A stretch of 64,000 bases of DNA from Klebsormidium nitens (GCA_000708835.1 DF237015.1:1-64000); one strand, 5' to 3'; shown: positions 1 to 64,000, counted from the stretch's first letter. The notes: generated by a model not told the origin, from the letters alone. Translations and numbers: made by a program.

Positions 1-663
1 AACAATCGAGTTTACGCAATAAAACAGGGCGTGAGGACCTTAGGAGGGTAGCCCGACATTTTCCCCTTTGCCAAGCAGTCACCTCCTGAGCTTGCAGCAT
101 ACTCTCGCTTGGTCTATCTTGGCTAACAGCACGGAATATATGAGATTTCATTGGAAGCTTATTAACTTGAAATCCCACCAGGTTTATTGTTATGATACAC
201 GTATTCAATTGTTTGTTTAAGCGATCCTGCGAAAGAGGTACCTTTACTTGTAAACAGATTTCTACCGCGCTTATCTGGGTACTGGCCTCCAATTACTATC
301 CGAATCTGATCTGTCCCATATGAGGTACATGCATGGACGGTCTTGGAAGAGCACGGCGCATGCATACATAGACACCCTGTACAGAACCCTACTAGCATGC
401 TAAGCAGCGCTGGACGCAGACCATTTGATGGCTGGCCCCCCTCTCAATCTGCATAGCGCATATATAACCTACAAGACGAATGGTGCAGCGACTCCCCAGA
501 ACCGAGTTCGCCTATTCCGCTAGATTCAGGTACGTGACAAATTTCAAAGAGACACTGGTGCACGCATTATCCTCCGAGTCTGCTGTGTCCAAAAACAGAT
601 GACATATTGTTGTGAACAAAGAACGGATCTATCCAGGAGGCACGAGGAGTCTGCCCGATTCCA

Positions 664-3600
664 TCATGGTTGTGGCTCGGATAAGCCCCGCTCGCCTTCT
701 CGCTCCTTTTTCTCGACGAGCTGCGCTGCGTGATGGAGAATGTCTTCAAGCAACAAGCCGTATTCAGCGGAGCCCTGCACACGCGAATGGCAAAACTTCT
801 ATCACGCCCGAGCCAGTCAACCGAAACATGAGTGAAATTGGGATTGAAGCAACGTCTTTGGTGAGCTATTGCTTCGCCTCGAATACTACATCTCTCGAAA
901 GAAACTTGGTAAAACTCATAGGCACTGACTGCAAGGCATTCCGACTAACTGGAAGGAAAGAAATCAACTTCTAAAGGATTGACGCAAAAAAGTCTCTGAT
1001 CGGTGAGTCTCGCGGCGCTTCTGTTTATGGTAGAATTTCCGGTCGAGAAATCCAAAGTAATCTAAAACTGACGACTACAGCCTGAAGCTCCTTGCTCTAA
1101 AACCCCTTTCCTTCTCCACCCATTTTTTGTGCGGCCCAAGTTCATCCCCTTTTGCCACAAAATTATCTTCAAGGTTTCAAACCTTGCGAAACGCCCGACT
1201 CACCATGACGGTGGTGTGACACGTCAGCGTGACCTCCGGCAGAAGAACCGCGTTGGCCGGACTCCCCAGGCTGGATAGGTACACTTTGGGCGCCTCCTTG
1301 CCAACTGCCACCTCGGGCCGGTTCCGCAGGTACTCGCGCAGCTCCGCCGTCAGCTCGGGTGCCCGGTCGACCAGCCCGGGCGGAAGCGGAATCTTTGCGG
1401 ACAGGAGGCGGCCCTCGGTGCGTGACCGGTTAGTGATCACCTGGGCAAAGAAGCGGTCCGGAACATAAGGGCGGGATATGACCATGTGAAGAGCAATCTG
1501 GTAGGTCGACTGGTAGGTCGACACCTGGGTTTCGCCTCCACATGTTGAAAATTTTAATTAGGCGAAACCGAGCTCAATGGTGGCCGTGCGTTCTTGTTGG
1601 TGTAACCAAGCTAACAGCGTTGGCAGTTACCTGGGGATGAGATGCTTTGTGCTCTACGAAAGGCGGGCAATTGAGCAAAGCGGATCTTCGGAACGCCAAC
1701 GACATCTCCTCCCAACCCTTCCCCGCGCCAAACCTCCATGATCATAAACGCCAGACTCCTGATCTAACAAAGCTCGACGACTCGCTTTAACCTCGAGCTC
1801 GACAGAAGCCTGTTCGCGAAGCCACCCATGCCACCCACCAGTTCAACAACTGTGATCTTCCATTGTCCACTAGATACTCGGCTACACTATAACTGGCCGC
1901 TGAATGAAGCGCGGGTGCTATCAACATCGAGGGGTTTGAATGCGGCACCCTTCGACGCCAGAAAGTTGCTTATGTTACATTTGATACTTTCTGCAGACCT
2001 GAGGTCACCTGCTGACCATACCAACCATTGCCCCCTGATGACTCGTATGAAGTTTGCGACAGGGCACATGAAATCTTTATTGTTCGCCTAATCAGATGCC
2101 AGCACGGTACTTCAAGCTTCCTGATCCACAGACTTGGGCGTTTGTCTCACCTGGTTCGAGAAAAAGGAGTTGGGAACCACCACGGCGTGCTTATCTTGGT
2201 CAACCAGGTGCGTCGAGTGCAGCCCAATGTCGACGACAGTACCCTCGAGCGAGCCCGCCTGTAAAGAAAACATTCATCATAAGATTAAGAGATTTCAGGT
2301 TTCGGTGCCCGGTGTCTGACGCCCCTGGTACAGTTACCACACTTCGTCGCACGTCGGAACAACGAAGTGAGACCGCCTTTAAGCGCGCCCCAGCTTATCC
2401 CCTCCTAAGCGAGTAGAGTCGATAACGTGTAAGTTCTTGAACCTACACGTCCATTCTCAAGGGCAACAATTGCCCTGAACCGGGCTTGAAACATGACAAC
2501 AGAGCTCGTCGAAGAAATTCCAATAAAGACCAAATGCTGTTTTTAGACTGTCCTCAAAGGTAGACGAATGGCTCGGAGGCCATTCTCCGGGCGAAGACCG
2601 AGATTTGTTGTAGGGGCAGTCGGTCAAATCTCGATTTGTAGTGCTACGATGATGCATACCTTGATGTTGTCTCCGATGGAGAACGGTGTGTACAGGTACA
2701 GGGCGGCCCCGTTCAGGAAGTTGCCCAGGATGTCGCGCGCAGCAAAAGCGGTTGCCACGCCTGCAGGGGAGTGCACCGAAGCGCTGCTAAAAGCTGAGCA
2801 TATACATGCTCATCATGGTCAATCTGTCAAACTCTGGATTGTATGCCAAGCGGGGATGGAGAGGCTGTCAATCTCTGAACTAGCTGACCTTGACAATAAG
2901 AGACTCCCAATTGTGGCGCCGATGACCAGTGTGTCCTGTCAAAGCTTGGCTAGATAAGTAGAAGAGAGAAGGCGCATCTCGGCTCAAAACCTCTTGTTCC
3001 GAAGCACTATTGCTCACAATACTACAGCAAAAAGGATTGTCCTGATTAAAGTGAGCCCTGTAATTGTCACAGATATTACGACCTACCCCCAATTCCGCCG
3101 ACTGTCAGGATGGATTGCACCGCTACCCCTGTTGTTTCCGCGACGGCCATGCTCCCGAGAACGACCAGCGCCACCGTCGACAGCCTTTCCGCAGCTACAT
3201 AGCGATCCTGGACGGAGCGAGCGGGCACGTGTCACAAAAGTTCAGGTTCCAAAGAGCTTCGCAAAATTCTCCTTCAACTTGAGCTCTTGCCTGAGATCCG
3301 TCGTTTAGAGTATCAAAAAAATTCTGGCGGTAGTGATCCTGGGCGGAGCGAACGAGCAAGTGTTACAAAAGGTTGCATTCAAAAAGAGCTTCGCAGGACT
3401 CTTCTTTGAGTTGCGCACTTCCGCTCGATCCGTCGTCTATGGTATCAGTGACGTCTCTGGCGGATCAAGCGCAGCACACGTAATCTGGTTTACGGATGGC
3501 CATTAACATTTGCCGAGATTGGGTCTGACGAGCCCTTTCGTTTAAAAGAGAGTCCAAGATGACGACTGCCAACCTCGAGAAGGGCGACATCGACAGATTC

Positions 3601-6493
3601 GAGGATAAGGATACAAGGTGCGGTAGGAAGGAGAATGCTTGAACAGTGGTCGGTGAGACTTGATATGACGATCAAATCTTGATCGACGGAACTAACTCGT
3701 GTGTGTCCATGGTTTGCCATCGTAGTCTCGAATGCTCGGAGCATGGTTCTGATCTTGAACCACACAATGGGCGACAGAAAGACATCAGTGACCCAGAAAT
3801 GTAGAACACATCTCGACAAATCTAACTGGGATTCCATGTTCGCCGTACTTGTCGATCCAGATCAGCCTGCTTAAGAAAAGGGTCTCAAAAAACAAACCTG
3901 TACTCACAAAAAACAAAAATTGGTGACCGAGCAAGGTCTACGATCCTCAAACTGCAATGGAGTCCACCCCGAAATTCGTGAACAGCCCTCAGACAAGCAG
4001 TTCCAGGTATAGAGCGAAAACGAAACAAAACCTTCGGTGAGGGCTTAGGCAATTGCATTTCCAGCAGTTCCGGACAAGACAACGGAGATCGAATGTGGCT
4101 GACCTTCTCAGCTCTGCTGAGCGCTGGGTTCGTCTTTGCGCGTGAAAACCACGTGTTCTTATAGCGGTACAGGAACCAGAGCCACGAGCCCACTACAGCG
4201 CCCCGCCAGGCAATGTGTAGGTACTCGGGAGGCAGAGCGTGAGGCGCCACAAGCCCAATGCTGCATATAGTCAACTCTTACATCAGGGTTCGCTTGTGCT
4301 GTTTGTAACGGAGGCTGACGCTCGATCTACTTCTAGTAGGAAGACAAACGCTCGGAAAGAGGCTACCTTTTCGGGGTTTTGATTCGAGCGAGTATGTGCC
4401 CAAGAGGAAGAATACGCAAGTTGTCAATGAAGCCTTCTACAGCCTCGAACAGGGGCCGGCAAGCCTTACTCGAAAGGAGAAGACTTGGGAAGAAACGACT
4501 GACTATGGAAGGGGGGATGGCGCAGTTTGGAGCACGATGAAGCTGAAAACGTTGCTGGCGCAGTTGCGTCTGTGTCAGCTGGTTTTACAGGGCAGTGCAT
4601 CTCCTCGGACAAGAGAACACGGACCAGGATCTCCAGTCGCTCGTCAAGGGAGACCCGATTCCACCTTGGACAATTTACGAAGTGGCAACAGACGGGTCAC
4701 TAGACCTTGCAATCCAATTTCTAGGAGCATACCCACGAGCATGAAGGGTCAGAAGCCCTTGAAGATCGCACAAATCGTTTAATCCTGACGCAACAGAGAG
4801 CCACTCACTCCCACTCACAGGTGTGCCAGTGCCCCCACTGTCACAAGCAGCCTCGCCGGCTCCTCGGCGGCAGCCCATATGCTCTGCTCATAAGGGACGG
4901 GGGCTGGCTCCATAAGCAAGGCTGGTCCCTGGCCGGACTGCTCAGAAGTTTCCTCGCTTTTGAACCGTTTGGTTTGGAGGGTGCGGGATTGTGTATAGTC
5001 GTGCAGTCTGCGGAACCAGCGCGGCATCTTGAACCAGGTGAAGATGACGGCAGTCAGGAGGCCGAGCTCCTGGGCTGCCACCTGGCAGCAGGGATGCAGG
5101 GTCAGAGTTAAGGGGTTAAGATTCGACCATGTCGATCAAGAATTGACACTGGCATGCCATAATAAGGATTGCACATTTGAGTCTGAGGGACTCAGACATG
5201 TGTCCTGGACGTATCATGTCTATGCCCACAGAACTTTGTAGGGACACATTGTTCAAAGAGCTTGAGAGATGCAAGTTATGTGAAGTCAATCCGGCAAACC
5301 CAGCATGGAGTCATGGCTTCCTACAGGAATGGTTAGATGCGGGCACACCCTCCGGGGTTCAGCTTCTCTCTTTGGCTGGAAACTTTTGACTTTTCACTCA
5401 AAGATACCCATTTGAGATACCCCATGGATCGTGCAATCTGATGTTCTCTGCCGATTGGCTCACAGGTTTGCTTTTGACCTTGAGTGAGAGCCAGTGCAGA
5501 ACTGAATACGCTCTCCCACTTACCACAAATACAGGGGTTTTAGGATTGAGGACCTCATGCACGGAGGGGGGTAGAGATGCCCAGGCAGTCTCCACCCCCT
5601 GCCGGCCCTTCTCCAGTCCCTCTTTGACAGTGTCTACGAAGGAAGAAGCTCCAGACACGTCATCAGAGGCCGCACTTGGTTGAGGAGCGCTAGGCGGATC
5701 AAGAGCTTCCCCGCTTGTCGCACTGCTTGCGAAAGTCCGGAGGGCACATGCTTGGCCTAGAGCGAGGGCGCCAAACGAGCTCCCATGTCTGGGGGAGTGC
5801 AGAAGAAAGGATGCACGGTGGGGGAATTGAACAAATGGAAACTGCAGAGGAAAGTTAGGTGGTCAAAAAGGAGACAACCAGGTCGTGACGAGGGGGACCA
5901 TCAGGTCTGTCCACATCTAAGGAATAGTATGCTCTTTGTGAAGGATGTTTGCTGGTTTGCTGGCGAATATAGTGGGGTAGACAACATCTCCATCGTTGAA
6001 CAAAATGTTTCAGAAGGCAATGTGATCGAGTACAAATCTGTGACAGAGGGACAAGTAAAAGCCCTCAAGGAACTGCAGATGCCTGACAAAGTGACACCGT
6101 GAAGCAAGGTGTATACAGGTGGAGGCAACTATAACGAATGTTCTGCAAGGCCCTTGACGCTGTTCTCAACATCACAACGTCAGAAATCTAAGCGGCCCTC
6201 CGTCAGAATCCCCACAGAAACTTCTAATCAAGCCAAACATCACTTTCTAAGATATAAGCAGAGAGACAAGTGCAAGGAGTAAATTTCACGTGACACCATC
6301 TGCTCACACGATCATAAGAGCTGCCTGTCTCTGATGGTCGAAGCGCGTCCGGTTTTAATGTTGCACGGGCGTCTTTGAACAGTGCAGTAACATAAGGAGC
6401 GGTTCTTGCAAAAAGCTGGCTTGGAGGCAATTCCAGACGCAGACGCTTGGAGGCAGGTGCGGCCTGGGAAAGTGCCAGCCTTAACAAAGCCAT
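664..6493 (-). CDS. MSL1: MscS-like mechanosensitive channel, MSL1 (mitochondrial-type) family; 9 exons
   Basis: Phase-consistent GT-AG model: 6308-6493, 5479-5841, 4819-5081, 4104-4260, 3087-3207, 2660-2760, 2151-2258, 1204-1440, 664-774. Motifs: PYEQSIWAAAEEPARLLVT, AVVGSWLWFLYRYK, GVAVQSILTVGGIGGVATAFAARDILGNFLNG, AGSLEGTVVDIGLHST, VVVPNSFFSNQVITNRSR, GKEAPKVYLS. These match the recalled plant MSL1 pore and C-terminal motifs. The N-terminus MALLRLALSQAAPASKRL resembles a transit peptide. Confidence 0.92.
3204..3447. repeat. Degenerate tandem duplication (~131-bp period) of an MSL1 3' splice-site region
   Basis: 3204 gatcctggacggagcgagcgggcacgtgtcacaaaag...gatccgtcgtttagagtatca versus 3335 gatcctgggcggagcgaacgagcaagtgttacaaaag...gatccgtcgtctatggtatca. 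Confidence 0.9.
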
Positions 6494-7179
6494 TTTTGGA
6501 GCTGCAGCTTTTAATTCATTTAGTCAGGCTCCACGGCGCCCCTGACATTAAATTGTGTCGCGAGGCTGGCAATCCGCACTGTCAAGAGCCTCGCACCTGC
6601 CACTATGTTCAATTCTGCATCTTGGTGAGTCTGTTGGTATGCTACGTCCTGTTGTGTTTGTAGAGTACACAAACAGATGTGATCGTCGTCTCTAAGTTGC
6701 ACCATTCCACCAGAAATTGTGATTCTCCTCAAAAGAAGCGCAATGGGGCGCTTCTGCACCCATTGGTTTAACTTTTATGCACATGCATGTATGTGCTGTT
6801 CAACAGCAGCTGGAGCTGAGCACAAATGAGCATAAATCGGAATTCCCCACATGGTCGTTTCAACGCAGAACATACCAAGGAATATAAGCTCGTTTTGCAG
6901 CAGAGATTCTGCGAATATACAAGTTCTACGGTGCACACCTGCCTGTTTGCCGCCGGCCGTGCGCATTGGGCCCCCATTTGAAGGGTTTGACTTTGGCCAA
7001 ATTGCATAATTTATTACAAGACCTGCTTAGGAGCGTCTATATCCAAGCAAAAATAAGGAGAATTTGTCAAGGCTGGTGAAGTTTTTTAGGTAATCTGGTC
7101 AGGAATCAGGAAACCTCGATTGAAGGCTGTTCAAACAGAGGGCCACATCAAATGATCAAGGGCATGAACGCTGAGCTGC

Positions 7180-10100
7180 ATGGGGCATCTGATGGCTGCT
7201 CACGAGTTGGCCCTCAAGCTAGAAAAGCTGGGGCTGTGGGAGAAGTATCTGGGTGAGGAGAAGCGAAGAGTGATGCTGAAATACTTGAGCAATCGGACTT
7301 CTTGGGAGCAGTTTTTGAGTGGCACTGGTGTAGGCGCTTCTTTGACTGAAGAGCATAGGCGAGCGGAGTTTGAGCTAGGTATGCAAGTCAGGTGCCTGCT
7401 CTATGGAGAGATGGCGGTCGCGCTCTACTCCGCAGATTGTGCAGGTAAGCTTTCAGCCAGTGTGTCCTGCAGACAAAAAGCGGCTTCATCCTAGCTTTGA
7501 CATAAGCCTGCATTAGAGAAGAAATAGACTCTTGCATGTTAGTGCAATAGAGCTGACCGGACTTTGTAATGCTTCAGGATCTTCCTGACTTCAATGCATT
7601 CCAGCATTGGGACTTAATGCTGGTGCAATAGAGCTGAATTTCTTCCTACCATATTCAACTTTTGATGCATTTTAACTTTGGGACTGGAGTAACGCACTAG
7701 TTCCTTGGGCTGCGTTCTACTTTGCAGCCCCTGACTGGTGGTGCGGAAGGCTCAGCAAATTTTGACTCTCTTGAAGTGGATTAGAGATTTTACCCCCTCA
7801 GTTTAAGCTGCTGTGCCCTGCTTGGTGCCAAGTGAACCTCGCCACTTCTTTGACAGGCAGCAGCCTGCGACCAGACAGCGTGTACCACACCCTCGATCAT
7901 TCAGTGGACGATTGGCAGCGCCTGAGCGATGAAGGCTCCATTGAGCTGGCCAGTTTACGACATAAGGTGAGTCTCAATCTGGTCACATTGACCCCCTTAA
8001 TATCCGGAGTTTCCTGGCTCCTCGTCAAGCTTTGAATTGGCCGCCTCGCTTGAGCAACCAGGCCAGATTGACTCAGGCGCCGCAGAGTTTGAACTTCAAA
8101 ACGAAAGGGACGGCCTGCATCAAGGTTTTCAGTTTGAATCTGGAGCCTCGTCTTTTGTGAAAGGAGGAAAGGTTTGATTGATAGCCGCTTACAACTGTCG
8201 CACAGGCTTTTGCGAGAAAATTGTGAAGGGGACCCGGTGTTTTGTAGACCCTGTGTCACAATTACATACAGCAGTCTCAATCGACCATTGACCCCAAGGC
8301 ATGTGTGATCGCACAGTGCACTGTGCTGGGCTCTTGGAGGTTACTTGGAAAAGTCGTCCAGAAAAGTAGCCTCACTGCATAACTCTGCGGATCAACAAGG
8401 CCAGTGCCCCTTTGTGCAGTTCGGTCTGGATCTCGACGAGGCCCAACCATCAAGCAGGTGAGCGCCCTCCTCTTCATATGTTCGTTTTGAAAGCTCATCT
8501 TGCTTCTAAACGCCCCAGGCCGTGTTTCTCTGTGCAGTGTCACGCAGACTCTCCTCTTCCTTCATTCGAAATTCTTTTGATATGACATGTGTTAATTCCT
8601 TCTGGATGGAAGGAGGTTACTGTGTAGTGGCTGACTCCCAGACCCTGACTGCAGGCCCGGGGCTGACGGGGACGATGGATGCGGAGAGCGGCAGAAGCCC
8701 CGGTTGAAGGCCAGCCGAGAGATCATGAGCCTCATGCCAGACGTCAAGCCAGTGAGCTGTTTCTTCTGTTTTTCATAAGGTGAACTGGGGTGACAGGTGC
8801 TGCAGGTCGTCAGCATCCCCGGTTCAACGACCTGGCATTTTCAGGTCTCGTAATCAGAAAATGATGTGGCAAGGACGTGAAGTAGTTAGTTTGCAGACAT
8901 TTCAGGCATTCGCTCCTAACGTGACTCTGCCGCATCATATATTTCACTTCTGTGTGGTTTCCAAGGTCAACCTGTAAAAATGACAGCTTCAGCATCAGCA
9001 CTGCATTTGCAACACTTCTCCGCCAGGACTAATCATGATCTTGCCTGCAGGGCAAAAAGGACCTTTTGGAGGACAGGCAGAACGAGCTCAACGACGCACT
9101 CGAGCACGTTCTGACGGAGCTCAAGAACATGGGGGTGCGTCGCACACTCTTGGCCATTCGTCTCCTCTTTGTCGCAATATATCCATTGGGTCACTGGCCG
9201 TGCTGCATACAAGGAGAGTCATCAGGTCTCTAGTCGACAATGCTCTTTCCTGCACACCAGTCCTTCAATTTGACCATGGTCATTTCCTGTCGAGAATTGA
9301 CGCCATTGGCGCCTGGACCAAGATACGACCGTATCAGAACATTTTTGAGGCGCCTTCTTTGCATTGCGATTGATCACTCTCTCACACAAAATTGGGACGT
9401 CGAATGCAGGAGGCATCTAAGCCATTCCAGTGTAGAGTTAAGAAGTCGGAGGCGTGGGACTACTACACAGGTGATTTTCAAAGACACCAGTCCTTCCCAT
9501 TAGTTCCCAGTTCGCTTTGACAGTAGCTGCCGTCCGTTATGTGGACTTTGTCCTGGAGTCTCTGCACTCTGCTTCCTCTTGTCCGATCCTGGCCGAGATC
9601 TGAGCATGCTACGATTGTCGTTGTGCAGTCATCCAGAGGCCCATGGACCTAGGGACGATGACGAAGAAACTTCGGGCGTACAAGTAAGGGCACCTTCCAC
9701 TCACCCTTCAGACCCTTTACGTTCGGGCCCCCCCATGGAGATCTGTCTCGTCTTTAAGATTCGTGTATCGTCCTCCGGCACTGCACAGCTTTCTTTGTTG
9801 CAGGACAGATTTTGAAGAATTAACCTCGCGGGGTCTTTTGCCTTGTTCAATACCCGGACTCTCCTGCAGGTACCCCTCAAAGGTCAGCTTCCGGGAGGAC
9901 ATCGATCTGATCGCGTCGAACTGTCACGAATACAACGAGAAGGTACGTTTCGCCTAGTCTCAAAGAAGGTAAAGAATCTCAGAAGGAGGTAAAGAATCTC
10001 ATCAATAGTTGGCCGCGTTGGCTGTTCGATTCTCTGGACGTCCGTTAGCTGATGCCACCATTCTCATCCGCCCCTAAAAGCAATTCGGCCTCGGCGCTCT

Positions 10101-13100
10101 CTCTTTTCAACCAATCACACTCTTCCTAAAGACCGCTCAACTCTTGGAAGGTCGAACTATTTTGTGCTTCATTCAGGACTCGCTGTACGTGCAATACGTG
10201 GACGAGTTGCAAGCCAAAGCGTACGCCCTCCTCGTAGACGTCCCCGACATCGACGTCCTGGCCCTCAAGTCCGCCTCCGGGCCCGAGGCCGGAACCGGAA
10301 AGCCGCACCCCTCGCCAGTACGCGCGAGCGCGCCCTCCGAGCCGTCGAGCCCGGACAGCAACTCGGAAGACGAGGCGATCGCGAAGTCGCGGCCAGGGTT
10401 TGGGGGTTTCGGGCGGCACCAGCCGGGGAAGAAGATGCGCGGGAAGGCGGGGTCGATCGGGAAACGGCTGCTGAAGGACATGGGCGGCGGGAATGCGCCT
10501 GGGGAGGGGGAGGCGGAGGCTGCGGGGCCGGTTCACACCGACGGGAAGAGTTTGGCACCGCCCGGCGGACCGGCGGACCCGGGCCCTGTGGCAGCGGAGG
10601 ATGGTCGTGCTGGAGGTCTGCCCGACAGTCTGGCGGGAGGCGCAACAGGGCCCGAAGCGAATGACGACCCCGGGATGCATGTTCGTCACTCGCCGACAGG
10701 TTCTGAGTTGCTTGAAAAGTCCTCAGCGCAAGGGGCGACGATCAGACTGGGGAACGAAGAGGTGGGGATCAGGGATGTTCCCGTCAAAGACGCGTTTTCC
10801 AGAGACGTAAGCGCGTCTCCTAGAGTGTCCCCAACCTCGTTATCCCAACCAGGAACCCAACTAGATGGCGACAAAAGAGACAACGGGCAAGGAGCGGGCG
10901 AGAGCACCGCTGGACGGGAGGATGACGTGGCCGAGGCGCGGTGGCCCTACGGGGAGTGGCTACAGGCGACTCTGATGCAGCGAATGGAGCACCTCGCCGC
11001 GCGGGCGGCGGCTCGGCACGTTCCGTTTCCGGAGCAGCCGGTGCTCCAGCGGACGCCGGAGGGCATGGCGCGATACCTTGAGGAAGCCGCCCGGCGAGGG
11101 TCCGTGGTTTCCCACGCAACGCGGGCTGGGTCTGCGGAGCAGATGGAACCCCCGGGACCCGCGGAGGGCGCGGGGGTAACAGGACTGAGCGACGAACCTT
11201 TCATGCCGGAGCTCGAGTTTGCGACGGATTGCGTCCCGGACGTGGCAGCCGTTCCGGGACCGTCCGTCGAAGCGGCCCCGTCCGAAGCCGCCCGCGAACG
11301 AGAACCGGTACCCGAGCGGCCCGCGAAGCGGCCGAAGCCGGACACCGTTTCCGCGCCCAGCTGGACGGACGAGCGCGCGCGCGCGGCGCTGCGGCAGGCG
11401 GCCGCGCGGCTCGCGGCGCGGGAGGGGTTCGACGGGATCCGGCGCGGCGCGCTGGAGGTGCTGACGGACCTGCTCGGGGCGCACGTCCGGCGGCTCGGGC
11501 GGACGCTCCGGCTGCTGGAGGAGCGGTACGAGGGGCGCAGCCCGGAGGCGCTGCTCGCGATGTGCCTCAACGGGTTTGGGGTCAGGTGGGGGCACTGCAA
11601 CGCAGTCAACACCCTTCTTGTAGAAGTCAGTTTCTTCGACGGTTTGCTTCGTCTGCATTGATAGCGTTCCTGTCATACTTACTAACGTACTCGCTTCCGT
11701 GGCTCGGGCATAAGTTGGGAGGCATACGGTTTAGGTAGGGCCCGTGACGCACCCAACTCCTTTGACGGACCTTTTACCTTTTACTGTAGGGCCCACTGTT
11801 ATTGAGTTAATCCGGCCCTGCCCCATATCACCTGAGCTCCTCCAGCCTTCTTATCCATAATTCTACGCAAACAAGATACATTCACCTGGCAACCGTAAGC
11901 ACGCTTCAAGTTGGCGAAGCTAACAGTCTCCCGTTGTTCAGGAACATCGCGGAGCTGGCAGCGTACACCAAACCCAAAGAACCGTCCGCAGCGCCCGGCC
12001 CAGGCCCGAGTGCCGGCGCAACTAAAGAAGCGCCTCCCAAGCCAGTCAGCGTGCAGCCTGTCAAGGCCTCCAAGCCGGAACCGAAAGCGCCCGCGCCCAT
12101 CCTGCCCGTGCGACCCCCATCTTCCACACCGTGAGTGTGCGAAACTTCTAAAGTGTCGCAAATTCGACGTTCTTCAGTTCCAAAAGTTCCTGAACTTCAA
12201 GGTCAAAGCTACTACATCAGAGAATCGAAGGTTTCAAGGACGTTGGGCCGACACGAAAGCTGGTGCACGTGACTGTCGGCAAATGTGTTGCGCGCCCTAC
12301 GTTTGTTGGCTCACCGAAATGCTTAAGTCTGAACCCGTAGCAAGCTGTTGAAATGCCAAGTTGGAGAACCTGTGCTTTAACAACGGTCTGAACCGCGGGG
12401 TGTGCTAGCTTCATCACCATCTCTCCACGTCACCATCGATTCGTGCCCTCGTATCCCGTGCGCAAGCAGGCAGTGTTTGTACGCCCGTCCCAGCTCCGTT
12501 TCTGATCTGTCCCTCTTGGAAGTTGCATTCTGATATCTCCGCTGATTCTGTTCCTTTCCAGGCAATTCCCGAGTGTGCCAGTTTTCAAGGGCAACCTCCC
12601 GAAAGTGGAGACCGACCCGGAAATGTCGTCCAGCCCCTCGCTAGAGCCCGAGAAGAAGAAGGTGAGCGAGCGCTGTGGTGAAGATCTTGTCGCGAGTCTA
12701 GTTTGTCCGCCGACCTTGTTGCTAACCGGTACAGCCTCGGCCGGACTAACCAACGTTACCTTGGAGTCTGCTCCGCTCTTCAAGGACGTAACCGCCGCAT
12801 GCTTCGCTGTTTGAACCCTAGCTTGTTTCTTTTATAGTACGGGTTGGTCTCGGAAACTTGTCAAAACAAGTGGTTCGTAGGAGATGGTTCCTTCTGCTTC
12901 GTGTCTGTTTCCGGAATTTTGGGTTTCATAGACGGTTCGCAATGTGGGTCGAAAGTTGGCATTCTGCGTGCTTAGGGGGTGACAAGTGTCTCTATTCCTC
13001 CAGGCAAAACCCCGCGCCAAAAAGGCAGCACCCACCACGTCTGCTGCTCAATCCCGTTTCCCCGGGCTCAAGTCTCCGACAGTCTCCCCGCCTGCCCCGA

Positions 13101-13366
13101 CCGCCGCTCTCGGTTTACCTTCCCCTGCGATCCCCTCATATCAGCCGGTTGTCATTCCAAATACTGCCCCTCCAAGCATCCTGTACGGAGGCGCTGCTTC
13201 AGCCGGGGTACTAAGGTCCCCCAACATGGCGTATGGGGTCCCGTTTGGATTGTCGTCCAGTCAACCAGTGCGGCCTGTTGGGTCAATGGGCTTGTATACC
13301 AGCCCGTCGTTGGATGTACTTGGTCAACGGCCGTCAAAGGATCAAGCAGGCAAGAATGAAGGTTGA
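7180..13366 (+). CDS. Spt7-like SAGA subunit candidate: plant-type N-terminal domain + bromodomain + BTP histone fold
   Basis: Supported exons: 7180-7444, ~7858-7966, 9051-9134, 9410-9470, 9629-9683, 9870-9942, 10177-~11585, 11942-12130, 12561-12660, ~13002-13366; exons between 7966 and 9051 are unresolved. Spliced bromodomain: QNELNDALEHVLTELKNMG-EASKPFQCRVKKSEAWDYYT-VIQRPMDLGTMTKKLRAYK-YPSKVSFREDIDLIASNCHEYNEK-DSLYVQYVDELQAKAYALLVDVPDIDV. Histone-fold-like segment: RAALRQAAARLAAREGFDGIRRGALEVLTDLLGAHVRRLGRTLRLL. Confidence 0.8.
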
Positions 13367-15074
13367 TGACATAAGAGTATGTCTTCGTTGACTCTAAATG
13401 ATACATGGGTCAGAAAGGTCGACATTGTTCAACAAGCTCGATTTTTGACCTACCGTGGTTGCTCTTCGGATTATTTGGATCGGCCGATTCGCCTGAGTTT
13501 GCATAATTGTCTCAAGTTGATCATGGCAGCTTCAAGTTGCCACAGCTTGCCACAAGATCCGCATTGTTGTGAAGTGCCAACCCTTGTTGCACCGTTTTGA
13601 ATCATGTACTATTACATTGAAGTTGAGCCACTTGAGCTCTTCACAATTCGTAGTTCTTAAAGATTGAATGGGGCCTGAAGCGTTAGCATGACTTTCAAAA
13701 CCTAAGCAAACCGCGGCGGCCTGCCAAGAGGCACTGTATGCAAGAAGATTGCTTACTCTGTTAACACGATTTGTAACTTAACCGGACGGTCGCCCTTCGA
13801 ACAGGCTAGCTAGGGATCGGTGGAAGCAATGTACATGCCTGGTTCTGAGAGCAGTCAGATGCTTGTAGGAAACCGGGTCAGTAAGAAGCTAGAAGACTAA
13901 GGTACGTTGCTTTTAACGTACAATCGTAACATGAGCAGTAAGGGGGATTCCGTAATTCGGTTGATTATATGGTTACGCGCCGTGCCGCCGCCCTAGTAGC
14001 TAGCCCGTCCGGCATCCAACCCAATGTCCTGCGTGCATCTTATAGTACGTCGCCGCCGGGCGCCAGACTCTGATTGGTGTGGCCGCGGAATCCGGCCCCA
14101 AGAACAAATTGGTTTGAACACACGTTTTCCTTTCACGTATAGTCAATTCTTATGCAATCGACGGGTTTCTGTCACTTATATGGAGCGTCTTAGTAATCAG
14201 GTACAATTTAAATGATACGCGGTATCCATAGGTATCGACGGCCCAGGGCTAATTTGGTCGCGCGGCATGTTCAACATTTTAGATCGTGACATGCGGTATG
14301 TCGATGATTTACTATCATTACCATCTTGTGCGTGTACGTCCTCGAAAATCACTTGATATTGCAGACCGAGAAGGTCGACCTGACCTCCAGTCAAGCCGGC
14401 TTTAAGGGCCCAACAAACGAATAAAGACGAAAGGTCCGCAAATAAGTTGCCAAAGAACGAGTCACGAGATCTGTTCAACATCCTCCATACCTCTGCCGAA
14501 ACTATTGTAATCGGCTATTGCAGAGGGAAGGCTTGATTACACGTTGGTGATGACATAAAGACGTAAGACACGCGTCAACCAACTCAATCCCTAACGTCAC
14601 ATGGTCAAATTCTGGACTTATATTGACTAGTGTTGAATAAATAATGTTTGACGACGGAGACTTCCTTTTGAGGGGCTTCTACTCGAGGACGTAGAATGTT
14701 GCAGCGCTTTCAAGCACTTTTACTACCAAGATACATCTGCCCTAGCATACAAATAGTAAAGCAGAACAAGTGTGTGCGTCAATATGGCCTTACTCAAACA
14801 AACAGGATGCTCAGTACAAACGTTGATCAACGTTTTCGACCGCCGACCTACAAAGGTCCGTACGGACCAATCTGTTTATGACTTTCAGATCTGTGGCCTC
14901 CGCACAGCAACCTCGAACCACACACCACCACCTACCTTTAGGTGAAAGTTACACAACTTGCGTTGACAAGAAATGGCGGACTAATGATGGGTTGTTGCCG
15001 CACCCAATGCCCCAAACCGACCCGATCATGGGAACGCCTTTCAAGCAACACTGTCGGGTTGCCAACATAATCGA

Positions 15075-18000
15075 CTACCGCCTTGATTGCTCAACCCTTG
15101 GCACCTCCAATGCCTCCGACTCCTGTCTTGTTGACGACCCATCCATTGACACCGATTCAGCCCGGACACCCTCACTAATCGTCACCACCGTAGCCTCTTC
15201 GTTTCTGCCTCTAGACAACCCCTCGCTGTCACCCACGTTCCTTTCCAAATCGCTCGAAATTCTAACGCCCTCGGCCGGACGAGCGGTTGCCAGGTGTCCC
15301 ACAGCCTCGGCCTCAACCCTCGCCAGCTCAGCACGATAGTTGTCCAGCGCCTCAAGCAACACGCGCCGGGAAGCGTCCACGCCGTCTAGGGGTTCCGTCC
15401 CATCCCCGGTTGCCTCCCCCGGGTGCTCTTGAGCCGTTTCTAGAACGCTGGGGTTGGGCGCAGTCTGGTGCATGCGGCAGATGGGGCACGTGCCGTGCTT
15501 GTGGAGCCACGTGTCAATGCATGTTGAGTGGAAGGAGTGGCTGCAGCCGGGTAGCTCCCGTAAGAGATCGCCCTCCTCGTACTCACACAGACAGACGGCG
15601 CACTCTCTGCACGGAACCGGAGTCGGACCTTCAGTTTCTCAAGACTGTACGACAATGAATCTACAGTAGTCTTGAAGCATCTGCCAGTATTTGGGGGCAA
15701 ACATTTCGGACATAGAGGACCTGAATCGGAGGCCGCTGTTTCGGCAGGTGGAAATTAAAGAAACGAGGCTCCAAAGCGGAATCCGCCGAACGGAGCATGG
15801 AATCACTGGAGGGTCAGGAGGAAGTTTCGAATCCGTCCTAAACCAGCTGCACAAGTGACCATCTTACAAGAAATGACTTGAAGAATCTGTAGCTTTGGAG
15901 GGGAACTGGAAAAACACATGCAAGCAGGACAGGAAAGATCCAAGTACTAAAAGACCAGGACCGGAAAATACTGACAGGGTGAAGCATACATACTAGAAGC
16001 GGGCAACTTCGGGCAGGGCAGAATCGGACACAAGTTTCCCGGAGTGACAGGATTCAGAAGCTCACCTGTCAGCAGAAGAACTAGAGGCTTTGCGGAACTC
16101 CTTAGTCGGGAACGAGGTAACTAGGCCCGGTGGGAGCCCGCTTTCCTGCCGCCAGGTGTTGCCGCTCTGCAGAGAAATGAATGCCGTAAGCAGATTGACG
16201 ACATCCGTTGCTTGTGGTCAACCCTCTCTCGTTTGAAAAGTACTGGAGACAAGGATTCATAGTGGGTCTAATCAAGCAGGACGGACATGCTTTAAAAACT
16301 TGGATACCAATACTGACGATGCTGCTGAAGCGTTCACAAACATCTGATATACTGCTTGCAATGTGATCGCTGTGCGACGTAAATATCGAAGACTGAAAGT
16401 GAATTTGGAGACGATGATGACATCAACCAAACCATGCCCACTCCAGATGGACAAAAGCTTTTTGGTCCATGTCAGACGTTTCGCCTGACCCCATCTTCTC
16501 AACATTTTTGAGCAAGCCTAAGGAAGAAGCCTAACAAACGACAGTGTGGATCTGGATCTGCCAATTGAAGCATGACCATACTTCTCCCCCAAACTCCTGA
16601 AAAAGAGGCCATAGCACACTGAGGAAGGATCAGGACAGAAGATCAAGAACCGTCTTTATCCAGACCCTATGGCCAACCGCCCGCTTTACACTCCTTATAT
16701 CTAGCAGCCCTCAAATCCCAGGAACGTTAAATAATGTTGTATCGACTGCATGGGATGCTCAATTGAGAACTCCAACCAATTCCTCAACTTACACGACGCC
16801 CCCTGTAGGGGTGGTCGAGAGAGAGCCACAGAAGTGCTGAACGCTAATTGGAGCATTTCAAACCATTGACGAAACCCTGTCCAAGAACTTACAAAACCCA
16901 TCAGCTTAACCAAGTAATTTAGGAGAACAAATGCGTCGCTAATACGTCTTGCTCCTCTCCTGAGAGCGGATATTGCCCCACCCTTCCTCACAAAGCAACT
17001 TAAACATGCCCCTCCCCCCAATACCTGCCGCGTGCGCACCCTCCCCTCCTGGGTGGTGACGGCGCCGGCGAGCATCCGCCGCCAATTGAGCAGTTTGCAG
17101 CAGACGAGCGAGAAGACGCACACCAAGGAAATGACAGATATGCACAGCGCAAAGGCGACGGTCGGGCTGCCCCCGAAGCTCGGACCTGTTAGAGGGGGGG
17201 TAAACAGTGAGAGGGGGAAGGGGGGTCAGAGGCCCACCTGAGGACCAAACCTCAGCAAGACGACTTGGGGGGATTGGGAAGCAGCGCCGGGAGCAGGGCG
17301 CCGGCGGGGGCGTCTGCAGCAGATAAACATGACGGTGGTGGCCACCGCAATTACGACCACGCCGATGGCCAGGCTGATGAGGTGCTGAATAACCGGGAAG
17401 CCACCTACGGGGGGCAGGCGGCCGGTGAGAACGTCTAGACCTTCCAGCAACGAGCGCTAGGCTTGTCTTGACTAGTCTTCTTCTGGGAGAACCTCTCAAC
17501 GATTCAAATGCATACATTCTGAGAACAAGTGCCTTAACATTGTAGAAGCTTGCCAAGGCTTCAAAGGTTTCCTTGAGAATCTTTACAGGCTCTTTTAAAC
17601 CCTCCAGCCTTGGAGTAATACTTGCCATCCCACATCTATGACAGGTTGCTCTGGTGTTCACGACAATTTGTGGTTGTTAAATTTCGCGTATCATGATGCA
17701 GCACACTCTAGATTATGGTACAGGACCAAGCGAAAGAATTCGGGGTGGACTGGTACCTGCTAAGCTCATCATCTTGCAAGAAAGTTCTGCCACCGTCCTC
17801 GACCAAAGTGACTTGTGAGGTCTAAGCACAGATTGCAATAACCCTAGGCTTTGGCAGTCTTGCTTTCTCCGAGCAAGCAGTTGAAAGCTGCCAAGCGCCA
17901 ACTCCAGCAGTGATTCATATGACAAACTGGACCCTCAGCAAAAAGCTTCTTTCATTCAGTATGACAGCATGACTGTGGAAACCTAGCTGTATAGAACGAT

Positions 18001-19127
18001 ATCAGCAAACAGGCATGCTTACACAATGTTCAACGTTTACACTTTTTGCAACGCATTAGGCTCGTCGCGACCGTAGTATGCAGCTGATCAGAATACTCTT
18101 GTCCTGACACAAGATCTAAAAGCAAGGGCTGAGCGGTGAGCCGCAGTGTCAAGCAGACACTCAACAAAGGAAGGGCTTACGTCTGATGTTAGCTGAATTA
18201 GACCGTATGGGTGTAGCAGAAGCAGGTACGTCGACCGAGCTTTGCAGCAGCTTTCGGACGCCATGTGATGTAACGTCTAAGATGTCCAAGCTTCCAGCCA
18301 ATACGGGCTGGACGACGTGGCTCAGTCCTGTTTCAGTGGGAATGAAGGATGTAAGAAATAGGAGCGTCCATCGCCTTTGATAGTTCTGGCTATCTTGAGA
18401 GTGTGCTAGCGACCGGCCTTCCTGCAATGCAGAACAGGTCTCTCTGTAGTTGAGCACAAGGGTAGAGTGCGATCAAAACTATGGGAGGTATAGAATTTCA
18501 CGGGCTGGACAACCTGTCACAGATTTGACCACCAGCCATCGAAATGCATGACGTCATCTTTGGTCGGCAAGTAAGACCTGGCTGTAAAAAACCAGGCAGG
18601 TCAAAATAGACTCGCATGATGAGAATGAGAAAAGAAACAACAGTTGCTTTGCTGCCGCAAAGTGTTGCTTTGCTGCTGCAGATGGATCCAAATGCAGACA
18701 ATATGCCTCTGCAATGGCTGTGGCTATTGGTTTATTCACAACTCTGGAGAAAGTTTGCCGTAGAATCATGGAGATTGCTGTACTCGGAGAAAAAGCCACT
18801 GCGGAGCAGCAAGAAGGAGCCATTGACAGGCAAGGATGAGCCAGGGAAAGGCAAACCGAGACTTCCACTGTCACAAAGAACCCGAACAACTGGGAGATGC
18901 CTACTGAAACTTGTTGTAGCATAAACAGAAGATGTCAAGTTTTCCGCGTGGAAACCCTGCCCAATATCCACCCTGCAGACAAATGGACCTCCCAGAGAAG
19001 GTCAAGACAAAAATCCTCCATACCATGTCGGACCACAATGCAGAGAAACTTCAGAATCTGAGAGCTCACCTAAGAGCAGAACAACCAAAGCCACCATCCC
19101 TCCAGGAAAAAAGCTTGTCCTCATCAT
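15075..19127 (-). CDS. ATL-family RING-H2 E3 ubiquitin ligase with signal peptide and two alternative TM exons
   Basis: Exons: 19070-19127 (MMRTSFFPGGMVALVVLLL), 18181-18327 (GLSHVVQPVLA...GVRKLLQSS...NIR), either 17238-17404 or 17025-17185 (TM + CC + basic), 16066-16166 (GLD-like motif GLPPGLVTSFPTKEF), 15075-15606. RING-H2: CAVCLCEYEEGDLLRELPGCSHSFHSTCIDTWLHKHGTCPIC. All phases are consistent. Confidence 0.88.
17025..17185 (-). other. Alternative TM exon B of the ATL gene (phase 1 to phase 0, 161 nt)
   Basis: ctctaacag|GT CCG AGC...CGG CAG|gtattg. Encodes PSFGGSPTVAFALCISVISLVCVFSLVCCKLLNWRR...TRQ. Confidence 0.75.
17238..17404 (-). other. Alternative TM exon A of the ATL gene (phase 1 to phase 0, 167 nt)
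   Basis: ccccgtag|GT GGC TTC...CCT CAG|gtgggc. Encodes GFPVIQHLISLAIGVVVIAVATTVMFICCRRPRRR...GPQ. Confidence 0.7.
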
Positions 19128-20002
19128 GCTGCAGCTTCCCCTGTCTCCCCTGACCATGAAAACTGAAAACGTGTGTCTTTAATATTTATAGAGGAAAGAG
19201 CTGACTCAAGGGCCCAGCCTGATATAGTGATACCGTATGCGCGCGTTGAAGCACATCTAGGGCTGATTTGCTGTTTATCATTGCGTTTAGCTCCTTCTCT
19301 GCACACTCTGCAAATCGGCTGCGGATATGGCGTCCAGAAAAAGCAGGATTCACGAAGCTCAATGACAACTACAATTTAGTACAAAGCGCTTTGGCAGACC
19401 TTTAAGTTTGACCAGCTCTGCTCCTCAGTTGTCCTTCCTGTGCCCGTAGTGACTAGTCGCACGGACAACTCGCACCGAAAATCTTTCTGACGGACTTGGT
19501 GCCATGAATTCATTGTAGGAATTCATGGCCCAGGCCCCAAACCGTATTACTTATTGACATGTATATCGTGATTTTAGTAATAGGGCATGTAAAAGTTAGT
19601 TTTAACCCGGGCTGCCAAATTGAAAAGTTTGGAATAATCTTCGTGGAAAGACGGGTGCGAATTGCCCGTGCCACTATGGTCCAGACAAAGCAGACGCTCC
19701 CCCGACCACGTGTTGAATTTACCGGGGCCGGATGCTTCCTCAGGCCCCGGTGTCCGGGAACTTTTGGCTTGCAGAAAACTTCCCTGGAGGATTTTCCCGA
19801 GCTCCTGGCTCCGACCAGGGATCCTTCACATGCGCGGGATCCCTGGCGGGCCCGTTTTCTACCGACATGGTGACACATCTTCACTCCTGCAGTGGCTACA
19901 CTTGTCTCCTGCAAGGGATCTGCTGTAGCCTCTTGCATTTCTAGGTAGCTGCTCAAGCCTCATTCCACCTTCTCTGCCGCCAGTCACATAGGTCCTGAAG
20001 AA

Positions 20003-23000
20003 ATGGCGACGCCCTTCTCAAAGAGTCGGAGGAAGAAGCCCTTCTTCGCTGGCTCTCACCTTGTGTTGAGCATCCTTGGTGTTGTGCTGGTTGTTACGGT
20101 TTTGCAGCTGCAGACAGTGGCCGCAGACAACACTTTGCAGGATCAATGGTACTCCTTAACCCCTTCACACAGAGCAGGCCACGCCCGCCGTGAGTGCTTT
20201 TCATGGAAGCAAAACAATGTGCGACTTGTTGATTTCAGGGGCGCTGTCTCTCTGACTTGAGTCTGGACAGTCCCCAGAGTATTCTGTACATGCATGCACA
20301 GCAGATGGTTATCAAAGCAGCCGCTACTGTACAGAGCTCCTTTGTCTAAGAGTTTTGATTACTATCTTGAAACTGTAAGTAACTTGATAGTGAATGGTCA
20401 CATACTCACATGATCGTTGAGCAGGATTGGGGCGACTAACTTAGGAAAACCTATTTCTGCTCCAAATCTGCTCATCTTCCTTCTTGATCACACTCAGGCA
20501 ATCGCGATGGCCTCGACAGTACCCGTTTGCAAGCGCCATTCAGTGATCAGGGGTCACCTAAGTTTCAAGATCGTCAGTTTTCCTGCCAGTCTTTGAACTG
20601 CGTCTGCTTCCGAGTTTTTGATGACAGGGTTTTGAGTTTGGGCTTGGTTCAGCCAACGTTACGCGATTGATGAGTTGCTCTTGCAGACAATGGCAGTATT
20701 CCAATATCTCACTGGTTCTAAGCTGATAGTGTTGACAGACTGTTGCAGGGTATTCCCCCTTCTCCTCTTCCCTGGATCGATCCTTTCTTTGTTTGCAGGC
20801 AACGCAGATTTGTTTTGTAGACAATACTGTAATTTGTGTTCCTTGAAGCACCATGCTCCGCTGCCTTTTCGTGGGCTACACACTTTTCTGCAGTGTAAGT
20901 TCTGCTGCACATTATCACCTCTCTCTGTTTACGTTCCCAGACATTCTTCAGACCGTCATTGACCTCAGCACCGCATCATCCGACGGCCCCAAGCGGCCCC
21001 TCGCTGTTTCGTCCCGCACAGACCCCCTCGACTCTTTCCACCAGTACCGCGGCGGGTTTGACCCCACAAACAAGCACTACTGGGGCGTGAGTCTCTCCCC
21101 CTGGAGTCTGCATTTTCTTCAGGATAGGGGCACTGGCCCTTATCTCCTTGATGGCTAGGTCACAAGCAGGGAGTACCCTTATTTGAAGTCTGGTGGAAAA
21201 CTTTAGGTTGGTTTGACGAGCAGATACTGGAAAAAGCTGGCATCTCTTGCAATTCCGGTGTGTTGTGTCACAATAAGGAGGGGCGCTTGGCCGCTCAGGG
21301 CTTAAGGGGTTCGAGCACAAAATGTCAGAGATGGCCTAGTGTATGGTTTCAACAATCGCCTCAAACAGAAAAGAGGCCATTTGGCGGGAAATCTTCAATG
21401 AGGTGATTGGCCACTTTCATGTAGCGGAAGATACATTTACTGACGGTTGACCAGGGTTGAGAGCATGGTGGCAGCGTCACTATCTGGAGGAGTGCCAGCT
21501 TCACATCAAACATAGTCGCTGTCTCTCGAGACATTGGTGCCAATAGATTTCGGCTGACAAGATGCCACTATTCCTTCCTGGTGGCGGCGGAACTGGACCG
21601 CAACAGAAGGAGGGTGAACAAGTGCGAAGAACCATGTACGAGTCTCCTCGGAACTCCTTGGAGGTCATGAAAAAGCAGCCGAGTCTCTGCCAAGCTGCAC
21701 CGGCCTGGTGTTGTACAGAGAAATGATGTAGTGCCTTCATTGGTTGCAGTATCTTCCTCTCTCTCAGTTCTATTTTGTACGAAATATACTGTACCCCCTG
21801 CAGCGAGGACGGTGGCTCTGCCCTACAGGTCGAGGTTCCATTAGGAAGCCATACCAACAAGAGGGTTTGAAAGCACGCTAGAAATGTTCTGGGGTATCCC
21901 CTAGGCCACCCCCTTTCCGTAGTCGTATACTCCCTTACACCCCGCCATTCCGCAGGCCTTTTCGAGTAAAGCGCTTCTGGTTCTGTGTTCAACAAGCTGT
22001 CGCTGGGTTTCTCTCTTGCAGCCTGTAGTATGGCTCGGCATCTGAGCTTACGTCATTGGCGTGTTTTTAAGGAGAGAAGCTAAACGTTGTATTATGCTCA
22101 AGTCGCTCATATAGCAAAGCCTGACACCGTGACTCCGTCGATCGCAGTATATTAACAAACAGCCTGGAGACCCTTCCCAAACCATCATTAGATTCCTCCT
22201 TTTGGCTTGCTGGTTCCATCATCAACTGGTCTGCCCTCATTTCCTTTTGCAGTCTGTGATATGGCTCGGCATCTGGGGTTACGTCATCGGTGTGTTCTGG
22301 CTCCTGGTCGGCGTGCTGTGGGCGCTCGCCACGTGCTGCTACTTCTGCTGCTGCCGGAGCAAGACCGCAAAGACGAGCGGCTACTCGCGGGGCTACTACT
22401 GCTGCCCTGCGGTTGTGGTCATCCTCCTCTCTGCAATTGCGCTGTGAGATTTTCCACCTTTTCTGTGAACAAGGATTCTCTGTTCTTGCCTTCCTGCTAA
22501 CAAGGGGTCCGACGCTACAGTGGTCTCGTTTCGGCCGAGCAGTAGGGTTGTTGTACTTAAGCGTTGGGCAGTCCAGATGTTACTTGTTTGCGGGATTTGT
22601 GATCGCTTCTGCTCTGTTGGCAATAAGGCGTTTGTTTCAGGCAGTGCCCTAGGATCGTGACAGACTGGGAGGTTCTGGACCGTGAAAGGGACTAGAAGAG
22701 GGGACAGCGGGATGCACATCAGATACGTTTCGTGAGCACTTGCGGGTGACGTCTGATCCATGAGTGGCTGCGGCAAGAACCATCATGGTCATGATTCTGT
22801 TTTGGTCTTGTCAGAATGCTTTTCGTTGCGGTCAAATCGCAGTCGTAGCTGCTTGATTTCTGCTCAACATTCAACGACACACGTCGGCTCTGAAGCTGCC
22901 TTCTTGCTTTACGGAATCGAAGACTCGTTAATGAACGAGAGACCTTACAGGGGTCACGCTCATCACAAATGGTGGGTCTGCCGTTAACACAGACCCTTTT

Positions 23001-26000
23001 TGGGAATGCAAGTGTGTTCCTCATAAGTTGGTATACTCCGACCACTCTCGGCGTTGATTGGCAATTCAAGTGCGTTTTCCGAGACGCTGGTGCACTCTGA
23101 CTACTCTTGGAAAGGCTACTCCATCCGTCAGGAGTTGTCCTGGTGTGTCTATCCCTTCCCTCTTTGAGGAATAACCAGCAGAGGCGAGCTCACCCTGATG
23201 CTTGAGCTTGGGTCTTTTGTGAGGACCTCAAACTCAACAACTGTAACTACTGAACTGGTATTTTCCGAACAGTTGGTCTCCGTGGACCCTCTAAGCAGAA
23301 TTCCTAACTCGATCTGACCTTCTTTTTGACAGGGCCGGCGCAGCGCTAACCTTCTACGGCGAGTCCACATTCCGACGCGACTCGCGCGACACCCGCGACT
23401 TCGTGCTGCTGACGGCCGCCAACACGACCGCTGACGTGCGCAACGTCACGGGAACGCTCTCGGCCGCGCAGAACGTCATCACGGAGGTCTCGCCGAGCGA
23501 GGGCCAGACGCTGCAGGACGTCATCACGTCGCTGAACAACGCGGCGGACGACGTGGACCGGAAAGTGAACAAGAACAAAAAGGCGGTGGATACGGGGCTG
23601 AAGGTCGTGTGAGTGACCTTTTGGGACTCGTGTCTCAGCTTGATGGAAGTTGCGACTGTAAGCAGTGCCCCCGGTCGCGCGCTCGCTTTGGCAGCTGTTG
23701 TTGCTGCGGTTGGAGTGTGTTTTGCAGCCCAGGAGTGGAGCTGCTCTTTTGGGTACATTTTCGAGTGCAGTTTCAAAAGAGCGCCGAAGAAGTACGGTGT
23801 TGTAGGCTAGCAAGATTGCGAAGGATTGTCAAAGACAAGCTGTGGGGGTCCAGTTGAAAGAAGGGTTGCAAGCATAGTCGTTTGGAGCAGCTCTCACATT
23901 CGAAAGCCGACGTAGCTTTACCTAAGGCTACACTCAAATCCAACCCCTTAAAGCAAGCTGCTCATCTACTGCAGTCATTGCGTCTTTTGCAAGTCTAGCA
24001 GAGATGTCTCGGACAGAGTAGCGCAAAGTTCAGGCCCAAATGACAGTCTATCCTTCTCTTTTTCTGCAGAGACATCGTCTTGATTGTCGTGGCCTCGTGC
24101 CAAATCTTCATCGTAGTCGTCGCCTTATGTGAGCTTTTCCGCCCTGTCTCCTGCTGTCGGGGGCCGTCGAACTGCCGCCCGGCATGCACTTTTTGATTTT
24201 TGTCTACGCTTACCCCTCCCGTGCACTTCACTTCTTCGTTACTTCGTTCACAAGGGCCGGCCACCCGTGTTGAGAAGTCCCGCTCGAGTAGTACTTTGAG
24301 TCTAGCGGTCTCCACAGCTGTGTTTTGCGCGCCTGTTTCCACATACCCAACAGGGGCCACCACACGGGCAAAAGCTAGCAACTCTTCCGGGGGGTTTGTA
24401 TCTTATTGGACTACCACCCCGGACGGGCTTTCAGTGGGGCGATGGCCTTAGGTAAACAGGTACCCATCGTAGACTTGCTACTACGATTTTATGAACCCAT
24501 CATTGCTGCCATCATTGCAAGTTTCTATTGTTTCTGAAGGTGGTTCGCAGTTAATTTGTGGCGCTTTCCTGGAGGCTCTCTCTGCGTGAGGGTGTCCTCT
24601 CCTTGAAGCCTTGCTCTAGAAACGGAACCCTAACACCGGAACCGGAACTTGCAGTCGCGCTGTGGTTCAAGTGGTCGTTCCTGCTTCTGCCCATCATCAT
24701 ATTGTCGTGGCTCTTCTGCGTCTTCGGCTGGATCGTCGCCGGCGTCTGGTTCTCCGTCTACCAGTAAGTGCCCCGGGCTACCTATGCGTCCCTGCTTTGG
24801 TTATCCATCCAAGACATCACTGCAGTGATGCAGCCATCCCTTTACCAGTTTTCCTGGTCGCTTCCATTGCTTAGCGATCACCCTACTTCGCGCTCTCCTC
24901 TACTTTCAGCTCGTTCCCGTATCCGCTGCCTTCAATAACAATCTCCTGCAAGCAAACTCCTTCTCCTCATCTAAGTTGCCACTGATGTCACCCAAACTCA
25001 GCTGCTGACATCACTTTTTGTCCCACGGCAGCGTGTCCGCTGACACGTGCACCAGGATGCACGAGGACACGCAGGACCCACCAACACACGATCCTCTTTT
25101 TACCTTAAGTATAACGTCACTTCACTCTGGCTCCTGACGTCACGTTGCTCTTTTCCGCAGCGTCACCACCGACACGTGCACCGCGATGCACGAGTACACG
25201 CTGGACCCCACCAACACGACGCTCGACACGATCCTCCCGTGCGTTGACCGCACGAGCGCGCAGAACACGCTGCGCACCGCGCGGCGCTCCGTTAATCGCC
25301 TCGTCAATGCGACGAACGGCCAGATCACGACCCTGAACGCCCAGCTCGCGAGCGGGGGCGCCACGACCGTGCTGCCGTTCGTGTGCTTGCCATACGGAGG
25401 AGAGCCCGACTACCCGCCGATCCCGTGCCCCTCGGGCCAGGTGGATCCGCTCCAGCTGTCCACGGTGAGCTGCCACGTGGCGTGTTCTGGTGTTGCCCGT
25501 AACCTACGAGTAACGTTTAATTGGGATACGGCGTCCTCAACTGGATACGTTGAGCCTTCTCGCAACCGGGATTGTTGACGATGTGTGCCCTCTGCCTCGT
25601 CAGATTATGAATTTAAGCCTCGAGGAATGAACGGTTTGCTGCGTTGGAGAACGTCAAGACGAGGAGGAACGGTTTGACACTGGTGCGTAAGTAGCAGGGT
25701 CGCTGCTTTAAAACGCTCTCGCCCTCCTTTCGACAGCGTTGATCCCTCTTCGGCAACAGCATCTTCTATCAGATCTGAACGCCTCTGCTTTTTGGGCATT
25801 GCCGCTGTATGTCTAAAGAATGTCATAATTCATCGCAGGCGATACAAGCGTACCGCTGCACGGGCACTGACGTCAACACCTGCGCCCTGGCGGGGACTCC
25901 GCTGACGCCATCCCTGTACACGCTGGTGGAGCCCGTCGTGGGCGCGATCACAAATATCTCGCGGTCAATACCGACGATGGTCGAGCTTGCCACGTGTCAG

Positions 26001-26264
26001 TTTGTGACTGACGCGTTTAACCACCTGGTTAGCACGGAATGCCCGAAGCTTAGGGAGGACGTGATTTACATCACGGTGGCGTTCACGACTGCGTCATCAG
26101 CGCTCCTGTTCCTTTGCATAGGCTGGTTTGTAGTTTCGCGGCGCGCGCTGCGCGTGAAGCGGACGAACAAGTTCCATACGGAGGGGTACGAGTATAAGGA
26201 CCAGTTTGGGCAGCCGGTTGCGGCAGAGGCGCCGTTTGCTCCGAATCGTGTCGCACGCGTTTAA
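20003..26264 (+). CDS. Tweety/prominin-like multi-pass membrane protein (plant At2g12400/At1g71110-like family, from recall); 8 exons
   Basis: Exons: 20003-20189, 20941-21086, 22253-22443, 23333-23608, 24070-24128, 24655-24763, 25161-25464, 25839-26264. Motifs: RTDPLDSFHQYRGGFDPTNKHYWGSV, a TM followed by CCYFCCC, DTCTAMHEY...LDTILPCVD, CQFVTDAFNHLVSTECPKL. Signal-peptide-like N-terminus and five TM-like segments. Confidence 0.85.
22011..22070 (+). repeat. Intronic decayed copy of the acceptor and start of exon 22253, with an in-frame TGA
   Basis: ttgcag|cct gta gta tgg ctc ggc atc TGA gct tac gtc att ggc gtg versus the true ttgcag|tct gtg ata tgg ctc ggc atc tgg ggt tac gtc atc ggt gtg. Confidence 0.88.
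25025..25094 (+). repeat. Intronic decayed copy of the acceptor and start of exon 25161
   Basis: ggcag|cgtgtccgctgacacgtgcaccaggatgcacgaggacacgcaggacccaccaacac versus cgcag|cgtcaccaccgacacgtgcaccgcgatgcacgagtacacgctggaccccaccaacac. Confidence 0.88.
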
Positions 26265-27625
26265 TTTGGGTGGCTAGGAGCAAATTTAGGCCCGCCATTA
26301 AGTTGCAATAGGGTTGCACCTTGTACACCATCATTAGTTGGAGATGGAGGGACTTGGCCAGATTGCTGAGATTGAAGGATTTAGGGCTGCGTAACACCAG
26401 CTATGGAGTTGCAACTGCTGATTAACAGCTTGTCATACGTATAAACATCATCGTTCACTGATGTTACAGATAGACAGACGAGGGTTTATAGATTCTATGC
26501 AACTGGACCGCCACAGCGGTTAGAATGGTGATATGTATCGGGTTCCTAAAGGCGCTTGCGATCCATTCGTCATTTGTAAACGAAGGTTGGAAGTGTTGGA
26601 CACCTTGAGTGATACCTGCACATTCAACATCGCTGATGTACAGTTTTTTTTTCATGTGGTCTTTGGAACGTGCGTAATCTGCTATTGAGATGTTAAAGTT
26701 GGCTCAGTCAAACCAACTTATCAAAGCCTGCTGCGCTCAACTTCAATCAAGCAACATACAGCGAACTGGGGCCGCCCATGTATACGAGACATGATACTGC
26801 TCAAGCATTCATCATTACGCAATCATTGCTAGTATGTATACAACCGCACTGAATCTTTTACATCTGGGCAGATGCGTGGTTTACGCGCACGTTGTATTTT
26901 ATTGCTAATCCTCGATGAGTCCAATATATGAGTTCACATAAGTCATGCTGATGTGTCAAGTCAGCTGTACCGCGCCGAGGACAACACCTTCTATATGCGG
27001 AAATGCGCGAGCATCGCGTAGCCGCGCTTGCGAGCCATGCTATGATTCATGCATAGCAAATCAGATGCTTAATTGCATGACCGATTGCGCTTATATGTAG
27101 ACAAGCCTGGCGCGCGTTCAAGAGATTTAACAGACCGCCCAACGCTGCTGCAGGGCCACGAGCATTAATCAACTCGACCAATCGGTCGTTTATTTGTGCA
27201 GCCTGGAAGTATTCAGTTTGAAATATTTCCTACAACTACTGGTGATCCAGGCGAAATATTCGCTGTCTTTGCAGTTCTTTGCATGCAGCGACCAAATCGG
27301 ATCAGCCATCCGCCTTACCTGTATTCACAGTATTATTTACACGATGAAACTCGACTTTTCTGCGCGTTCTCCATACCAACACGACTACTGTGTCTGCATC
27401 CTACCGAAAAACGTGCTTAAGTACCAGTTTCTTCCGAAATGATGACTGATCTAGTCGCGAACGGAACTCAAGGATGGAAATGTGGCAGTACGTTGGCAGT
27501 GGCCTCACCGGCCTTTGCCAACTTCTGCACCCGCTCCCTTCGCGGCAAGTCATCCGCCTTTCAACCATTTCTCCCAAGTTCGCGACTCTATTGACTTCGA
27601 ATCCTTAGTTGACCCAGGCCTCCTT

Positions 27626-30600
27626 TCATTCTGGAGAGTTTGATCTCTTGCAGGCCGGTGAATGCAACCGGCCGGGCGGCGAGCTGACGCCAGCGCTCTC
27701 GTCATGGCCCGGGGAAGGTGACCGGACTTCTTCGCTTCCCTTCCGCTTGAGAATCTGGGCGTTGATCCTGTGGATGTCAGCCGCTTGTACGGGCTTTTGG
27801 AGGTACTCCTCCGCCCCCCCTTCGATACACTTCGCGACGCGCTTCGGAAAGTTGTCTGACGACATGATGACGACAGGCACCCGCTCCAGGCCCGTCTCCT
27901 CCTTCTGAAGGGCGATTAGATTGACGTCAGCTTGAAGAAGATGACGCGAAGTCGAAACCGGATCGCACCAGCCCGATAGTCAATATTTGAAGTATTTTGT
28001 TTGAACTAAGTAAGAGCTGATTGCAAACACGATTATATGGAAAGAAAATTTGCTGAGAACGAGAAGTGTGAGCCTATTGCAAGAGCTGTCCTAGGACTGT
28101 GTTTTGGAAGTGACCATAAAAAAGAGCGAGCTTCCGACATTATTGGACCGTTGAAAGTAGACTCAACGCGAAGTTTCTGAAGAAAAAGCTCGAAGTCGAC
28201 GAAATCGATTCACTTCGTGAATTTCGAGCGTTCAAACCCCAGGTTGTTTGTCCCCTACTCTCTGTGCAGCACGCAACTCGTGGTCCTAAAAAAGCACTTC
28301 GATACTAAGGTGTTAGCGTCCGTATGACTGTTGGAGATATCGAGACGCGAAATGGTTCATTGAAGGCGGATGTACAAACTTTCAGCGGGTTCAGAAACCA
28401 GAAGCAAACCGCATCGAGATCCTCTAGAACGCGTCTATTGAGCTGGACCCAATGCAAAAGTCCTTCGCTTCCAAATCATGCATTCAGACGCTTCCAACGA
28501 TGATTCGTCATCGGGAAAGTTACTCTGTCATCAAGAAGGAGCGTAGCGAGCGGCCTCTGGCTGTCCGGGTGCAAATGGCAAAACGGCCTCCTATCGAGCA
28601 CGACTTGGGCTCGACCCTGAAACCCTTTGAAGAGGTTATGACGCAATTTCGGTGATTTTCGAGCAGACTCCACAGATGCAGTGCACTCAAATAACTAGTC
28701 AACGGTGTTGCAACGCGCCTCCAGATGTGCCGCGCCGCACAGGACTTTTGCTCATGAAAAGATCGTCATACCCAGGTAAGAAGCACCAAAAAGTCCTCGA
28801 AAGGTCCAAAAGGTGGCATTCTCGACGCCCTCAATTAGCAATAAGAAATGGTTCGACGCCTGATACAACGGGGCACCGAAGAGAGAAAAGCACGGGACTC
28901 GACGTGAGCAGATTTTCTGCCGAGGATTCAAGATACAGCACCTTTCGGGTGCAAAGGGCCAACGTTGTTGCATGAGCTTTCAGGCGCAAACCCCTGCATA
29001 GTGTACCCAACCTTGGAAGTTTGATAAGCTCGAACGAAATTTGAATCATTTGGAGCATTACTCGCCACCAAGCAGAAAACCCTCCCCGCAAATAGCCCGC
29101 GTTCTTCGGGATTCTTTGCTTTGGCTCGAGGTCCTTGTTTTACAACTTAGGTCCCTCAAGGATATGTTTCCACGTGGCAGACAACTTGGATCAACAATTC
29201 TGTAACCACTTCCATTTTTACGGCTCGCATGTGACCCAAAAAAGTAACTGCGGTGGGGTGACCTCCATTTGGAAGAGGCAACCAGACAGAGATTTCAAAC
29301 GTCGGAAGAGGTTTGACGGGAAGCAGACCGAACATGAACCCGGAGAAACCCCCGCAAGAGCAACTAGAGCGAGACTCACCTTCAGCCTTTGCAGCAGCTG
29401 GTAGCCTGTAAGACCCGGCATGCTGTAGTCCGTCATGATCAGGTCGAAGTTGGGCGGCACCTGCCAATACAATTAGGACACGTGTCAGTTCAACAGTGAC
29501 AAGCCAAAGTCGTCACCGTTCTCATCGCTCACAGGGTGACTGGAAGATACTGAAGAAATGGAGGCGATACAAAAAAGCTTTGCCAGAAGTATCGCCACAT
29601 CATTGAAGATTTGACGACTATTCAAGTCACTGAAGGCGAACCTTATGTACAAGCAAACAGTGCTGTCGGGACTCTGACTGGAGAGCGCTTGATCCAAAAC
29701 TTCAAGCCAGAAGCTGTTTAGCAAAAGTACTAGCCGGATCAAACCCACCGAGTCCCTGAAAAATGCTCAACAGAACAGCTATTGGAACAAACAGGTGTCT
29801 ACAGTATTGACGTGAAGGCTTCAGTGTGCCTTCGACCATCATTTTGTGCAATAGTCAGACCGTAGATGGGGGTAAGAGCAACTGTCCCCCATACCTTTTG
29901 GAGGCCCCCGCCTGCTTCGGAGTCCTCCGCTTTCGACTGGTCGAGTCCCAAAACGCCCAAAGCATGCACACCGCTCTCTGCAGTCGTCACTGAAGAGGAA
30001 AGAGAAGCTGTTGGTTGCAGCGCAGTATATATTTTTGACGTGTCAGGTACCTACGATCCAGCGATTGTACGTATCTTCCAGTCGAACGGAGAGCTTTGCT
30101 GAGTTCGTTTGTTGTTGTCACCATCTTTGGGAGTCAAGTAAAAGTAGGGCTTTGCAGACTTTTATGACACCGTTCTAGGAAGCGGAATCAGGAGCGAGAA
30201 GGCAAAGAGCAACTCTAACAAGCTTCAAACAAGCGTAGAAGCCCCAGACCACATTTCTAGTAGCCCCAAATTAAAGTTGTTAAACAGTGTATCCGAGGGG
30301 CTTACGACTCTGGCAATGTCAGTACGAACCAGCTTAAGAGTAAGGGAATCTTATCCCCAAGTGGGAAGCATACAAAGGTCATAGTAGCCAAGCGGTGCAA
30401 TGTCCGTAGAGAACCTGCCAGGTTAGCTCGAGAATCGTTGCTAGACCAGGCACTTCCTTTATGCAAGGCACACTTCCAAAAGAGCTCGTTTTAAGTCCAA
30501 TGGCACATCATCCTATAATTGTCACACTTCCACAGACTGACAATAAGGGCCCCCAGCAGTGACATAGGAAGTGTATATCCGGAATTCCACTTGCCTTTGT

Positions 30601-31826
30601 TGCAGTATATAAAGGTCAGCTGACCCCTCTTAGCTTTTCAATCGGCGCTAGTAACCAGCACCAAGAACACTACACTCGTGCAAACAGTACGTCCTAAAGG
30701 CCGTCTGAGAAATATTTAAGTAAAGCCTTTTTCACACGGACTTCACGAAATACAAACCGGCTCTGGTGATGGAAAGTAGCTCCAGTCAAGGGCTCCCCTT
30801 TTCAACAATAAGTCTACTGATAGAGAGCAATACTGCAAGTGCTGAGGCTGCTTTGTCACGCGGATTCTGGCATGGTTTAGCAGTAAGCTGACCTTGAGAG
30901 TTGATCCATGATTAAAATCCGTAAGGAAAATATCCTCCAATGACTGGCACGAAATGGATAGATGGAGGAATCTTTCATCTGCTTCTTGGGATTCTCGAGA
31001 ATTGGGGCTTTGGTGGTTTGCTGCAGAAGCTGTACTATTTGTGGTCCAACTGTCTTCTCTGGCAGATTGACCACGCCGTTGCAACTTTGACGCAATTCAA
31101 TAGCCACCCGTTCAAACGGTGTACAAAGTCACGAGCTTTTACCTTGAGAGCAACTCCACTCCTGAAGCTGACATCGTTGTGAGAATCTGTGTCGACACTG
31201 GATTAAGAGAACCAAGCCAAAAGGGATTCAGCCTAGGTAACCAAGTCATGAGAGCGCTCACCTTTATAAGGAACATCTTTCAACAATCGCTCCACCAGCT
31301 TTCGATCCACCGGCGAATCATCGACCGCCAACACGTGCATCATACGCTCGTCGCACCCCTGCGCTCCCCCTTCCTCTTCTACACCTTCATTCGCATCCCG
31401 GTTACTTTCACCCCACCTCCCCTCTTCCAAATGGTGGCGATTCACACCCGACCGTCCAGCATATCCCGCCCCTTCCTCTCTCGTTTTGCCTGGCAACCCT
31501 GGCTGGCTTTGTGGCCTAATCTCTTGTTCAACATCCTCTCCCTTGAGCTCTAACTCAGACTTTTCCACGTTCGAAGGTCCCTCGTCCAACTGACATTCTG
31601 GCGCCAGGTGGCGGTTGACGTCCTCTCCTCCCGGCAGCCATTCAAACAACGACCCCTCCTCTACTTTCCGCCTCTTCAAGTCCGGTTGCACTCCTTCTGG
31701 GTCCAAAGAAACGGGCATCACTTCCAGTGATTGGCCTGGTTGAGATCGCTTGCAGCAGCCTTTGGTGGGCTCATCAGCGGCGTCAGGCAATGGACAGCTG
31801 GCATGCAGCTTGCTATGAGAGGCCAT
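27626..31826 (-). CDS. Type-A response regulator (receiver domain only) with a long N-terminal extension; 4 exons
   Basis: Exons: 31262-31826, 29895-29989, 29380-29460, 27626-27904. Motifs: HVLAVDDSPVDRKLVERLL, FDLIMTDYSMPGLTGYQLLQRLK, VPVVIMSSDNFPKRVAKCIEGGAEEYLQKPV, so the D-D-K triad is intact. The ORF-track start at 31847 is a TTG; the first ATG is at 31826. Confidence 0.92.
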
Positions 31827-32558
31827 GTCTCTCACTGCGCCGTCCAAAGCTGTTGCCCACGCCTAGATCCCCAATCACCAGCTGCTGAACTCCTTGCTGC
31901 GCAAAAACCAGTCGCTTGATGACCAGCACAACTAGAGAAGCAGCAAAAACAGGCTCCTCAACGTGCCCTCAGATTCACAAGCCCACTAGTACTCCACAAC
32001 TGATATTCTGACACTCCTCTTCAGCTGCTCACAAGGCAACGGTCAGAAGGCAAAAGTCTAACACCGTATTCCAGCTAGACGATTGCACCGGTATGTAGTC
32101 CTCGTCGCCGCACAATATCCCCACATGATTCTACCAGCAGCTGCTTTCAGTGCTGTCGAAAGCGCTAGCTACAGCCCGATGTGCGTCAACTACAATGCAC
32201 AAGCCTGAACAATTAGGATACTAAACTGTGTTTAGCAACCTTTTTCCCAACTTCCGATTGTCACACCGCCTGTGTCAAGCGGCTTCCTTAAAAAGGACAG
32301 ATTGCCAATCTGGAGCTCACGAATGGCCTCAACTGTAAAGATTTACAATCTGCAACGGTCCTTCTCTTCGGCTTGAATCTCCAACGACAGATCAAAGTAG
32401 GGTAGGTAGCTGCTAGGGCCAATCCCTTCCAGAAGCAGCAGAGAATCGTAACAGCTCTACCAATTATGTGGACAACATGCCCGATCTTCTTTCCTGCTTT
32501 ACCTATGTGGCAAAACCACCATTCCACATTCGCGCCACCAAACGTAAATGGGAGGCCA

Positions 32559-32987
32559 GTACGGTGGTACGGTAGCGGGCAGCCATTACAAGGAAATCTC
32601 GCAAGATCAATGTCGTACTGCCTAGGCTGCGCAAACTGGCGGCATCATGGCGCATTCAGGAGCACAATTCAATGAAGTCGCGACTGGTCGTTTGGCATGC
32701 AGCCTGCAGGGGGTGGGCGTTACAAATGTGCCCAGATAATACTGGTCAACAAAGGAGCGCAGGCTGCGCAGCAGCCTGTAATTCAACAACTGGCACCCAA
32801 GTGCCATGAAGGCGGTACGGTACCTGATGAGGTAGAACTGCACGGTGTACCGGATCAATTCGGAATGACTCATGAGTCATGAGTCAGGCATGAGTCCTTC
32901 CCCTGTAGAGAGTACCGGTAGGTATGTACGAAGTACATTACGGTACCTACAAGAGTACCCCGATACATGGTACATCGCTGATTGTAC
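32559..32987. promoter_or_regulatory. Cluster of 13 GTAC cores plus tandem TGA(C/G)TCA motifs in a divergent intergenic region
   Basis: GTAC at 32559, 32567, 32615, 32815, 32820, 32847, 32912, 32926, 32933, 32943, 32955, 32970 and 32984. TGACTCA/TGAGTCA at 32866, 32873 and 32880. The regulatory function is inferred. Confidence 0.55.
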
Positions 32988-33995
32988 AGCCGAAGTCACA
33001 CGGGAGAATCCCAAGATCTTCATTCTGATGAAAGCAGCTTACACGTGATAGACTTCTATCGAAAGTGCGTTACATGTTGGAGAGCCCAAACGGCACTGGA
33101 ATTTTGGGAAACGCAATACTCCCGCAGTGCGCGGACGACTTATCAGAGAAGAAATCTCGTATCCAGATTCCACTGTATGTAATAACTGCCTCAGCAATTC
33201 GACGTCGGCAAATTAGCACTCCATATTAAGTGCATCGGGCACACTACCTACATGACTCCGCCTGGCAACCGTCCGCCCAGTCTTTGCGTCATAAAGTGCA
33301 CAAGAGACGTACAGCAGATCTGCAGCGCGGGGAGATATCGGATCGTCGCAAGTCAGTGGATATGGAAGATCAAAACATATCCCCGTATCTCAGATGCCAA
33401 ATGGCGTCTTGTCCAAGATCGAAGTTCAATCGACGGCAATGGAAGTCCTTCCGGAGGAAGATTTCAATTTGACGATCTCGATTTTGTTTTTGAGCTCCAG
33501 CCTTCGCGGTTCCGCCCGCTAGATGCACCGGAATCCGGCGGACTGTGAGGCTTGAAGTTGAGTTCTCGAGAAGGAAGCCGCGCCATAAAATGTGAATTTG
33601 CAATCAAGAAGTGCACATGGGGAGGGCACAGATTGGACGCAGGTTTTCGTGCTGCCCGTGAATGATCCAGTTGGTTTTAACCAGGTCCTTCATGAAATAA
33701 GGTTTGCGATCAGACTGGCCATCAGCTGCAGCTAATCAATGACGTGCGTCATAGCCAGGTCAAACAATCCAAAATGTCCGTCACCTTGATTGAATTACCC
33801 CAGTCTTAATGCTGACGCCCGTGGGGGGGGATTACTTTAGTCCCAATATGTGAAAAGAGTTCCCAGTACGAGAAACTCTGCTCCTCAATTGTATTGAATC
33901 TCAACTCTCCGTTTAATAGAGGCCAAGTGCACAAAATTGGCAGATAACCAAGTGCAGATTATAGGCACAAAGACAAGCTCTCACATAAACTCTCT

Positions 33996-36900
33996 ATGGA
34001 GACTGTACCGGCAAGGCCCGATGGTCGGCCTCCCCGGTCGTACAAAGGCTCGAGCCGTCCGGATCAGCAGAAACGGAGGGAATTGGCGCTGGCCCGGCAG
34101 CGAGAAGCACGGAAAGAACTGCAGGTATGCTCTTTCTTCTCTTCATACACGTCCGGGTTTGAGAAAGCAGAGATGACAAGAATTCGTACTCCTGGCTGTG
34201 TAATGCTGTCATCATACGCTAGAGATGTCGCCTGAATAGACGCTTGTTGCGCAGCAGATCCCTATCCTGGTGCAGGGAGCATTTGCAGCCCATGTGAGTT
34301 AGTGATTTCCCTGTGTTGGTTGTTGAACAAGCACGAGGGTTCAGACTACCAGCATATAGAAAAAGCCAGATCATTATTCGGGTAGGTGAGCTTTTTGGGT
34401 CCAGTTTTTCTTTGACACCACCAGCAGCATTCCTTGGGAGAATATGGCCAAAGAATGCTGCCCAAAATCCCTCGCGCTTGGGCCATCAAACAAGCACCTT
34501 TGCCAGAAACAGTGCTTTGAGAGGCACATTGGTTACAACGACAGCGGCGCTGCCTGTACCGGCAACATGTGAAAAAGATTTTTGAGGCGAATTTCGCTGC
34601 GGGGCGCCTTGGCTTTGATTTCGAGTCGAATCGAGTCGAATGGGGCCCTAAACGAAGCATCCCGCTCCGGAAAAGTGAAGAAGGGGAGCTAGGCCTCGGT
34701 CCAGGGCCGGTTCTCAGAGAAGAGGAACCGGTTACCGCAAAATGGAGCTGTTTCTGATGTTTCCGGTTTCTGTTCTTTGACAGCTGGCCTTGGATCAGGG
34801 CCTAGCTCCGGTTCGTCCGCCACTTTTCGGAGCAGAATGCTCCGTTAGGCCCCAGTCTCGCTTCCGTGTGAAACCGATGTGTCCATGCATCAGTCTGCGC
34901 GAGTTTGAAACACCAAATCATGGGCACAAGTCAAGGCAGGGTCTTACCAGTGCCCAACTAATGAGAAGCCCAACCAGCAGCCACAAACACAACCTGGTTC
35001 AGGCCAAACTCCCCTTTCCATTTTCACCGCAGGCGCATGCGCGAAGGCTGTCTCAAGTCCTGACCGAAGAAGCAGAGTTCAATGACGGCACTCAAGAGGA
35101 CCTGATGTACCTGGAAGCTGAGACTGCTACGGATGAGTCATCATTTCGGCAAGGCACGACGGGACAAGAGCCTGCAGAGTCGAGCGGTATTCCGCCTGGG
35201 GATAGCTTACGGGGTCAGATATCTCCGGGGGATAGCGTACGAGGCCAGCAGTTGCGTGAGTGGTACGCCCGGCAGCTGCTCCAGCCGGAGTGGATGATTG
35301 ACGTGCCGCCGGACCTGGCAACAAACTGGTGATCACATCTCTCTCATTAAAATTTTTGTTTCTTACGTTTTGGCAATCGTTTGTCGCTCTTTTCTCCTGT
35401 TCTCGCCTTCTTGCTGTTTCCATTACAGAAAGTCGTGGCACAGAAGGTACAAGCTTTTGAATTCAGCCTCTGAAATACGGACAAACGGATGAGAAAAATA
35501 AGCTCTGCTGAGCTTTGACTATCGAGAGAAAGTCGGCCGAGCTTGCCGAAGCCTCTCTCATCTTCTTTGCATTGCCCTAACCTGTCGACCCTTCGCTTCC
35601 CAAGGTTCTTCATCCAGTAACTTTCTGAGGCATGAATTTTCCATATGCTCGGTCGTCATGCCGTTCTGGTCCAGAGGTACTCATCGTTTTACACAGCACC
35701 GTACGCACACGTTTGCAGTCCCAAGCTTTCGTTGGCGAATGAGTTTTTGTCCGGCACGCGCTTGCAGTCGCTTCAATCACGCGTGCGCGACCCCACTTTG
35801 AGCCTCTAACGCCTGCATCAGACTCGTCTAGGTGCTCCGTATGCTGTTGAGAGGGCGCAGATTGCGAACGCTCTTCCAAGGATATACGCTTCTTTCGTGC
35901 ATATTGCGCTCTTCCGAATCACTAACTGCGAGTTCAGATTCCGCCTATCACTGACCACGTCACTCTCCGTCCAGGTCCGTTATGGCCCGACCGGAGGGGA
36001 AGCGGTGCCTCGTCATCTCCGCAAACGGGAGCACCGTCAGCCGGCTGAAGAACGGGCGCATCCTGCACACGTTCCCGTCGTTCCTGCCGAACGGGGCGCG
36101 AGTGAAGGGGATCGCCCAGGCCTGCCACGTGTACTGCATCCTCGACTGCATCTTCCATGAGGTGAGGCGCGGTATTATGTTTTGCCGCTTCTCTAGTTGG
36201 CCCCGCCAGCTTCTGTGCAGCCTGGAAATTTGAGATTGTCGCCAAGCGCTCTCTTCGGAGTAGAGAGCTTGAAGACTTCCGGTCCTTTGGCTTAGGAGGC
36301 GTCCCTTTCTTTGTGGCCTGCTGAAGGTCTACTTGACAAATGAAGATTTGGCAGCTCGGTCAGTGGAGACTCGGTTGGACGGGCGGTCTCAGGCGACTCA
36401 AAATCCTTTTGTCGATTGTCTGGTGATCTGCAAACTTAGCGACATCGGTTCACTTCGCTTAGGCCCTTGTGGTCGACCTCTCTATTGAGAGGGGCTACGA
36501 CTGGTTATTCTTGAGCTGGTCGGAACTTCATGGCTGTTTTTCATATCCCAGTCGTCAAAGTACAGCATTGTATCGTTCTATTGTTACATCCGCACAGATA
36601 AACAACTTAGTAGATTCGAACAACTGTCTTTCAGTTGAGTGTTTGAGTATTCTCTCGTACCCTCAGGCCTGAAGTGCTCGCCGCCAGTCAAACACTTTAC
36701 CTTACCCTAACCTGGACTTATTGGGCGAGAGATAAGCCTAACCCGCCTCCCCTTCCGTCCAGCCAGATCAGACCTACTACGTCATCGACATGATGTGCTG
36801 GAAAGGCTACCCCCTATACGACTGCGCGAGCAGCTTCCGCCTCTTTTGGATCGCCACGAAGCTCCCCGAGACCGACGCGTTCCGGCCCCCCGCCCATTAC

Positions 36901-39889
36901 CACCGGTTCCGGTTTGCCCCTGTGCAAGTGTATGATGCGGACCCCGGGGGAATCCACCTGGCGTATGCGGGGGAGGTGCCGTACCAAAGGGACGGCCTCC
37001 TATTTTACAACAAGTGAGTCGCGGACTAGACTATTTTGACTGCCTTTTAGGATAACCCACTTCCGCAGTTCACGGGTCGTCCTTGTTGCTGCGAAGGTTT
37101 GGTGAGAGGCATTCGCTGATATTCAGCCCTTCTAGAGTTGCGCTGTAAAACTGCAAATCTAACCAGGCGGCGGTTGAGTCGTCAGAAGGGCTAGTTTGTC
37201 TGCAACTTTCACGCCTCCAGACTCTTCTCTCAACCGGAGCCGTCCTTAAAAGCCATCTCCCGCTTTCCAACCTCGACAACGTCCTGACCGGAGAAAGGAT
37301 CTTTTGAAAGTTTCTCCATGGTGAACTAGGCGTCGGCAGATGCACCCGCAAAAATGTCAGAAGCGACATAGAAACCGGTGTACAAGCTATGTCGTCGCAG
37401 AAAAGAAATCAGCGGATGACAACCTATTGTCGTCTTGGCGACCAAATTTTAGCCTTCTCCGTAAAATCGCTGCGGTTTTTCCGTACCGCTATGCTCTTTT
37501 CAGGCAGAAAAGCAATGAGTTTCTGACAACTTGGTTCTGCGACTCTGCAGGGAGGCGCACTACAGCCTGGGTGTGACCCCCCTCGTTCTCCTGTGGAAGG
37601 ACCCCCTTTGCAGCAACTACTTTCTGGACACGGACAGCAAAGGCACAATTCCGACAGAGCAGCAGGTTAGCACTAACTCAACCTTTTAGATGCAAGTAAC
37701 ATAGCCCCCTGTTCAGTGATTAGCGTCGGATCGAGGGTTTTTTGACAGGGCTTCGAAATCGAAGTTGCTTTGATGAATTGTCCTCACAGCTCCGGATTGT
37801 GCATAGCCTGCAGTATCGGTCAGCATGAGAAGGCATTCTCGATTGGATTAGAGGCGGTATGCGGCTGTGGACTGGATTGGAAGCTGCTGTTGTGAGCAGG
37901 GTGCGTCAGCAATCTGCCTGTCGCTATCAGGCTGACCCCGGAGGCCCCGCAAATGCATTGGAGGAGCTGGCCCCATTTAAGACCCCTCGAGTCTCCTTTC
38001 AATGAAGCTCAGGAGAAACTCAGGAGAACCTTCGCAGAATCTCCTTTTAGTTTCGGACAGCACTTCATGAAAGCTTACGCCTGGCGGTTGACCTGGAAAC
38101 TGCCTTCTGTAGCACGTCCGCGATGGTCGTCCGCCGGTTGTCGTCAGCAGGCCTCTAGATGACGTCAGCATTCGATGACGGCTTCTGCTTCTCTGAAACA
38201 GGTGGTCCTGCGTCTTCGGGCGGACGGCACGGTGGCCTCGAGCGACGACCCGCCCGTCGTGCTCGGCTCGATACCGGCTGCGTTTCTGCAACAGGTTCGC
38301 AGCCCAACTGCCCTTCCATCAGCGGTTTGATCTACTTGTCGTTGTCTTTCTCTCGCTCGTGGCCCGCCAATTTTTTCCAGTGTCCTTGCTTTCTCTCCTC
38401 GCTTGGTTGTTTGATTCGAGCAAGTGATTTTGACTTGTTTTCCCTTTTCTCGCTAGTTCCCTATACGCTGCTTTCGATTCGGTATTCAGCTTTGGAGAGT
38501 AATGGGGCCCTATCTACTGGCCATCTAATGGGGCCTCCTTCTCCTCCCTCTAGCCTTCACTGCAAGAAGAGTAGCCGAGAATCTATCGAATTCTGAACGC
38601 GATAATGCTTTTGGTCAGAGCAGCTCCGGTTCTCCACTAACGGACTGCTTCCAACATTGCTGTCGCTACACGATTGCCCGTGTCTCTGCAACCCCTCTCT
38701 TTCTAGCCCCCGAGAACCTAAACACTCTCTTCCTAAACGCAAGCTTAAAACTTTTTCGTCCGATTCTTCAGCATGCCGAATCGCTGCGCCCGGGGACTCT
38801 CCTCCGCTTTTCAGTCGGCGACAGGGGGATTCAAACCGAGGGCGACGGGCCCCCCGTAGCGGACCTCCAGTATCAAGGGCTCGCGAACCAGAGACGAGGC
38901 GGTCCGGACAGCTTTACCAAGGTACACACCCGTCCGAAGGCCCGTTCGCGCTCGTTCGTTTGATCGTCCACCGTTGATTTGTACGTACGGCTCAGCTTGG
39001 CCGCCTTTTTAGATGTATCCCAAAACGTCCGCATTACGAACACTTGATGGTGCCTGGCCGTCCTATTCGAGACCACTATTCAAATGTCTGGCCGTCCTAT
39101 TCGAGACCACTATTCAAATGTCTGGTCTGGTGATTTTATCCGTGTTATCAATCCATTTTCCTGTCTATGAAACTGTTTGCAGAACCATCTGCTTGGATGA
39201 GCCTCTACATGGTCAACGGTCCGATCCAGCAATTTCGAGCGTCTGCTGCCCTTAATGGTCTGCTTTCGCATTTCTGACAATCCGTTTCCGTCCAGCGACT
39301 TGACACCCCTTTCTTTGCATCCCGGTTTCAGTCTGCCAGTCTCTTCAGGCCATGTGCGTTGTTTGTGCTTTTGCGGTTGTAGCTTCGTTCTGATGGACAG
39401 TTGCAGCGCGAAGCGATGAAAGGAGTGCATTTTCCCAAGCTCAACCAAGGCTTCCGGCCGTTGTTGTTCCTTTCACTTCGACTCCGTCTGCTTCCGGCCA
39501 TGTTCCTTATCATCCCGTTGGACTCTACGATTCCAGTCCAATTAGGGCTGATGACGCTCGCGAGGAGCGGTTTACCTTGCTGGCGCAAATTGACCCAAGC
39601 AGAACAGCTCAGCTCTTCGATATATATCCGCTCGTTGCACTTTGCTGCAAGCCCGTTCTAGGCCTCTAAGTCCAAGCCTCCGTTCAGCGGACGAACCCCG
39701 GTAGACATCAAGCGCAGTACAAGCTGAACCTAGGAGATGTCAGGGAACCGAGGCGGTATCGAAATCTGGATGGTCACTGAAGTCGACTCCTCAAAATCGC
39801 CTTTTTCCGACGAGTCCCCTTTGCCTTTGCAGATCCTATTTCAGTATGCTGCCCGCCATGACCCGCTCACCATCGAGCAGATACTGTAA
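33996..39889 (+). CDS. SPN1: Snurportin-1 (m3G-cap snRNP import adaptor); 8 exons
   Basis: Exons: 33996-34124, 35033-35328, 35975-36161, 36763-37013, 37551-37665, 38202-38294, 38772-38921, 39833-39889. IBB-like segment QQKRRELALARQ. Motifs: QLLQPEWMIDVP, ARPEGKRCLVIS, FPSFLPNG, ILDCIFHE, YYVIDMMCWKG, DGLLFYNKEAHYSLGVTPL. Confidence 0.93.
39055..39122. repeat. Perfect 34-bp direct tandem repeat in the last snurportin intron
   Basis: tggccgtcctattcgagaccactattcaaatgtc twice (39055-39088 and 39089-39122). Confidence 0.95.
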
Positions 39890-40557
39890 GTCGCACAAAG
39901 TGGCCGCATTTCGGAACTCCCGCTGGTGACGCCCTCGGAACGAACAGATAATCAAGATCAGACTATGCTTGACTAACACATCTGTTTGTGGGCTTCCTTG
40001 GGTAGGCCCGACTCGGTGCATTCAATGTCAGTGCGTGGTTCGGGTCTGTGGTACATTCTGCAGCTGATCGGCAGCGGTTCTCTTACTTTCACTTCTCAAT
40101 CCTCGGTGACCGGTTTGCAATGCGTATATATCCAGTGTGCGCGCGTAAGCTGAGCTGGACTATATGCAACCGACTTATACGCGCTCATACATGTCCTCGA
40201 ATTTCGTTCGCAGCACGAGCATATGGTCAACGTGCTCGGATTAGAACTGCTTAATGGGGCTTAACCCGATTGATGCTGAGAGCATGAAGTTTGTTCTTCA
40301 CGCGCCCTTAAGAATTGTCAATTTTAGGCTGCGAGTAGATTGTGTAGCCCAAGGGGTTGTACATGATTCAGTGAGGTGATTTCCAATCTAGCGGCGCCGT
40401 AGCTAGCTGCGGCAGTTTTAAAGTCAGAAAAGAGAGTATCCACCTTGTTTTCGTCTTTAAGTCATGAATCTTGAATTTCGTTCAACCCGCATCTTCTCAG
40501 AAGAGTACCTTACAACCATTTCTTAGTATCGTATGCATCCAACATTTTCTTGGTGGG

Positions 40558-40672
40558 ATATATAGTTGCGAGGCAACTATATATACTATATTATATATAT
40601 ACTTTATATATATTTACTATATTATACTATATTATATATTTACTATATATATACTATATACTATATATACTT
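40558..40672. repeat. AT-rich (TA/TATAC) microsatellite-like tract preceded by a perfect 12-bp hairpin
   Basis: atatatagttgc-gag-gcaactatatat (40558-40584), followed by a nearly G-free tatatac-type run to ~40672. Confidence 0.9.
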
Positions 40673-40878
40673 TGAGATTTTTTTGCACTTTTGCATCCGC
40701 CACAACAAGTCTATGCGAAACGTACGTACGACTTCACTTGCCAAAAACATTCGTCTACCTTGCTCTGCCAACAGAACCGGGATTGGAGCTCATTTGCGAA
40801 GGATGAGCAAGGACTATGGACAAACAACCAAGGGTACAAACGTGGGCGTTCAAAGGCCACGCATATGTTACATGACAA

Positions 40879-43800
40879 CTACCGTCGGCTTGCACCATAA
40901 CGATTTCTGAAGATTCTATGGCGGCTGGCTTGCGGAATCCGCCCTCGGCCCCGTCCCCCCATGGGACGCGGCTGACCCGTGCTGCACAACACAATGAAGA
41001 ATCATTCGTCGATCAGGTGTAGAGAACGTTCACATCTCAAGGGGGAGAACCACAAATTTAATTTGATAAACCGGGCTGAGAACACTTTTCGTAACCTGAA
41101 GAAACAGGCCTGGAACAATCTGAGCACAGTCAGGTATCGCAGGCTTACATGGAAACTCCCTTGACCAGAAATCAAGCGACCCAAAAATTCTCCATTGTCC
41201 GACAATCGTAGTCCCTCTAAAGGGACATCATTTTGCCGTCAGCTTATTTGACGTCCGCCATCCGTTTTAGGAAAACTCCTACCACCAAATACACGCCCCT
41301 CGTCTCATAAACTAAATAAAGTGCCGCCCTTCCTTAAAGAACGCAACCCTGGAACCAGGTTCGCGACGAGATTTTACCCAGATGGTCCCAACTTTCAACC
41401 AGACGGGATCAAGCTCCCCAAATCGACCCAACCCGAGATCACACTTGAGATGAGAATCCGCACCTAATCGGCGACTGAGACCCGCTGCCCGCTTGCATCC
41501 TGTGTGCACCCGCCCCCGCTGGAAAGTGAGTGCAACCAAACAGAGCCCCTAGCCCAAACCCTAACCCAGAGATAAACCCACGATCAGACCCGTCCTCACC
41601 TGTACTTTAAGTAGACCACCCCGTCCGCCCCAAAGAGCGCTCAACTGCTTCTGACAATGCCGCATATGCAAAGGGATCCAAACCCTCGGAACCAAACCGA
41701 AACCCAGGCACAAACCCAGAAGCCAAAAACCCAAAAGCCAGATGAAGGCCCCAAACTCGCACCTGTACTCCATGTAAACCATCCCGTCCGCCCCCGAGAG
41801 CGCGCGCATGTTCCCGACGCTGCGGCGCGCGCGGTAGCGCTCGATGTCGTCCAGGTCCTCGCCGAGGCGCTCCTCGCCGGCTTCCGCGGTGTCCGCTTGC
41901 AGCACGCGGCCCAGCAGGTCCAGCTGCTCCTGCTGCGTGCTGTAGGAGAGCTCGCTCGCCATGTCGGGCGGAGGGAGTTCCGTGATGACCTGAGAGAAAG
42001 AAACAGGTTTTCAGAGCTGACTTTCTGGAACTCATCCCATGAGAGGGTCTGTCTACTCTTTGCTAGAAGTAGGTTCCAGCTGCTCCTGCTGTAGGAAGGC
42101 TCGCTCGCCATGCCGGCGGGAGAGACTTCCGTGATGACCTGGGAAAAAGGAAACGGTTCCGTGGTGACGTGGAAAAAAGGCACAAGTTTTGTGATGACCT
42201 TTGATTACACGAATTTCAACAAATTTGCATTTTTGGGAACCCCTGGCATGAGAGGGTCTGTCTGATCGTGCTAGGAGGGATCCCCAACGGCCGCCGATAG
42301 GATGGGACCCACCAAGATATAAACGCCGACACGGTAGATGACTTGTCGTTGTTCCAGCTCTTCTATGGGCCGACGTAGGAGCGCGGCTAGACAATCACTA
42401 AAACGAGGAGTTGTGAAGAAGGCACCAATACCAGGAGTTGTGAAGAAGACGAGTCGTGGAGCACATTTCAGCAGAGATTGGCAAAGTGAGGCCCCGCACC
42501 TTGAAGCTGTAACCCTGGTCGATGAGAAACTGTTGCCGCTTCGTTGAGTAGTACATCTCGACCGTGTCCTTGGAGACGAGAGAATAGAAGAACGCGTTGA
42601 ATTCCTCCGCGCCGCCCGCTACACGGTCCTGCGCGCGACCCTGCAGTCAAGACGGCAAGGCTTTGGTCGCCGTAAGAAACAAATCCCTGAATCACCAAAA
42701 TCTGGCAAACACTTCCGTCTTCTCGAGAGGGGCATTGAGAAAGATTCCTGCAAAGCAACTCTTGACTTCAGGGCTATCCGGAAAATATCAAGTGCTGAGA
42801 ACATGATCATTCCGACGGGTTTCCTTTTGATTGGAGGCGCCTCAAAGCCGCTAGAACCCCTCAAGTCAGTGACGTCCTTTTGCATACTCTCCAAAAGCCA
42901 GCAAAAGTAAAAAGCAAACGATTGCTCGCAGGCCTCAGAAATCGTAAAAGCAAAGCGTGAACTTCTGGCAGCTCAAGAAGTAAAGACGGCACAGTTGCAA
43001 CTCGCCTTCGGCCGCAAGATACGCCCCAGGCGCTGCGCCTCCTGCCGGCGCGACCCCGCATGCGACGAAATCTGGATGATGACGTTGGCCTCCGGGATGT
43101 CGATCGAGTTATCTCCTACCTGCACACGTCAGCACAATGTGTACGTCAGCAAGTCCGCGACAACTACGTTCGCCATATCTGAACTTTTGCCAAAAGTGCG
43201 AGGCGCATGCTCTTCACAAACGCTCGAGGCAGTCTGCAAACCGTTGTGTCAATTTCAGAAGCGTTCGGTGGCAATACGGAGTAATCGTGCAGAATCACTT
43301 TCATTCTGAACAGGCGGCAATTGCTGAACTTGGCACAGTTTTGCGTCGAATCGCACTTTTCTTCGCTTACATCTCCGGCAACGGCCTTACTTAGGGCACG
43401 CGTGTATTCTCACCTTTGAGAGGAATACACAGTTGACGTTGGGATCGTGCTTGAAGGCGTATAGTACACGTGACCTTTCGGTGTGACTGCAGCGGAAAAC
43501 ATTGCGCAAAGATCAGGACGTGAGGTTCGTCATTCGCTGGAGGCACTCAAGCAAGTGAATCTTGCAGTAGAACACACAGGTGACCTTGTTACAAAGTTTG
43601 TCGAGGCTGCTCTAAATGGACGGAGGGCAATGAATCAACGAGGGAAACAGTGTCTCTGACTGCGGCAGCATTCTGCTGAAAAGGCAACGGGTGATTTCAA
43701 CCGGATGTCTGGAATAGAGCAAGCTTTCGTTACTTGATGGCTAAACAAGCACGAGAGCCTGAAGATGAACAGATAAAAATTTTGTGCTGCAAGGGAGGCC

Positions 43801-46800
43801 GTAAACTTCAAGCTCCCTTCACGTGATCCCAACAATCCCAAAGGTTTCCGCATCATCAGGACATTTAAAGGACTGTGAAGGAACACAAGCAAACTCCCTC
43901 ACCTGGTGGGTCCGTAAATGAAGGGCTTGCGCAGCGCGTGCGCGTACTCGCGCAATGCGAAGATGTTGTCGGAGAAGACGATGATCTTGTCGCCGCGTTG
44001 CTGCTCGTGGTACCGGATCAGGAACTCGCACGCCTGGAACTTGTTCGGGTTCATCACGTACAGCGCCTGCGAGGGATCTCGGTGTCAGTCGACTGGGTAG
44101 TGCAGGTGGATTACCAACTTCGGGGGCTCACTATTGCTAAGGCTGTACTCTGATATGAAAAGCAATTCGAAACATCCAGTGGACATCACATTTTTTGCAT
44201 GACTCCGCCCGCACAGGTGAATTCAATTGGTCGCCTGTCCGACAGATCACATCAATCAAGAAAAACAGTTTTCGGCACTGCATTGCGACGAGTTTGAAAG
44301 CCGTCTCTCAACCGCTTTTTCCAACGTCGGAGGACGAAGTGGAACGAGACTTCAAAAGGCAAAGAGTTCCAGCAGAATGCTCCAGCAGAATGACAGCACA
44401 GCCAGACTTTTTGTTTGTGGGACCAATATTCCTGGGGGACTCCCTCAGCAGGCGAAAGTGGAAACTACGGCTGCCCGCCCCGACCTGCTGATTGGTAGCA
44501 CCCTCTTTCCTGAGGCCCAAAACAAACCTTGCAGATCTACACTCAAAAAGCGACCGAACGAAACCCTACATACTTACACTCCTAAGCGGTCAGAACCGTT
44601 GTGTCAGGAAACGCTCACCTGCTGCTTGCCGGCTTTTTCTCTCTAAGGAATATGCACCGTAGACCTCGCGCGTCACATCTTCTAGGATAGACCCAATTCA
44701 TTTCAATCAGTCTCTTGAACTCTTATGAACCTCAAAGATACCGCAGAAAGTTGGTATGCCCACCTGCTGCTTGCCGGCGTTCTCCTTTTTGAGGTACTCG
44801 CGGTAGAACTCGCGCGTCATTGGGCACCAGACTTCCGCGCACTGCACGTTGGCCAGGTGGCCCGCCTTCACCAGGTCCAGCCAGTTGGCCTCGTACAGCT
44901 TGGGGCCGATCAAAAAGTTGAGGTCGCTGATGCGCTCGTCCTCGCGCACCAGCGTCGCTGCACATGACAAACGGTGCTTTTTGGGATTTTAGACTTCCAC
45001 TGGGCTCGTACAGCTATGAGCTAATGGAAAAGTTGAGATCGCTGATGCGCTCGTATCGCGAACCAGCGTCGCTGCATAGAGATTGATACAAAGATAAGCA
45101 GACGCCGGGGAAGTTGAAAAAGCTACGACTTTTGTCCTCTTGAAGTAGGTCTGGTCAAGTGGCCTCGTACAGCATGGGGCCGATTGAAAAGTCGAGGTCG
45201 CTTATGGGAGAGTCCTAGTGCACCAGCGTCGCTAAACGATTGTAGAAATTGCAAACGTAGAAACACGGAAGTCAAGTTTTGGATTCAAGGATTTCAGAGA
45301 CCTGGTCGCTTGGCTTTGGCGTTATCCATGACCAGCGAAGAGTTGCGACCGCTGATCCGCTCCTCTTTGCGCACTAGCATCGAAGGTCTATTGAGAGACA
45401 TTTGGGGTAAACTTTGGGAATTGTTAAAGGCTTGCGCTGCCTGCACGGGCACTTCCACACCCTCCTCGCAGCTGGCGCTTCTCCACCACCAGAGAAGTTT
45501 TAGCACAGCCCCCACTTTTTATCAGCCAAGCACCAAAGCCGGGACTAATCGGATTCGGACCCTTGGCCCTGAAAAGAAGGGCTCTCTCACCCGTGAGCCC
45601 CAGCTTGCAATGCGACTTGGTGATGCCAATGACTTTTCGGAACATCTGGGCGGGCACCACGTGGACCTGCGAGGAAGCGCCACGTCAGCCTTCGTCGGTG
45701 ATCTGATCTAGGTAGGATGGCGAACACCGAGTCCGCCATCTCCTATTGCAGCACAACGTCTAGGCAGAAAGTGACGCTTGCCGTTCTTCAAGAGGCCCGA
45801 ACGTGTGGCATAAGCTTCGAGAGGTGACAAAAAATAGAGTGCCAATTCTGTCCCCCCACTAACTGAGAACAAGGGAACGTACCAAGTGAAACAGGCCAAA
45901 GCGGAGCTGTCAAGTAAGAGAAAGTAAGCGGAGGTTCTCTGGCATTCTCTCGGTGTGAACTGGCACCAGGAGCGGGTGTGAACGCGCACCTCGTCCATAA
46001 GCAGGAGCCCCCACTCCCGGCTCTTAATCTGGTTGATGATCTCCTCCGACTCCTCGGAGCGCCGTCCGCCGAACGCGACCATGTTGTACGTGGTTACGCA
46101 AACCGAGGCTTGGTTAGGCCGGAACCGCTCCTTGTTCTCGGACGTGAAGCGCGTGATCTGCTCGTCCTTGACGGTTGACCACAGCTTGAACTGATACGCC
46201 CACTGGTCGACCGACACGCTGCGGTAAGATAAAAGGTTCCATCAATTACTCAGAATCAACGACTCATTTCGACCATTTCTAGATCTTGGATAAAATCCAG
46301 GCGCCCCCTCTGGTTGACGAACACGTTGCGAAGACCACATGATCTCAGCAGGATTAGAACGGACACCTGGTTAGTTGCTTTTCCAGGCGTCTACCTTTGA
46401 AAGAATCAACTGTCTACATGGAATCCATCGGATCAGACGAGACGTGGGCCACGTGACCAAGTTGCGAAAACTTGGGGAACAGAGGCACGAAGTAAACTTT
46501 AATTGGCTCTTCCTAAAGAAATTGTGTTGGTCTGTCGAATTCCGCCCGACAGTCGGGACGTCTACTGGTCTCGTCAAAATATCACCAAAGCCTATAGCCA
46601 ACAGCACAACTTGACATCCGCCCTTAACCTTCGAAGCCTCCAATAGGAATCAATGTCAGATTGCTTACGAGCTGGTGCAGAGGCAGAGGATGCTCTTCTT
46701 CACTCGGCACGACGCTGACACCCCCACCAACGACTTGCCGGCACCGCACGGCAGCACAATGATTCCCGACCGCGCACGGCCTGCAGAGAATATTGCATAA

Positions 46801-49800
46801 TGAGCTAGGAGATGGCCTCGACGTCATTTAGGGCTGGTTATGACATCCGTCGAGACTGAGGTGTCTAACCGGACGGGGTTCGAAACAAGTACTTCTCACT
46901 TCAGAGAAGTATGTATCTTCTTCATACAAGATTCCTATGGGCAGTCAACATGCGCAGAAGGATGAAGCGCTGTAAATCCATGACTTTTGGCCATAAGGGA
47001 AAAGCGGACCTTAGAATCTGAAGGGGAGAATTAGAAAGAAAGACAGAGCTTACCGTTGCCGAACATCTTGCTCAGACTCTTCTCCTGGTACGGTCGGATT
47101 TGGGTCATGGGCTTCAGCTCGATGTTCAAATCTGGATTTACCTGCAGCGTTTGAGAAAGCTTAGTCAAACGGACGGAACGCAAACCAGGCGACATCGCCG
47201 AACGACTGCGAAACAGAAAGGATACACCGTAGAGCATGGGGGTTATCTTCAAAAAATGAAAATAAAGTGACCAGGCCCGTTTTAACCAGCCTAACCAGGA
47301 AAAACAAGAAGCCCAACGATAGAGAAACGAAGGCAACACAACCACGTATCGTGTCGGTTCCAAAAGTCGTAACCTTCATGCATAGGGTTTCAGAAGGAAA
47401 CCCTTGCAGAAAGAAAGAAGTCCGCCAGGCAAAAAGCTTCGTGGAGAGGATAACAAGACCCACGGACCGGAACGGTGCTCTTCGGGCTTGGGGTTCCAAA
47501 AGAGCGAGGATGTAAGCAAGCCAGATCTAAGCGGCCTTGCAAAAGGGAAAGAAGCCCACCAAAGAAGCCTTCTGGCGGGCTTCTCACTATCTGCAATGAA
47601 GCAAAAAGCGAAAAGAAAACAACAAGAGCCGCGTACCGTGTCATTCCGGAAGTCCAACTCTTCGAGCATGGGAGCAGATACCTAAGCATGATACAAAAAG
47701 CCTTGCAGAAAGGAAACCTGCCCACCAAAAGAGGAGGCAAGAGGGGGGCTACACCCGAGATTGAAAGCAGCCAATTTCAAAAACTTGAAATCAACACCCG
47801 CGCACCGTGTCCTTCCGGAAGTCGTAGTCCTCGAGCATGAGTCCTCTTTTTGAGCAGACCATATTCGGAAGCCAAATTGAATCAGCCGAGTAAGGAAAGC
47901 AAAAACCACCAGAGAGAAACAGATCAGGATGACAAAATATTTAGACAACAAGATGCGCGCACCTTGTCGTTGCGAAAGTCGCACTCTTCGACCATGAGTT
48001 TCCTTTTTGAGCACAACATATTCGGACGCCTCATTGAACCAGCTGAGCAAAAGAGGGAAAAAACCATCAGGAAGAACCAGATACAGAATGACCGGCAGCC
48101 AAGCAAACAGTGCAAAGGCCACAAACACAGATAAAGAATGACAACAAGACCGAGACAACAAGATCCGCGCACCGTGTCGTTGCGAAAGTCGTACTCTTCG
48201 AGCATGGGGTAGCAGAGATCCCCCGGCTGTAGGCATCGCTGCTTGACGTGCTCCACCTGTTCTGGGTCGATCTCGAACGAGTGCAGGTCTTTTTCTAGCG
48301 CTTCCGCGCCTGGCTCGGGTTCGCCTTCCGCGAGGAGGTCCTTCTCCATCTCGCGCGCGGCGGCCTCTTCCGGGGCGCGGCTGATCGTGAAATCGTCCTG
48401 TCGGGAACAAGATGTGATACCAACTTCACATTCACGTACGATATGCTGAATAAGGTGACTGCGAAGGGACGGGTGAGGTTGGTTGAAGGTCTAGGCTGGG
48501 TAAGGGTGCGGACCATGTCAACTTCAAATTTGCGGTTCGATCTGTGATGCCCGGAAAACACAGTAAGAGGCCAGAGTAAACGCAGAAGCGACACTTAGGA
48601 CCAAGGGGCAGGACTTCCATGGGTGTGTCATGGCCTTTCTAATGCTGCTCCAGTCTCGATCATGGAAGACTATGTGAGGGTTCCTTTTCCGAACGCGAAT
48701 ATCTGCGGTACGAAAAGGAAAGCTTTTTGGACTTCTCCAACAAGCCTTCGTGAACTTGGGCTTGCTTCTTGATCCTGCGGTTTCAACCAAGAACAAAGGG
48801 CAGTGCCTACTGATCTGCTAGCATTTTTGTGATTAAATCAAAAGAGAGCGCGGCCGGATGAGCACAATCCACAAAGTTCTACAAATAGTATCTTCTCGAG
48901 CACGTAGTCGTGCAACCATGCACCCGTTCAATTGCTGGTACACTTTACAACTCAGATACGAGGAGTCTGAGCGCCCCAAGATGCTGATATGGCGCTCCAT
49001 CTCGCAAAACCATCCCGCAAACAGTTTGCCTTCCAGCATGATTTGAAGCCAGCTGTAGCCCCTGCTGCCATCGCGGCCAGGAGAAGCTCACCCTCGAAAG
49101 CCTGGCGCGCGAGATGACGTCATCCTGGAGCAGCTTGCGAAGAATGGAAGGAGAGGAGGACTCGACGAAGAAGCGATTGCGCTGCAGAACCAGCTTGACC
49201 TTGCCGTAGTTGAGCGTCGAGTCGCGGATGAAGCGCGCAATCTCTTCGGGGAGTCGGGTCTGAGGGGAGGGGGGATCGTTTGTTTCCAGATCGCTTAAAC
49301 TTGTTCGAGCAGTTTAGTCAGAGGTTCAAGCCTTGTAAAGTCAGGGAGGACCGTAACAACACTACGAATAAGCGCAACCGAAGAAAGGATACAATTCGAT
49401 CTCTGACCCTCTGGACTTCCGCTATTGCTGTATTCTTCGGACGTCATGACGAGCTTCAAATTCTTCAAGAAAGAAGTGCTCGGATTTTCCATCCAGCCGC
49501 GCCTGAAGAAAGGACAGGGAGATGGAATCTCCCATTTCGATACATGGCATGTTAAGTGCTTCTGCAAACGGCACAGACGACCTGAAATGACATGTATCCT
49601 TTGGAAACCGCAAGCTCGCAGATCGCACCCGGTCACCTCCATCTGCGAGCTCTCAAGCGAAAGCGGATATCCAGTATGAGAACTTCCAACTGTACAGCTG
49701 TTGCTTTGGCCCTACCTTGGACAGGCGTTCAAGGACGGAGATGATCGTCTCGGTCTCCAAGCCCACAGAGACAGCGGCGTAAAGGGAGTGGGGAGTCAGG

Positions 49801-52009
49801 TTATACTCGTGAACGCACTCTGGCCTGCAAACCACAAGCTAAAAGGTTAGTTGACATAACTCGGCCCCAAACCCCCACTTACGGACACTCGCTGCAGCTG
49901 CAAGCCAACGTTCAAACACCGGAAAGGAGGAACACAGCTCCCCTTCTGCTCTCCGGACGACGCAGTCTTCTGACGAGATGGGAGAGGGTACCGCAAGGAC
50001 ACGGACAGGAACTTGCGGACCGGAAACGCTTGTCAAAATGCAGTGCCCAGCGCACTGCTTAAGTACGGTCTCTAGAAAACCAAGGACCACAAACAGCGGG
50101 AAGACTACGTAAAGTGACCAGCATCCGATCATTGACAGGCGCCAACTCGTGCTCAGGACGGAAACAAATGTCCAAATAAACGTCAAAGCTTACAACAAGC
50201 CAGACGAAACAGAAAAAGAAAAAGGTTCGTGACTGTGTCTGTGTCGTTGTCACGTTGTAGGCTAGTCCAAAAACCTTACGGGTAAGGAAAGGTTTCCAGA
50301 CTGGTGGAACAAGTTCCGTGCCTAAAACATGCACGCTTTGTGCCTCTAAGTCGTCTCCGTCAAGACGCAACTCTGTGATTAAAAGGTGTCGCTGCAACCT
50401 GAGTGACGAAGTCATACCTGCACACCGGCTCAGCGATGGCGATGAGGAAGTCGTAGGCCTGCTTGTAGATAGGGGAGTAAGTCTCAAGGAAGATGCGCCC
50501 GTCCGTGCAGATCCAGAGGGGCCGGTTCACATGGTCGGGCTTCAGCTCCAGCTTGGAAAAGTCCCGATCATTGAACGTGCCTGCACAAAGTGCATCTTTC
50601 CATGTTGGATGTCGTTCAATTCCATGTCGTCGTGTCTTTTCCCGTTCAACCTTTATTTTCGGAACGCTGTTTCCTGTTTCCCTCATTCTGAGGAAAGGTC
50701 TTGTCGCTTTTTGTGCATGCATCTCCATCTTCGAAAACTCACGAAAAGGACAGAGTGGCACAAATAGGCCAACCAGCTAGAAAAGGATAGAGGCTCAAGC
50801 AATACGCGAGGGAGAATCATGAATGTTGTAAGCTTTCAATGCGCACCTTGCTCTTCCAAAGGTTCTTCTTCGTCCAGATAATCATCTTCTGGCTCTGATG
50901 GCATCTCCTCATCGAGCTCAACGGGATCTGTCACCTCTTCTGCTGCCTGCAACCAAGGTGATTAAGTGCTTATCTACTGATGGGCAATCCTTTCTTCGCA
51001 TAAAGCATTATTGACTTGGCTTTTGATCCTCCAATTCTTGTTGATTAGCATGTAACCGGACGATATAATGCAACTGAGAAAGACTATTCCTTTCCAGCAT
51101 GGAAAGCTTTTAGTTCTTCGGTTCCATGGAATTCAGTCAACATGAAACACAAGCTGCAGGTCCTTAGCAAAGTATTGAGATCTTGACGCCATCTTGATCC
51201 CAGCTTTTCTGCCGAGACAGCATCAGAAGGACTTTATGATGTTGTGAGTGGTGTTGAGAGTGTGGAGGTTTGTTCGAGTCTGTTGATCATAAAAAGATCG
51301 GTGCTAATTTGGGACCCTCACCTTGCCCGTGCCTTTCTTTGCCTTCTTGCCTTTGGCAGAGGCCCCTGCCGCGGCCCCTGAAGTCAGACACGGCAAAAAA
51401 GTAATCAGAATCTCTCACACCCATTTAGGCAAGTGGGGCACATGTATCCAGACTTATGATGACAGCTGTCAGGTGAAGCGAGTGGCAGACTTTTTCAGCC
51501 CAGCAGCATCGAGCGCCATCAAAGTTCTGAAGATCAGCAACGGGGCCATAGTCATCATTGTGTACCCATTCAATCTCTCTTCTGATCCCACTTTGCTCCC
51601 ACTTTGCAAGCATGTCCTAAAAAGGGGGACCCAATCTCCATTTCATGACGTCAAGCAGACTCCTCACACTCGCGTTTTTCGAAAGAAACAAACCATTTTG
51701 CAAAGCGTGAACCATAGCTCAATATCGAAGCTCACGCGTATTGCACGCAAGTCTGTAGGACTTGGAGGAATCGAATCTCAGTCCTGCAATTTTCCTGCAA
51801 CACCCTGGACTGATTGAGGAGCTATCAACCAATGAAACCAAAGTTGGCCAGTGTCACACACATGTAGCAGATGGCGTATGGGACAAAAGTAGAACAGCCA
51901 GAACCAGAATGCTGTGAGCAATTGATGACACCGGAAAAAGACAGCATTCATGGGAGTTCTCGCGCTGCGACGCACCCGCCTCCCCGGCTGCCTTTCTTTT
52001 CGAGGACAT
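40879..52009 (-). CDS. XPB: TFIIH DNA repair helicase XPB (ERCC3/Ssl2); about 16 exons
   Basis: Start [11 protein letters not shown] at 52009. Motifs: [55 protein letters not shown]|VNPDL, Walker [14 protein letters not shown]|VHVVPA, KLGLT|ATLVRED, FLSK|[56 protein letters not shown]. Last exon ...[13 protein letters not shown] with TAG at 40879-40881. Confidence 0.97.
41595..41645 (-). repeat. Intronic echo of the XPB exon end and donor (true donor at 41762)
   Basis: Plus strand: ctcacctgtactttaagtagaccaccccgtccgccccaaagagcgc versus cgcacctgtactccatgtaaaccatcccgtccgcccccgagagcgc (41758-41803). Confidence 0.85.
42077..42205 (-). repeat. Intronic echoes of the XPB acceptor and exon start (true exon starts at 41989)
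   Basis: agctgctcctgctg...gctcgctcgccatg...ttccgtgatgacctg is repeated (41921-41992 versus 42078-42141), with further partial gtg(a/g)tgac copies at ~42161 and ~42191. Confidence 0.87.
42641..43005 (-). other. Non-canonical GC-AG intron in XPB
   Basis: ...CGG CCG AAG|GCGAGT...ctgcag|GGT CGC GCG. This gives the conserved [18 protein letters not shown]; reading through hits a TGA. Confidence 0.8.
44614..44680 (-). repeat. Intronic echo of the XPB exon end and donor (true donor at 44763)
   Basis: ctcacctgctgcttgccggc...cgtagacctcgcgcgtca versus cccacctgctgcttgccggc...cggtagaactcgcgcgtca. Confidence 0.87.
45002..45236 (-). repeat. Two intronic echoes of the XPB acceptor and exon start (true exon starts at 44957)
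   Basis: The block ctcgtacagc...aaaagt(t/c)gag(g/a)tcgct...accagcgtcgct(g/a) occurs at 44890-44960, 45005-45074 and 45164-45234. Confidence 0.9.
47205..48005 (-). repeat. Array of 4-5 decayed copies of the XPB exon end ([12 protein letters not shown]) plus donor, filling a ~1-kb intron
   Basis: True copy ~48167-48210 (gcgcaccgtgtcgttgcgaaagtcgtactcttcgagcatgggg). Echoes at ~47955-48000, 47798-47840, 47629-47680 and 47341-47387, with a weak one at ~47205-47245. Confidence 0.88.
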
Positions 52010-52709
52010 GGATGCGATGGGCCGCCTGGCTGGTCGCAGTACTCTTTCTACACGGCAGGCGCCCTCTCAATAGTAAGACCCTCCAACGGCGTTGAGCTAC
52101 TTGGCTTTCGCGTTACAGGTCCCTAAAGTTCGAAGGCAACAATAAAGGCCAAAGCCTAAGGTCAAGCGCCCTCACACAGAGAAAGCCTCGAATCTCTGGA
52201 GAAGAGTTCCAACTCACGTTCATGATGCAGACAAGGGTGCTCCTTGAACTTGAAGGTGAGTCTTACCTTGCGTGCGCATATCCAACTAGTATTCGCTGCT
52301 GCTAAGTGTGCACGCCCGCCGGCGCCGGCAGAAGTGACGTTACGAAGTTGCCGTTGTACAGCACAGGCTCTAGACAGTTCCTGATTCTGGAATATACCAA
52401 CTGGTAATACTTTTACCTGCCTGTCACAAGGTTTAGAATTGAGCGTCAGGTACCAAGTTTGAGGTAACGGTGTTTTTGGCGCCAAAGCCTAGGAATCGGA
52501 TGATCATCTTCAATTCCAAAAGTGAGTTCAAGTTGGAGAAGGGCTTCAAGGCCCACCACAAGACTCATTTGGCCCAAGGTTGTACGACAGCACATTTTCT
52601 CTACGGCCCGAGGCTTTGTGGAACGGCGAGGGATGCGGTTCACTAATACTAATAGCGAGTTGCGCATCTCTCCTACATGATGCTGGGAGATTGAGCTTGT
52701 TGATTAGGC

Positions 52710-55700
52710 ATGGAGCCTAAAGTCTGGGACGGGGAGAGGAAGGCAGGCCTCATCAAGGCGAAATTTGATGAGCTGTAAGGGCCTAATGCAGTGTCTCACT
52801 ACGCTTGTTCACAAATGGAAAAAAGCAGCGCACCTGCTGGCAATGCTTCCTGAATCAATTGAGGCTTACTTGGCGCACTTTGATTTTTGCAACTTTAGCA
52901 TCTTGTTGAAACTCGGTACATGGTGACAAAAGCAGGCTCCTTTTGAGGTCCAAAAATCACATCAACTATAAAAGTTCTGGAAGCTCCAAGCCAATTCCTT
53001 GCGGCCAATTGACGATAGCTCTCTTTATGTTGTTCCCAGTTGTTGCGATGCTGGCTTTGAAAAGTTCAACGTGGCGTTTGGTTTTCTGGAAGCTGCAAAA
53101 CCACGAGGAAAATTTGCAGACTTTGTATGGAGAAATTCTCTAGATTGCTCCGTCGGATATTCCAAGACTGGACTCGATGAAGTTACCTGTTCTTTACCTC
53201 TACCCACATTTTCTCGTCATGTGCACGCAGGTATTTGAAGCACTTCCAGAACCAGTCCGGTGTCCTCTCCTTCCCGCCCCAAGCTAGCCCTATCCATCTT
53301 CACCATACTTCCCCCCCTGCTGCGCCCAAAAACCAACCAGCAAAGCCTTCCCCAAACCCCCAAACCTTTGCCCCGCCAGTCAACCCGGATTTCCCAGAGG
53401 GAACTTCTCAGGCACGTTCAGAGGGCTTTTCCCAGCCTGCACTTGCGCCGGTGACCTTCACCGGGGGGCGTGGAGCTGGTTCCAGGGGTTGGCCGCTAGA
53501 GAAAGACCAGGGGAAAGCGCTGCGGTGCCCCCCACGAAACAATTCTGATGAGGACCTGCGGAGTCTCGACAATGCGGGGAGAAGCAGGCCGTCTGAACAG
53601 AGGGCCTTGTCTGGTCTTTCGGGCGGGGGGCAAGAGAAGGGCTGTGTGAGGGGTTTGACAAAGGATGTCGATGGTACTTGGCAGACGGACTGCAAGGAAG
53701 AGGGGCCTTCCGAAGAGAAAGTTGACACGAGGTGGGGCGGGAAAGCATGTTTGGATTGGCTTGGTTCGCAAAGTCAAGAGGATTTGCCTCAGCCCGACTC
53801 TGAACAGCCGGTCAGGGTCGTCAGTGCACTTCCGGAGGGTGCTCTTCCCAGGCTAAGTTGGGCGCAACTCCCGGACGGGGCCACCGTAATCGTGGTCAGC
53901 CCTAACCTAGTCACTAGCTTTGAGGGGTGTCCGGCGAAGCAGAATGTAGTGAGCCCTAACCTGGTTGCTAGCCCGAATCTCGACTCTGGGGACTGGAACG
54001 GGAGTCAGGCTCTGCTGCCAGTCTCACCAGAACGGCTCACAATAGGCGATGGGGGCAGGCGCCACATGGCAGATGGGCGGAGTTCGGAGGGGGCGCACTC
54101 TGGCTTATCTGGGGAACTAGGTACAGGGCCGAAAAGGGAGTTCGAAGCAGGGGAGGTGATCCAAGGGGGCTCAAAACGGCTGCGGAAGGGCAGGGGGGAG
54201 GCACCAATTTGCGGTGCAGAAACTGGGTGCGCTGATGAGGGGCCTGCTGCTGCCAAGTCGGAGGGAGATCTGTATGCAGGGACTCAGAAACAAGATTGGA
54301 AGAAAGCGCAAGGAACGAAAGGCGGCCTTAATGGGAAGCATGCAGGGGGTGAGAACAAAGCCAAGGGCCGGGGCGGGCAAACGGCCGGGGATCGCAAGCC
54401 GCAGGAGATGCGACTTCAAGAGTCTCGGAAGAAGCAAGGGGTAGGTCGGGAGAAATGTAAATGCAAGGGTGGGGTCGAGACCAAAGCGAAGAATTCCCGG
54501 ACTGCGAGGGAGCTGATGAGGCTTGCGGATATGGAGTCCAAACCAGGGACAAAAGGGGAAGGAATTTTCGGGGTCAAGAGGCGGCGGGTTTGCAGTCTGG
54601 CCGCGCTGACTCAAAGCAGCGGCGATGCCGCTGTTGTTGATGTGGGGGCCCATCCTTCCAAGAAGCTCAAACTTCTTTCCGGCGGTAGCTCACTCCGAAG
54701 CCTCGGTGTCACGCCGCCGCTGCTTCCGATGCAAAAGGCGCTCCGTGCTGGCAAAGCCCCAGCCGCAGTGCAGCGTCCCGGTTCCAACTCACTTGCAGCC
54801 AAATGCGGGCTCCCTCGTCCGCAGCAGCAGGATATCCATCACAAGCAGTGCGAACCATCAGCTGAACCTACTGCACGATTGGTGGTCAAATCGGGTGCCG
54901 CCCCTAGCAACCCGAAGAGTTTCGCAGGAAACGGGGTCTGCGAACCTAGTGTGTCGAACCTCATGCGGCAGCACGAGGCGGGTCTAGCCGGGAAGCGGCG
55001 AAGCGAAGCGTTGGAAGCGCTGGCGGCAGCCGCCCGAGAGCCCATGTGCAGCATCTGCTACACGGAGTACGATGCGCGGCGGTGCTACCTGGCCTGCGAC
55101 GTCTGTGACCGGTGAGCGTTTTCCCGTCCTTAATTATGGCCGGGGGCACCGTCTTCTTGTCAATCTGTATAAAGACCGCTCCTCTCATTCCGGGTGGCCG
55201 TTTTCCGCCCTCGAAGGCTCGGCTCCATTATGGACTTGGTGACGAACGGACGACGTTCGGAGGGTGCAGAAAGTCTGTTGCTGTATTTGCCCCTCTTTTG
55301 GAGCGGATGTGCTGACCAAGTACTGCGCTTGTTTTCGACAGTCCCAGCTTCAGTACCTGCTCCGGTTTGTTCGCACCGGTTTGCGTCCAAGGTGTATCTT
55401 GTCTGACATACATGTACGATCCAAGTTCGTGGGAAGCTTTGATGTTTGCAAAACGCCCTGCGAAGGCATTTTAAGTCGTCTCTTGCGGTCAGACGGTGGT
55501 CAGAAGATTGTGTACCTCATTCCTTTCTTATTGTGATTATTGGAAGCAAAAACCTTCTGCACTCAGTTCTGAATGTTGCTTCAGGTAAGGTCTGGTTTTC
55601 CAAGCATCGTTCTTTAGTTGCGCGTGAATCCAGGCTCCAATTCTACTGCCAAGTTCCCCCGGCCGTCTGCGTTCTTAGCACAGAGAAGGCTGACTTGGTT

Positions 55701-57275
55701 AGGTGCCACTGTCAAGAGCATTGGACTTTTTGGTGTCCTTCTTCAGGTCCAAGCTCACAGGATCTTGCTTGTCTCTTCGTAAGGAACCAACTCAAGAACT
55801 TCCAGTAAACACAGGACAGTAATCATCTGCGAAGTTGGTAGTCTCATTGAGCCCCTCTCTTCTACAGATGGTACCACGCGGAGTCGTTCGGGGTCTCTCC
55901 AGAAGCCGCCGTGGCCCTCATGAAGTTCAAGTGTCCGACGTGCATGCGGCGGGGCCGACCGTCCGGCTGTCCGATACCGGATCCATCCGCCGCGCTCGCG
56001 GCACCGCTCAAAATCCGCCCCAAACTTCACCAAAAGGCGCGCATAGCATATGCCGCGAGCAGAGGTGTGGTTCCGGGGGCCCAGAGAGCAGGCTTGGGGG
56101 AAGTCTCCGAGGAGGCGCAGGTCGAGAAGCGGGACCAGCGTTTGGTGTCCAAGGACATCGTCAAAAGCGATGGGACTGGCACGCGAAACCGGTTCATAGC
56201 GTCGGCAGTAGTGACGGAGAGCGGACAGAGTACAAAGCAGTGTAAGATTGGGGCGCCCAGCGACAGTGGAAGGGGCGCAAAAGCGAAGATTCTGGAGAGT
56301 TGCGAAACGGCGGTAGAGGTTATCGGGGCTCCCCCTGCAAAGAAGCGCCCGCCGCTGCGTCTGGTCGGGGGGACTCACCCAGCAAATCTTAGAAATGGAG
56401 TTCTAACGAGCAATCGGGAGCTGGCTCCCGGGGGACTCGCGGGATGTCCGCTGGAGGAGAGGTCGAGCGGGCGGCCTTTGACAACGGCGACCAGAGCTGA
56501 AAACAGCGCCTCCGAGGCGCAAGGGGCCAGCGAGTGCGCTGCGCTGTTAGCGCAGCCGTTGACTGACTCAGCGTGTTTGCCGCACTCTGCGCAAGCGACG
56601 GCGGTCGGGAGAGCCAGAGGCAGTCCACCGTCGAAGAAGAAAGCTTCCGCTTCTGAAGTGATCAATAGGGTTCCGGTGGCCGGAACGCCGAACGGCGCCG
56701 AAGCGCTGGGAAGCTCTTGCAGCGCGGAGCAGGAGACGGGCCGGTATAGAGGGGAGTCGACGGCCGGCGGAAAAGCACGGATACGGGAGGGAGGGGAAAC
56801 GGAAAACGGAACGCGGAAACGGATCCAGCCTACGAAGCTTGGGCCCGTTTCTCAGCCTTCGGCGATCGGTGTACCCAAGGCGACTGAGGCGCGGCGTTCA
56901 GAAGCACCGGTGCTTTCAGAAGGCCCTGCTGTGCCTCGATCGGCTGAGCGCAGCCGAGACATACCTCCTGCCCAATCCGCACCTCCCCATGTACAGGGCC
57001 CCCAAGGAAACCTTCGAGAGAGTCATGCTGCTACTGGGTTTCCCGGAGGCCCTGTTTTGCCGAGCGTGGGTCGGTACAGCTGGGAAGCTCAATACTACCG
57101 GGCTGCAGACGAGGCCTCCCGAGGGGGGCCGGTTCTGCCGGACCGTATTCACACTGGGGCGCCTCGGGGGCAGAGCGCTCGGTGGTCGATTGACTTGAGC
57201 AAGGTCCAGGAGGTGGACGGGAGGAAGGTGAGAATGGGGACGGAGGAGGTTGACGGAGTGCAGCAGCTGAGCTGA
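52710..57275 (+). CDS. Large, mostly low-complexity nuclear protein with one atypical PHD finger
   Basis: Exons: 52710-52774, 53231-55111, 55868-57227/57275; a possible last exon is 57953-57976. PHD: CSICYTEYDARRCYLACDVCDR|WYHAESFGVSPEAAVALMKFKCPTC. The 3' end is uncertain. Confidence 0.72.
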
Positions 57276-59048
57276 GGCGAGGGTGTTCACACCTAGGGGG
57301 GAAGAAGCGGAATTCGGGGGTAATGGTGTGAACAGGGATGTTTGGACTGGCGGAGGATTGAGCTGCGGGGATGAAACGGGGTATTCACATTGGTGAGGAA
57401 GAGGCAGAATCGGAAAGTGCTGGGGGATCGGCGGTTGCGGGACGAGGTCGAGCGGACGGGGTGTTCCAGACTGGGCGGCGGGAAAAGGTCGGAGATAAGG
57501 TGAGGATGTGATCTCTGGTGTTCGATCGAAGCGGATGTGCAAAGATATTGCGCAGGGTGCATGGTCTGTCGAACCTTACTTTGGCACGCTTGCCTTGACA
57601 TGCCAGTGGCATATGCGTGTCATATCGAGCGGTACTCTTCGTTCGACTCTGCTCCGCATCGCCTTTGACGACAGCACAGCACAGAAAATTCGTTGGTCCA
57701 TAAATCTTCAACTATAGACTGGTTCGTACTTCTTTAAAGTGTCATGTTAGTGCGCCCCGTTGCAAAACAGTCCCATCATCTGCGGAACTCGAAGGACAGC
57801 CGATGACTCCGCTGCTGATTCGTGTCCCCTTCATTTTTTACACTTGTTTGGTTGTATATGCTTACAGACGATCAGTGCTGATCCGTGACACAGGCTTCAC
57901 TTAATTCCGTGCGGTCAACGGGGCAGCTCACCCGTGAAACCCGCATTTGCAGGTGGCCCGTCGAGGATACAACTGAAGGCCAGTATGCAGAAGAAAGTGC
58001 AGCAAACTGAGTTGGCCGTCACATACTTTCTATTGTGAAAAGCTGGTCGTATTGCAACGTCGATCAGCTGTTGCTATGACGATAAAGTGGTGGCCGCCTT
58101 GCAATGTTCTCTTTGTGTCGTTCGTCCCATGATGGCCACGTTGGTGCATATCTTGCAAAAACAGTACGGGATGTTTCCGCAACGGTACGGTGCCTCTTCT
58201 TTCAACCTAGATATGCAAGCATACGCCATCTCGTGGTAAGATGTGCGATGCCAGCGGTTCTTTTCGATCGACAGCGCATGCACCGTTGCGAGAAACGTTC
58301 CACGTGAATGTTATCAACAACATGTCTTTCACCCCAGCAGCTCGAAGTACTATTGACTATATGCAGTTATAGTCGCTTGGTGAGTCCGTCCGTATATGGT
58401 ACGCGTAGCTGTACTAGATCAACTCATCATTATATGAACTACCTAGGCTAAGTAGCTACATGATCCATATATGCAGCCGGCCCCTAGTTCTGCGCATACT
58501 AAAAGTATAGTTTGTATCACGAATCGAGTCAACTTGTCACAGTGCTAGCTATCCAATCCCAAGAGTGCGGCGCGTGTGGACCGGAGTACGTATACCCGAG
58601 TGCATGTGAGCCAAACCGACCGGGGCCTGCAATTGTTCACAGTAGAATGGCAGTGACCATTCAATTGTCCCGGCCTGCAGTCCAGATTTCATGATTGCCA
58701 ACCTCAGAGATAAAGTAAGCGCATGAGTAGCTCCTAATTGAATATTCACAGAGTGCAATGCGGCCGCGTTGCTGGTCATTGCTTGTTAAATTTGGATAAT
58801 CTGCTCCAGCGGCAGGACGCTCAAAAGTTTATCGACTCGGCCGATATACGCGATGCACAAAAGGTATCATCTAGAGCTGGCTATAAACGATTCTTCAGTA
58901 TCTTATCAGCAGGCTGTCCTTCGGACCAATGAACATTTCCTAATTCAAAAGTCCATGAGCCATTCCTGACTCGGTTCTAATGAACCTTAACTTTAGTTTA
59001 TGTCAATCCCTTGTGTCTATGATGAGCGTGCTCGCTTTGAATCAAGGT

Positions 59049-60859
59049 CTAATCAATATCGGGAATGGGTTCAACCTTCTCCACCGACCCAGTCCGAGAC
59101 TCTTTCCGCCAAGCCCTCCTCTGGATCTGTTCCACGAGCGACCCACCCTTCTTGCTCTCTTTCTCCTTCCACGTCTTCTCATACTTCCCCACACTCGTAT
59201 CCTGGTAATACAGAAAAGGCACTAGCAGCATGATCCCGACGAACATGGGAATCGACCCAAAGAGCCACAGCATGAGCGTGAAGGCCAAGTAAAAGCCCCG
59301 AGTCCCGAAGGTGTACCAATTAGCCCCCAGCACCAATCCCGCCACTACGTACTCTGGAGTGATGTCGCCAGTCTCTGCGTCCATAGGGATGTTGATCAAG
59401 AAGCCGACCTGAGAAAAGACCACTTTGGCTTTGTCAACATATGTCGTTGCTCCAGTTCTTCCGAGTAACATCAGGCAGAGCGACTGTTTCCAGTGCAACG
59501 GAGGCACCCATGGCCACAAACACCGTGTAGCTACTGCTTTCTTCTCTGATGACTCTGGTGTTCAGAGCGAACAGGTCCACACCAGTCAAAACATGGAATC
59601 AGAATCGCTTTAATAAGTTCCGGTCAGGCAGCTTTGCTAATGAACCGGACTCCGGACAAACGCTGGCTGGTGCGTAAGCTGTGATTTCAAAGTGTTGGGG
59701 ATGACTGCGAGACTGAGATCACCGGCGAAGCGAACAAGCTGTGCTATTTAAAGCATTAATGCGTTTGTAGAACTTCTTCTGTTACATGATGTTCTTGCAG
59801 TGCCATAGACACATACTGCTGAAGACGACAGCAAAGTTGCCAATGCCGCCGCTCCCTTTCAAAAATTGACAATTCAGAAAGTAACATTGATTTAATTGCT
59901 TGCTCTCAATGAAACGCTCGACTCACATGGTTGAGATAGCGTATGCTCTGGATGTGGCACATGAAAGCCCCCACGAACGCGATGAAGATGAGCACGAACT
60001 TGGCCCACAGCACGTTGAAGTTCTTGGACCCCAGGACGACGGGCGCGAATGCGCTGATGTCTTTTGTGGTCACGATTGTGGCGATTGCTGAGCTCAGCAC
60101 GATGGCGGTGGTGGCAAACAAGGAGGAGGCCATGACCGAGTTCCGTAGGGTCTGGACTGCCAGGATGTTCTTCTTGTCCTGGGTACAGGAACGACGAATT
60201 TCAGGGGGGTTCCAAAACCACAAGGTGACTGGGTCCTTGAAGATTGCAAAGAAGGTCTCCATAGAGGCAGCTTCTAACTTATGCCAATCCCTGAACGGGA
60301 CTTACTCGATCAGAATTGACTGAGAAGGCAGGAACGACAGCAGGGGTGGCGTCTTTCACAAGGGGTTGATCATTATAAAACTGGTGCACCGCAGGAAAGC
60401 TGGACATTAAGCGGAGCAAGCTATATAAGAAGAAAAAAGAAAGTGCTCTCCTCCTGGGTGTCTCAATGTCCAGTTGTTGGATCCGAGAGGAGCTTGACAG
60501 ATTGCGATGGCAATGTTCAACTTCATGGGGCTTGTTTTGGAAGCACTTGATAAGATTGTTGTTGGAGCTGAGCATGCTGCTTCTTTCTCATACGTAGACC
60601 CAAGATGTGAGGAACTTGAATTCACTGCTCCTCATATTCAAAAGCAACAAAGTTTCGTGTCTATAGAGCTCACTTGATCAGCCAAGATGGCCCGCACCCA
60701 CGCTCGCTTTGCCAGATGATTGACCCCAATCACTGTCTTCAGAGGGTCTTTCTTTATCCGGTAGTACAACCAGAGATGGTATAGTGCAAAGAGGATCATA
60801 CTGAAAGGTACAAGTGTAAGGTCGAGGATACCATGCGACGAAATGAGCGAGGAACCCAT
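59049..60859 (-). CDS. DUF599-family membrane protein; 3 exons
   Basis: Exons: 60674-60859, 59927-60178, 59049-59408. Motifs: LDLTLVPFSMILFALYHLWL, KTVIGVNHLAKRAWV, KNILAVQTLRNSVMASSLFATTAIVL, FTFG-like YTFGTRGFYLAFTLMLWLFGSIPMF. Confidence 0.9.
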
Positions 60860-61820
60860 CGATGCACTAGGTTTGATATGATGCTTCCTCTGAAATGCTG
60901 TGCAAAAATGTCCTGAGCAGAGGATGTGTGCATACAAAGATCCGGGGGCACTGCACTCTGCAAGTATAATGAGAAGAGCTGCCTACACGTTGTGACTTCC
61001 ACCAGCTTCGAAAACAGATTGCAGCTCTCTGCTAGCGTCCAGCTAGCGCATCACATAAGCGATATCAATCGGTGCAAAGTGCGTGCCCATTGCGAAGCTC
61101 GTGCCTGTAATTCTAAAATGAAACCCTTTGCAAGGCCTCGCCTCAAAGTAGCCTGCGCGTGCAGCTAGAAATCACCAGATGTGATTAGCACAAGAACAGG
61201 AGTGGAAATTCTACAGATTGCCTGCGCCTTGCAATCTCCTTGAAATTTCGCAGCTGGGTGCTGCCCACTTCTGTAGCACTTCTGGCTGCCAGTGCAGCCG
61301 CAGCCTATCCTATCCTAGCTCAGGCTGCGCTTGAACAAGAAAGGCCACATGGCCCGAGTCTGGAGGGTTCCCTTCATTTAACCCAATTTTGAACTCCGTG
61401 GTCAAAAAGCGTCAAGTTTGACGGCGCAAGCCCACGGTCGCCCGCGCCAGCCAAAAGAAACACTGAGCGTGTGCTCTTGAAGGATAGAAACGGCTGCCGC
61501 TTCCAAGGTTCCCGGTAGTAAGTCTGGCAGCATGATCTGACCTTCCACAAACCAGCTTTCTTAGTCTGCAAGGTGGAGCTCTGCTTGTCAGGAATGATGC
61601 TGGGGCAGTGGGGGAGTTGGACTTGTGTCACTAAGTTCGCTTGCATTCTGGTGCAGCAGTTGAAGAGCTCTCCCTCTGTAAAGTTGGCCGTTTGATACTT
61701 AGTTGTATCGTTCTTCAAAGCTTTCTTCAGTGCAGTTTTCTTCAATTGCCAACGCTGTGAAGTCAGATTGCGTAGGTTATACATGCCATTGACCCTGAGG
61801 CCATCAAAAATCTACAGAAA

Positions 61821-64000
61821 ATGGCGGCAGCTTTTGCAGTCAGCCTTGGCTTCGGGTTCTGCTCAGGTGTCGCGTTCATTGCAGGCCTCAGCTACTTCCA
61901 GAAGAAGCGGGCCAAGCAGCGTATGAACAGAGTAGGTTCCCGGACCAGGACACATTGTGCAGTTTCCTTGAGAGTTATGTTGAGAATATCTTCTAGCTTG
62001 AAGCAACAAGTGGCTGACTCGTGCGAATCAGGATTTCAAGCGGTTGAGCAGCAATTTGCAAGTCAGTGGTTCGCTGGCCATCAGTAGAACAAAAGCATCC
62101 TTGTAGAGAGTGAGGGTACCTTGAATTCAATTCAAGGGCGCTGGACCTTTAGTGGGCCAACGATTTGTGAAATATACATTCCTGTTCCTGTATGAAATTG
62201 GGTTCCCTTGTGAATATTGTTCACAGGCATCAGTTTGTAGTGCATAACAAATGCAAGGATGGAGTGAGTATTCTAATCAAGTGCCTGAACACGGTCCTTT
62301 GCAGGCTGTAGCAATTGCGGCGCTCAATCTTTTAGATCAGGACGACATCAAGAAGCTGATGAAGACAGACCTCATTCCGCAATGGGTGCAATTTCCTGAA
62401 ATGGAGCGGGTGAGCGTTTTCCCTTGGAAGAAAGCAAGCAAACAGTCTTGTATATCAGTGGGTGGGTCGTGTATAGTGTAACTTGCTCATTGTTTGCGAA
62501 GCACAATTTCCAGACAAGGCAGCTGCAAACTGCCTTCTTGACTGGCAGGTCCAAGCCTTCAAAACTGCCATGGGACATCAAGTGTAAAACGCAAGCCTGA
62601 GCGAGAGTCTCAAGCCTTTACCTGCGCAGGTTCACTGGCTGAACAAGGAGCTCCGTGAGATCTGGCCTTATGTGAACAAGGTGCGGCATCCACTATCCAG
62701 AAAAGCTTTGCTATGCTTGCCCTTCAAGATGGTGGAACGATTGCTGGTGTTTGAGAGTAGGATTGCGCTTAGATGTTCAATGTTGTGGGAGTTCGTTTAT
62801 CTGATTGACATAGTCGTTGGTTCACCTGCTTTAGACTTACATTGTCAAACTCATGCCCCACACAGAGCAAGTGGAATCCGACTTCAGTGAGGAACAGAAT
62901 TATCTCTTGATTGGAGAAGACAATGGAAGGGAGGGGTCCTTCATTCTCATACGGCGTCTTCTCATGAGCTAGGACTCGCCCGGGGTTGTCAAACCACTGG
63001 CCACCATCTGCCAAGTTGGCAGACCCGTTAACCACAGAGTTTCTTACAGGTCAAATGGTGATGTTCATTGCAGGCCGCTTCTGCCATCATCAAGGAACAA
63101 GTGGAGCCCATTCTGAAACAGTATAAGCCCCCAGTCTTTCTGTCAATCAAGTTCAACAAGGTGAGAAAGGATTGTCTATGGTGCCCAGACTTCCTGAAGA
63201 GCCCCGGTCTGGCTGCATTCGTCCTCAGGCTTTTACGCCATGTACTGGACAAGAACAGAACAGCGCGCACCACGTTATGCACCTACTCAAATGTGCTCAG
63301 GGGTTTGTCCGAGTTTCGATTATCAGTCCATACATGCTCATGTCACTGACATAGTTGTGTCTCGACTCGCGCAGCTCACGCTGGGAACCATCGCTCCACA
63401 AATAGCAGGTACGTATCTTGATGCTATCAGGTATCGGCCAGTCACCCTTCTGTACCTGTTATTAATTTTCAGTTGCGAACTAGTCATAGGAGTGTCCAGA
63501 GGAATGATGTCCACTTCAATGTGAGGCAACACCAAACAGAAGGCTAGAACAAAATGTTTGACGTTTGCAGTCCTCAGTCGCCCACGTTCTCTTGAAAGCA
63601 ATTCAAGTGTTCTTGAGCCACGATGTTACTTGTCCATGGAGAATTTGTTGGTGAAGCTGAGACGAACGGAGCTGAAATCATCTTATGCTGCCACGATCAA
63701 ATTTCGCAGGACCACGATCTTTCTGAATATGTTATGAATGCTCCAGAAGCATTACACAGTTACTTCCGAGCAACTCAGCATTCCATGGTAACGTAGTCTA
63801 CCATAGTTCGTCTCCACTCAGCAGCAGACTGACTTGATCTACCTTGATGTTCTTCTTCACTGGATCCGGCAGGATGCTGGGAAGAAGCTGTCGGGTAAAT
63901 AACTCAAGCGGCAGACAGTACACACGCCTAAAAGGTGGCACACGGCTGACTGCAGGTGTGAAGGTGGTCGAGACCGACGAGGAGGAGATCATTTTGGAGG
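61821..64000 (+). CDS. Synaptotagmin / extended-synaptotagmin (N-terminal TM + SMP domain; SYT4/5- or CLB1-like), 5' part only
   Basis: Exons: 61821-61931, 62305-62409, 62630-62680, 63074-63160, 63375-63408, 63956->64000. Sequence: PQWVQFPEMER|VHWLNKELREIWPYVNK|AASAIIKEQVEPILKQY...FNK|LTLGTIAPQIAG|VKVV. Confidence 0.92.

Follow-up and report, generated by a model that had tools for sequence, protein, structure and literature searches.

Organization of the locus and its protein product

The window analyzed here is a stretch of 64,000 nucleotides of Klebsormidium nitens DNA (GCA_000708835.1, DF237015.1:1-64000), and all positions are counted from its first letter. On its minus strand lies what is very probably a single-copy ATL-type RING-H2 gene in which either of two exons, 3A or 3B (A and B below), occupies the third exon position, giving two ligases with different membrane anchors. 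RNA contigs delimited five exon positions, with GT..AG ends at every intron (Table 1), and extended the 5' UTR to at least position 19456; the 3' UTR extends to at least position 14700. Apart from the spacer between A and B, the introns of the gene measure 742 nt, 776 nt (ahead of A), 858 nt (after B) and 459 nt. Within the window we found neither a third alternative exon nor a second RING-H2 gene, and no K. nitens paralogue with the same layout was found among the protein matches.

Table 1. Exon positions of the K. nitens RING-H2 gene and the spacer between its two alternative exons. X8 is one of the four RNA runs and L001 to L003 are the related genomic contigs, all described in the text.
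Feature	Position	Strand	Length and content	Evidence
Exon 1, coding part	19070..19127	(-)	ATG at 19127	joint 19070->18327 (GT..AG) in 4/4 runs; translation
Exon 2	18181..18327	(-)	147 nt	RNA-contig joints; conserved by tblastn in L001, L002 and L003
Exon 3A	17238..17404	(-)	167 nt; annotated isoform	joints 18181->17404 and 17238->16166 in four runs
Spacer between 3A and 3B	17186..17237	(-)	52 nt; C-rich; GT..AG ends; in-frame TGA	
Exon 3B	17025..17185	(-)	161 nt; unannotated	joints 18181->17185 and 17025->16166 in four runs
Exon 4	16066..16166	(-)	101 nt; GLD-type motif GLPPGLVTSFPTKEF	RNA-contig joints and translations
Exon 5, coding part	15075..15606	(-)	stop codon 15077-15075; zf-RING_2	joint 16066->15606 in run X8

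Exon 1 encodes MMRTSFFPGGMVALVVLLL(G), a hydrophobic N-terminus resembling a signal peptide, and the signal-peptide-like N-terminus of the protein reads MMRTSFFPGGMVALVVLLLGLS. This exon is required as the source of the start codon, which exon 2 lacks in the reading frame that is used. A start at the ATG at 18264, inside exon 2, was considered and rejected, as its frame meets a stop in exon A and the joint to exon 1 favors the ATG at 19127. Exon 1 had been absent from the gene model of an earlier note on this DNA. Exon 2 contributes a short ectodomain with the conserved pattern RKLLQSS..VP.SA.P and ends in phase 1, with AGA C/GTAAG at 18181 (the slash marks the splice site).

From the N-terminus onward, the protein consists of the signal-peptide-like segment, the ectodomain, the alternative transmembrane (TM) module, the exon 4 motif GLPPGLVTSFPTKEF and the RING-H2 domain. 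The two modelled isoforms, of 334 aa (A) and 332 aa (B), have the ectodomain, the GLD-type motif, the RING and the tail in common and differ over 53-55 residues. The model of isoform A matches, residue for residue, the K. nitens protein listed at NCBI as 'Zinc finger RING-type domain containing protein' (P0154), and exon B therefore falls inside an annotated intron. Both isoforms are predicted to be type-I-like membrane proteins with a cytosolic RING, and are putative E3 ligases, an activity predicted from the domain content.

Membership of the ATL family

ATL proteins are defined by a canonical RING-H2 ligand spacing, the sequences R-x-LP and [IV]D-x-WL, an N-terminal TM helix and a GLD motif of 12-16 residues (PMC3161093). 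The RING-H2 of exon 5 was recognized as Pfam zf-RING_2 (E 3.2e-14) and reads CAVC-LCEYEEGDLLRELPG-C-S-H-SF-H-ST-C-IDTWLHKHGT-C-PI-C. Its ligand spacing, C-X2-C-X15-C-X1-H-X2-H-X2-C-X10-C-X2-C, is canonical, and it holds R-x-LP before ligand 3, ID-x-WL after ligand 6 and Pro after ligand 7. In both isoforms hydropathy places a TM helix on the N-terminal side of the RING. Between the TM helix and the RING lies the motif encoded by exon 4. The earlier note had spoken of a GLD exon, and the motif is indeed found there, but it reads GLP, with Pro for the Asp of GLD; it still falls within the ATL definition, and the GLP-type motif is kept in all three related sequences. Judged by its sequence, the protein is thus an ATL RING-H2 ligase as defined above (PMC3161093), and the family assignment made by the note stands.

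Two exons that encode alternative membrane anchors

Exons A and B are each preceded by AG and start with GT, end in CAG/GT, start in phase 1 and end in phase 0. The earlier note had described this pair of adjacent exons, of 167 and 161 nt, with these shared splice sites and phases and one hydrophobic helix each, and had pointed out that the 52 nt between them is far below the length of the other introns; each of these points was borne out on the minus strand, with the four introns given above for comparison. Read in phase 1, the peptide of either exon opens with ~8 polar residues and continues into a hydrophobic helix of ~22 residues, after which come Cys-Cys, one basic residue and ~25 more residues. 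Kyte-Doolittle hydropathy gave peaks of 2.7-2.8 for both helices, at residues ~77-99 of each isoform. In both exon peptides residues 28-29 are Cys-Cys, and the next residue is R in A and K in B, again as the note had it. Beyond the signal-peptide-like N-terminus, the protein has no TM helix other than the one from 3A or 3B.

Outside these shared properties the peptides are distinct. Exon A encodes the TM helix LISLAIGVVVIAVATTVMFI, CC, a polybasic and Pro-rich RRPRRRP and a conserved VVLLRFGPQ; the polybasic RRPRR and the pattern (V/L)LLR(F/I)xP are kept in relatives. Exon B encodes PSFGGSPT, the TM helix VAFALCISVISLVCVFSLV, CC, K..RR (CCK at the junction) and a conserved EGRVRTRQ; FxGSPTV on the outer face, the two additional cysteines of the TM helix and EGRVR are kept in relatives. 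Each exon is predicted to supply extracellular juxtamembrane residues, a TM helix, a CC pair at the cytosolic face of the membrane and about 25 cytosolic juxtamembrane residues. The exchange thus affects a membrane anchor, and neither a catalytic nor a binding element.

Splicing of exons A and B in RNA

We determined exon use in Logan contigs, not raw reads, from four public runs belonging to four studies (X1, X5, X8 and X9). That these runs are RNA was a guess, and the spliced joints argue for cDNA. The contigs used match the window at 99% identity or higher. They contain six GT..AG joints, among which are the four either-or joints that the earlier note had put forward as the check on its reading: 18181->17404 and 17238->16166 for A, and 18181->17185 and 17025->16166 for B, each of which was present in 4/4 runs. 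A 215-nt contig runs from the last 30 nt of exon 2 through the whole of B into the first 26 nt of exon 4, and a 194-nt contig runs from A into the first 27 nt of exon 4. The joint from A to B (17238->17185) was absent in 4/4 runs, which at the level of contigs excludes abundant co-inclusion only, and the joint from exon 2 directly to exon 4 (18181->16166) was likewise absent in 4/4 runs of contigs, which lose rare variants. Mutually exclusive use of exons A and B, as claimed in the note, is supported by these joints. Unspliced contigs were present too, at lower depth. No short Logan peptides matching exon B were found.

Word depths, of which there is one figure per contig, were 92-137 for the A joints and 33-43 for the B joints in X1, X5 and X9, and 16-22 and 24, respectively, in X8. 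By depth, A thus exceeds B about threefold in X1, X5 and X9 and roughly equals it in X8. The share of B in the summed A and B joint depth ranges from ~20 to 60% across runs, and B is therefore a substantial, apparently variable part of the transcripts.

The reading frame is also consistent with a choice of one exon. Either A alone or B alone joins exon 2, from 18181, to exon 4 and the RING exon in frame, yielding the two full-length models, as the note had stated. When both are included, the model reaches a TAG in exon 4 and stops after 192 aa, so that the frameshift foreseen by the note was confirmed by translation; when both are skipped, the frame shifts and the model stops after 89 aa. In 4/4 taxa (see below), including both exons or skipping both leads to a premature stop. 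Retention of the spacer as coding sequence was considered as well and rejected: in K. nitens and L002 exon A plus spacer is a multiple of 3 and stays in frame but reaches a TGA, and in L001 and L003 retention is out of frame.

Conservation of both exons in related algae

Three related genomic contigs were compared with the window: L001 from an ENA metagenome assembly, L002 from a Logan assembly and L003 from a JGI metagenome. Their orthology rests on best similarity together with a collinear, shared exon structure. Flanking synteny was not found, the Methyltransf_16 neighbor of L002 and L003 being absent from the window. The order of the exons of the gene is identical in all three, with the same exon phases and an open reading through to the RING.

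Exon A measures 167 nt in 4/4 taxa. Exon B measures 161 nt in K. nitens, 167 nt in L001, 161 nt in L002 and 164 nt in L003, always 2 mod 3, and its indels in the three relatives are in-frame only. The splice AG and GT dinucleotides of both exons are intact in all four. The spacer measures 52 nt in K. nitens, 47 in L001, 61 in L002 and 42 in L003, and as these lengths do not change in steps of three, the spacer is non-coding. Other introns measure ~490-1075 nt in the three relatives and 459-1075 nt across the four taxa.

The TM frame is open in 4/4 taxa, and the other frames gain stops in L001 and L003. Ratios of dN/dS were below 1 for all pairs (0.17-0.99), although with ~55 codons they are noisy and some pairs lie near 1. 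Across the four taxa 24 residues are invariant in B and 14 in A, and the synonymous divergence of exon B is lower than that of exon A. In K. subtile, a Trinity transcript (P0004, EukProt) codes for a full-length protein of type A. In a search for further orthologues among JGI metagenome contigs, a peptide-pattern scan gave 123 matches, 0 of them confirmed, and the exact exon-B DNA pattern gave 0 matches, which left four taxa for the comparison. Exons A and B are both maintained as coding sequence in related algae, and the coding conservation that the note had asked of both exons was thereby found.

Two other readings of the locus were weighed against this evidence. Exon B could be splicing noise, a non-functional cryptic exon in a gene whose working protein comes from A only. 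The annotation holds isoform A only, the one full-length transcript-derived relative that we found (from K. subtile) is of type A, and B is minor in 3/4 runs. Yet contigs with B occur in all four studies at the joint depths given above, isoform B is wholly in frame with the RING, and B is the better conserved of the two exons by invariant residues, with its splice sites kept and its indels in frame, all of which makes this reading very improbable. The two sets of junctions could also come from two gene copies or alleles, one carrying A and the other B, as contigs cannot tie distant junctions to one locus. Such an arrangement is scarcely credible given that A and B adjoin in one locus in four genomes (52 nt apart in K. 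nitens), that the contigs match the window so closely and that both exon-specific contigs have the same exon 2 and exon 4 flanks; moreover, our protein searches turned up no further K. nitens protein similar to exons 1-4.

How exclusivity might be enforced

Mutually exclusive exons (MXEs) are known to be enforced in four ways: by steric exclusion, by U2/U12 incompatibility, by NMD or through RNA structures that compete with each other (PMC6071210). A role for U12 splicing is not suggested here because all splice sites look U2-type GT..AG. Steric exclusion, joined by decay of frameshifted RNA, is the likely means of enforcement on the features of the sequence. A spacer of 42-61 nt would be too short for removal as an intron because any branch site of B would lie within ~45 nt of the 5' splice site of A, and the shortness of the spacer, conserved across taxa, fits steric exclusion. 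As a back-up, RNA that includes both exons or skips both would be frameshifted, carry a premature stop and be degraded by NMD; the precondition for this is present in the sequence, in that double inclusion or skipping leads to a premature stop.

Both modes have counterparts elsewhere. Like exons 2/3 of alpha-tropomyosin, for which steric exclusion is described, the algal pair consists of two exons and no more, parted by a very short intron (PMC6071210). Like exons IIIb/IIIc of FGFR2, where double inclusion leads to NMD, its exons have lengths that are not multiples of three (PMC6071210), NMD in the alga being predicted.

The choice between A and B could instead be made mainly by docking/selector base-pairing of RNA, of the Dscam or 14-3-3 type, rather than by the short spacer. 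In one such scheme the G-rich, near-invariant 5' part of B would pair with either of two rivals, the start of the spacer or the C-rich tract that precedes A. RNAalifold proposed a 6-bp helix between the polypyrimidine tract of A and CGGGGG in exon B and a second helix, of 7 bp, joining the start of the spacer to the 3' splice site of B, both with a few two-sided changes in L003, and the low synonymous divergence of exon B points the same way. Against this, the spacer region folds with the same energy as dinucleotide shuffles do in 4/4 taxa (z -0.46 to +0.14), C-runs and G-runs pair by composition alone, and the G-run of exon B is partly lost in L003; with only four sequences, two of them closely related, covariation cannot be established. 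Neither inverted repeats nor RNAalifold nor single-sequence folds revealed stability beyond that of shuffles. We consider control mainly by base-pairing improbable, and keep steric exclusion with decay of frameshifted RNA as the preferred explanation.

Origin of the exon pair

The divergence of A and B is far beyond that of 'twin' exons. BLASTP of A against B gave no match, and a pairwise DNA alignment has only ~45% identical columns. Alignment of the A family with the B family by hhalign gave a probability of 87% (E 3.9e-6), with columns 9-36 matched to columns 9-36, although TM segments inflate such scores. A local alignment of A with B scored above shuffles (p 0.001-0.008), where shuffling breaks the TM/basic layout; this is not proof of common origin because any two TM-plus-basic segments outscore shuffles. 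Both acceptors carry CTCAC, followed by 17-18 C-rich nt and then AG. Given that phase, length class and the position of CC are common to both exons and that their profiles align in register, an old tandem exon duplication would be the most economical, if not proven, origin of the pair.

Possible function and significance

Swapping the anchor would alter the membrane placement or traffic of the ligase, or its partners there; we suggest such an effect by likeness to exons 17.1/17.2 of Dscam1, alternative TM exons that direct targeting to dendrites or axons (PMC12081453). The changes in localization, palmitoylation or substrate choice that the note had proposed are likewise conjectural. More tentatively, and with more doubt than belief on our part, the switch could be a regulated and anciently conserved routing of one RING E3 ligase to two membranes or membrane domains. 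Isoform A might then be routed by its polybasic, dileucine-like tail, and isoform B by its cysteine-rich helix, which may be multiply S-acylated, together with its own ecto-juxtamembrane motif. If such routing is true, splicing in this alga would take the part that dozens of intronless ATL paralogues play in land plants.

Well-supported MXEs are rarely documented in the plant lineage, and in 2014 the authors of Kassiopeia noted no described internal MXE gene in Arabidopsis (PMC3923563). Our literature searches found nothing on MXEs in Klebsormidium, in streptophyte algae or in RING-H2/ATL genes, and nothing on an alternatively spliced TM module in an ATL. MXEs themselves are a known type of event. 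With two exons, a spacer of 42-61 nt and frameshift safeguards, the K. nitens pair opens the models of steric exclusion and NMD to direct testing in a relative of plants. Isoform B is a predicted, unannotated and RNA-supported addition to the K. nitens proteome. The layout of the gene also suggests that the choice of membrane anchor may be a functional variable for ATL ligases.

Comparison with known systems

The K. nitens protein has the order of TM helix, GLD-type motif and RING-H2 in common with plant ATLs (PMC3161093), from which it differs in its signal-peptide-like N-terminus and conserved short ectodomain, in having GLP for GLD and in the alternative splicing of its TM module. Four introns interrupt the gene, in contrast to the many land-plant ATL genes that lack introns (PMC5133618). 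The earlier note had set the locus against an intron-poor ATL background, and this holds for land plants, ~50% of grapevine ATL genes being intronless (PMC5133618). For the module itself the counterpart is found in an animal: Drosophila Dscam1 likewise has two mutually exclusive TM exons, 17.1 and 17.2, in a single-pass protein whose remainder is unchanged (PMC12081453). Dscam1 is, however, a cell-adhesion receptor of animals, whereas the K. nitens gene encodes a predicted E3 ligase of the plant lineage, in which a role of the anchors in targeting is putative.

Conservation of the exon 2 ectodomain

Exon 2 of the ATL-type RING-H2 ligase gene encodes a short ectodomain, in which the core RKLLQSS-xx-VP-x-SA-x-P is conserved in all four taxa (K. 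nitens and the three related algae represented by genomic contigs L001, L002 and L003). Residues flanking this core are variable among the four, and the indels found there are in-frame. The core may serve as a conserved motif for recognition or modification outside the cell. At the other end of the protein, the L002 ortholog has a stop codon within the acidic C-terminal tail (at about 10240–10250) where the K. nitens frame continues, and the length of this tail therefore differs among taxa.

Position of exon 2 in the ligase gene of each taxon
Taxon or contig	Coordinates	Strand
K. nitens (window)	18181–18327	minus
L001	4662–4814	
L002	6753–6899	
L003	6019–6135	

Transcription and sequence context of the ligase gene

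The contig carrying ligase exon 1 extends to 19456, and a TATAAATA lies near 19192. Upstream of the ligase gene is a transcribed neighbor (19605–20600), whose contigs share a common loose end at 20189; this likely reflects a splice to an exon outside the region compared with the contigs. GC-rich blocks were seen at 10001–12000 (0.64) and 54001–58000 (0.57–0.60), the remainder of the window averaging approximately 0.50–0.53.

The introns flanking the alternative transmembrane exons A and B were covered by unspliced contigs (17375–18208 and 16141–17054) in each of the four sequencing runs, at approximately 10–25% of exon depth. These contigs may represent pre-mRNA, retained introns or some library DNA. 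Among the protein matches there was no second ATL-like K. nitens gene with such a pair of transmembrane exons.

Synonymous divergence of the alternative exons

Over the same taxa, dS was lower for exon B, which belongs to the minor isoform (17025–17185; 0.25–0.42), than for exon A (17238–17404; 0.40–1.06), and the first ~45 nt of exon B were nearly invariant. The low dS of exon B together with its near-invariant start could indicate a splicing enhancer or another constraint acting at the RNA level.
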